DNA of 64,000 nucleotides from Tubiluchus corallicola (lineage: Eukaryota; Animalia; Priapulida). Shown piece after piece: positions 1 through 64,000 of the stretch (within the stretch, counting starts at the first letter, position 1; each line of letters begins with the position of its first letter). Both the position numbers and the translations under genes were made by a program. Location: positions 248,001-312,000 of the forward strand of contig JAQGDQ010000203.1 of the NCBI GenBank assembly GCA_030141605.1. Direction: 5' to 3'. The notes under the pieces are model-generated. The model saw nothing but the letters and a program-made list of their open reading frames with translations, was not told the origin of the DNA and made no database searches.

Positions 1-1348
1 AATTTTGATTAACATTGGTTAAGTACTAAGTACAGATTTACCAAAACGCAGATGAGTGTCTCGGGGAGAGAGAAAAGATAGGTAATGAGCATGATAAAGG
101 TGGGAGGGAGAGAGTGGGGACGGGTGATTTTGTAAAAATGTGCAGTTATTTCGTCGTAGTAGTTCAATGTCTAATTGTTTTAATTAATTAAGGATCTTTC
201 GTGTTTTTCTTCAGACGTTTTTCACATAAAATACAGTCCTTTATTAATCCTAGTACTAACCTTGTTGTTTCGGGCAGTTTATGTAAAAAATGGACATCTA
301 GCTGGAGGCTTTGTTAATTATTTTCTCTTTTGTCTTGTTTATTCTGACAGTTAGTTTATAATTATTAGTCGCTTTTAACTGCTCTGTAATTAGTAATGTT
401 GGGGATTGTATTTTAACTCAATATTGTTTACAAGTGGAGCTGTGTGTCCAATGCAAAACTGATGCGACTCATGTGGTACCTATCTGAGAGTACCACGACT
501 TGCTGGAATTGGAGGTACTTTTGTTGGTTGGGTTGTTGAAACGTGCATTTCATTGCTTTTTTGGTCTAAGTTTCACGTTTTGCATACATCTGCTAAACTT
601 GTAAGTACCAAAAGTGTGATAGACTTTTTAATAGAGTAATGTTGGTGACTTTTAATGGTGTATCGAGGTCAAAGGTCATTTGTGAATTTAAAACTGTGGG
701 GTATTAGGCCACCAAAAGTTGAGTAGCTTTAGTGCTACAGAGAAGACAGATTATACTGTATACTTTATGATCTTGAATAGCTTGTTTGAGTTAAGTCAGT
801 TAAATGCCGAATGAACACAAATCAGACTTTTTCATCCACAGGATCAGCCAAAGCCACAGTACTAGGGTTAGGTCCGCTGTGTGGTGTGATTCAAGACCAT
901 CTTGCTTTTGTGCGATATCTATCTATGAAAATACCTCGGCATTACCTTTCATTTGATGTATTACAAGCTACTATTCAACAGAATGTGTGAGCATTTTGTC
1001 TGTTTGGCTCCTCAATTTCACTCCTAGCGATGTTCTGTGTCAACCAATCTGGTCGCAGCTCATATTATTGAATCCATGGCATGATTGTCATTGAGGCCTT
1101 TCATTTGATACATTACGACCTACTGTTTTCCCGCACTCAGCCGTTCACTAGATTTCAACCTCCTAGCCACATAACCAAAAATTGTAAGAGGAGACCCAGC
1201 CTAAAGAGATTATAGGAAACCCACTGCGTGACCTTTGACCCAGGTGACTGGTCATATACAGACATAAATCCCCCTGTCTGGCGATTGCGCTCTGAGAGCT
1301 TCGTGAGCCTTGCCCTCTATGTTTGCGAGTTATTAAAAGAAACACAAA

Positions 1349-1413
1349 GGCCGAAGAGTAAATAAGCAAAAAACGTGGTAGGCCGAAGAGTAGATAAGCA
1401 AAAAAACGGGGTA
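1349..1413 (+). repeat. 32/33-bp tandem duplication
   Basis: GGCCGAAGAGTA(A/G)ATAAGCAAAAAA(A)CG(T/G)GGTA twice. Confidence 0.85.
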
Positions 1414-1916
1414 AGTCAACAAATTAAAGTACTTTAAGTAATGCATGATATCACAAGCTGAAGTGTTTCACCTGAGATTCCTGCAATATCCCTTTCATCA
1501 TGCCGTCTAACTAATTGCAGCTTTAATTATTAACATTGCAATGGGAAACTCATTAATTAGTAATCAAGGTTTGTTAACTGAACAACGCCTAATTGATGTG
1601 CAATTGCTAAACAATTGTTGTGTTGCTCACACCTACGAGGGTTATTAATTACGTGACAGGCTTTAGGTTGAGAGAGAGGCTATGTATCTAGCCCTGAGAA
1701 ACCATAATAGATTATTAGCTCAACGTTCGGCGCGAGGTAGGCTTTTATAGTGGTTATCTTTGATTAATATTTCTGGCTTAGTACTAGCGGTTTACTGTGT
1801 TTTCACTTCGCGTTGATTTATTTTCAGTGAATAAAATTCCAGACCATCCAGCTGATTAGTTATTGCCGGTTTTAATAATGTTTAAACCTTCTAATGACTA
1901 CCACATAAATTAAAAC

Positions 1917-2501
1917 TTAAAGGAAAGCCAGAACTCATCTTAAACTATAGCTCAAAACAATCTACCCTATAATAATAATATTGAAAGGAAACATACTATT
2001 TCTTTCAATACTGATTTACGCAAAAGAATTATTACTACAGAAACGTAATTTCGCATTCGCGCTGTTAGTTCTTCGTTGTTACTGCTGTTACATGCATTTC
2101 GCAATTCGCTAATTACATCGGAAGAGCGCCTCTCAGTTCAAATGTGTTCAATTTTGACGTAGTGCAGACGTCCGAGAGCTACTGGCAAACTAGAAATTTG
2201 AATTTAAAACTTAAAATTTGCTGAGTTTTTGTGTATCACGCTGAATGTTGTACAGTAACACTGTACTTCAATTTTCGCTTTCGCAAACAGGTGCACCACG
2301 CTCGTGAAATGTTTTTGTGCTGTTGAAAATTATGTTCAGTTGTGATGTCATCACTAGTTAGGCTCGCTTGTCGTTAATTAGGTTATAGTCTATTATTTAA
2401 GTACCAGAAATACTTTGGTAGTGCTATAGGTCTTAAAATGTGTACTTTTACCGTACCTCAAAATGGGGTAGGATATATAAATTCACACAGTTTTTCTTTA
2501 A
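1917..2501 (+). mobile_element. Non-autonomous TTAA-flanked DNA transposon (Kolobok-like MITE), copy 1
   Basis: Colinear similarity over its full length to 24109-24698 (e.g. GAATTATTAC.ACAGAAA, TTGTACAGTA.CACTG.ACTTCAATTTT, TTGTGATGTCATCACTAGTT.GGCTCG); termini TTAA|AGG ... TCT|TTAA. Confidence 0.7.
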
Positions 2502-5500
2502 ATGTAAACTTTTGTGGACCATTTGTGGTATTGGACTCTGGTTTTTTTATTTATCTATGCGTTTTCAAATCATGCAGTAATTTTTCTCAAATCGAGTTGT
2601 ACCGATTTTGAACTCATTGCCTGCATATGTTGATCGTAACTGCACAAAATATTAAGTTATTTAAAAGCCGCTTATATAAATTTAAATAAATAAAGTTACC
2701 TTACATAAATTCCTTGTCCTCAATAGACACATGCTAGCAGTTAATCTCTTTGTGTCTTTACCACACTCTTGTAAATATTTTATTTGTATGTTTTTCCAAC
2801 GTGTTTTATATATATTGTTTTTATTATAGACTGTATTTTACTATTGGGTGTGAATAAAATAAAATAAATAAATAAGATACCAAACGCAGAGGTCGGTTAG
2901 CTGTCTGTAGGTTCTGAGCTACGTCTCTTTATTTTGATACTTTCTAAATCTGTGTATTCAATATGCTTGCGGCTACAACGTTTTGCTACAAGTATGCATT
3001 CACCCGCTTTATGTTCTGCCGTTTCTACTCGTCCTTGTACGGAAACGGTTGTTCACATTGAAATAGAATCACCAAAGTTGTATATGAAATTAAGCTTCTC
3101 TTGTACATTAAAAACTGAAATTTTTCTACAGCACTATCTTCTTGTGACTTTGCATGATTTTCTGCGTTTTGGATCGACCTCTTTTACGATGTCCTTTGCA
3201 TTATTTGTAGGCGCGCTACGTCAGTAGAAGTTTGAGGAAAGTAGTTGAGAACCGTGATTATTTAGAATGTATAGTAACCACACATGTTACACTGACACAC
3301 AGCCGTAGTTCATTGTATTGTTTTCTCAGTAGCAGTTGCTCAAATTTTCATGTTAAACCAGGAGTCTCACCTGCATGGTTTTAGGAACGTAATGATCTTA
3401 AGTGTGTAAGATTTTCTTATTAATTGTAAATATTTACTTGAAATTTTATTTGTTTCTTCCTCTGAGTAGATGAGTGAATTGCAATAAATTTATTTAATTT
3501 ATTGTGTGTAGATGTTTGGTTTATAGGTCCTAGATATTTTAGTGTTTTGCCGTAACCGTAATATAGGCCGCTTAGCGGTGAAGGCCTACACTAACAGGTG
3601 TGAATTGTCGTTATTATAAACAAAGGATTCGCCACTGTCAACGAGACGTAAATATTGTCTTGTTTACCACATTGCTCACGTATCTACAAAGTACAAATAC
3701 TAGCGAAAGAGCGCTTGATTTGTTGTTTCTAATTTACCTGCGTCCTGCAGCAAAGACTGGCTCACAGGTTTGAGAATGTTTATTCAGATTATTTCCTTAG
3801 CTTATTGGCTGATATGTATTATCAAGCTCAAAATTGAATGGTATACATAATAAGCTTATAAATTTAATTGCAATCGTCCATTTATAATAATTAATAGGTT
3901 GCTTGATGAGTGAAACTCAATGGTAAATGAAAAGCAACAGACCTGCGCTTTTTTACTGTACAATCACCGTCTTCTTTTAAGTGAGAATTTCGCCAGTTTC
4001 CGCTTGATTTCTTCAGTTTTGTTTTCATCTTTAAGCCATTCGGTTTACTTTTGAACAAAATAAAGGGGTTAACCCTGCGTTTGTTTGCTTTTCCCATGTT
4101 TACATTATTGTGCAGTGTTTACTTTTCGCTCATCTCATTACCGCTATCTCTGTAAAACTTTTTCAATTTTTCATATCGTCCGTACAGTCATTGTAACCAT
4201 GTGAAGTGAATTAAACTTGAACGTGTACAATGAAACTGAAAATTTCTGAACATTTGAACCGTCCCTTGAGTTTATTCTGTGCTGCTGTGAAGCATATTCT
4301 GTTGATGATGGCAGAAGGTGCCTAGAAACAACAAGATTTTTTTAAAAAAATTAAACATTGGCAATGGTTTATCCTGATACTTCATTAATCCGGCGTTACA
4401 TTTTTAATCCCGCCTGATTGTTTCATATTATGTTCTGTTCGAATAATTGCTCTTTGGAGAACTTGTGTCATATGGGGACAGTCGACTTGCTGTGTCAGCG
4501 TAAAACCGAAAGTAACAAAATATTTTCCATGAACCAATCATTTCAAACAAAAACAAGTTTTATGACTTATCACCAAAACGCCAACACATTTGTTAACGTG
4601 CTCACTTGGATGATTCCTTGCTCAGTCTGATCCAGTGTTTGTTCCTCTTAATCTTAGCAATTTGTAAGCATCCATTCTGCTAAAAATTCTAACTGAGGTT
4701 CGAACAAACTGAGGGGTAATCTCCGGTAATTTCAAGTCTGTAAGTTGTCGCAGCCGGTATATGTTGTTATAAAAATTGAATGATATTAGAGACAGGTTAA
4801 GAGAAAAGAATTCACGAGCTCTTCTAATACTTTGGTTCTCCTCAAGCATCAAAGAATTTTCTTTAGTTTTGAGCAAAAACTAAAACCATGGCCAATTTTA
4901 TCAATACTTTACATCGCATGCGTGAGCATTTTTGATAAGTTAGTGATTAGAAACCAGTGGCAGTTGTGCGCAGTTTTTGTATTCATTTACTCAAAGCATA
5001 TCGGAGCGCTTGAAGCGCCATTATTAATGAATATTGATGCTGTAAGTTAACATGATTGTTTCGTATGAAAGGTCCAGGTGCTACTTGGAGTAAGCCAAGG
5101 TCATTTTTCTTACAATCTTGACAAGATCATAAGATGGGCACATTTACTTTGACGCCTAATAAAACTCATTCTATATTTGTCTGAGAAATTTTACTATCCT
5201 TTCATTCTTTTCGCTTTTCATTCCTGGTCTAGGCCTTGGATAAACTTATTGTGAAAATGCAGTTAAACTCTTGCTAAAAGATTAAAAAATTCTTTTGCAA
5301 AACGTCTCTTGTATCTATTGCACATCAGAAACGATTCTGTTAAACTCAAACCATGTCGAATTGACGATGTTTAATATTTTATTCTGTGGTATTTGTAAAG
5401 TTTTCGAATGCTCCTTTATGATGGCTGCTAGCTTGCATTTTGCTGAAAAGTGTTTTAATTTGACATAAATTTTCACGGACATGAGTCTTGTGTGTGAGTC

Positions 5501-8239
5501 TTTGAGCCAGTGAATAACTCGGTGAGTCAGTCGGCAAGTGAACATAAAACTGCAAGGGCTCACATTAACAGCAAACACTAGGTCCTTATGGTCCAGCATC
5601 ACCTTATCTGTGTGTCTCAAAAGTAATGTGTACAAGTGAGTAATTAGCACCGATTAACTCACTGAGCATTAATCTAAAAAGTGAGTAACTCAGTGAGTCA
5701 ATCAGTTAGTGGACACAAAACTTCAAGAGGCTCACTACACTAATGTAAACGGGTGAGTGGCTCAGTGAGTCAGTTTCTTTGTGGCATCATAAAAGCCATG
5801 AAATTCATTCTAAATTGAATGTTCAGCAAGAGGTTCACAACACGTCTCCTTTATCGAGCGGTCGTTTCTTGTAAATAATGGACTTTACATATACTGATTA
5901 ACAATGAAGGTTTTTACAAGATTTAGTGTTGGCTTTACTAAGTAAGTTCTAGCAGGAGACTGGTTTATTGTTTCAAACCCTGTTCATTACCGTGTTGGCC
6001 AACATGCTGCTGTTGAAAAGATGAAAACGGTCAACCTTTCAACCGAATCAAGTTAGGGAATTCTCTTTGATGATCTGCAATGCAACAGTTGACCTCGTGG
6101 TACAGTGAAATTATTACGAAGAGAAACATAAGGCAAAGCGTAAATATTTTAATATTCTTCATGTGATCTTTTTGACTTTTCTCTCATTTTTCTGCACCTG
6201 TAATCACTCCACACCTGTCTATAGGTAACACTAGCTGAAAGACATCAACCAAGAACAAATTGAATTGCTTTATCAAATACTTGTTGAAAGTCAAGAGGTG
6301 TTTGATTCAAAGATTTTCTATAGACGTTAAAGAATGAGTTTTCCTTGAGACGGTATTACAGTTCATTCAAAGTAAAATCCACAGTTGAACATTACTAGGT
6401 GTTATTCAAAGTTTAATTGATCGATAACTCTAGATTCTAAAGATTCTTACAGCTTGTAAACGCCTATTGCTTATAATCATATGTAAAACAAGGTGTGGCA
6501 CAAAAACTAATCACACCCCTCCAATCATATCCACCCTTGTTTTGCGGGTGCACAGATGTGCCACCAGCTGTGGTCGATAATGAAGATGGACTGATAAATC
6601 TGGTGCTCAAAAATAGATGATTTGATGGATAAGAGAATGTCAAACTAGATTAAATTGGACACGCAACAAGTCAGAGTTTTTAGATTTGTGCACTTGCAGT
6701 ATATAAAAACTGAGCAACTGGTGTTTCTTTCAACAAGTTATGTTTTGCTATATTACAGAATTATGTTTATTTTATTCTTAGCGTTTATTGATCTGATATG
6801 TTTATTTTGCAGATGCTAAAACTGTGCACAGCATTACTAAGTTTTAACTGCTAGGTGGATTTATTTGTTATTTTCTTTCCGTAATTGCAAAATATTTTTC
6901 GAATTTTTGATGTTATTTTATTCTGCAGTATAAAAATAAGATAAACTGCTATTTCTTTGATGTTTTCTACCAGTCTGGCTTGTCGGAATTAAGAAAAAGT
7001 TATGTAATATGGCAAAATAAGACGTGATTTATTTCGTAATATTCCAGTTTTTCTAAAAAAAAAGTTAATTATAACAATGTGGTTGAATTATCCGAGCAAT
7101 TTTTATAGAATTCAGCATTAGCATACACGTTTTACATCTTTTTATGGCAGAAAGCTGGTGTATGTTACCTGATTTTAACATTCTCTTATGTAATATCTAT
7201 GCGCATCTATGAAATACGTTGTTATTTTTGTACGTTTAATGGAAACTTTGGCATTATACGTAAATACCAGTTATAAAATAAAGTTTACGTGTTTCCAGGG
7301 CGAGCACGATCTTTGTTTTGAACATGTTTTTCCAAAGTTTGTTTCGGGTCGTCCAATGACTACATTTACAAGATTTAGAACACGAATTTTTTAATGAGTT
7401 ATTCTTTGTCCCTTTGTATCAACGTGGCTACAAAGCTGCATATGTTCTTTGGTTTCCACATGTCATTAGAATAATGTGCTCTTCGCCCTTGCCACGTATT
7501 GGGCTGAATTTCGTCAATTGCTGTCAACATTTTTATCTTCGCCATCTGACTTTTTTCTCCTAACTTTAGAGTTGTAGAGTTATTTTCACATCTGATTGAA
7601 ACTGTATAGTAAGAGTTGCTGTGATTCGTCTAAACGTTTTTATAAACGACTGCACAGTCAAAGCATCACATCATTTTTGTATACAGTTATTTTTTTGCTA
7701 ACTTTTCATCTTATCATGCGTGCTACTGCATGTCTACTCGTGTGCATTACCTGTGAAAGCTTTTCATTTTACTCCTTGATAATGTACAGATAGCCATGCA
7801 CCTGGTTACACACCTGTCCCACAGGATTTTGAATGGCAGACCACCTCTGTCTGGTTTGACTATAAGAATAATGTGCCACTCTGACACTATTGCAAGCTTT
7901 TGAGTATTTAGGTTCAAGACTTTCTTATGCTGATATTCAGAATGTTTTTTACACAGTATTAAATTGAGGTTATTCTAAATCGTATGTGTTTTACATTGTT
8001 AGATTATTAAATCTATATATTTATAATCATAAAATTTAGATTTCAAACTAGTTGACAATGTTTCTGATGTGGTCAGAAACTGAAGATTTTGCAAACAATA
8101 CAGTCAGTAGTTACAGAATTGGGCATTGAAAAGACACCAGCCTCTTCTTTTAAAGTTCTAACATTATTTTATTGAATTCAGTTTGCTTGAATGCATAGGA
8201 ACTGCACTTCATAATGAAATGGCAACTTGTAACATTTTA

Positions 8240-9020
8240 ACCTGTGACCCAGGAGTCAGAGGTCCACCAATTTTGGCATAACTGATACCATTCAGTTTAT
8301 CTCTTTGAGACATTTCATTTGATATACTACATCATACTATTCCTAGACACCCAATGTATTCCTGTTCCTGACCCCCATTTTTCAGTTTTTGCCTCCTAGC
8401 GGAAAATTTCCCATCCCTCTAAGTGCCCCATATTCTGCCATACCCAGGAACTTGGCAACACCTAACCATATACCAGATATTATGGCCCCAGCTCAAAAAC
8501 TGTCGGAGAAGATAGATCCTAAAGAAAAATAAATGAAGACCCACCCGCTCCATGACCTTTGACCCAGCAACTCCGGTCACATGTATACATAGTTCCCTTT
8601 GCCCAGAGAGTGTACCCTGTGAATTTGGTGTTCCTGCCCCTAAGCATGTAAAAGGACACCAAATGGCAGCCCCAAATTTTGCATTGTGGCCCTTCCCTCG
8701 GGCGTTTATAGCTTGTCAGCTTTTTGAAACCCCAGTTCCATATCTACCCCACAGTACCCAAATACTTGTGAAAAAGAATTGCAAAAAACCGAAAGCCCTA
8801 AGAGGAATTATGTCTTAAAGGAAAAACTGACCGATGCCTACTGCCCTTTCCCCTTGACCAAAGGTCAGTGGTTCCCTGCCCAGAGCTACCAAACCTGTGA
8901 GTTTGGTGACCCTATCTAACAAAGGTTTAAGAGTTGTTAAGCATTTAAGTTGCAGAGAATAAATAAGAATAAATAACTCAATGAAAATCAGTAAGATTTT
9001 GCTATAGCTAAATCTTAATA
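8240..9020 (+). mobile_element. Helentron/HINE-like non-autonomous repeat; related pieces at ~660-1440
   Basis: Shares TTTCATTTGAT(A/G) (8313; also 947 and 1099) and TGACCTTTGACCCAG (8553; also 1229) with the 660-1440 region. Ends in a short AATAAATAAG repeat and the stem-loop TAAGATTTTGCTATAGCTAAATCTTA (8992-9017). The family label is an inference from architecture. Confidence 0.45.
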
Positions 9021-9184
9021 ATTATCAGGAACCAATAAAAGCTCAAAATTGATTACAAAAAATAATTAGTTATTTTTTAAATTATTTATTATTATTTATA
9101 TAATTTAAAAATAACTAGTCCAGCAAAACTAATACTTACGAAAGTTGGATTGACTGGTGAGCTATTAACAAGTTTAAGGCGCAC

Positions 9185-9238
9185 CTTGATCACAAGTTAA
9201 TCATCTTGATCACAAGTTGATCACCTTAATCACAAGTC
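9185..9238 (+). repeat. 20-bp tandem repeat, ~2.7 copies
   Basis: CTTGATCACAAGTTAATCAT / CTTGATCACAAGTTGATCAC / CTTAATCACAAGTC. Confidence 0.85.
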
Positions 9239-9305
9239 TAGATGTTCTAATGGTCACTGCATTCGACTTATAATCTGAAGGTCCCTGTTTCAATCCTGAC
9301 TATTT
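9236..9305 (+). mobile_element. tRNA-derived SINE head remnant
   Basis: A-box-like TCTAATGGT and B-box-like GTTTCAATCC at tRNA-like spacing; no intact acceptor stem. Confidence 0.4.
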
Positions 9306-11439
9306 TGCATTACCTTTCGGATAAGTTTGTTTTCAAAAATGTAATAAAGCTGTATAGGTTCATTTTATCATTGTGGATTCTCGTATACTGACACAGTTTG
9401 CAGTTTTATGTGCATAGTGTGCGCTAAACATTTTACATAGACGCTCAAATAAATTTGATTTATCCACCTATTAAAGAAAATTAACGAACTAAGTAACAGC
9501 ACTGTCTCTTAGTTTCTTTAAAGTTTTTAAATCATTGATTTCTATGTAGTGCAATAGTTCAGTTACAAAGCATCTTTCCCTGACTGACTATATTTTTTAT
9601 TACCACTTTTACTCCAATTTGTCTGTTTCTGTACTTCTTTACAGAACAGGAACGTCTTTGTTAATTTTTCTTCTCCAGTTTTCTTATTGGTTTTTCTTCC
9701 GTCTGAAATCGAGTTTGTGTATTTGTCTATTCATTGCCTTCCTCGGGCGGATGAATACAATCACTGTCCATCTCATAACAACCGAACTTATTGTCTAGGG
9801 AAGACTTATCTGGTCTTAATAAAACTTGATCATTTTTGTAAACATTCGATGTGTTTAGACTTGTAGAACACACAATCTTTACCAGAACCTAAGAACTGCA
9901 CTTAGCTGTGCGCTATTAATTATTGTTTCTGTGAAGTAGCTGATATATTTGAAATACCATGGTACTACTAATAGACCTGTTAACATAAAAGTACATCAAT
10001 AATCACTCTGCTATGGAGCCTGTAAAAGGTCGATCAGGAAAATGTGTTAATAATAATTGCCATTATTGTACATAATTGTTGTAGATATTACAGGTTTATT
10101 GTTAAAAGAGTGAGTCTTCTGGTATCTCCAATGAGAAAACTTAAACAGATAATTAAGGTATCTGGTTCAATGATAATTAGATAAACATTGCTCTGCTATG
10201 AGAATAAATCCAATTTGTTGAAGTATAATAAGAAACTGTCAAGTGTTATTAATGGTGTGACTAGTCAGTTGAAGTAGGACTTTTCTTGTACGAATCAACG
10301 TTAAAAACTTTTAAAAGGGATTGTGCGTAGTCATATAAGAGAATCTCAGACCTTTTGCTTACTTTTTAAAAATATAGCTTCCTTACTATTTTCCAGGAAA
10401 TTGCAGTCTGGTGAAGCAAAAAGCTCCGCTTTTGATTGTCGATCTTGATTGGCACCACGCACTTGAAAAATCATCATTCAATTTAAGACAGCCACCCACA
10501 TTGTTAAAACGGGTCACTAAACATGAAGGGTACAAGAGTTTATTTTTACTTTTAATCACCTGTTTTCCAGTTTGTAATAAGCACTACACTGAAACCTGCA
10601 ATAGAATTAAAACGTTTATTAGGTGACAGTGCAGAAAAAAATTCATGGAAGGTTAGTATTTATCTACAAAACAATTTACCTGGTAGCTGTATATCCTGAT
10701 TAAACCCGCGTTTACAGTTAATTCGTCGTGTGAGAATTCCTTAAAGCTAAAATTTATATTTGTATCGTCTATATGTAGCTTTATATCCAGAAATAAAAAG
10801 TAATGGAATGAGGAATTTTACACAAATACTTGTATCTAGAATGCTAGAGGGTTTCATTATCTACTCAAATAAAATATTAATTAAATTTATAGCGTTTCAT
10901 CATAGAGGATTATCCTCGATAATGAACTGTGTTACAGTCCTTCCACAACCATCTTTTAAATAGGTCTTTCCTTTAATTCTGGATCCCGGCATGCATAAAA
11001 AGGTACACTTAACTGTTTGCCATTGTACAAATTAGTAAATTACAGTCACATTAGAATTAAATTGACAATGTTAAGAGACTTGGGAAGTCTTCCCTATTGC
11101 ATTACATTGCCGTTAGCGCGTTTAGATTGACACTGGATAAGTGCACGTTTAATGAGTTCACATTCTTTGACCAGTTTCTAAAGGAGGACCACCTTGCATG
11201 AAAACCCACTCCGTCATCATCTTTGCGTCTCCTGCCGCCCACAGTTCTACATTCCTGCATGAAACGTGTGATAATAAATTACCTCTCAGCACATCACGTA
11301 TAGTTGTTGCAGTAAAGATATAAATTTTATAGTTTTAATAACAATGACAACATCATGTTACATCAGCAACAACAACAACAATCTTTATGCATTTATTTCA
11401 ACAGATAACATGTCTGTTACACTTAAGGCTTTTATCACT

Positions 11440-11610
11440 CACACACAGAAAATAAAACCTTATTAACCCTTACTAATCCTTTTATGCTTATTAACATACA
11501 CTAGACAGGGCAACAGCAAGTATAACTTTTAAAATTCGTTGATTTGATTAGCTGCAGTATCGAACCCACAACCTTCCAGCTGGAAAACATGCACATTTCT
11601 ACTAGATTTA
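11440..11610 (-). mobile_element. tRNA-derived SINE remnant
   Basis: Minus strand has a B-box-like GGTTGTGGGTTCGATAC in a tRNA-like head, followed by a SINE-like body; too degenerate to be a tRNA gene. Confidence 0.5.
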
Positions 11611-12681
11611 ACTTTTACCTAACCAACATTTCAGCTTCCTCCTTGATTATCCAACTTGTTGGTGCCAGAACTTAGTCCACTCACCGCAGGTGTGGGCCAT
11701 TTGAAGTCATATACCCAGGCCCTGAATAACGCTTTTGATTAAATACATTTTAGCCACAAGTACAACACGTAACAAACCTTTTTATTATTATGTAGAACGT
11801 ATTTCAGACTACAGTAATCATGTTCTGCTGGTTTGACACTTTACTGGTTACAAATAGTATTGAAATTTTAGTTGCAACTGCAAGTACATCGAGGTTACCA
11901 GTCTTGGGCACTCATGTGATGATTTTTAAATGATTGATTTTTTAATAACACGAGTATTATATTGTTTTGCTATGTGATACAGAGCTATATATTTTATATA
12001 AAATGATAAACAAAGTCGGTGCCACCAGTCACTTCAAAGAAGTTCAATAAACGTCTGTAAAACTGCTTAATGTTTAAATACTACTTATTTTAAGTTTTTC
12101 CATGAAGTAGCTGTAATCGAAAGCAGTTTTGTGATACCTGGCGACACCTGGCTCAAATCCAGGCAGTATCAAACTTTTTATGTATTTCGAAAATTTGTCA
12201 ATGTGTCTGTTTAATTACTTTAAATTGCTTTAATCATAAAAGTCTTAATGATAATGCGGCGCACCATAATTATCGGTAGTAATTGTAATATATATTTTGT
12301 ATTTTTTCTAAAACACGATTACAAGAGTTTTAGTGCTTGAAGCAAGTTTTTCGTAGTTACTGTGGAAAATCCGCTTTTTAGACTAGTTTTTCTCCCGGGT
12401 TGTTTTTTTCCATTTTGTTTGGGTAAAGCTGGTCCGCGTTACCATAATACAGGTTTGTATAACTTTTACGCCTGCAGTCAGATGTGATGTGTTTTTATGT
12501 ACGAGGTTTATGTAAATGACAAAAGCCAGGTTTTAGACGCCTCTAATCTCGAATAGAGGGTAGCTGCTGTGTGTGAACCCAACGTTAGACTTGTTAAGAG
12601 GCAAGTTTACTGTCTGCCGAATCATGACTGATTGCATAGGAAATTCCACGGGTATTGAAAAATTAACTACAGTATTGTCAG

Positions 12682-13080
12682 TTTAAAGGAACGAAAATTG
12701 TCAAGCTGTCAGAGTTATGAAAACAGTTTCGGTCTCGTCTAGAAGACTTTGTCCTGTGCTCATATAACGACCGCTATCGTGTACAGTCCAGTCAACTTGG
12801 CTAAACAAAGCTACTTAGTGGGGTGGACAGGTGAAAATGTTGAATATAAATCCAGAAATATTGCTTTCTTGTAACTCGTTTAGTGATAGGAGTACTAGTT
12901 CTTTACAAACGTGTAAGGCTCTAGTTAAAAAAGAAATTTTCTGGTAGAGAATGCCGAAGATAAAAGGCCCGAGTGAAATACTGGATTTATAAATGCAGTT
13001 ATTCTCTATTTAGGAATGTCCAGTGTAAAAGTACAAGAAACAGCAAAAAATGACTACTGTGAGCAAATTGTTCCTTTTAA
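12682..13080. mobile_element. Possible TTAA-flanked MITE
   Basis: Imperfect terminal inverted repeat TTAAAGGGAACGAAAATTG / CAAATTGTTCCTTTTAA. Confidence 0.35.
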
Positions 13081-14489
13081 GAACAAATCACGAGACATCC
13101 TGAGACAATCTTCCCTTAAATTGTAATTTAATTATTTTTTAGACAATTTTATCCGACTTGTGCCCATACGTAATGTATTTGTATCAATAGAAAACGTTTC
13201 TGAATAAGTCTATTTAATTTATGCTTACTTTGTTTAGTCTGTACATGTGAAGTTTAAATAATAACTTGGCTGAAGTAGTTTTGCTAAATAAAATACATTT
13301 TTTGGAGAGCTTTTACTGGTTGAAAGCTGTTCAAGCAAAGTTTTGATTGGTTTACACGAATAATAGGATGAATACATTAGTGCTGGGAGCATTGTACCTA
13401 AACCTTTGATTGTACACGATAAGAGTTTTAAACTCTCTTGTCCAGTCGCACTTATAACTAACAAAGCCAGACAGGTAGTCCATTAAGCACCGTCCACACA
13501 CCTACAACACCTAAGCTTACCTCACCTGACGACTAATTAGTAATATTGGTCATGACAGGTAAGGTGAATGAGTTCCTAATACGTAGCTAATTGTTGATCA
13601 CTTGCAGAATAGGATATTAGATAGTGTTTGTTTTTCATAATTATTCCTGTTGAATCATTGTTTTCAGTTGTCTTGCGTTGTTTGATTTAGATCAAGTAGG
13701 AATTTCAGTGTAGGCAATTAGGTAAATTATAATTATGTACATCATTGTTAATTAACCCACCAAATGATGTTGATTTTTTCATATCGCGTGCGTTTCGGCA
13801 ACTAGCACTACTGTGTATTTGAGTTTATCTTACAAAACTTACACAATATTTATAGGCCTATAATTTATAGAATAACATTATACTTTTGCGATATTGAGTT
13901 ATTCGAACTCAAGCAGCGCTGAGACAGCGAACTATTTAATTTCACTATTAACGCATATATAGTGAATAAATTTGACCTTTGATTTGTAAATTCTATAATT
14001 GTAATGATTTTGTTACTGAGATAAAAGTTTAGCAACACTAAATAATTGTAGTTACAGCAGTTTTGTTTACTGTATGTATGTTACAATTTAATAAAATAAG
14101 TCAAGCATTTATTATGTCAAAAATATTTACAACTTCTTTGTTAGTACTGCTATATTGCCTGAAGTCATTTTCTCAGCAACTGATTTCATGTGTGATAGTA
14201 GAAAGTGTTGTGGTGTTTTATTTAATCATTTACTCTTCATTGCGTTTACATAAACACTGCTGAGTCAGTTGTGGACAGTAATGCCATAAAGTATGTTGAT
14301 CTGTTTTCATGTTTCTCTCCGTCTCTCCCCTTTCCCTCCCTCCCCCCCCTCTCTCTCTCTTTCCTCCCCTATTTTCATTTACAAAGTGCATATATCAAAT
14401 AGCGCTATTTGATATCAGACGTCAATCTGCCTCTAGTAAACAAACACCTTTTTCTGTTGACTTGCTCTGTTGGGAAGTTTGCTTACTTC

Positions 14490-14503
14490 GTTTCCATGGC
14501 AAC
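14490..14503. promoter_or_regulatory. RFX X-box motif upstream of RAB23
   Basis: GTTTCC-AT-GGCAAC is a near-palindromic match to the RFX/DAF-19 X-box consensus, ~1.4 kb upstream of the first coding exon. Confidence 0.5.
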
Positions 14504-16019
14504 TAATAGCGCGGTTAGTGATAGGAAAAGGTTTCATTATTTACTGGATCGATTGTTCATGCATCTGTATTATTGCTTCTGATCAATACAATTCAATTAA
14601 TAACTGTTCCTGCTGCAGTTCTTATAATCAATCAGCTCAAAACTAAGCAAGAATTATTGGGCGATTAATCCACATTCAATTATGTACCCATTTGGTATGT
14701 CCAAAGTTTCTAGAGATTGTCAGGTTTACCTTGTCAAGGAAAAAAGCAAGAAAAATAACTTTCTCATAATAAAAGGCAATAATAATATGACTCATTTATA
14801 GTTTATGAATGTTAAGTGATTTTTAGAATTCAAAAAGATAATTTAAACAGTGCAACTGTGCATTTAAGTTCTGCTTTTTTCTGAACAAAAATAAATTAAT
14901 ATTTTTAATAAATAATTTCATATAGTCACTAAAACAAGTGGCATCGTAACTATGTACTTTTTTATCAAAGGTACCTACATCAAAGGTGCTATACACATTT
15001 TGTTTGTCACTTGTAGGCTTACATGTGTGCAATTTCCTAATAAAATGTAGCTTAGGTCTGTTTGGTTTATTAGCTCTCATGCATTTTTAAGTGCACATGT
15101 TGATTGCTTTCCATTCTGCTATAGAGGTATAAAGTCTATAATAGACTTTTTTATATTTCTTTAATTCTACAGACCTTGGTGCAAGCTAGCTGGGAACTTG
15201 GGGCCCATCATAATTGTTCTCAGTTGGGCCCCACATCTCCTAAGCCCGGCCTTGTTTATTATATCATTATTGCTTTCATATATCTGCAACTTTTTCTTTT
15301 TTCTAAATACAGCATTTCAGTTTTTACTGTAACTATGTTGCTCCTTACACTGACCGTGGGCTATTTATCAACCAAAACACACTAGACCTTTATATTAAAT
15401 TTCTGTTACTCTGTGGTTATATCACAATTTGGCCCTTTCTTTTTCTCATTACAGAAAAAAGGGAGTTGATAAATTTGAAGGCCACTTTGGGCCTATCAGT
15501 ATTCACCAGATGTTACATTCACAATCAGAAGTGTGAACTTCTGTTGAATTTTCTGTTTTTCCTTACCCATCTTTGAAATAAGTTTTCAACTAGCCATAAT
15601 TTATGGGCTGTAGGGATTGTTGAATTAAATCAATTATTTATTTCAGGTTTCCAACAGGTTATATAAATAGAATTAGCAAAACACTCCTATATCTTCACCT
15701 GCCAGAGATGCAGTGTAGTTCTTCAGTTGGCCATGCTACCACGTGGAGCCTGTCATATCCTGTTTATACACAGAATCCAGAAAATAATGAAAAGTGACAC
15801 AAACTTTAGGTACTAACGGGAGTGGTCTTAGCAGACCTCCTTGAAGGACCTCGACTCATCATTTTTGTTTTTTCGCAGGTTGGCGAAGATGACTGCAGAC
15901 AGGATTTACAATTGAATTTTGTGCTTGAACTTTTACCGGGCCTCGGGGCAAGGCCGGTCAGCCACTTTCTGCAATCTCACACTTGAGTTTAAGCATTGAA
16001 ACTCAATGCGGTAAAAGTG

Positions 16020-19000
16020 ATGAGGGAGGAAGAGATAGAGACTGCCATTAAGGTTTGGTTCACTTAACAGACAATCTTTTTTTTCTGTTTAATGCTTATT
16101 CCCCCTTGCCTCCTTGGGGCAGTCTTATCATTGCAGATATATTCTTTTTTAATTTTATAGTTTTCCTTTTTCTGCACCTGTTATGATGGCACTGTAAAAC
16201 ATTAACACTGTTAAAAAACTTTGCTTTCCAGCCTTAAAATTTTATATGAATCCCTATAGCCAAGGATGCTACCATGTGCATATCTCATTAATAACTGGCA
16301 AAAAGTTTATGATTTTCAGCAAGGTTATAATTTTCAACAGCATTGAACTAAACTTTTCTCCTCAATTTCTCTTTTGGCCTGTTAGAGGTGTAGTGAATTA
16401 TAATGAATTCTGTCGTAAATTTCAGCTATGATTATCATAAAACAGTTGATGGAGAGCCAAGCATTACTTTTATCCTTCATTGGCCATTATTGACACAATT
16501 TTAGAACTGTGTAAGAGGATCCATTCTAAACACATCATTGACACAAAATAAAATTACTAATGTGATCTGAATTTGTTAGCGCTACAGCCTACAGGAAATA
16601 GGGGCCATTTGCCATTTCCATACAATGTGCTATATTTACTAGCTGAATAACCATGAAGTGCAGTGGACAATAGGGGAGTAAAATCATAAATGTGTTATTC
16701 ATGCTTCTTGTTCATGCTCAAAAGTAATGTTGTTACAGTTAATGTAGAAGTGCATAGATTTTACTAATGCTGCAATTTATTATTTAAAGTGCTATAATGG
16801 CATTATTAACTGCGGAATTGATTAAGTTTGATAATCACTGAGTTGCCAAAAGCTGTGACCAGCCATTGAATGCTTGTGCTATTCTCATAAATTAAAAATG
16901 TTAATGTGCAGATTGCATGTGTGCTATTGAAATAGAAGTATGAGTTCAAAGTGAATAAAAACTCTTTGTATTTGCAATAATTTGTGTTGCTCAATAAAAA
17001 GTGAATGACTCATTTTTATCCATATGAGTAATTTGTTTGTCTTCCACTAGGTGGTAATAGTAGGCAACGGTGCTGTAGGAAAATCATCTATGATACAGAG
17101 GTACTGCAAAGGCATTTTCACCAAGGAGTACAAGAAGACTATAGGTGTTGACTTTTTGGAAAAACAATTTCAGTAAGTGCTTTGTTTAACTGAGGTAACT
17201 CAGTTACTACAAGACCTATTGCAGAGTCTTTGTTGATAAAAAGTGTGCTTTAAAGTTTCTTTTAGGTCAACCATCCGTCTAACTCACATACTTCTAGTTG
17301 CAACAACTTGTAACAATATACCAGAATATCCAACAGTTGATCATGTTTTATTAAGTAGTTTTCTTGTAATTAAAGTCTTCTTGAAAAAGTGGACATCTGT
17401 CAGCTTGATGACTGTTGCAGAATTAACGGGGAAGATGTGCGGCTAATGTTATGGGATACAGCCGGTCAAGAAGAATTTGATGCAATAACAAAGGCATATT
17501 ACAGAGGCAAGTACCTTTCAAAGTTGCAAGCTTCTTGACTGCTTCACAGTTTTTATCACTATATGGCAATTGGGTGTGTATGGAAATCACAAACATATCA
17601 TAAACTAAATTTGCAAGCATGGTTAAAGCACCTTGCTTTAGTATGTAAACTTTAGGTATAATGCACATTATAAATGTGCAAGAAGAAAGTTTTTAACATT
17701 TTTATACAGTTTGGCACTCTGAAGCTGGAGTTCTAATGATTGTGGTAGGATTGGGACCTTGGTGTATCAGTCACATGCGGATATGAATACCACGTAAACA
17801 GCCATAAACAAACTCCTCAACAGTATAAACAGCCATAATTAAGCCGGCAGTAGCAAGTATCAAACCCTAGTGGTTACCTATCCATTTTCTGATTAAGCTT
17901 GACATTACTTAATTTCAGTTACTAAGTATGCACTGTTAACTCACTCAAAATTTTGGCTGTTGTCTGGATAGGTCTTAGCTTGTGTTTGTGTTCAAATTTG
18001 TAGTTTTCTACAAAGATTTAATTTCTTTTAGAAACTAAAGTTATTTGTTTAAATCAATTTTAAATCTGTACAGTAATGTGCCTGCAGTCTCGCATTTTGT
18101 TTTATAAAACTGACAGGCAAATAAGTATATTGTGTTTTTACTTTGCACTAAGCTAATTTCCATTTGTTTTGTGTTGGTCTTCGATGTTGATTATCTACAT
18201 GCAAGAAAACAGTTTGTTACCTTATTTGTGGGACACGTATGTCCAGCCTTCCGCGCTTCACGGTCGTCCTCTTTTCTTCCCTAAATTGCATTTATCTGCC
18301 GTGTTGTAATTTGCATATATTTTCCTTGACAAGCAAAATGACAGGTTAGACAAATTCATTCATTGTTCTGTAATAAAAGTTACTAGTTTTTCTAATTATT
18401 GGTTAGAAATTTCATCATGCCAGTTTGTTAGTGAAGTGAAACTATGTTACAGATAAACAAGTACGTGATATGGGGGGAAATTCTACTGTGAGTTGATCGG
18501 GGTGGGCAAATAAAATTTGTGTCTCTGCTGCTATGTAATTGATATTTCTTGAATGACATTGCCTGATTGAAACATAATTAATGATCTTCTATTAAACCTT
18601 GAATTAATATACTTCGTTGTACCATAATTAATCCATCGTTTGTTGAAGAATGGGGCATAGAAATAATTATGACTCCTATCTCAACTGCTTTCTACTCCTA
18701 TCTTTAGTCACATTGTTGTTGTTATACCATTTCAGGTGCTCAAGCTTGTGTTCTAGCTTTCTCTACTGTAGACAGAAGTTCTTTTGATGCAATAGAAAAA
18801 TGGAAAAAGAAAGTGAGCATTTTAGAATAATTAGATAAATATACATAAAGCAAATTACTGATCGTAAGTGATTCGCTTAGATACTACTTCTTTTTTGCTG
18901 TTCCTCCATATTTGTTAAACATTGAATGTTGACAAAGTGTTGGATACAAAACATTGTAGAGGAGCTTCAGAGGAGCTAAATGCACAATACTTGTTGTGAT

Positions 19001-22000
19001 GACAAAAAGTATAACAGTAGAATAGAAAACTTTAAATATTTATTGATGTAAAAGATTAAACAAAAATATCGGTAAAAATATAGGCATATAAGGTCTTGTA
19101 ACAGCCAACTAGTGAGAACAGAATGTAACAAAATTGGAGCAAACTGTTCACTATTGGGCTAAACCTGTTTTTAGAACAGGGTAACAGATAGGTAGAAGCC
19201 ATCTACTACATCAGTAGTGATTTTACAGATTACTGAGCTAATTACAATTTAAATGTAATTTTTGTAATTTTCTGGTCATTCACAATGTCAATACTTAAGA
19301 TTAGGTTTAAGTGAACAAGCGGTGACCAAGAAATTTTGTCTAGTGAAATTCCTGGGTTGTTCATATCCATGGCCATATCTAATGTTTAAGGCTGGAGGTA
19401 GATCCACGAATCAACTGTAGTTACCTGTGTACTTTCTTACATCCAGCCTGCCTCTGGGTCTGTACAATTTACAAGAATGATCTCTAATATTAGCTGCATT
19501 CCTCAAGGATGGCTCATCTTGAATGTTAGTTTTATTGATAATCTGAAAAACCTGAATCATGAAATTTTGCATATAAAATTTAGAGAATAGGCAATTCATG
19601 TTTTCTGAAAAGCTTCCTATTAATTTGTTTGCTTTGAGGAAAACTAGGTCATCTGTTAAAACAAGGTATCACTAGCAAAGACTTACAAAGCTCAGTGAAT
19701 TAACCAAGTGCCAAATAAATTAATCCACATTATTTAGGTTGCTATGGCAATGCGGTAATGATGATAGTTTAACTAGAAGTAGCACACCATTAATTATGTG
19801 CTGATTGTGCAATGGCTCTTACTAGCTTAGATTTTTGTAACAGCGAGGATCTTGTGATATCTGAGCTTACACAAACATTTTTGATTTTTAGTTAAATATG
19901 TTTTGAAACATCTATATTCATTTGTTTTAATGATAAATATACGTATTACATATATTCAGCATAGCAGTTTTATGAAGGTGATTAAAAAAATGTTTCTTTT
20001 ATTTTTCTGCTGTTATCATCACAAATGTACTTTTCAGATGTCTGTTGCCTTCATATATAATTAAAGCAACATTTCTGACTTATTAACTTGGTTTACTCTA
20101 TTAGCTTCTCAAACTCAGCTGTAGGCTTCGATCATCCATGATGTATAATCAATAGATTTAATTAGCTTCGTTTAGACTAAGCTTGCATGTAATTTATGCT
20201 GGTTCTTAATCATGTTGGTTTGTTTTGGCAGGTGGAAAGTGAATGCTCTTACATACCTACTGTATTGGTGCAGAATAAGATGGACCTAATTGATCAGTCA
20301 GTGGTCCCCAAGTAAGTGTTGATAAGTACTGTCTCCTATGCATGTATGGCAATGTAACGAAAGAGGGTGAAAGGTGCAAAGGAAGAATGATGTACGACAG
20401 GAAGGAAGGAGCAAAGGAAAGCCATTAGTGTAATTACTAACTTGGAGTATAGTGACATTTGGAATTTAAGGCTGTAGTTGTCTATCATGTAATAACATGT
20501 TATTGACATAAAATACAAATTGTTTGTGTTTTATATTACGCAGTAGTTTGCATTAATGGTTCTAACATAGAAGCTGTTCATATGTTTTCATCTCTAAAGT
20601 TTGAGCATTGAACAAACATGATATTGGATTGCCACGTTGCATTATTTTTTTAATATCCTCGTGTAGATTTTGCTGCTTATAGTAAAGTTGTAGGTGCGAA
20701 AGTGTAATCAGCAAAAGAAAATTGGTAACAATAGTAGTGTTATTTTTGATTAAAAAGCATTAACCATAAAATGGATTAATGTATTTTACTGCATAAATCT
20801 TGACACATTTGGATAAGTACAGTAGACACATACACACGTGCACAGATTAATGAAATTATTATAGTCTATCTAAGAATCACCAAAAGTGCACATAGTGCAC
20901 ACAGTTATTATAGATAAAACTAAAATCATAATATGTATGTTTGATGCATACTTATATATGTATATGTATACAGATTACTTTTGCATTTGTTTTAGGGAAG
21001 ATGCTGAAGGGTTAGCTAAACGACTAAAACTACGGTTGTATCGAACGTCCGTGAAAGAAAATTTACACATAGATGATGGTAATTAAATAGTACATGTTTT
21101 ACATGTATCATTGGCATAATAAACTGTAAAGAATGTAAGAACCTGGTTCTGTAATGCAAAAAGAACTTTTAAATTATGTCATTAGTTTAGAAGTGACAAG
21201 TAACAAGCTGTGCGCCATTTTGTATCACCAAAGTGTCTTGTTCTTTTTACAAAGTAATATATTGTATCACCATCCCAATGTACACCACTGGCTCACCAAA
21301 AAAACATTAATCTTTTTGACAGTATAAAGTAATTAATACTTTTCTTTAGTTAGTGAAGAGTTTGCTACTGCAAATGCTCTGATTATTTTTTCAAACTTTA
21401 CGCATTGTTATTTTTTATCTAAAGTTGTTTCAAACATCTGACTGTTCAAATGGCCATGCTTAATGGTCATTTCAAGGCAAACTTTTGAATTTTATTTATG
21501 AAAAGTGTTTTCTTGTCCTTAATGTCTTTTTTAATATTTTATCATTGTCATATTCCTTATTTAATATAATTTTTAAAATTCTTTCCATGTCATTTTGTCA
21601 GAAATGAAAATTTGACAAAGTTCTTGAAGAAATGAATCATGACATCATTCCCATTGAGAAACAACATGAATCATACTTTTGTCATCTTATAACCCTCAGA
21701 ACTATTCCACTAGAGTCCTTCAAAGCTGTGAATAACTGCAGTGCTAGATATTAAGATACTATTATTATTTATTTGTACATCAATGTACATTAATACCACA
21801 TGGTCATGCAGTACATTAGTAATTTTACAAATGTAATCAGTTACTGATTTATAATACATTAATCACAAAATTATACAATGGAAAAAACAAAGCAATAAAG
21901 AGACAAAAATGACAATAATTAACTTTAAAAGTTATACTTTAAAATACTATGAAATTATTTGCATGTGGTTAATCCTGCATAATAAACATTAAAATTTCAT

Positions 22001-23488
22001 TTAATTCAGTCAAGATAAGAAAAGAGAATTCTGCTGCTTCTATTGTATTTAAAATATCCATGGCCAGAGATGCACTAGAAGTTTGATCATCAGTTAGTCT
22101 GCATTCCTCTATAAATACATATGATTGGACAAGCTTCGGCTTAGATATCATCAATGCATAATCTATATTGTAATTTTGGCAGATGTACTTCACATTATTT
22201 CCCATATGTGATAGAACTGAATAACAACTTTGTCGAGCAACTTTGTTCTTTCCTGAAAATTAAATCCTGCTAACCGTTTCGTTAATTTTCATCTATTTAT
22301 TATTCTGTCCAGGGGAGGAGGCAGTCATTTCCTGACACCCTTACTCTTTATACATGTTTTTATAGAAAGACGTAGAGACGAGAATTGAGAATGTACGTCC
22401 TTCATTAACTTTTTGCAATAAGTTACATAAATTTGTTTGCAGTTTTCAGGTATTTAGCAGAAAAATATTTACAGCAGATGAACAGTTCAGTAGATGACTG
22501 TCAGATGCATCGTATTGGCGGGCACAGTAAGTAGAAGTTTCTCTGTCTTTAGTTCTGCACTTCTAGTGATTTTTTTTGCAAAGTACATGTGCTTATCTGG
22601 CAGTCAAGAGTAATAAATACGAAAGATATTACATAAGATACCTGTGTTTCATAATGTGAATTGTGCTTCAGAAGTAATACATTTTTCTGATTGAGTATCC
22701 AGTAATTAAATTTATGAAACTACTGCAAAGTAATACATAAAGTTAAGATGCGATGCAAGTGGACTGTACAGTTGTCTAATCATGCTGCTGTTTAAATAAT
22801 ATTTGAAAATAATAACTTTACTTAATGAATTAAAAGCTTACAAGTTAATCGTTGTTAAACCTAATTAGTAATTTGTTTGGAGACACACTGAATATTTCAT
22901 TCATTGAGTGTTGCTTTCTTGAATGAAGATACTTCAGGAAAGCAGTTGAAAGCCTTGGAGCCTTGAAAATTAACTAGTGTTGCTTTCAAGTAATGCATAT
23001 GCCTTTGAATGTATGATAAATGGTAAGATATTTTGAAGAAAATTATTGTGAAAATGTCTAGCAGATTGTTTTTAATCTTCACTAGCAGAAATTGCAGGTT
23101 TGCCTGTTGTAGCATAATGCTCATTAAATTTTGTTGATAGAAGACAAGTCATGTCACTTTGCAAGAATGAGTGTGCAACAGGAAGTGTTGCCAGAAGAAA
23201 CTTTCTGTAATTCAGTGCATTTTTATAGAGGCATATCTTGCTAGTAACATAGTATTTTTACTTTAGACATTGGTCTTGCTTGTGGCAATTTGTATAAAAA
23301 ATTGTGCAATCAAAGCACTGAAGTTCCTATATATGCTTGTTGTGCTAATTTGACATATTATTAATGCAGATGCGTTTGCAACTGGGAACGGGGTGCCCGG
23401 AAAAGGACGTGAGACGATCCAGCTTCATCCGAGCAAGAGGAGAACACAGGGAAAGAAATCTCCCCTTGGAAGGTGTAAGCTATTATGA
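16020..23488 (+). CDS. RAB23: Ras-related protein Rab-23 (8 coding exons, 227 aa)
   Basis: Exons 16020-16052, 17051-17172, 17421-17506, 18736-18812, 20232-20311, 20996-21078, 22443-22526 and 23370-23488 splice in consistent phases (684 nt). Translation [50 protein letters not shown]...[26 protein letters not shown]...VQNKMD...RTSVKE...CKLL* has the G1-G5 boxes and Rab23-type signatures, and ends in a single-Cys CAAX. Intron 3 uses a GC donor. Confidence 0.96.
19300..19600 (-). mobile_element. CR1-like LINE 3' remnant in a RAB23 intron
   Basis: [20 protein letters not shown] resembles the CR1 C-terminal TRGHxxKL...RLDxRK motif. Confidence 0.6.
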
Positions 23489-24108
23489 ACTATCCAGCTC
23501 CAGTCCTCGGCACTGCCTATACTAATCAAACGATGGGGAATCTTTAGTGCAGTTTACTTCTGTGATTACATGCAACACATTATGTCTCGTACATCTTGTA
23601 ATATCCTGTGTAGCTGAACGTCGTGTTCTAAGATGTGGTGCGTTCTCTAACATTGCGTAGAACATTATGTTATTTTGAAAAACTCGTAACACAGGTTTAA
23701 AGCAAAATGTAGATAGCTGACAATAGGTTCGTTAAGCGTATTTGAACATGTCCACTGTCTAGCAGTGCTAATGGCAACTGGTGCATTGTGGTTACAGATT
23801 ACTGCTCACAGTGATAAACTAAAAGGTGTGCATTGTAGCCATATTTGCCCTAATTCGGTACATCTTGCATATCGTAACGGAAAAAAGACGTATTTTTGAA
23901 CTCTGATGTAAAACTATTTGAGGTATTAAATATTGAAAGACAGAATGTTTTTCAAGAAAGATATGCTTCAAAGAAATATTACGGGGAGTCTAATTTTGTT
24001 AGTTAATTGTTGTCTAACATACTTCCAGCTATTCAGGTGGGTGACAGTGCAGGCTTGGATTTTGAAAACACATGCACAATAACAGTTTGTGCCTGATCAG
24101 AATGCAAC

Positions 24109-25089
24109 TTAAAAAACCTGGCTGAAATCTTGAATTATAGCTTAAAACAATTTACGTTATAAAATATTGAAAAGGAATGTATAATTTTTCAAAAATAACT
24201 TACATGAAGGAATTATTACCACAGAAATGCAATTTCCTATTCGCATGGCTAGTTCTTTGCTGTTACATGAGCACTACCGCTTGGAACATTTCGTTAAAAA
24301 CAGGTGTTGTACCTCTCAGTTCAGAGGTGTTCAGTGGTGATGTAGTATGCACGTTTGAGAGCACTTGCGTGAGCACAGCAATAAGCTTGAAATATAAATT
24401 CTAGACTTATAATTTGCCAAGTTTTTATATATCACACTGTATATTGTACAGTAGCACTGGACTTCAATTTTTGTTTTTGCAGACATATACAACACACACG
24501 TGCAATGTTTGAACTATTGAAACTTATGTTCAATTGTGATGTCATCACTAGTTGGGCTCGTTTGCTCTTCATTAAGTTTTTAATCTATTATTTAATTATC
24601 AGAAACACACTGTGACATCATTACCGATGTTAAAATGTATTCTTTTTCTGCAGTTCAAAACGGGGTGTGTTATGAAAAATCATCCTGTTTTTCTTTAATC
24701 ATGTCATGATGGCAGCATTGTTAGATTATTCATTAATCCAGTGATGAGCTTAAAATGTGAAATTGTCAATTTAAATTTGCGATGTTTTGTATTTAATTGT
24801 CAGTCTTATACAGTAGTGCCAAGCTTCAATTTTTGCTTTTGAAAATGTGTGAAACTCTCATGATGGTTTCTACATTTAGAAAAATTTTCTCACTTGTAAA
24901 CTCACCGTTACCTATGCTTACCTGCTGTTAATGAATTTTTTCATATAATTTCCGTAGTGCTCCCGTAGGTATAATATCACAGTCTCAATGTAAATCAGAA
25001 ACTTTTGGTAATTATTGTAGTTAATAAAATGTATGTCTGAGACCAGGTCAAAAGAGTTTGGTCTGAGAAATCATACTATTTTCCTTTAA
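24109..25089 (+). mobile_element. Same MITE family, copy 2 (24109-24698) plus a more diverged partial copy (~24750-25089)
   Basis: Alignable by eye to 1917-2501; TTAA at 24109, 24695 and 25086. Lies just downstream of the RAB23 stop codon. Confidence 0.68.
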
Positions 25090-28000
25090 ATAAATTATCA
25101 TCTAAAGACATAGTTTTAATATAATGACGAGTTTTGCACTGTGTTGCTGCGATTAGCGATGACCACTAATTTATATTAACAATGGACAAAAATTGTTTCA
25201 GATGAGCGGTCCAGTTCTTCCCACTAAATGACATTATGCTTATTTATGCTATTGCTGTCTGCCAGCGCTTTCATTAATTCATGGTTGTGCTAGAAAAATT
25301 GTGAACAGGGTAACTAACAGACGGAACATTATGCAATGTACTGTATTTTAGTACAAATGCCAATTACCAAATGCAGCATGCCCAGTGTCTAATTCATCCA
25401 CATGTGTTACAGTATTGTGTTCTATAATTCTCCTCTTTAAGACAAGTCATCTTACCATTATACTTCTACATTGTTTAACTGACAAAAAGAAACTCTAACA
25501 TATGTTTATTGTTTAACTTTGCATTTTGGTTATCACCAAGATCGTTTAATGTACTAACATACAATTTTATTGACTATATCTTACTGTGACATTTTTACTT
25601 TTTTATGTTTCTTTATTTTAGAAATGTTTTAAATAATGCCAACATTGATTTCTTGAACGTGTAACTTTACTTATATTTTATAATCTTTAATTTATTCAGG
25701 GTTCTTATTAGGGTCACCATAATTATTATTTTTGTACATAGCTTATTAACGTACATTTATTATTTTATGTAAAAATGATGTGCTTATTCTATTGCTTATG
25801 TTAGGACAATTTTAAAAAAATCCCTTAGGTCATTTATTAGCGTTTGATTTTGTTCATGTTAGATAAATGTCAGCAATACTTTTATTGCATACTTTATCAA
25901 AAATTGAATTTTTCATTTTTTGCCATAATTAGATTGTAATTCTAACCAAATAGAATAAACTGATAGTTTCAACGTCGAGATTAAATAAAAAGTACAGAGA
26001 ATTTTGTGATTTCAATAATTAAATTGTTTTTCGCTTCGCTTAATATCTTTTACAAACTTATTTTTCAACTTTACGAATTTGTAGTTCGATTTCTGATGAA
26101 GGACATTTTTGTATAACTGTGACTAAACAAAAACTTACGTTTGCTTACACTTACTGTTAAAGGGCAGTAAAATTCAATGACATATCTTGAAGATTTCTTG
26201 AAAAGTAAAATTAATTGCATAATAAATATTTTTATGGCTACTATTTGCTGTATTTGAGAACATTTGAGTCCAAATTTTTGGTTTTGTCATAAAAAAACGT
26301 GAATTGTACTGAGGCAAATTTATTTTGCTGTTAACATAAATACTGAACACATTACATTTATTTCAGGTGATAGTGCTATATTTCATTCATTTTCAGCACT
26401 AACTCACTAGTGGATTTCAGCAAGCCAGCCACTCAGTCAATTTCCCTCTTAAAACGAGAAATTTTTAGTACATGTGCACTTAAGTAATGATCTGATTTAC
26501 TATTTTGCATTTAATGACTTTGTTTCAAAACAGAAAATGGACTAGTAACATCTCCATAGTTATACATAAAAACTTAGTACATTATAAATTTACGAGTATC
26601 TTTTTATTTTTCACAGACGTATTACAGTACTGGTGTTACCATAACAACAATCATTAATCACACTACATGGTGGCACAAATGTTTTTAGACATATAATTAC
26701 AATATAAATAGGAATATCTAGCATAAATGCTATTACTAAACATATACATTATATAAATATACATCTGTTTTGTACGTACGTGCAACATGACATCATCACA
26801 TACTATAATGACTACACCAAATGGTGGTAACATTTACGTACTTCTTGAACATCACGAAGGGTAAAATTGAATTAAGTATAACCAAGGCAAATGAAGTCTG
26901 AAATTGCCAGTAGAGAAATTTCCTTTTTTTTACTGTGACTATAACCCAGTATTGTGAGGTCAGAAAATCGTTCAAACCATCTGCAACTATTCAACACTTA
27001 GCAAGCACTTTCTAAGAAAAGAACCTAGCTAGGACCACTAATGGAAGTAAACTGTGGAGCCTGTATAATATTGTTAATGAAACTGATTTAAACAAGTACA
27101 CAAACTTACTTCACTAGTAGAAAAAAAAGGTACAAGTAACGCAGAAATTCGAAATTCTGTAAATCCAGTCTAGCTTAGTCATTCAGGACTAGTGCAATAA
27201 ATAATTCAGAAACTTGTAATCATAACATAATAATGTAGCATTCAGAGTCGAGAGTTTTCTCTCAAAGAAACTTGCAAGTTTTATATCAAGAAATGTGCAA
27301 GTGTCTTCACACTAGAAAGCAGTGTCTGCTGTGACTACTCTAAGACAGTAATCATAAGCAAAACCTTATGACGGATAATGTAGCGACATTGAGGTTAAAA
27401 GAAATTTACTCTTAGCAAATTGATTGTCTTTGCAACAGCTAGGAACTGTCAAGAGGTTTCACAATGAAAACAGGTCGTGTCTCTATTCAAAGCGAGAAGT
27501 GTAGAAAAGATGCAGATAGTAAACTCGCAGCAGGGGCATTTACACTAAACAGTAATCAACTCGTAGCTCTTGTCTGCGACTTCGCAATTTCTTGAAACAA
27601 AAAAGTCACAAAGCAGTTATACAAACAAATTTGCTGTAAAATAGAAAATTCTGCCGTTGGCCCAAGTGCAGAAAATATATAAATCATGTGCAAACGAAAA
27701 AGCATTGTTTACAAAAAATTGCAAACTAAACCAAACTATAGGTATGGAATAACGGCTTGCTCATAAAACGGTAAGTTGTTTGAACCCCGCAACCAACACT
27801 TACATAAATTAGATATTGAAAAATCTGTAAAATACAAGGAAGAAATTGTAAGAACCTGCTTTATGTTACGGCACATTGGTAGACATTAACATCATCAAAA
27901 TTCTATAAGTTATTTACACCTTGGTAATTTATAAGTTATATACACAAGGAATCACAAAATTAAATGACTGATCAACTGAGTCGATGATACATGAACACAG

Positions 28001-28856
28001 TAATTAATAAACATCAGTTGTGCTGAAGGACAAATTGTGAAAAATAATAGTTCGGCGCTGAAATGCTTAACATTAGAATCCATTCGTGAAAAATTAACTT
28101 TAAGGCTATAAGAGTGAAAATTGTTCATAATAAAGCTGGGTGTGCAAAATTGTGTGTCAAAATAACAACCTAACACTTTTGCAAATCCAATGTTCATCCT
28201 GCATGATCGACATTGTGCACAAGAGCAACTCCACAAAATCATATTTAGAAAAACGTGAAAGAAAATAAATCCAAAAATCAAACTACTTGTTGTTACTAAA
28301 ATCTCTTAGGAATTCTAAAAATGCAATTATTCGATTTGTGTGCAGCTAAGAATAAAGGAAAATTAATATAATGGATTGAACTTCTAATAAAACAGAAATT
28401 TCAAGTATTAATAAGTTTCTTAACGTAAGAGCACTGGCTAGAAACTAATAATGAGATAATAATAATAATAAAACTATAACTATATTTTTACTGTTAACAA
28501 TGTTCATAGACTGATAACAAAAACATTAATAGTAGCTAGTTTGGCAAAACTTATAATGCAATACTTCAACATTTGCAAAAAGGAATCAGTGCACATTCAG
28601 CCTGTTTTTGTATCCTCTAAATCCATATTTAAGAATCACTAGAAAACCAGAAAAACAAGAAAATGGTAGTTATGTATTATGAATGGACGAATTACTTGGT
28701 AGATGAACATGTTCCAAAAGAAAGTGAAATCAAAATTAAAGTCACGTATCCATTCTTAACTCCTGGCTCCGATCCTATGACTAAAAATAATGCATTACAT
28801 ACAATGGCTGATTATATGGAAGCTCACTATCAAATAGTAGACGCACAGTGAAAAAA

Positions 28857-31800
28857 TCACACTTTGTCATCTGAAATGTAACAACAAATGTTTTACGTTT
28901 AATGCAAACTATGAAATGGCAAAGAAAATATTTGTCATTGATTAAGATATTTCATGCCATAGTAGATTTCAGGAATTAAAAGAAAATCAGCGTAATTAAA
29001 TATCAAATAGTGCTGTCGAAAGTTTGTTGGATACACCCAAGTTGAACACCAAATAATGGCACTTCAACATAAATAATTAACTATAGTAAAAGTTAATATA
29101 GTTACAAGTCATAATAGTACCAATTGCATACAAGATAATGATACATCAGCATACAATAATAGTCGGGATATTGATGAAAAACTTACCGTGGTACCACCAC
29201 CTAGTCTTCTTTGGATTTTTGTTGCATGTGCGTACATAAAATGTGTTATCAGGTGGTCGTTTCTGCAACAAATGAAGGATAAATTATGACATTTTACTCG
29301 CATTGGAGGATCTGACAAAGCTAAACCATATCTAGAAGTACCTGTTCAATTATTTTTTATATTCTTGCATTTTTCATCAGAAGACATTTTTACGAAAAGT
29401 CACATATAAGTCAAAAGCTTCATAATGTTGATCATTAACAAGGTTTACCCGCTAAGCAGATTCTCCCACCCCTGGCCCGTCAGAAGTGCCTTAGTCAAGT
29501 TTGAATCTACGAGATAAATAGCCAAACTCAGTATGGTGAATGAAACCCACTCAAAGTAAACGATGGCAGTTACACATCCATGAGTTGGCCAACCTTGGTG
29601 TTGCTTAACTTTTATTGCAAAGCACAGGCGCATGACCACTAGCCTATTTCCCTGAAATTTCACGTGTATTTTTCTCAATGTAGCTGACCAATGTATTTAC
29701 AACTTCATTTACTGATTACTAATTACTGATTTTTTTACAAACCTTTTCCTTGCAGCTGCTTAGCATACTGACTATACTTAAACAGATAGATTGTACAGAA
29801 AGCGCTGGTGACCAATCCTCTGTCAAGATGGATAGACAAATGTGGCCATTACTGTAGACATGTGGATGCACAGGAATGTGATTACCAGTGAAAACTACCT
29901 GTGGTAAAAATGCAGAAGTTCACTAAAATTCAGGAAAACGAAGACGTTTGTGGCTTCCTAGTTTGTCTACAAACAAAGAAACCCAGTGTTCCTGGTTTAA
30001 AAATCCTCCGAGGAATTTTCCAGCACAATTATAGAGCTTACAAATCAATTTCGTCCTACTAAGCACAAAAAGTAGTGCCCAGCAGCAGAAGAAAAACTTC
30101 TGGCACTCCAACCATTTAATGTTTTCATTTTTGTTTCGTGGGTGAAGACACAAATTGTGCATGTTTTTTGCGTCCCTGAGACCGACTTTCCCTTTTCAAC
30201 AAGAGGGGATAAAGATAAATGATTTTTTTCTAAAAATCACCCGGAGTTTGATTTGCAGTACTGACCAGAGTAACTTTTCTATGTATGAGTTGTGCATAAC
30301 ACGACAGTCCTAAAACATTCAGCTCCAGCATTAAAAATTGCAAAGATTATAAAAGACATAGAACACTGTCACAATAATACAATCGGCATTTAGAGAAACG
30401 CTACTGTTTCTCCCAAAATTTTCGATCTACTAAGCCACACGATACAATACACATGCCGGTAAGTAACAACATTTGCTTTTTTTCTAGATTGTATGTAGTA
30501 ATTAGGACAGCTACGATGATTTCTGACTAGGCAATTTTGCTGCATTTTGAAAACTTTTGTTAATGTCGGATTAGTAATTAATAATTAACAGTAACTGAAC
30601 TTTAGACGAATCTTGCACCCTTTCACCCTTACGCCCGGGGGCAATTGCTCCCTCTCGCCCCTACCTTGCTATGCCCCTGGCTACAGCAAAAGGTTGCAGG
30701 CAAAATTCCTTCACGCAAAATCAGGTGCAAATACACGACAATAAATCTCGCTTGATACAAAGAGCTACAAAGACCATTTAGTAATCTGCCGGGAAGCAAA
30801 AACATACATAATAATTATGCTGTTTTATATTATCAGTGAGTTTTTAGGACATAATAATGCAATATGTACTGCTTTAATGCTTAAAATTAAATAAGAAAGT
30901 TGTTGATGAAATAAAAATGGTTTTGAGCAAAGTAAAAAAAATTGTCGTTAAAACGAAACATGAGTTAAGTGAGAAAAAGTGTCAAATGTTCAGCATTGTT
31001 ACGTCACAAAAACAGGAGTTATTAAACGAGGTCTTACTGTATATGACTTTCAAAATTTAATTTACATAATACTTTATTTCATCTTTTGGATCTTAATGCT
31101 CTTTAAGAAGATGGAAGAAACTGTTTAAGGGAAATAAAGCTCTGGAGTAATTACCTCGGGTGAATCAAATGGATACCTATTACTAAATTTGAATAGTAGT
31201 TGAAAGCGTTCTCCCTCATACAGAGTACCTGTAGCACCTTCCATTTCTATTGTCCACCTATAATCATACATAAGTAACTATGTAAAATAATGAAGGCAGG
31301 GCCAACCATGCAAAATTTCATCTGCAGACCATACAACAAAATACCCTTGAATTTCTATTCCAAATCTTAACTTTATAGATACACAGATCCAGTTATGAAA
31401 AACCAGGTCAATAAAGTGCAATTCATAATAAGTTTACATATAGCCGTATTTATACTCATCAACATGCAATTACAAGTTAGATCCCAGATGAAACCTTTAC
31501 ACGGATATCTAGGTTTCTGCACACTTAATGCCCACACAACTATAAACTCGCAATGATTTGCACAAAACACTAAAAACTTTTCAGTGTAGAACATTTTTAC
31601 TAAAATAAAGTTTTGAAGACAATGTCAGTACATACGTGTGTAGACTGTGGTCTGCATTAACTTTTATCCCAGGAGGCGGATCTCGTACAAGTGTTGACAG
31701 CTCCTTCTGTAGTCGTTTCTGTTAAATTATTATTGTTATATTAGCTTAATATGTTACAACTGTTGTACGATATTACATTGGACACAATAATTCACGAATT

Positions 31801-34800
31801 CTTATTAAAAAAGTTTAGACGACAATGGTGGTTACAGCCTATACTAGTAAAATAGTGACCGTGACTAGTAGCTACTAACTATTTAAAAGCTTAATGCATT
31901 TGAAACAATATTTGATCATAATTTCGACAACTGTGACCTTCTATAACATTCTAATTTAAACAAGTACAGACAGCAATAAGCCTTTTATGCTATAAAGTGA
32001 TGCCAGGACTCTCTTAATTCTTTTTAGGCAGTTTCACGCTTTTAATAATTTAGACCACTTGTGCACCTACTAATGATTAATGATGACATACGGGCTCGTT
32101 TTTGTGCCTTGTAAATCCACTAATGGTCACCTGCCTGCAGATTGAGCCAAGTAAAACAAGGGTAGTAAAATATTCCCTTGGGTCAAATAAGGGACCAACT
32201 TGGAAACAAACATTTAGTTAGGAAAAATATGAGACTACTCGCTGGAGACATCATCTTTAATGATAAGAATAAAAAGTCCATGAGCTTTATTAGAATCAGA
32301 AGCAGATATTCTTTATTGCCAAAAGATTTTTTAAAAATCTGCTTTAAAAACTAATAAAGGGCATTCAACTTTTTATTCATGATAATAAACATTTAGATCC
32401 TTTAGGTAAATATTATCCCTGGTCTATACCCAAAACAAGCTTTTTACAGTAAGTTGCTAACCCAACCAAGTATACTTCAACTGTGGTTTCTTTACTGCCA
32501 CAGAGCTACTACTGGCTTTCAGTACTATCATGTTTACTCTCAAATAAGGATAAGTTCGACGAAAGACGCAAGATACTTGAATTTTCTGAAACTACCTTCT
32601 CACATGGTAATGGAAAAACCAGGGCTGTCTCTCTCTCCTAGTCAATGCAACTGTGCTTTTCCTGTGTTTCATTTGTTGTGCCTCTGCAACTTTAATACGT
32701 GATTGTATGCTTTTATGTGTGATGTTTTTATTTGTAAATAATATAAAGAAACCAAAAAATTGGTTTTAGAATCTTTATGTGTTTCCCCCTTTTTATTTCA
32801 AGTCTTGTGTCTTTTTATTGTATTAATTGTGGGATTTTTTAATAATCAGCAAGGTGTGCAACTGGCTAATAACCACTAAAAAGAATTTCAACTAATTAAA
32901 TAAATTCTTTCCTAGGATTAGGAAATTAGGTGTTTCACAAATCTAACTCAGCCAGCACATGCATGGATATCACTGACAAACTGTATGTCTGTTCTCCATC
33001 ACATAAATATGACAAACCAGTTATTAAAATTTAATGCAGAATTGAAAATATTACGGTTAACCTGTTTTTTACTCAAATACAGCCAAAGTTATACAACACA
33101 CTTACATAAACTAACACTAGCTCAACAGTACCATATCAAGGCCTTGCTCAAACGAATATCAAGTACCTGGCATAAAAGAGTTTTTCAACAACCATGAACA
33201 ACAGCAAGTACATTTGTACATGAGTACATCTATGGAATATTTGGCAAAATCCATATGGGCTGACAAAATCCTTACTTCAAAAGTTGAAAGAGTGCTAGCA
33301 TACAAAAGATGTTTTTAGAGCACTCGGTGCTTGTTTAAAAGACTTGACATTGGGGGCATTAACAATACCACTGCTTAAACTGTTCCATTCCTGCACAACA
33401 CGGTAGGAGAAAAATGCTTGCTGATATGTGTGCATGAATGCTGAATATATAGTTTTTGCTAATGACATCAATGTAACTCTCTATGAGGATTCTCAAAGAA
33501 CTCACTCCGATCCAAATTTGTGGCCGGATTCACTATCTTGAACATGCAGACAATTGTGTCATGGCTCTAATCTAGGGTAGGAACTGATATCGTTGGCAAG
33601 ACGAAGACATCTTCTTTGGACTTTTTTATCTTCTCTTTAAAAGATACAGATTGCAGTGCCCTAATAACAACAGCATATTCCAACAAAGGACTAATCAAAA
33701 GGTTTGTATATAGGTACAGCAACTGACGGCTCAGGGCATACGACTCTCTAATGATACCAATTCTTTGTTTAGCAGTCTTACATGAGTAATATAATTGTTG
33801 CTACCATATGCAGAATATCAATTGGAAGGTGCTGCATAGGAAGAGCAAGAAAGATGGTGGAATGCTTTTGCCCCCTAGTAAGGCCTACAAAAAGGTTAAG
33901 AAGATGCATTATGAGCATTTTGTGAATTCTTACAACATCATTGAATCATGACTAACACACATTAGGGAAACAAAGGCTGTTAAAGGGCAAGAAGAATTAA
34001 TGAATTTTGCAGATGACTCGAGAATGGCCCCAGAAATACTGAATCATTGACCAGTATTAACAAAATAGAAGAAATAAATAATCAGACAAATCTTTTGTGT
34101 ATATTAGAGAAACTCCCAATGTACCTTTAACCAAGACAGAAAACAGAAGCATATAAAATTAGAATAAGTCAAAAATGAAGTCCAACAGTTGACAATGTAG
34201 TGCATTTTGTTTAAGCTGCAGCTTTAGAAGCAACTGATCCAGTTTTCGGTAATTTAGGGTATGCCCAGACCAAGAAAGAAGGCCCCCAGATAGTGTTTAC
34301 ACGGGCAGCAAAAATTAGACTCTGGTACCCTTTTCCTTATACTCGTGGGGTACGCAATTGTTAAGATTCAGTAGCAGTGAAGAGATGGTCTTTATTCGTA
34401 CATAAGAACAACGACTGGCGCATTTCACCTAACCACAGCTGTTAGGCCTGTGTCACACAGAAAAAGCCACAAAAAGCAAGCCATAATCCGTAAGGTATAA
34501 AGCGTCTTCCATCTTCCGTAAGGTGCATGTCATAATTCGCAGTATGCGCCTTGCTTTGTATAACTATGCGGGAGACACAAAACTACTATATTTTAATATA
34601 ATAGGTACTATAGTTTAATAGTTAAAATAATTTTACTCATTACAGAATAACAGATTGTCAGTCGCATACGTTGTATATGCATAACATGATTGACTGGCAT
34701 GCTGCCTCCTGCATGTAGTATACATTTATTATATGTATTGTAGTAATATGGCAGTAGTAATTAAGTGCTGTGGGTTAAATATGCCTTTTAATGTTTATAG

Positions 34801-37800
34801 TACATCGATGTTATGAATTGTTTTATACGTAATTCTTATGAAATGAATTTTGCATAGAAAAGCTTAATTATGCAAATTTTCACATTAGTGATAAGCAAAA
34901 ATTCCTTATGGCAAATGAAATTAATGGCCAAAGGCTCAAAACGGCTTGCAAAGCTCCACTAGAGACCTTGATAACATAGTTGCCCAATTCTGGCAGGTGG
35001 AAGTGTGTGAAGATGAAACCACTATTCTGAAGAAGATATCAAGATGATTATATATATATACTAATACTAATCTGTAATAAAACATACAGAGAATGTACAG
35101 TAATAAAATGTTGTAGGAGGATTCAGTAATTCTACCTAAGGATAATCACTACCAATTGCCAACACTATTGACAATTGATAGTGATTATGCTTAGATAAAC
35201 CCAATACCATTCTGAAGCAAGTATCCTGAGCTCCCAAAAACTTACCTGTGCTCCCTGTGGCACAGTCTAGATTGCAGGGTCGTAAAAACAAGCTACAAAA
35301 TGACTGTGGAAATCTTAAATTTGCTAAATATGGCATATGCCGAGGAAATAAATGCCAAAAGTATTAATGGCAGCCCTAGAAAGATTTGGTATTAGCCTCA
35401 CTTTGCAGTTAGTAAAACAAACAAGCCAGATAAAAACAAGAATTGTGTTTAATTGTGCTGTTCAATTTGAAGGTACTACTCTCAACAGGAATGTTACGCA
35501 GGGCCCTGCTTCAGGAGTTGTGCTTAAATTTAGAAAAAACCAAATAGATTTCATGGCTGATCATGAATGCATGTTTCACCAAGCAAAGGTACTGCAGAGG
35601 ATAGTGATATACAAAGATTTTTATGATGGGAAAATGGTTGTTTAAACGCATAACCAAAAGTCTACAGAATGGCCGTACACACATTCTGTGGAATGTGGTG
35701 ACCAAGTGCAGCAGCTTTTGCACTCCAGAGTACTGCAAGGGATAACAGGCATTTGTATGATGAAAATGTATTGGAAGGCCATTAACTCCGATTTCCGATG
35801 ATCCCGAGGATGCAGAACCATTGAGGCCAAATCGTCTGCTTTTGGCTCACAATCACGCTTTGCTGCCACAAGGTATTTTTTGAGACTGATCGATACAAAC
35901 ACAAGTGACAACGCATTCAGCTCTTAGCGACAACAACAACAACAACAAAAAATAGACTATGCCAAAGAGAAATCTCAAAGTTAATGATGTGGTGCTTGTG
36001 AAGGAGATCAGATATCTGTAGCCACTGTGAAATATGTAACAAGCTCATGATGGCCTGAAGGAGTGAAGGATAGATTTTTGGAGCAACCCATACAGAAGCT
36101 TTGTCTTCTGAAGGGTGCTGACAAATTGCTTGTTGAACATGTTTGTCAAAATGCTCTGGTCAAGTTTGCATTAGAGAGGGGGAGTGTTGCTGCCATATGT
36201 AGAATAGGAAGTTGGAAAGTGCTGGCCTAGTTATGAATGGACTTTGTATTTGAAAGAGACCTTTACAATGGGTAGAATAATCTTCTTACACACTGCATAC
36301 CTTTCAATGTAACCATTTTGGGCTGTACTCTTGCCACTAGCATCTCTTCCTCTCACATTTCTATCTTCATCATCCTGCCTTCCCTTGCACATTTTTACTC
36401 AGCTTCACTGACAGACATTGCATCTCTTGCTCTGATGGCACATATAGCTGTTACAGCTGGGCTTTAAGCATTTGAAGCAAAGTCTTTTCTTTCTGGACAG
36501 CTCCAATCTGTCTTCTGGCTTCATGGCAGCCAAGTTTGCACATTCAGTTACGAAGTGTTCACCTATGCAGATGCTGCATGTACTAGGTCTCTTTGACTCA
36601 CCTGATATTTTGAATAAAAAATTTGTTAGGCAACTTGCTTTAGCATCTTTTCTCGCCGTGAGTTTCTGGCATCTGTTCTTTTTCGGTCTGTATATTCTAA
36701 ACTGATTTAGTAATCATTAAATTTCAGTGATCACATGGAAACCCGAGCCAAGATATCAGATCTTACCACCATAAGGCATCATGTGATTAAGTAAAAACAT
36801 AGAAGGTATCAATAGTGACTTGTATAATTCTGAGAAAAGCACACTCAACAGTTTCAGCTGAAGAAGCCCACTGGTCAGACTGAGACTCAATACTGTCGAG
36901 ATCTATTGTGGTCGTAAACATGTCAGAATCAAATTGTGATTTGATTTTAGCATATAATTTTAACAAAGCAGGGCTCCAATAGAAAGATGCATCCTTTATC
37001 TACACACTAATATAAAGAAAAGTTGAAACATACCTCCTATTCATAAAAAAATTACTGTTAGCGTCACGAGAACAGACTAAGACCGAGCGATTTCCTGAAA
37101 TGTTTTCATTTGGGAGTTAGCAGATAGCAATATTTTTATCTACTGCTGTGTGCCACAGCCTAGGTGTTTTGGATATAAGCACGTGGTGCCTCCTGGTGTT
37201 TGTTTTTCCTAGTTTAGACAGGTGAGCTAGGTCAGGAAATAGGCCATTGGCCTCATTTCACAGTTAGCATATGAAAGAAGTGAGTCACCGGTATGCGGCA
37301 AAGATGTAAGTTTCATTTCTTCACATTTCGTCATGTCATATTATTATTAATTATCATTATACCAGTTACTTAATGTTTTGACGTTGGTTTAGCAGAAAGA
37401 ATTTTTAATTTTTCTTCAGCTAAAACGAAGTCGAACGCATGTCGCGTACAGTTTTATATCTCAGTCTGTGTACCTAGAAGAGACGGCCATATTGCTTTCG
37501 AGAACAGAACACCTGGACAAGGGTAGTACAGCATGGCTTCCGGGCAAGGACGAGATTTGTTGAGACTAAATGAAGAACAGCTTCAGCAAAAAACCGTACA
37601 AGAGTTAAGAAAGTTGCTACGGGATAAGGGATTACAAGTCGCTGGAAGCAAAGCAGAATTAGTCCAACGAGTACTGGACAGCGAGATTACTGCAGAGGTA
37701 ACCACGCCTACTTCAAAGAGTGAGAGTGTTAAAACGGCTCGTGACCAATCAGGCGAGGTGGGAGTGATGCAAACGGACAACACCACGTCCAGCAGTGTGA

Positions 37801-40800
37801 AAACTTCTGCAACAAACTTAAGCAGGTTTGATTTGCATGCCTTGAAAATTAAAGAACAGAAACTAAAATTACAAGCCATGGAAATCAAACATTTGAGCCT
37901 GCAAAAGGCTAGTCAGGGTTCTGCTAGTTCAGATGTGGCTTCGCCTGTAGCCAAAGAAATATCAAGTGCAGAAAAGGTCAATGAGTGGATTGAAAAGTCA
38001 CACAAAGATGTCACAGAAGTCTCGTCACCTGAAGGGCTCATCAAACCCGAAGCTTACGTTACTATGGCTACCAATGATAAATACGCCATAGGTGCTCTAG
38101 TACTGGCTTCTTCGCTATGTAATGTTGGTATTACACTTAGTTTAGCGATATTAATTACAACTGGAATTTCTAAACCCATAATGACGCAGATAAGCGCCAC
38201 CTTTGATCACGTGGAGCTTGTGGAAGCTATTGACAGTTCACATGTAAAAAGTCTACAATTACTAGGACGGCCCGAATTAAAGGTGACTTTTACAAAACTG
38301 CATTGTTGGAGGCTAACTCAGTTCTCAAAATTTGATTTTTGGATTCTGATGTAATTGTCCTGCAAAACATAGATGATTTATTTAGCTGGAACGAACTGTC
38401 AGCAGTTGCAGATATTGGCTGGCCTGATTGTTTTAATAGCGGACTTTTCGTTTTTGAACCTAATCTTAGCACGTACAGTGAATTGAGGTCATTCGCTCAG
38501 TCAGATTCAAGCACATTCGACGGTGGAGAGCAAGGTCTACTAAACCAGTATTTTAAAGCCTGGAATACAGCTTTTGATAAACGATTGCCATACAGGTATA
38601 ATGTAGCAGTAAAGCAGTTTCGAGAAAGTGTCAAGGTTGCTCATTTCATGGGTCCTAGTAAGCCCTGGGACAGTATACGCAGCATTTATCACAAGCAAGT
38701 GGCGCCAGCTACAGGTAAAACAGACTTTGAATCTGAAATGTTAAATATTTGGTGGTCACTTTACATTCATGAGGTCGAACCAAACTGGCCTCATGAATTA
38801 GAACTAATAAATAAAGCTAATGTTCAGCAGCACATTCCTACCCGAACAAAACTCAGTCCTGATGCACCTGAATTTGCCACTCGCTTACATGACAGGAGCA
38901 GTGTTCATAGAAAATTATACACATGATGACGGGGCGAGATATACCAGGCTTTTACAATTTTGCACGGGCGAAGCAAAACGGGTTGTCGAAAGTTGCAGTT
39001 ATATGGACCCGCAGATCGCATACAGTCATGCTAAGCAAATGCTTATTGAACGTTTCGGGTCACCCTTTATTGTAACACAAGCGTGGTTGGCTAAAATAAA
39101 TGAGTTTGCAGTCATAAAAATAATGAAAAGGAAAAACTCAGGGAATTTTCTGACTTGATGATTGGTTGTGTAGAGACATTAAAGGCCATGGACAATTTAG
39201 CCGAAATAAATACACAAACAAGTTTGCTTCAAGTCATTAAGAAACTCCCATTCCGTTTGCAAGACAAATGGAGAGACGTTGTTACCAAGTTAAATAAACA
39301 TGATGGCAGAAATCCTACAATTTACGACGTGGTGGGATTTGTCAAAGAGGCGACTGAAAAAATAAACCATCCCGTGTTTGGTGACCTTGCAACCGGTGGT
39401 CAAATGAACATTACAAAACGCAAGAATAAATTAGCAACTAGGAATTTCGCATGCACTACCTTTCGAACAAGAAGTTCATCCAGAGAAGAAAAATCGAGTC
39501 AAACAGGCGGAACGCCAAAGGATAGAAAATTAAGCAGTAGAGATGTCAGAAAATGTGTTCTGCAACTCAGCCGAGCATGTTTCTCTAAAAAACTGTGAAC
39601 AGTTTAAAGACAAGTCGGAAGAAGAGAGACTACAGTTTGCTCGGAAAAGTCGCTTATGTTTTAACTGCTTACAGAAAGGGAACCAAAGAGCTGGAAGCTG
39701 TTACAAACCAGGCTGTACAAGACAGGGATGCAGAAGAAAACATTCTGCTCTGCTTCATGACGCTCTGGAGAAGTGGGCTCCTTCCAATGGCGAGAGGTCA
39801 ACAAATGTTGAAGCAACAAGTTGCGCTGTCACTACAACCAAACTGTCAACAAGGGCTGTGCTCCCCATCACTCCTGTAAAGGTACAGGTGCAAGGCGGAC
39901 GTCCAATTCAGACAATGGCTTTGTTGGACCCAGGATCAACTAATACGTTCTGTTCCAAGGCCATATATGATGAGCTGGGAGCTGTTGGCAAGAAACAAGT
40001 CGTGTCACTGACTACAATTGAAAAGAAGCATTCAAAAATACATACTTCTGTGACCAAGATGTACGTCAGTAAGTTGGATGGATCAAACAAAATGAAACTT
40101 CCCTTTGTCTTTGTCAGGCCATCTTTGATGTTGGATGTGACTGACTATTTGGTAGACGAACAAGACATTAGTAACTGGCCTCATCTCAAAGATGTTCCTT
40201 TGACGCTAGCTGATTCACGTGAACTGCAGCTCGGGTTAATTATAGGACAAGACGTCTCTGATGCATTAATGCCTTTAGAAACACGCTGTGGGCCAAGAGG
40301 AGTTCCGTATGCAACAAGGACTAGACTTGGATGGACATTAAATGGCCTGATAGGAGGCGGCAATGAGGACACTAAAAAGCTGTCAAACAACCTTCTTCAG
40401 GCAGAACAGGTTACCAGCCAGCGACAAGTCGAAAAATTTTGGAAAATGGACGCTGTTGACGATAGCATACAGTACTCCCATGACGATAAGTTGGCGCTGA
40501 GCATTTGGGAGAAGTCCATCACCAAAAGAAATGGTCACTACGAATTGGAGATACCTTTTAAGTCTAATGATGACAACATTCCTGACAGTTTTCAAATGGC
40601 TTCAAAGAGGTTGGCAAGCCTTCGCTGTAGACTCAGCAAGAATAAGTTGTTGCATGAAAAATACTCCCAAGCCATGGCTGATCTGCTCCAAAAGGGATAC
40701 GCAGAAGAAGTTGTTGAACATGATACGAATGTTGCAACATGGTACTTGTCACATTTTCCAGTTTTTAATGAGAACAAACCCGAAAAAACTAGGATCGTAT

Positions 40801-43800
40801 TTGATTGTTCGGCAACAGAAGACGCAGTCTCTCTCAACATGTTGGCACTACAAGGTCCAGATCTGACTAATAAATTGCTTGGTGTCCTGCTATGCTTTAG
40901 AAAGTATCCAGTAGTAATCATGGCTGATGTTCGTGAGATGTTTCACCAGGTGTACGTAGCACCGAAGAATAGGGACATGTTGAGATTTCTCTGGTGGAAT
41001 GATGGAAACCTAGATGCGCCACCCTCCATATTTCGAATGACAGTCCACCTTTTTGGCGGTGTGTGGTCGCCCAGCGTAGCTTCATTTGCTCTCCAACAGA
41101 CAGCTAGAGATAACGTCAACTGTTTTGATGAGCATGCATTAAATACGGTGGTACATAGCTTCTATGTCGACGACCCCTTTAAATCTGTGGAAACTGCAAA
41201 AGAACCAATCGATTTGATGTCAAAATTAATACAGATTCTAGACACTGGAGGTTTCCACTTGACCAAATGGATGAGTAACGACAGAGACGTATTAGCATGT
41301 GTGCCAATTGAAGAACGAGGAAAGAACATTAAGAATCTTGATCTAACCCAGGACGATCTACCAAATGAACGAGCCTTAGGGGTTAAATGGGATGTCAAAA
41401 GCGATATACTTGGCATTCAGGTTAAGCTGCGAGAAAAGCCAAGCACCAAGCGGGGACTACTTAGGTCATTAGCAAGCACCTATGATCCCCTAGGCATGGT
41501 CTCGCCTTTCATTTTACAAGCGAAAAGACTGTTTCAGAACGAATGCCGGATCCAGGAAAAATCATGGGATGATAGACTGGAAGAAGAGACTGAGAAAAGT
41601 TGGGATAAATGGAAATCTGATTGTCCTGCACTAGAATACTTTACGCTAGACAGATGCCTGAAGCCAAGAGATTTTGGAAGAATTGCTGACTTGCAGCTGC
41701 ATCACTTCAGCGATGCATCCCAGTATGCTTACGGCACTGTAACTTATGCACGGATGGAAAATGCTGATGGAGTTGTACACACAGCATTTGTAATGGCAAA
41801 GTCTAGGCTAGCACCTATGAAAAGCCTAACCATACCACGCCTTGAGTTGTGCACAGCAGTATTAGCCTCAACTGTCGACAAACAACTGAGAAGAGAATTG
41901 TCCATACCCATCAGCGAGTTCGTGTTTTGGTGTGACAGCACTATAGTGCTTCAATACATACGCAACACCACAAGACGTTTCCATACTTTCGTGCAAAATA
42001 GAGTGACTACCATACTAGAAACTTCGTCGCCAGTTCAGTGGCATTATATCAGTACCGCAGATAATCCAGCTGATGACGTATCCCGAGGAATGGACGCCAA
42101 TGCCTTAGTAAAATCTCAGCGTTGGAAATATGGTCCTAGTTTTCTGCGAAAAGCCCAACATGAATGGCCGCAGCATGATCCGAGCAAAGAAAATGATGAA
42201 CTTAACGACGATAAAGAAGTCAAGCAGACGACATGTTCCACTACTGTAAAACACATACAGGATAGAAACGACACAATTAGCAAGCACATTGAACATTTTT
42301 CGTCATTTTACAACCTCAAGAAAGCAGCAGCTTGGATTCTTCGTCTGAAGGACATTTTGCAAAAGAAGATCAGAGGAGAAAAACCTGAAGTACCTCCAAA
42401 GTTAACAGTGCAAGAGCTGACAAGAGCTCAAGATGCATTAGTAAAATTCGTTCGGACTCAGAACTTTGGCATGGAATATAAGGCGCTTACACAAAAATCT
42501 GCTAAATTGATGCGCATCCCTAAATCAAGCAGGCTACGAAAACTTGATCCGTTCATTTGCGAGAAGGGTTTGCTACGTGTTGGTGGACGACTGAAGGCGC
42601 CAGGCACCCTATGATATTACCGAGAAAGCATAAGCTGTCAGAGCTAATCATTCGTCATTACCACGAAACGAACGGCCACATTGGCAGGGAACATGTCATA
42701 GCTTTAGTAAGAAATGAATTTCGGATAATTCATGCAAGAGCCTTGGCACGCAAAGTCCTGTACGAATGCCGACATTGCAGGCTTCGCAAGCCATCTTTCC
42801 TTGATCAAAAGATGGCAGATTTGCCTATTGACAGACTACAGCCATCAGACGCTTTTACCACTATTGGCATTGATTGTTTTGGCCCGATACAGACCAAGAG
42901 AGGTCGCTCACACATTAAACGCTATGGAGTCATCTTTACATGCCTAGCTACACGCAGTATTCACTTGGAAGTCCTATTTGACATGTCCACTGATTCGGTT
43001 ATAAAGGCGATTAACAGATTTTGCTGCCGCCGAAGGAAGCCAGACAAAATCAGGTCAGATTGTGGGACTAATTTTGTAGGAGCAAGCAGAGAGCTGAGAA
43101 AGTCTATAGCCGAGTGGAACAATGACGTCATACATTCAGAGCTTCTTCAGCGGCAAATAGAATGGCAATTCAACCCACCAAGAGCCCCACACATGGAAGG
43201 TGTTTGGGAGTCTCTCATTAAGAGTGTGAAGAAGATTCTCTTTCCAACGAACAAACCTTGGATGATGAAGGCTTGGCAACCCTGTTTTGTATAGTTGAAA
43301 ATATAGTTAATAGCAGACCGCTAACTACAGTTTCTGACGATGTTGACGACTTCAATCCGTTGACTCCGAATCACTTTCTTCAGATCAGCGCAGTTCCAAA
43401 CCTGCCTTTGGGAAAGTTTTGTCAGGCAGATCTCTTTCGACGAAAGTGGAGACAAATACAGTATCTCTCGGATATCTTTTGGCGCAGATGGTTGACTGAA
43501 TATTTGCCCACTCTACAGACTCGAAGCAAATGGAACAAGGAGCAGAAGAATGTTGAAATAGGAGACATCGTATTAGTTCTGGATGAGACACCAAGGAATC
43601 ACTGGATGCTAGGACGGATCATTGAAGCACGGAAAAGCAGTGATGGACTAGTGAGAAGTGTGATGTTGAAGACTAGAGATGGGACTCTAAAACGACCAAT
43701 TCATAAAATAAGTTTAATCGAATGTAACAATTAGTTGATTTTGTTAAGCATTCATAAACTGTATGTTTAAGTTAAACTTTGAAGTAGATGTATGTCAATT

Positions 43801-46800
43801 TAGTCAGTCATGATATGTTATTACACTGTTGGTTTCCTTTAATTTTGTAAATGCTGCAGGAGAGCATTTAAGGAGGCAGTGTTTTGGATATAAGCACGTG
43901 GTGCCTCCTGGTGTTTGTTTTTCCTAGTTTAGACAGGTGAGCTAGGTCAGGAAATAGGCCATTGGCCTCATTTCACAGTTAGCATATGAAATAAGTGAGT
44001 CACCGGTATGCGGCAAAGATGTAAGTTTCATTTCTTCACATTTCGTCATGTCATATTATTATTAATTATCATTATACCAGTTACTTAATGTTTTGACGTT
44101 GGTTTAGCAGAAAGAATTTTTAATTTTTCTTCAGATAAAACGAAGTCGAACGCATGTCGTGTACACTAGGTAATAGGAATGCTTCAGAAAAAAGAACCAA
44201 ACTGTAAACACTGAAAAGTTAAAAAGAGCTTCAGATGAATTTTTTCAATGTGCGCCATTTTACAGTGTCTGTGTGGGCCAGTAAGTGGCGTACTCTACCG
44301 GCGTTGTTTTGTAACTTTTGATTTTCTTTCGAAACGCGGCACAAATAGCAAAGAAGGGTTGCAGTTTATACAATGAAAATTGGAACATACGATACTTTGA
44401 GGCTTCATACTGTACAAAAAATATGACTGTATGAAGAAGAAAGCCAATGTTCTAGCACATTAAGTGCTTGTTAAGAACAATAATTTTCTTGCTTGTAGTC
44501 CTTCGTTGTTTTGAATACATGACTTTTTGTATCATGCAACTTTGAAGGTTTTTGACTTTCCAGCAGATTTCACTTTAAAGATGTTTTCACGTGTCAGCTC
44601 CAAGATGCGTAAAGATTAGGAAACTTGAAACTTTGAAGCCCTGTACATTTCCTTGAGTACTGTTTCTTTCAGTTGCTCAGCACATATATACACTCACATA
44701 CTGACTGACCTTACTGACTAACCAGCTAACTAGCTATGATTTACTTAGTGTCGGTTAGTTATTTAATTAGTTAGTGTTGGTCTAGCTAAGCTAATCAGAG
44801 AGTCAATCAATTAGTTTTGGCAATTTTGTGGTATGGCAGGTTTGGTGGTATGGCAGGTTTGGCGATATGGCACATTTAGCACTATGGCGGTATAGCAGGT
44901 TTGGCAATGTGGCATTTGGCGGGTGGTGTTGGTATGGGAAGGAGGTAGAGTGTCGACAATGGGACTGATATAGGAAGGTAGAAGGGTGTTAGGGTGTGAG
45001 GAAAACCACCTAAACTGCAAGTGCGCCACAATGGCCCGAAATAAAGACCACCGAGCATTCCCTTTGGAATGCCGCTATGAACATTAATCCACTCATAGAT
45101 AATACATTTAAAACTCCTGACAAAGACAATTTGTTACCTAGAGTCTTAATTGATACAAAGGATCACATTTCAGCCCCTTTAGCACATGTTATAAACTTAT
45201 CCCTCGAAAATGGATGTATTCCTAATAAGCTAAAGGAGTCGGTAATTGTTCCTTTGTTTAAAGCTAAGAACCCTATGGACTTGAGGAATTATAGACCCAT
45301 CTCCCTCCTACCATTTTTTCTAAAATTTTTGAAAACTTTTTGAGTTCAGTTGTCAGATTACCTAAACAAAAAAAAATATTATTAATACAGAACAGTTTGG
45401 GTTCAGGAAAGGTTGTTCAACTGAAATAGCTTTAGTTAAAATTGTAGAAAACAAAATAATTAAATACAGAAGGTAAAAAAGGTCACTTGGTATTTTTTGC
45501 TACCTGTCAAAAGCTTTTGACTCGGTCGATCATGATATACTACTATCAAAACTATTTTACTATGGAATCAGGGACAAGGCTCATCAGCGGTTAGAAAATT
45601 ACCTTAAAGAGCATACACAAGTAGTTAAATATAATGGTTGTTTCTCTTCAGAAAAAATATAACTCATGGTGTGCCGCAAGGGTCAATTTTGAGACCACTT
45701 TTGTTCTAAATATATATAAATGATTTATTACATTTCCTAATTAGTTCTGTGGAAGTTGTAACTGTATATTTTTAGGTGCTGCCATCTATTAACTAATCAC
45801 TTTACATTTTACCAGCTAAACTCACCCATAATATAATTGTTCGGTCCAGTGAATATGCATACTCACTGGATCTCTCCCTATTTTACTGTAATGGTATTTG
45901 TGAAGCCAAGTTTGCATAATTACCTATACCTATATATACTGACTGGATTCTACTTCTAGTCACTCTCTGTCTCACTCTCAATGCAGTGCAGAAGTCATGC
46001 TAGTCGTGCTACACAACTGTCTAACTCACACTCTGTGCAGTGCAGCAGTCGTGATCCTCATTTTACTTACTGTCTAACTCTCAGTGATCAGTGCAGGACA
46101 TTCTTGTCCTCAGTGTGCAGTGTAGCAGTCATTCTACATATGTGTATGTAGTCTAATAAATGTTTCAGTTTTGTGCAGATATGTGGTATAGTGTTTTATT
46201 CTTTTTCTACAAAGTGTTCAACTACAACTTCATACAAGACTTTCACAAGTTCCAAAATGATTCAATATGCTGACGACACTAGCCTCCTTTTTAATATTAA
46301 TCAGTTCAATGCGCAAAACACAGACAAGATAAATGATGAACTCGAACAAATTCCTATGTGATTCAAAATTAATAAGCTTTCCCCAAATCCGTCAAAAACT
46401 AAATACATTGTTTTTAGGTCGCGTTATAAAAATATTCTAAGTAATATTGACATCAACATAGCTCAGGTGCCCATAACATGAGTAAATGAAATGAAATTTT
46501 TAGGTGTAATCATTAATGAATTTTTAGATTGGCAAGCACACATTAATAAGCTATGAGTTAAAATGTCTAAAAACATAGGAATTATTTAACATATAAAACA
46601 ATATACTTCCAAAAAAACATATGATTTCACTATACAGTAGTCTTGTTTTGCCATATCTGACCTACTGTGCAATCCTGTGGGGTACAACGTATGCCAGTGT
46701 GTTAAACAGTATGACAACGCAAATGCAACCGTCAGATGTATAACTTACGGAAAAGATTCCAGATAGGCAACAATTATTTCAATGAAAACAGAATTTTATT

Positions 46801-47611
46801 ATTTGATAATTTAGACAAATGATTAAAAATAGCCCTTCCGTTAAAAAATTTGAAGAAACATTTAAACTACAAAACTTCAACTTGTATAGTACTTCATAGT
46901 TTTTTCCCTTCCTCTTAACCCAGTAAAGTTCATCCTCTGCAATATAATCATTATTTGTTATTTCAGTTCTAGGTTAATATACCATTGGCAGTCACAGCAT
47001 GATGCTAGCCATGGCGTATTCGTATAACGTACGCAATTATTATTAATTATCATTTACTGAATTCATTATTACATATGATTGCACGTCGGCACTATCATAA
47101 TAACTATAATTCTCACATCTTTTTCTGTTCTTTTCTCGTTTTAACCATAACATTTTTTACTTATTCCTGTTCTACATGCTTTTGTATATAAATTCTCCTC
47201 CTTATTTCTATTTCACATTCAGCCATTCTTACATTTACAAGCTATTAGTATTAATAAGCTTCTTGCTGCAGTGGTGTTATCATGAATTGATACTAATATT
47301 TATAACTATATCCGTTAATTTCAACTAAATCACACAATGATGTACATTATATGTACGTAAAATGTATGTTACTAGTATGGTAATTACTATTTATGTGAAA
47401 TAAATAAGTAAAATTGAAAAAATAAATAAAATTGAAACTCTACGTTACCTCCTGCAAGAAAAGAACTAAACCAAGAAGATTAAATCTCAAAAAGCTAAAT
47501 AAATAACAGTAAACATCAAGCAAAAAAATAAACTCAATAGAAAGACGCGAGTTCATTAAAAAATGTATTAAAGAAATGTATCTATTGTTCACTGACCTGC
47601 ATTGACGCCAT
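28857..47611 (-). CDS. UBE2W: Ubiquitin-conjugating enzyme E2 W (6 coding exons, 148 aa)
   Basis: Minus-strand exons: 47611-47597 (MASMQ), 31718-31636 ([17 protein letters not shown]...), 31257-31155 ([34 protein letters not shown]), 29898-29743 ([37 protein letters not shown]...CKEK), 29262-29187 ([25 protein letters not shown]), 28870-28857 (DDKV*). All GT-AG with compatible phases, 447 nt. The HPHV motif (HPN in most E2s) and the C-terminus are diagnostic of UBE2W. Confidence 0.95.
33290..33795 (-). mobile_element. Degenerate LINE (CR1/L2-like) ORF2 3' fragment
   Basis: Minus-strand remnants [11 protein letters not shown] and [20 protein letters not shown], typical of the LINE ORF2 C-terminus; truncated at the old BEL LTR. 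Confidence 0.6.
33796..36230 (+). mobile_element. Old, heavily deleted BEL/Pao element related to the young copy
   Basis: Similar LTR starts TGTTGCT(A/G)CCATATG(C/T)AGAATA at 33796 and 36185, the latter preceded by the purine tract AGAGGGGGAG. Remnants translate to Gag ([10 protein letters not shown]), RT ([26 protein letters not shown]; MFHQ; [20 protein letters not shown]) and the C-terminus ([11 protein letters not shown]; QPIQKLCLL). Confidence 0.75.
36400..37150 (-). mobile_element. Probable upstream (endonuclease-side) remnant of the same degenerate LINE
   Basis: Frame-broken minus-strand remnants resembling KAxLLNxFF and the endonuclease (S)DH motif; weak. Confidence 0.35.
37165..37450 (+). 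repeat. 5' LTR of BEL/Pao element (286 bp)
   Basis: Direct repeat of 43880-44165 with 3 substitutions by eye; starts TGTT, ends TACA. Confidence 0.96.
37533..39760 (+). pseudogene. gag: BEL gag (frameshifted): SAP domain - linker - glycogenin GT8 domain - PAM2-like motif - capsid-like region - Cys/His knuckles
   Basis: Spread over ORFs 37533-38354, 38339-38926, 38820-39158, 39155-39598 and the start of 39543. SAP-like [27 protein letters not shown]; BEL Gag core [11 protein letters not shown]...ERFG...KKLP...KW...HPVFG; knuckles C-x2-C...H...C, CFNC...C and C-x4-C-x3-H-x4-H. Frame breaks near 38335, 38890, 39120 and 39558. Confidence 0.88.
38049..38782 (+). pseudogene. Captured glycogenin-like glycosyltransferase family 8 domain inside gag (one frameshift at ~38335)
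   Basis: [23 protein letters not shown]...[21 protein letters not shown] / [15 protein letters not shown]...[23 protein letters not shown]...[13 protein letters not shown]...RLPYRYN...[12 protein letters not shown]...LNIWW is colinear with metazoan glycogenin ([77 protein letters not shown]). No introns. Confidence 0.93.
39800..43734 (+). pseudogene. pol: BEL/Pao pol: aspartic protease, reverse transcriptase, RNase H, integrase, C-terminal domain (frameshifts ~42600, ~43240)
   Basis: LLDPGST (protease); [19 protein letters not shown] and FYVDD (RT); [16 protein letters not shown] and NPADDVSRG (Pao RNase H region); H-x6-H...C-x2-C, IDCFGP, SDCGTNF and GVWE (integrase); [10 protein letters not shown]...RPIHKI (BEL C-terminus). 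Confidence 0.95.
43880..44165 (+). repeat. 3' LTR of BEL/Pao element (286 bp)
   Basis: Direct repeat of 37165-37450; preceded by a polypurine tract and followed by TSD CTAGG. Confidence 0.96.
44815..44940 (+). repeat. Degenerate ~17-bp minisatellite (GGTATGGCAGGTTTGGY)
   Basis: About 6-7 imperfect units, of the kind seen as subterminal repeats of DNA transposons. Confidence 0.7.
45040..47440 (+). mobile_element. 5'-truncated LINE (L2/CR1 group) RT with 3' UTR and repeat tail, interrupted by a solo LTR
   Basis: [14 protein letters not shown]...PLFK...NYRPISLLP; QFGFRKG; [10 protein letters not shown]; GVPQGSIL; YINDL...YADDT; KFLGV. Ends in repeated AATAAATAA.AATTGAAA units (~47399-47438). 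Many stops and frameshifts. Confidence 0.88.
45748..46247 (+). mobile_element. Solo LTR (500 bp)
   Basis: TGTGGAAG...CTTTCACA termini and a 5-bp TSD AGTTC (45743-45747, 46248-46252); internal TATA-like run and AATAAA. Removing it restores the in-frame LINE RT sequence [21 protein letters not shown]. Confidence 0.88.
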
Positions 47612-47959
47612 ACTTTTTTGCTGTCAGCAGTGTGAATTTCGTCAACGCACCGCGTCGACAATCGTAACTCACAATTCCTTTATTCATTTAAAAACATAGA
47701 GGTATATACAATTATTTATGGCCGTTATAAACGAAATATTGATTTCCAAGAAAACTGTTACTCCGGGAATTATTTATTAATGAAGTTTTTAAATTTAGCT
47801 TAAAAACAAGATAGTGCTTTTTTGTTACGTGCATTGGTCATAATCGTGAAGAAGTCAAAGTCTCGAAAAATTGATGTGAAAAAAACTTTTTGAGACTTAG
47901 TGGGCACTTTGACTTCTTTGCGATTATGTTTTCAAATTTATTAACAATGCAAAATATAT

Positions 47960-49615
47960 AATTATGCTGACAATAGGCCGTTATAAGCAGGACAGAATGT
48001 GCTCCAAACATTAAACAAACTAGATTCTAATTGTAGCAAAGTGTTGAACTGGTTTGAAGATAATAGCATGAAAGCAAATTCAGAAAAATTCCACGTTGTT
48101 GCCATTGGAAATAAATCACAAGCACTAAATCTAAACTTCGACATTGACGCAAAAAATCAAAATTAATGTGACAATCAAATAAAAATCTTGGGTACATGTT
48201 TGCAAAATCCAATATAAAAACAAGTAGAAGTCCTTCCTAACTGTAAGTAGAAGAATTGCAGCATAATTTATTATTTATATCATTCTTTCACCCTGTTAAA
48301 GGAAAAGCGGATAATTGTGTAAACATTAGTTCAGAATAAAGAATGCTCTAAAGTGATGAAAACTACAAAAGCTTTTTTTAAATCAAAGCTTAGATTAAAT
48401 AATAATTACCTCGCATACTCAAATTTCGTTAAACTTTCAAAGCCACGCGCGGCTCAGTGATTCTTCTAAGATTGGCAGCGGCGCGTTTTTGTCACGTTAG
48501 CGTGGTCGATAAATAGAAGGCGGTACCATGGTAACAATGATCATGAACTACAGTGTTAGTTTCTCACGTCATATGGATGTAGAGCCCATTTTCGTGACAT
48601 CATACGTTTAAGCAGTAACACTTACGCAAACGTGCTTAACGCGCAAGGGAGATGTCTGCCATTGCACAAACTGTATTAGTTTCTGACGTAAGCAATAGCT
48701 GCGTTCGGTTGCCGTTAATTAACTTTCTAAGCTAATTATTCAAATATAAGAAACATTTGCTAACTTTGTAGGCAAGAAAATGTGTATTTTGGACAGTAAA
48801 TTAAAATGAGATTGAGTCTAAACAATCGTCCAGCCTTCCTTTAAAGTTTAATTACTGTCTGCCTGTATGGCATTTTAGTAGTTACGCAGTAACGAACAAA
48901 CGTGAAAAAATTTAAGAAAGGGCACTGAGATTTACCTACAGTGATTATGCCTTAAGTTATGAAACATGCTAAACAAATTTAAAAATTCGTTAATTCTTTG
49001 CGTATAAGAACTTTAGCCTTAGAAATATTTAAAATTCTAAACAAAGAAGGAGCTAGCTACTTATACGACCTGATGGCAATTAAAGAATCTAAGTATTCAT
49101 TCCGATATATTAAAATTACAAATGTACCACGCATCAAATGCACTAAATACGGCTAAACTCTGCGACATTCTGCCGCAGTTCGCGGAATCAATTGCCAAAC
49201 GATAAGCGAAATGCTTAATGTAGTTATGAACTTATGGTATGTTTCAAAATATAAATTCGTGGAAAGATGACGAATATAAATGTACTGCATGTCGCAGAAA
49301 TTGAAAATTTTATGGTTCTGATTAAGCTGTACTTCCAAACTATGAACTGTTTTCGAATGTGATTTTAACTCGATTAATTAAAGGCGTTGATTTTAGCATC
49401 TAAGTTAGCATTTATGATTTTAAAGTCTGCTAGGATCCAAAGTGTTTTATTGTAGCAGTATAATTGTAAAATCTTTTTATCGCCTAAGCACTATTTTTAC
49501 TAGTAGACTGGCTTTGTAATATATGTCGGCTTAAAAGTTATTAGGAGTTAGTGTTTTTTGTGTTTATGTAAAACCCGACTTTAAATAAAATTTGATTTAT
49601 TTTGATTGATTTGAG
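47960..49615 (+). mobile_element. Degenerate LINE 3' fragment (split by an unrelated segment ~48230-48720)
   Basis: Remnants YADN..VLNWFEDNSMKANSEKFH, KILG, WHF..ERALRF and LALEIFKILNK; ends with AATAAA and a (TTTGA)-like tail at ~49585-49614. Confidence 0.65.
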
Positions 49616-51176
49616 AACGTACGTATTATCACGTCCGGTATTAACTTAGCGCTAGGCCGTTCGACTGCTAATACACAGTGTGCACACTCATGTGTCATCA
49701 TAAATATAATAGCAGCAAATAAATGCGGTGAAATGTTTTTTTTCGCACTCCGCAACAATGTGAGGTTATATCTATTAGGAAGCCCTTGCATCTCAGCAAT
49801 GTACTTAGGCACGGAACTTAACGACTTGGGTTACCAGTATAAAAGCACTACGCTGTTTGGTGCAATTAGTCTGTATGTATAATTAGTCTGTACGGAAAAA
49901 TAGTCTAGCATAGACTAATTTTAAAGGGGACAGGTCATTTTGGCGCGGCCGTTTGGGCGCCCGCCCACTTGGGCGCGAGACATTTCGGCACAAGAATCGA
50001 CGCACACTACGCTTGAATAATTTCTGTGTCGCACTACAACACGTGATGCTTATAGCTGGCCTATTAGGTGAAACCTCTTTGTTTCTTTAGTCGCAGACTA
50101 ATTTTTTCAATGTACCTAAAGTTTTTGTAAACGAATAAACAATTATTTTCGTGAATACGATCATGTAATTGACATTAGAAATAATTAAAACACTCACCAT
50201 GTGCAAAAACCTGCTGTTTTTAAAGCTTATTAAAAACTCTTACAACTCGAAAGTTAAATTACATTACATTAAGATGCACTGAAGTTTAAAATTACAATTA
50301 AATTATATTACATTAAAACGACTTTACAAAACATTAATTAAGAAAGACTGAAGTTTAAATTACATTACATTTAAAAGACAATAATTTACGTGAATATTAA
50401 CCTCATTAAAATCCATTATTATAATAATCTCGTGTCACAGTGTATACAGTAATAATGAAGTTACTGATAATTAAAAAGTGCAGAGGTATAAAACTTAGAC
50501 TGTGAAGAGGCTTAATCTTGAAAGTGATAATTATGTATATTTGCGTTATAACGATGCGTTATAACGTTATGTCAGCGTTCAGATTACAACTGTCCTGCTA
50601 CGTTCTGTTAACTTTATCAATGTATGATACTGTGTAAATAATTATCGGAGTTAACAAGATAGGAAAATTTCAAATTGACAAGAACGTGTGGAAGGCAAAG
50701 TTGAACACCAGTTAAACCATAAGTATACCACAGGTTAAGACTCAGCATTAGTTGACTTAAATTTCAAAAGCTTTTCAATACAATATAGGCGATACACCCT
50801 AAAACATATTATGAAAGAAATCTACTTAGATCTTTTCGTATAAGCATTAAACACCTGAATGTGTCAATTTTGTATGATATTGTTTAAAACCTACTTCGTA
50901 AGCAATGTGCAAAAGCACACCTGTTTCATACAGCCAGTGAGTATTAAAAATTGTTCATGTTGCTGTTGGCATTAAACAACTAGCCTACTGTATTGTCTTA
51001 CGTAAAGATTTAGTTCATTTTATTCTTTGTAATCGTTAAACATATCGACAGACTGTATTTAGTCAGTTTTCTTCTATTAAATTTCTTAGACGTTTATTGA
51101 GTAAAGGTCTAAAATAGAAAACTCATTTTTTTCTTCTCCTGCAGGACACACCATTTTCTGTAGGGAGGGTGTGCAC

Positions 51177-51654
51177 TGTAACAATACCATAGATATGGTT
51201 TGTTTAGATAAAAGATCTTGGTGATTGCTTAGGAGGGTTCTGCATTCGAGACTGTCATGCTGCTCTGATCTTCTTTTTTCACTTCTTCAGTTTTGTCACT
51301 AAGTGCAGGTTGCATATACAAGCTAAATTCTTCACGCCATTTTTTCCATGCTTGTGACAGATTGCGTGATTCGAAGTTTAGTGCGTTAGGTGGTTTTAGC
51401 TGATTCATAGTTCTCTACAAATTTGCCGTCCGAATAAATACTCAAAACAACTAGTTCACTTCTGACACCATGTTACACGCTACAATAATATTAGCAACCA
51501 GACAAATGCGTGCATAATAAAGTAGTATTTATTAAACTAATTAGGAACTTAAACAAAGAAGATCAGAGCAGCATGGCAGTCTCGAATGCAGAACACTCCT
51601 AAGCAATCACCAAGATCTTTTATCTACACAAACCATATCTATGGTATTGTTACA
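51177..51654 (-). mobile_element. Gypsy-derived fold-back element: full LTR + PBS + gag start joined to an inverted 100-bp LTR end
   Basis: On the minus strand: 184-bp LTR (51654-51471, TG..CA), PBS TGGTGTCAGAAGTG (51470-51457), then gag start MNQLKPPNALNFESRNLSQAWKKWREEFSLY (from 51408). 51177-51276 is the reverse complement of 51555-51654 (3 mismatches). TGCAC flanks both ends (51172-51176, 51655-51659). Confidence 0.88.
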
Positions 51655-53279
51655 TGCACTAGCCATTGTACTAGCATGGAATGGCTTTATTAGTTCAGTA
51701 GCAGTTCGGCCCATAGAATGGCCACTATGAGAGATGCAAGACACGTCGGCTAGTTTTGTTTCTCTCTAAATTTATTTTTTAATCTTTGCATTTTCTATTC
51801 TGTTCTTGAACAATTTCTACAATTCTACAACAACAACTCTACTACAAATAGACGATAAAAAGTTAACAGCACTGGAGAAACCAGTGCAAAGCAAGAGTTG
51901 GAGCCGGATTCGCGAAAAATTGATTGGATCTCGATTATATTAAAAACAGGATGTCATGCGTAAATGATCTGATAAGCTCATTTTAAAATACCAAAATTTT
52001 TCAGTGTTGCGGGACTAGGTTTCGCTCTGTTTGCGTTCAAACTTTCACTTACTCAAGGACACAGAATATACGCTCTGAATGTTATTTTGAAGTCACTTTA
52101 AAGCAGACACCTCTGTAAATCAAAACGTAATTTTACCTGCATGAAATTCACAAATCCTACTTTCTGAGTGACTTAAATTTAAATACTTATCTGTTTTACC
52201 TGCGCAATATAATACAAGTGATGCATTCTGAATCCCCTCTTGAGTTCAGTGGTTGCTGCGATAGTTTAAGCACCATACAGGACAAGACTGCTTCTATCCT
52301 CCCAAGACTTGTCATCCGACTGTTTCAGGCGCCAATGTGAAGGTTTGATAACACCTCAACGATAGATTGCTCTCTATGTTTTGTGTCTAATCTAGTCAGC
52401 TATTCAGTTTAATCATAAAGGTTTACTCACATGCAAAACGTTAACAGTTTGTAGATTTCAAATCTTACCCATTTTAATTTGGCAATAATTAGTAACTGAG
52501 TCAATCATTTTAGTTGGCGTGGGTAGCTCTTTTAAAGCTGGTTTAATGTGTCCCAGTTGTTTGGTCTGCATGGTAGTTTATCTTCAGGATGAGGTATTCG
52601 GACCGAGATCTCTCATCAACCAATAATTCTGGTTCAATCCGTTTACTCATTACTGCATACCAGTTCTAACACTAGTGTTGCGAAGGTGGCCACGAGGTCC
52701 AGAGTTCAAATCATATCATTCAAACAATGTTGAGTTGTAGTTGAGAAATCAACTCAAATTCAAAAAAGTTAAACAGAAAATTAAAATGAGAGCTAGCCAG
52801 AACCTTTTCCTGCGTTTCTCATGCTGATCATAATTACAGAGCAGGTGCTTTGATGGTACATGCTCCCACACACATATCCATTTGTGCACTAAACCGTATT
52901 CCATACCATGTAGCTACTATTATAGCTGCTATGTAGTGCTGATATGGAATGGTTTCCCAATAAGTTGAATCATCAGAATGTGAGGTTGGGGTGAAAATAA
53001 ATGACCTTTCGTTCAGCAGTAACAATGTAACAACGTTGTAAATATCCTCAAATTGTATGAACATCGTGTGTATGATACCTGCTGACTGTCTTAATGAATG
53101 TATAGGCCTAGTATACTGATTTGGAATTGCATGTGGTGAAAAGAAGATTACAAGTAGAGGTCGTGAGTCTGGGACAGAGCCAGGATTCTAACACGATTGT
53201 CCGATTTTAGTAAAAAGTACAAATTTGAGGATTCATTGACGATGCGCACTTTGGAATTCCATAATCCGCTCTGGCAAAT

Positions 53280-53515
53280 CACAACGTTTGCAGTGCGCCA
53301 GGCTGGTGAAGAGTTTAAATGCGAAAAAGAAACTTCCGTGTTTTTCAAGATGGTGGCAGTTTCGCGGATCAAAAGTTGCTAAAGTTTGTTTGCGACTTCG
53401 TGTATTATTGATTATCGGCTCTGCAGCTACTAAAATAGAATTGGTTTTAAGAACATTGAATGCTTTGATTATCTGCGATTGTACTGAACACGGTTTAGAG
53501 TTTTAGAAAAAGGTG
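53280..53515 (+). promoter_or_regulatory. Probable promoter / non-coding first exon of LRRFIP
   Basis: Locally CpG-enriched, with ETS-like ACTTCCG and YY1-like CAAGATGG motifs and a candidate donor AAG|GTGTGT near 53513. The 55169 exon begins with an acceptor, so an upstream exon is required. Confidence 0.4.
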
Positions 53516-54172
53516 TGTAAGACTAACAGTCTAGATAAGTTGACTCACTGTTGGAAGTTTGATGGGTCCACGATGGCATGCCATTAGCAGTGCTTTAGTG
53601 CAGATTTGCAAACCAGAATTATTTTTAAGATAGCAGATACATTTAGATAGTACTCGCACGACAATGATTAGTTAGGCCGTCAATAAAATCTCTTGTTTCA
53701 TTGATGTATTGAGAACATATCACCCCAAGTTACATTGGCACTGTATAAAACAACGAACTTCACACGATCGTAGACTCTGCTATTTTTTCTCTTGTGTCAG
53801 GTTCTAGTAGGAGACAGCACACAATAAACAACAATGCAACGAAATTGTAAGGCAAAACTTTCTTTGTTAGAACTGTATTGCTTTTGATTTTTGTTGGTGC
53901 ATTGCAGTAAAAATGTAATTATAATTAAATTTTGGTAATGGTTTTGTGCAATTGTATCGTGCTCTCTTAGAAACAAGACCAAAACTCATGAATTATAATG
54001 TAGGATAGATGTGGAATGTACAGATACAGTCTTAACTGGTGTTAGTGTTGAAATTTGCAAAACACCGAGTGTGTGTAATTGACATTTACAAACAATGTAT
54101 TGTCATTAGCATTAATTAATGTCAATTTTTACATTTGTACCACATTTAATTGAATTTTGATATTGATCCTTA

Positions 54173-54370
54173 GTGCTAGATGCTGTTGTTTGTTCGGAAG
54201 TTTAAGTTTCTTAAATTCTTAATAATGCTTTAAGTGTCTTAACAAAGTGTAGGCTATTCTGTCTGCTATTTGGTGCTAGATGCTATTGTTTGTTTGGAAG
54301 TTTGAGTTTCTTAAATTCTTAATAATTCTTATGTGTCTTAACAAAGTGTAGCTATTCTGTCTGCTATTTG
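54173..54370 (+). repeat. ~100-bp tandem duplication
   Basis: Unit GTGCTAGATGCT...CTATTCTGTCTGCTATTTG starts at 54173 and again at 54273, with few differences. Confidence 0.9.
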
Positions 54371-55169
54371 GGTGTTGATTTATTCTCCTTTGTAATGAGA
54401 GTAGTATAGACCAGGTTTCCCCGTCAAGGAGCCTTTGTAGTTGCTGCTTAATAACTGATGTTGTGTACGTATTTTTTCTTACTATTGCACAGTTGTGAAA
54501 TTAGCTATTAGTGGGTATTAATAGCTAATTTTTGGGGAGCCATGTAGCTGCCATGAGTTAGATGCATTTTCTAATTTCGTGCACATCAGCTTTGTTTAGC
54601 AAGTATTATTTCCTCACTCGGCGATGAGGCTTTGTGGAAGAGCATGCGCTCATGGCAGGTCAGCCATGATTAGTGAAATTATATTGTTAAATAAATGTTC
54701 TGTATACTTTTCCCACTAGTTTTTGCATTTTTTTGACCACCAGTGAATGCCTATTTACTACCTCAATGAGTCAGTGAATTGCCATTGCAGTTAAACTGTT
54801 TATAGTGATTTCTATTAGTAGTAATATTTAAGTGCATATGTATGTTTTTAGGTAAATATGTTTGAAGTTGCTATCACAACTGTTATTGATTACCAAATAT
54901 CAACTGTTTGCTCAGAGTATCCATTCTGTTACTGCTAATCCCTGGACATTCCTAGATGCACATTAGGTGCTCATAAATGCAGTTTTTCCCTCAGGGGTCT
55001 TTTTATCTGTACATGGAAATCTCTACCAAAAAAATTTCCCCTTACATTGAATACTGAAATACTAAATGGCATGTATAACTATTTTCATTTATTTATTACA
55101 GAATGTTTTGAAAGCTATGTAATGCCTCGGAATACATTACAAAACTGGTTGCATTAATTTTTTTTCAGA

Positions 55170-58100
55170 ATGTCGAATTCTTCACCATCTAGTTCTACGC
55201 CTGGCAGTGGCAGACGAAGAGGGGACCGCCAGTACGCAGCAGAAGATGATGCACTTAGCAAAATAACTAAAGAGGTAAGAACGTCTTCTTTCTTGAGATA
55301 AACTGATTCAAATTAGATTTGCTACTGTTGTTGGTCTGCTTACAGTTAAATTCACTCATAATGCCCTATGCACACCATTACGTAACATGGAACACAGTTT
55401 TAAATAATTAAGAAATCAAGCTAGAATAATGTGTGGGACATTCAGAATTTTTTTCTGATTAAATGCATTGGCATTACATTACTCACAGAATTAGGCTTAG
55501 AAGACTATAGAGGCATGCTTATCCAGGCCTGGCTTAGTTTTATCCATCAGTTGGAACTTTATTAGTTGATAAAGTTTGACCTGCATCAAGTATTATTTGC
55601 ATTTTACCGTTTACTTACTGAACTGCAGCAAAAAAATTGGTTAAACTTGCATATCAACAGCTGGGATTGAAGTGATAGTGACAGTTGATAATTTTCTGGT
55701 GGTTGGATGACTTGTGAAATTTGAAGTTTGACAATCAAACTAAAATCGTGTGCTTGTGCCATCTCTAACAACTCTTGCAGTTGTGGATTAGCCTCTTATC
55801 AGCGTCAGCTAAGGATGCTTGGTGATTGCTCATTCGATGGTTTGGTTAGCTATATCAGTCCTATATACATATATAAAGTAAACCTAGTTTTAATCAGAAT
55901 ACGTTTCATTGTATATTACTTACATATTATTTTTAGTAATATTATAAATTTGTTAATTGGCTTTAGTAGGCGACTAGTATTTTCATAATTTGTATTGTTT
56001 AGCAGATCTATAACATAGTTGTTTCTGTCTTAGAAGTTGTGAGTTCAATAAAAATGTCATCTGTCATTATCCTACTGGTGTGTGACATTAAAGATAAAAT
56101 TGGAGTAATAATAATCACTGTCATGTAGTTGTAATTCCTTATTTACACTCAACGGTTACAAGTAATGTCATATTTTTCTAGTATGCTTTCGCAATGGAAT
56201 GAACTTAACGAATTTTTTTTATAAAAGATAGCCTACGAAAATGAAGTAAGTTTAAAAAAATTTTAATCAAACCTTTGTAGCACATTTTATAGTATTTAAA
56301 ACATGTGTACTTATTGTCTGATTAGGTAGAATTTGTAAAATTATGCTAATTTAGTTACTCATACGAGAATAACTGCTTTCCAGTTAGATGATTTGTACTG
56401 TAAATAATTTTCGACCCAAAGTTATCAAGGTTTAAATAAGCCGTTTTACAGTTCCATGATGATGATTGATGATGATTGTGAAAACGTCAAAGGTTAAGCA
56501 TACCAGACAAAGCATTTGTGTATACTTTACAACACCTCGCAGCCTAAGCTAATGTAATAAGTACTAAGAGTTTTAACAGATAGCTAGATCCGTACCTAGT
56601 TCATTTTTTGTAATGTATAATTAAGCAAAGTCCATGTAAAATAACTGAAGTTACTGAACTGATGCAGCAGAGCTTTGCTTTACCCACAGGTCATGTGACC
56701 ATTATAATTAAGACGCGTTGCTGTGGTACACTTAACTTTTGACCTGCAGTAACTGTGTGTGCACACAACGTAGCTGTGAAAAGGCTTATTAATAAAGCAC
56801 ACTTTTCAAAATTGTCAACTGTGTCATTTTTTGCATCAATTTTCAAACTATATTATTTAACTGTTTAAGTGGATGCAAATTAATGCTTGTTTTGAGCATG
56901 TAGGTTGGATGTTTCTATATTTGAGCTAAAAGATTTGGGTGGAACGTTAATAAAATAAAACACTCAAGTTAGCAAATTTGTAGGTATTTTTGAATACATA
57001 TATTAAGCATACAAACCGATGAAGGTTAGTAGATTATTTTACTGTTTACTGAGGGAAGTGCTGAAGTGTCTGTAGATTTATATTGTATTTGCTTTAGATT
57101 TTCGCTTAAAGGCCTTTTCTTTTGTTTTTACTAAGATACAGTAAAACATGAGCATTTGTATAATGTTGCATTGTTATTGACCTGTTGTTTGCTTTCTATG
57201 CCAGCAGCTTTGCTTTCTATAAATTTTAATAATGGTCTGGCCATAAAGTTATTCCTGGGTAGCTGTAGTTTATTTGATAAGATTTGAGTCTTGTTACTGA
57301 AACTTTGTTGTAAGATTGTTGTATGAGACAAATAAATTCCGTTCCGTTCAAGTTCAGTTCTGCCCTTTGGTTTCGGTATTGTTTATTTTACTTTCAGTTT
57401 CTTGCATAAACGCATGTAATATAAAATTGCCGGCCAACTTTTGAATTATTATGTTGTTTTTCTTCACATGGTAAAAACACCATTTTCACCAATAGATTGT
57501 CATGTATTAGTAGAAATGTAGTTGTAATCAAATTCATTCTCTGCACCTGGGTTACATATGCATCCATTTTAAAATGCTGACCCCTCTATGGGTTTAGTTG
57601 TGTCACTCGTCTAGCCGTCCTCTTGTATTCAGACAGTGTTACAAGCATCTAGGTTGCACAGCGATCAGATTTGCAAAAGATTTGGTAATCGTTCAACCGC
57701 CTGCACCTACCTACCTTTGTGAGTGCTTGGTTCTGCGCATTAGCTACCAATACCTGTATTTTAATCTATACCTTATCGTAGCGCTTATCTTAGCTGTTTA
57801 CATTGACCTGTTTTCGGTGTTCACAGTAGCATTTGCTCTCGGAGGCTAGTCAGTTGACATCACATCCTGCGATACCGGATGGGAGCTTTCTTCCTTACTT
57901 TCCAGTAAATTAACAGAGTTAAAAGTGGTTTGTGCGGTTTAGCAATTGACGCGTGAGTCTGTTTAATAGATTTCTAACTTTGCATTGGAGATGACCAAGT
58001 TCTGAAAGCGGAACCAAGTAAAAAATGTGCCTCAGGCAAACGGGTTAATTGCAATGTGTACATAATATCCCAGTGTAAGCAAGTTATGCCTCACAGATCA

Positions 58101-61100
58101 GGTCACATGTGTATGAGTTTAAGCTCTCAATGTACACGTCAATGCGCTGACGATTAAACTCTTCTCGTTGTTGGGATTGTCTTGCATAATTGTTGTTTAT
58201 GAAGTAAAGATCATGACATTTTGGTAAAAATTGTGGTTATTTTCAATTGGGTGTGTTCCGTGTTTCGCAGCGGACTTTAGACTGCACACGTATTCGTGTC
58301 TGCAAGTGAAAACACACACAGTGCTCTGTACTTGAGACCAAGCTGTTTCGTTTACCTGTTCTTATATAGCAAGTCATATTGCCTGAACGCTATTTGATGT
58401 ATTCTTCACTAATCCGCAACATTACCATAAATACGTAACGATCAATAAATCAACTGCTTTATCAGGGTGTAACATAGACCTTGTATGTGTTTGCCTGGCA
58501 TTAAATACCCACATGATTTTAAACAACGCAGTGTGGTTTATTTATTCTTTAATGTAGCTTGATCATTGCCTAGCTAGAACAAAAGAATTCAGTGTGTTGG
58601 TTATCCTCGTACTACAGCAGTGCATTTGGATTGTATAAAGTGTATAAAGGTACATTGTGTAAAGTTGGCTGTAACTTCATAGGAATTTGCAACGAATATG
58701 GAAACTGTGATGGTTTGCCGTTGTTATACGATTTTGACCTAGGGACAACAAAAATGTCTGGATTTTTTTCTAAAATTTTCTCAAAAAGACATTCATCTTC
58801 TGACGTGGACGAAGAGACAACAGAAAAGGTAGAATCACCCAGAAAAGGAGAGAAACCAAAGCGAACTAAATCTGAGAAGAAAAGTAAGAAGAAGGGGGGA
58901 AGCTTCTTGGTTGAAGAAGTGAGTAGTACTAGAGAAGAATTAACAGAAGATGCAAAAGAACATCTGGAGGCAAGTAATGACCCAACAGAAAACTTTGGCA
59001 GTAGACATGCAGGCAAAGATTCTAAGCCAGATGATACAGTATGCATTCAAGACATTGATATAAATATTGTTGAAAACACAGATGATTTGGATGCAAATGA
59101 AAGCAGCATTGGCTTTGAATGGGGTGAAGAAGAGGAAAGTTTACTTGAAGAAGGTGATGATGTAGAAGTAGCTGGGTCTTCCATTTTGTCCAATGAGGAA
59201 TTATTTCTTGAAAAGGAAGGCAAAAAGGAAACTGATTCCGGAAAAACAGATCTACAGAAAGATGATCCGGGTGTTCTTATAAAAGATGAAGTCAAAGGAA
59301 GCAGTTTCTTGGAAGGTGTTTTAATTGCCCTAGAGCAAGATAAGCAAGTGATAAATATTCACGAAGAACAGGAATGTTTGTTAAAGACTGCACAAACAAT
59401 GAGTGTACAGAAAGATCATTTTATGGAAATAAAGCAAAGTGATGAACATGTTTTGAGTGATGACACAGCAATATATTTACTGCAAGATAAGCAGATTTCT
59501 CTTGAATTTCAGCCAGTGAATTCTTTTCCAGAAGTTGTTAAAATGGAAAATCAAAATTCAGTTTCCGAAGTTACTGATAACAGAGAGGACAATGAATCAT
59601 TTGAAGGGGATGCTAGTCATTTGGAAGAAAAAGCTATACAGCACATCAGGGTTAATGACATAACTGATGTAAGAGCCAAAATCCAAGAGGAAGTAAAAAG
59701 TAGTACTATCATTGACTCGAATTTTATTTCGCAATCATTCATCGATCAGAGTGGTGATGACATTAAGAAAGATCTGTTTATTGAAAACAATGTTTATGTT
59801 GAGCCTGTTGGTAGCTGCGATGAGGAAAATGGTAAACTAGAAAATTCACCAGACAGAGCTTTTACTTCAAAAAATACGAGCGAGCATGCAGATACTAAGG
59901 AGGAACTTTGTATAAAAAAAGAAACTGCAGTAGAAAGTGGAATAGTGAATACTGATGATTCTGGAAAAGTTGACCTAAGTCCTGTTGATAGTGATAATAA
60001 AATTGGTGTATTTGGCACTCCCGGCATCCTTCATTCGAGTGGTATTTCTTTTGGTGAAAATGACAGATCAAAACTACCAGCTGAGGTTAACCTTGAAGAC
60101 ATTTCAATCCTAAAAAGTGAAAATCACCTTTCTAATGATGATACTCAACAAGAACATTCCAGTCAAATCTCTGGCTCTAGTTTAGTTCTTGAATGCTCGA
60201 TTCAAGGTGCAAACAAAACAGGAGGCAATTCACAACATTCCAGTCAAGACATAGATGTGAGCTCAAGTCAAGAACACTTCCCTCGGGAAATAGACAGTAC
60301 CTCACGCCAAGAACATTCCTTTCAAAAAAACAATATTAACTCGAATTCAGAATCTTTTACAAAAGAAGTAGTCAGCAGTGAAGACAATTCAGAATGTTTT
60401 ACTAATGAAGCAGACTATAGCTTAAGTTTTGCAAGCAAAGTCAACATAAGTGCTGGGAAAGTAAAAATTGCAATTAACAATGGTAATAATTATCCTCAAG
60501 AAATTCTGCTCGATAATCAAGATGAGAAGAAACACGTTTGTGTAACGTCATTTGTGTCTGATAAACTTCTTTACCCTGATGGTCAACCTTGTGATGACAA
60601 TACTGGTAAAACAATAGAAAAGAATGAGTTACCAGGAGGAAGCAATGAAACTGCAGATATGAAACTAAATATAGTACATGCCAGTCTTGGTACAGGTCCT
60701 TGGGCTGCTGTCATTGAAAGTGATGACAGAAACCTTGTGTGCAGCAACACCATTAAGCAAACAGGAGTAGTGGAAAATTCATCAATAACTATTGTAGAAC
60801 AAGACGTAGGAAAAAGAAATGATGCTGTCTTAAAAGGAAATGAAGAAAAAGGTAGCAGCTTTGGTGATGAAGTGAAGACAGAGGGAAGACAAGCAGCAGT
60901 TAACAACACTGGCTTTTTGGTTGATTCCGAACACCAAGATGAAAAATATGTAGACGATAGCTTAAATGTTACTGCTTCTACAGGTATCAATATAAATGCA
61001 AGTGTTGATGAAGATGTGTTTAATCTTGGTAACTCCATATCTGAGTCTGAGGAGTATACCATTGTACACGATGAAGAGAAAGCATTGAATAACCAACCTA

Positions 61101-63400
61101 TGACAGATGCTACACCAACTTCCAAAGTGTATGACTTAGATACTGTTGGAGTGGAAACTGCATCTGTAGACGATTTTGTTGAAGAAGCTGCTGATAAAGA
61201 AAAAATAAAAAATGAAACAAATGCTAATGTCAGAGAAGAGCAGGCAGATAGCTCTTTAACTGATAAAGAGAAGATCAAAAAAGAAGTTGACAATAGACAT
61301 GAACATCAAGGTCGGAGACGGCTAAAATCGGCTGAAGCAGAAAAGGCTTCTGACTCCACATTTTCTGTTGCCCTTGGTAACACTGATGAGGTGCTTCTTA
61401 TTCTTTTTTTTTAAATTTGTTATTTCGTTTATGCCATATCTGATTTGTGACTGAACTAGAATAAAAATTTGTAATGATATTAGTCTTTCATTGCATAATA
61501 ATTGATAATATTAATGCTTATTTAACAACAAGTCTTTAACATGAAACAGATTTAGATCTTGATCAGGTATGGGACCATAACTCTTATTACAGGGCCAAGC
61601 TTTTTGGGTAGGAAGTTAATTGCTTAACAGGACTAACAGTTGAGTATTTAAACTGTGTTCATTCTTATATTGTGCATTTTGCAGTGTACTTTTTATGGCC
61701 AGAAGAGAAAATGCAAACCTTGTGTTAAGGTGGATGAGAACAATCAGATTACAAAAACGCCTAAGTGCATTAATTATTAGCAATGATTATGTTTTTACCA
61801 TACCTTGCCATAATAATTGTAAGAAACTCTGATTATGTGTAGAACCTTTACTGTTTATTCTAGTTTCCTATCATTTTTCTTTTCTGTAATATTAATTCAC
61901 ATAAATTGATTATTAGAATTTTGAATTTGTCTGGCTCATTTTTTTGGAGAGCAGAAAATTCTTGTTTTCTCCTTTTCTGATTATCAATTTCTTTATCTGT
62001 AATATTTCCTCATTGATGTTCCAACTCCACCTTTACAGCTAAATCAAAGTCAGACTAATTGAATAACTTTTGCTTTTGTAGGCAGAGCAACGGCTGGCAG
62101 CAAAGAGAGCAGCAAGGGCAGAAGCAAGGAAGATTCGAATGCGGGAGGTAGAACGGCAGCAAGCAGAGGTATAATATATTATGTGCTTTGTCTTTTTAAA
62201 GTAGGTGTAGCTTTAAGTGCAGTATTCTTCAAATGTTTTTACTGTTGAGCTGTATTCTACCTGCTGTATTTCCTGTGCGAGTGACAATTTTAATGCCTTT
62301 ATTGGGCATTAATTTATACTGAAAAGAGATTCTATATGCATTTCTACAGCTTTTAGCCAGTTTTGGGACAGTCATAATTGGGGAGTGGACATAAAAGATC
62401 AAGTTGAAACGTTCAAATTCGATTGAAACAAGTTTTTTAGTTCAAATTCAACTTGAAATTTTAATAATTGAATCTAGTGATTTAACACTTCAATTACAAA
62501 ACTTTAAACAGAGATAAAATTTTGTCTGCAGTTACAAAATTATTAACTTGGATTAGCCTTTTGTACAATTTCCATTTATTAATTTACTTTTTTAGTAACT
62601 TGTAGCTAAATTAATGTTTTTACATGCAGCATTATTTTTTTTATTATTGAATTTGATTCAAATTTGAGTAAAATCAACTTTCAAGATTCAATTTCAAACC
62701 TTAAAAATAGATTTGGTGCATGTTCGCCCCATTCATATTTTCTTGTTTGCTATACTAGACTTCATAGATAACTGATACCCCAGTAAATCAGCAATGATGC
62801 AAAGTACTGGTGTTACTGATACATTTGTTATTCTATTCAGGCTGAATCAAATGAAGTTCGATATCGTGATGCTGCAGATGGAACTCCCAGGGTATGTTAG
62901 TGATGTCATTCCAAACACACACGCATTCCATTCTTAACTGACACCTTTTTAATTCTTACACAGTTACATAATGTCGTTCTTAAGACACGCACAATAAATG
63001 ATGGTATTTATTTCACACTGAGTGAAGGATGTCACTCTTATTCTTAACTCCCTGTCGTAAATAATATCATTCTTTAATTGCTTGAGGAAATGATGATATT
63101 TTTAACTTACATACAGGAAATTATGTCAGTTTTACTTCACACTGAGTAATGATGCACTCTTTACTCAGATACAGTTAGTTTTGGTCACTATGCCAGAAAG
63201 CATTATATGGACTCACATTTTCTTGAACTTATTGCACAGAAATCTTTATAAATAGGTTTAATCTTACACCATTTTGCACTTCTTTAACTGAATGATTTTT
63301 TTTGTTCTAGACGTACACATCACGGGCTGGATCCGATTCATCTGTACGTTCCGGAAGGCGTGGTAGTGATGGTAGCGAATCAGAGGTTAAAGAACTTAAG
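55170..63400 (+). CDS. LRRFIP2: Leucine-rich repeat flightless-interacting protein (LRRFIP1/2 family), 5' exons; gene continues beyond window
   Basis: Phase-0 exons 55170-55274 (MSNSSPSSSTPGSGRRRGDRQYAAEDDALSKITKE), 62082-62168 (AEQRLAAKRAARAEARKIRMREVERQQAE), 62841-62891 and 63311-63400 (…SGRRGSDGSESEVKELK). They match the LRRFIP N-terminal helix AEDxALxxIxxEAExRLAAKRAARAEARxIRMRExERQQ and the RRGS motif. Probably the single invertebrate LRRFIP1/2 co-orthologue. Confidence 0.9.
58754..61390 (+). CDS. Large acidic low-complexity coding exon (~879 aa), probable alternative first exon of LRRFIP
   Basis: Uninterrupted 2.8-kb ORF (58592-61414) in LRRFIP intron 1. ATG in good context (aaaATGt) at 58754. 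It ends at GAG|gtgctt (61390/61391) in phase 0, matching the 62082 exon. Rich in E/D/S/N/K, with no transposon motifs. Confidence 0.7.
62377..62735. mobile_element. Possible MITE with TTCAA/TTGAA-rich internal repeats
   Basis: Imperfect terminal inverted repeats TGGGGAGTGGACAT / ATGTTCGCCCCA; TTCAAATTCAAC-type repeats also occur at ~52700-52765. Confidence 0.4.
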
Positions 63401-63499
63401 GTAGTAACATTTCATTTTAAGAATTAGTTCATAGTTATTAGTAATCATTGTCAATATTTGTTGTAAAATAAGACAAGAAAAGATATTTATTCAGGATAA

Positions 63500-64000
63500 C
63501 TTGTTTGAGCAAAGCTCGTTTACAACAAGGTTCTGATTAGTGCAATGTTTGCAAACACTTTTCAGGCTAATGCCAAAAGAAACATATATTTTGAACAAAA
63601 ACAAAACGCCAAAATTTAAAAGCAGTTCAAAAAGATAAAGTTTAGAATGCACAATACAATTAATTAGAGTAACACTCTTGATAAAAATTTTTAAGGTGAC
63701 CGTTAAACAAGTTAATATTGCTACTGCTCCTTAATTCAGTTGACAAAGAATTCTCTACTTTAACCCTGCTGTAGTTTAGAGATTTTTGTCCAACTTGTGT
63801 TCGGCATAACAGTATTTGCAATTCTGACTGACCTTTTTCGATACTGATGTGAATATTCGAGAAAGTGTTGATTTAAAGGGTTTTGGTCACTTTTAAGAAT
63901 TTTGTACATAAAGTATGCCATTTGCATTAGCCTTCGGATTTCCAGTGGTAACCAGTTTAGTGCATTGTGATAATGTGTTCGCATGCGTCACATTTTAAAA
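63500..64000 (-). mobile_element. LINE (L2-like) ORF2 C-terminus and 3' end, truncated by window edge
   Basis: ORF 63760-63984: LNWLPLEIRRLMQMAYFMYKIL...HQYRKRS fits the LINE C-terminal LxWLPL..R....MYK motif. Confidence 0.7.

What the first reader, a model, noticed from the sequence alone, without database searches (positions are those of the whole stretch)
37533..38926. BEL/Pao retrotransposon whose Gag carries a captured glycogenin (GT8 glucosyltransferase) domain
Seen: between the SAP-containing N-terminus and the capsid-like region of Gag lies a ~245-codon segment (38049-38782) colinear with the whole catalytic domain of animal glycogenin. It is intronless, in frame with upstream Gag, and its downstream junction also reads on in frame into Gag-like linker sequence. 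It starts at the first conserved strand (EAYVT) and stops after the last catalytic-domain helix (WW). The C-terminal glycogen-synthase-binding tail is absent. DxD (DSD), TKL, FNSG, HF and KPW are retained. Known: glycogenin is a UDP-glucose/Mn2+ self-glucosylating primer of glycogen synthesis, and it is not a standard LTR-element domain; I know of no described BEL family with one. Inference: this is an mRNA-derived capture, trimmed to the domain and kept as part of the polyprotein. It could give a sugar-transferring virus-like particle, for example capsid glucosylation/shielding, targeting to glycogen-rich germline cytoplasm, or modification of a host restriction factor.
Basis: partly seen in the sequence, partly recalled or inferred. 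Interest (0 to 1): 0.93.

Follow-up and report, generated by a model that had tools for sequence, protein, structure and literature searches.

The report
Retrotransposon Gag carrying captured glycogenin domain
A jumping gene in an animal genome carries, inside its coat-protein gene, an intronless copy of the catalytic part of glycogenin (the enzyme that starts glycogen synthesis); this copy is broken, differing versions occur in public sequencing runs, and the domain was likely kept by selection as a sugar-transferring module that would act on something other than itself, an addition my searches did not find described for such elements.

Summary
Core claim real, with corrections. A young BEL/Pao element (37165-44165; LTRs 99% alike, 5-bp target duplication) has an intronless glycogenin-type GT8 domain (38049-38785) between a SAP domain and the capsid region, joined in frame to Gag sequence at both ends. 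This copy is dead: six frame breaks, one just before DxD. The domain lacks the 10-residue loop bearing glycogenin's self-acceptor Tyr195 and has Glu for Asp163, yet keeps 68 of 75 near-invariant columns at only 48% mean identity to 210 glycogenins. Public contigs from two samples hold differing GT8 versions; those of one sample do not share the DxD break, one runs from GT8 into Gag, and 5 of 7 listed GT8 differences are silent versus 1 of 11 in the Gag linker. So it is likely a family trait under purifying selection. Against an old capture: GT8 silent-site GC is host-like, the host glycogenin gene could not be seen, and only 40 of 400 variant rows were shown. No GT8-Pao fusion was found in protein databases or papers. 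Likely role: Gag-borne transferase acting on a non-self acceptor (0.45); rivals are a recent passenger (0.27) or a binding-only module (0.22).

The parts
37160..37164 (.). 5-bp target-site duplication, left copy
   Evidence: identical to 44166-44170
37165..37450 (+). 5' LTR, TG...CA, 286 nt
   Evidence: 3 differences from the 3' LTR; loose ends of contigs at 37165 and 43880
37533..38048 (+). Gag N-terminus: start codon, SAP domain (37581-37679), low-complexity linker
   Evidence: PF02037 E 7.9e-9; a Pao relative, P0130, also begins with SAP
38049..38333 (+). GT8 / glycogenin domain, first 95 codons, in frame with Gag N-terminus
   Evidence: phmmer to glycogenin-1 residues 4-100, E 1e-20
38334..38335 (+). 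frameshift of this copy, just before the DxD motif
   Evidence: three-frame translation; present in a contig of run X2 identical to the window, not shared by the contigs of X1 and X3 that cover it
38336..38785 (+). GT8 / glycogenin domain, second part: DxD, D125, N133, D160, Q164, H212, G215, K218 kept; Glu at Asp163; in-frame loss of residues 190-199 (Tyr195, Tyr197) at about 38605
   Evidence: PF01501 E 1.9e-10; PDB alignments; 210-sequence alignment; half-domain model pLDDT 81
38786..38905 (+). Gag linker in the GT8 frame with a PAM2-like motif (38846-38875)
   Evidence: PF07145 E 0.033, under cut-off; like motif in 11 of 24 Pao relatives; contig of X4 spans 38612-38847
38907..39760 (+). 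capsid-like and zinc-knuckle region of Gag; start of capsid missing in this copy; frame changes near 38905, 39117 and 39590
   Evidence: blastx to Pao polyproteins, 61 of 120 hit
39900..43734 (+). pol: protease (motif at 39918), RT (YVDD at 41163), RNase H / Peptidase_A17 (41445-41939), integrase (42629-43111), DUF5641 (43444-43716); frame changes near 42600 and 43250
43870..43879 (+). polypurine tract
   Evidence: sequence
43880..44165 (+). 3' LTR
44166..44170 (.). 5-bp target-site duplication, right copy

Best explanation
A young, broken BEL/Pao retrotransposon copy carries an intronless glycogenin catalytic domain fused in frame between the SAP domain and the capsid region of Gag; the domain was likely copied from a host mRNA, is likely a family trait kept by purifying selection, and would act as a UDP-sugar/Mn2+ transferase on an acceptor other than itself, because the self-acceptor tyrosine loop is gone in this copy. 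Shown: anatomy, in-frame junctions, retained donor and metal residues, loss of the loop, other versions in public runs. Inferred: capture by template switching inside the particle; selection inside the element; activity; an acceptor that is a glucan or a sugar on a protein near Gag or the particle (unknown). By analogy with retroviral Gag order the domain would face the cytoplasm or be released by the element's protease (inference).
For: Mean identity 48% (max 56%) to 210 full-domain glycogenins, which are 59% alike among themselves, yet 68 of 75 near-invariant columns and 15 of 16 recalled active-site positions outside the loop are kept, Asp163 being the exception and Leu9/Ala103 conservatively changed besides. 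Neutral stop-free mutation of 7 host coding sequences lost 7 or fewer of those columns in 0 of 294 runs at 63% identity to the start, 0 of 294 at 70%, 1 of 294 at 80%. Listed differences of other copies: 5 of 7 silent in GT8 (expected share 0.22-0.28; binomial p 0.007-0.02), 1 of 11 in the Gag N-terminal part (Fisher p 0.013); by hand, both non-silent ones fall where the window departs from glycogenin and the other copies do not. All depth of X1 and X3 at the DxD break lacks the break; a contig of X4 spans GT8 into the Gag linker with 3 differences and no gap; depth over GT8 is like that over pol in all 4 runs. Ends coincide with the domain ends and both junctions are in frame. Precedent for glycogenin homologues acting in trans without self-glucosylation: Mimivirus R707 (PMC9614988, passages) and Gat1 (bioRxiv 10.1101/764241, passages).
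Against: Fourfold-site GC of GT8 is 27 of 101 (0.27) against 272 of 729 (0.37) in the rest of the element (p 0.046) and like a host-type ORF of the window (78 of 338; p 0.51): not what a long stay in the element predicts. At 90% identity to the start, 63 of 294 neutral runs do as well as the element, so a recent capture from a fast-evolving host gene fits. Only 40 of 400 variant rows were shown, chosen by support, and GT8 versus pol (3 of 12 silent) is not significant (p 0.074). No shown contig bridges the upstream junction. Asp163 is kept in 209 of 210 glycogenins and is, from recall, needed for activity. Tyr197 takes part in dimer contacts (PMC12267440, passages), so the deletion may harm the enzyme. 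Whether the deletion and Glu163 are family-wide or private decay is unknown. No fusion relative in any other species was found.
Confidence: 0.45

Rival explanations
1. Recent passenger capture: a piece of a divergent host glycogenin mRNA was copied into Gag, happened to be in frame, and is only tolerated; its conserved pattern was earned in the host, and the loop deletion and Glu163 are decay.
For: Host-like silent-site GC; long branch may belong to the host lineage, whose gene is unseen; tree placement unstable; LTR-mediated mRNA capture is common in animals and often in frame when young (PMC5131818, passages); low copy number; no relative elsewhere.
Against: Excess of silent differences among versions; ends match domain ends; pol is retained, whereas captures in PMC5131818 replaced part of the internal ORFs; sister sequence P0001 has a short branch (0.16 vs 1.53) in the careful tree.
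Confidence: 0.27
2. Selected but non-catalytic module: the fold is kept to bind UDP-glucose, glucan or a host partner (for example to park Gag on glycogen granules or to act as a spacer), with transfer activity lost.
For: Glu at Asp163 in 0 of 210 glycogenins and loss of the acceptor arm; neither difference is among the 40 best-supported differing places, a weak hint that they are shared.
Against: Donor and metal residues are all kept, more than a spacer needs; loss of Tyr197 would weaken pairing with host glycogenin; no synthase-binding tail.
Confidence: 0.22
3. Assembly chimera, or a processed pseudogene inserted into this one copy after integration.
For: No listed contig spans the whole element or bridges the upstream junction.
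Against: No poly-A or duplication at the ends; in-frame at both ends; a contig of another sample runs from GT8 into the Gag linker, and several versions exist.
Confidence: 0.04
4. The domain came from a DNA virus or microbe rather than from the host.
For: Giant viruses encode glycogenin homologues (R707; PMC9614988).
Against: R707 is 26% identical to glycogenin (PMC9614988, passage); this segment is up to 56% identical to animal-type glycogenins and falls among them; no relative in viral contigs (0 of 6 pattern hits confirmed).
Confidence: 0.02

Closest known systems
BEL/Pao LTR retrotransposons (Belpaoviridae; PMC8742986, whole text read)
   Same: LTRs, PPT, single gag-pol with CP-NC-PR-RT-RH-IN order, 7 kb; pol about 45-50% identical to echinoderm, mollusc, hemichordate and cnidarian elements; SAP at the Gag start in 1 of 120 relatives (P0130).
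   Different: GT8 domain inside Gag: 0 of 120 relatives; the ICTV profile lists only an optional env-like gene as extra.
Animal glycogenin-1 (GT8; PDB 1ll2, 3t7m; PMC12267440 and PMC7046021, passages)
   Same: Fold, DxD and donor/metal residues, domain boundaries.
   Different: No Tyr195/Tyr197 loop, Glu at Asp163, no synthase-binding tail, fused to Gag; cannot prime glycogen as glycogenin does.
Mimivirus R707 (PMC9614988, passages) and Toxoplasma/Pythium Gat1 (bioRxiv 10.1101/764241, passages; PDB 6mw5)
   Same: Glycogenin homologues that do not self-glucosylate and transfer sugar to other acceptors; R707 is virus-encoded.
   Different: Stand-alone, distant (26% for R707; E 1e-15 for Gat1) proteins; not retroelement-borne, not taken from an animal mRNA.
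LTR-mediated retrocopies (PMC5131818, passages) and enzyme ORF3s of bdelloid LTR elements (GDSL esterase, DEDDy exonuclease; PMC5408684, abstract and section 3.6; PMC6431247, passages)
   Same: Host-type sequence carried by an LTR element; template switching is the likely route.
   Different: There the cargo replaces internal ORFs or sits as a separate ORF after pol; here it is an in-frame Gag domain of an element that keeps pol, and it is a glycosyltransferase.

Membership tests
BEL/Pao (Belpaoviridae) | LTRs of 0.2-1.2 kb flanking a 4-10 kb genome, with target duplication | tested here: met
   286-nt LTRs, 7001 nt, 5-bp duplication
BEL/Pao (Belpaoviridae) | Pol order protease-RT-RNase H-integrase with Pao-type domains | tested here: met
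   PF05380, PF00078, PF17921, PF00665, PF18701 in order; motifs
BEL/Pao (Belpaoviridae) | Gag with capsid and nucleocapsid domains | tested here: met
   blastx to 61 of 120 Pao polyproteins; DUF1759 itself not hit because the region is broken
BEL/Pao (Belpaoviridae) | tRNA primer-binding site after the 5' LTR | tested here: inconclusive
   no TGG-type site seen by eye after 37450; no host tRNA set
BEL/Pao (Belpaoviridae) | placement in the RT tree / superfamily | not tested
   no RT tree built; all best pol hits carry PF05380
Glycogenin | GT8 fold with DxD and UDP-glucose/Mn2+ residues | tested here: met
   (residue list partly recalled); out of frame in this copy
Glycogenin | self-acceptor tyrosine (Tyr195) | tested here: not met
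   residues 190-199 deleted; Tyr in 208 of 210 glycogenins
Glycogenin | C-terminal glycogen-synthase-binding motif | tested here: not met
   segment ends after the catalytic domain
Glycogenin | glucosyltransferase activity | not testable with these tools
   needs an assay
LTR-mediated retrocopy (Tan et al. 2016) | intronless host mRNA piece inside an LTR element | tested here: met
   colinear, no intron
LTR-mediated retrocopy (Tan et al. 2016) | microsimilarity at the switch points; internal ORFs partly replaced | tested here: inconclusive
   host mRNA unavailable; pol is fully present here

The most novel reading that the evidence does not exclude
A BEL/Pao lineage has domesticated glycogenin as a Gag domain, removed its self-acceptor arm and turned it into a trans-acting glycosyltransferase of its virus-like particle: a retroelement with its own sugar-transfer enzyme, acting on the capsid, on cytoplasmic glucan or on a host defence protein.
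Probability: 0.35. Interest if true: 0.9.

Novelty: new variant of a known kind. Interest (0 to 1): 0.7.

Why it matters
Own glycosyltransferases are known from large DNA viruses (PMC9614988); my searches found none described for an LTR retrotransposon. If selected and active, this would tie retroelement replication to cytoplasmic sugar chemistry or glycogen, and give a natural test of how a self-priming enzyme becomes a trans-acting one by losing one loop. If a passenger, it is a tidy but ordinary case of mRNA capture.

Tried and rejected
No whole genome is held, so no copy census and no host gene. Searches for a GT8-Pao fusion: 15 longer hits (470-2000 aa), all host-type GT8; 120 listed of 1488 pol relatives (564-1796 aa), none with GT8; best 150 of 886 representatives, none matching SAP plus GT8, 22 odd ones with only GT8-type Pfam hits; 120 listed of 576 near-length hits, best 51%. 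An intact polyprotein of about 2070 aa lies outside the length limits, so those blanks are weak. Metagenome contigs: 80 loci kept of 118, none with Gag/Pol by tblastn. Viral contigs: none. ESM Atlas: no usable hit. No RNA holder listed: no evidence on expression. No Rfam match at 35000-47000, no tRNA. No other copy or solo LTR in the window. Trees: careful tree of 48 rows joins the element with unnamed P0001 (97/87), FastTree of 258 rows gives no supported group; host lineage not resolved. A uniform amino-acid decay simulation gave 19 of 998 runs as good as the element, weaker than the codon simulation. The half-domain model adds little. Paper searches with 'BEL Pao' returned 0, probably because papers print a slash; not counted as absence. 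PMC3118150 (12 passages) had no mention of PHD or host genes; its supplementary element sequences were not examined and could hold such a fusion. A finer view of variants across GT8 was not obtained. No complex prediction was sent (no defined partner).
Full report
Element. The finding lies in a 7001-nt LTR element at 37165-44165. Its LTRs (286 nt, TG...CA) differ at 3 places and are flanked by a 5-bp duplication; a purine tract precedes the 3' LTR. Pfam gives SAP (E 8e-9), GT8 (E 2e-10), RT, Peptidase_A17 (E 1e-47), integrase and DUF5641 in BEL/Pao order. The RT-RNase H region is about 45-50% identical to Pao elements of echinoderms, molluscs, hemichordates and cnidarians. The coding region is split into seven frames by six breaks, so this young copy is dead; that load is roughly what 1% LTR divergence allows (inference).

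The GT8 segment. 38049-38333 matches glycogenin-1 residues 4-100 and 38336-38785 residues 100-260, with no intron. Read with X at the break and aligned to 210 full-domain glycogenins (of 282 fetched), it is 48% identical on average, 56% at best, while hosts are 59% alike (median); 1 of 210 hosts is more divergent. Of 79 columns at least 95% conserved, 68 are kept, 3 lie in a deletion, 1 at the break, 7 are changed. Thr11, Asn12, Tyr15, Arg77, Lys86, Trp90, Asp102, Asp104, Asp125, Asn133, Asp160, Gln164, His212, Gly215 and Lys218 (human numbering; list recalled, with Asp102, Asp160, Tyr195 and Tyr197 checked in PMC7046021 and PMC12267440 passages) are all kept. Asp163 is Glu (0 of 210 hosts), and residues 190-199 are deleted in frame, removing Tyr195, the self-glucosylation site, and Tyr197, which makes dimer contacts (PMC12267440). 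Six of 257 other GT8 rows lacked the Y-x-Y pattern, two or three of them merely cut short. The synthase-binding tail is absent. By my membership test it is glycogenin-derived, not a glycogenin.

Junctions. Upstream, the SAP-linker frame runs straight into the first strand. Downstream, the GT8 frame continues to a PAM2-like motif (E 0.033); such a motif precedes the capsid in 11 of the 24 relatives that could be scored, out of 120. After it this copy lacks the start of the capsid and changes frame near 38905. So the domain was fused in frame on both sides and trimmed to its ends. A SAP domain at the Gag start is not unique (P0130), and the region before the capsid varies from under 100 to over 400 residues in relatives, so it tolerates additions.

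Other copies. Four runs hold the stretch (two samples, two studies; one may be the source; none on record as RNA). All are contigs. A contig of X2 is identical to 38046-38404, so the frameshift is in that sample's DNA. In X1 and X3 (one sample) both contigs covering the break lack it, while that sample holds pol pieces with 0-1 differences over 238-872 nt; the break therefore looks recent and private. X2 holds differing versions beside the identical one. A contig of X4 spans 38612-38847 with 3 differences and no gap, so a differing version runs from GT8 into Gag. Summed depth over GT8 (X1: 362-579) is like that over pol (227-624) against 199 for a flank contig; the tool warns that this is no copy number, and I read it only as a few copies with GT8 about as common as pol. 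None of 15 shown joints (of 24) skips GT8. No shown contig bridges the upstream junction.

Selection. Of the 40 substitution rows shown (of 400), 33 fall in coding sequence: silent 5 of 7 in GT8, 1 of 11 in the Gag N-terminal part, 3 of 3 in the capsid, 3 of 12 in pol. GT8 exceeds the neutral share (p 0.007-0.02) and the Gag linker (p 0.013) but not pol significantly (p 0.074). The rows are chosen by support, and some could come from a close host gene; depth above the flank value and the contig into Gag argue against that, not decisively. Neutral, stop-free mutation of 7 host coding sequences gave 7 or fewer losses at the 75 columns in 0, 0, 1 and 63 of 294 runs at 63, 70, 80 and 90% identity to the start; a cruder amino-acid version gave 19 of 998. 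Selection acted on most of the divergence; whether in the element or in the host depends on the unseen host gene. The careful tree (48 rows; 10 wanted rows left out as partial) joins the element to P0001 at 97/87 with branches 1.53 and 0.16; FastTree with 258 rows gives no supported group. Against a long stay in the element, fourfold-site GC in GT8 is 0.27 versus 0.37 elsewhere in the element (p 0.046; below all 101-site pol windows) and like a host-type ORF at 0.23.

Mechanism. Most likely a spliced glycogenin mRNA, packaged in a particle, was copied into gag by two template switches, the route described in PMC5131818 (passages); microsimilarity could not be checked. Unlike those cases the element kept pol and spread. 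With donor and metal sites intact and the acceptor arm and synthase tail gone, the domain cannot prime glycogen on itself; it would transfer sugar in trans, as Mimivirus R707 (PMC9614988, passages) and Gat1 (bioRxiv 10.1101/764241, passages; supplements not seen) do. The acceptor is unknown. I put this at 0.45, a recent passenger at 0.27, a binding-only module at 0.22, artefact or single-copy insertion at 0.04, viral origin at 0.02.

Novelty. No GT8-Pao fusion among protein or contig hits, with length limits that would hide an intact 2070-residue polyprotein in three of these. Paper searches (16 papers; 11; 30 listed of 405; 1) showed, by listing, no retroelement with a glycogenin or glycosyltransferase domain; the library lacks most subscription papers and Repbase was not searched. 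Known enzyme cargo of LTR elements sits after pol as a separate ORF (PMC5408684, abstract and section 3.6; PMC6431247, passages). The ICTV profile (PMC8742986, whole text) names only env as an extra. Verdict: a new variant of a known kind, real as anatomy, likely selected, function untested; interest 0.7.

Noticed in passing
window 58574-61414 (+): 946-codon stop-free frame, acidic and low in complexity, likely one large host exon; no Pfam or PDB match.
   Followed up: partly
window 36965-37159 and 44171-44440: Both flanks are high-depth repeat sequence, and contigs join the left to the right flank, so the element likely inserted into another repeat.
   Followed up: no
window 37165-37450 and 43880-44165: Summed depth over the LTRs is tens of times that of the interior in X1, X3 and X4, suggesting many solo or related LTRs.
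   Followed up: no
window 45014-46361 (+): Decayed non-LTR-type RT fragments (RVT_1 E 0.003).
   Followed up: partly
window 51177-51654: Inverted repeat with 103-nt arms, 96% complementary, likely a MITE.
   Followed up: no
proteins P0018, P0035, P0040, P0081, P0130 and others: A PAM2-like (poly-A-binding-protein-interacting) motif lies 30-95 residues before the capsid start in 11 of 24 Pao Gags, and one Pao Gag starts with SAP.
   Followed up: partly
proteins P0168 (3062 aa) and P0271 (1588 aa): Long proteins with a glycogenin domain far from the N-terminus and no other Pfam hit; possibly fused gene models.
   Followed up: no
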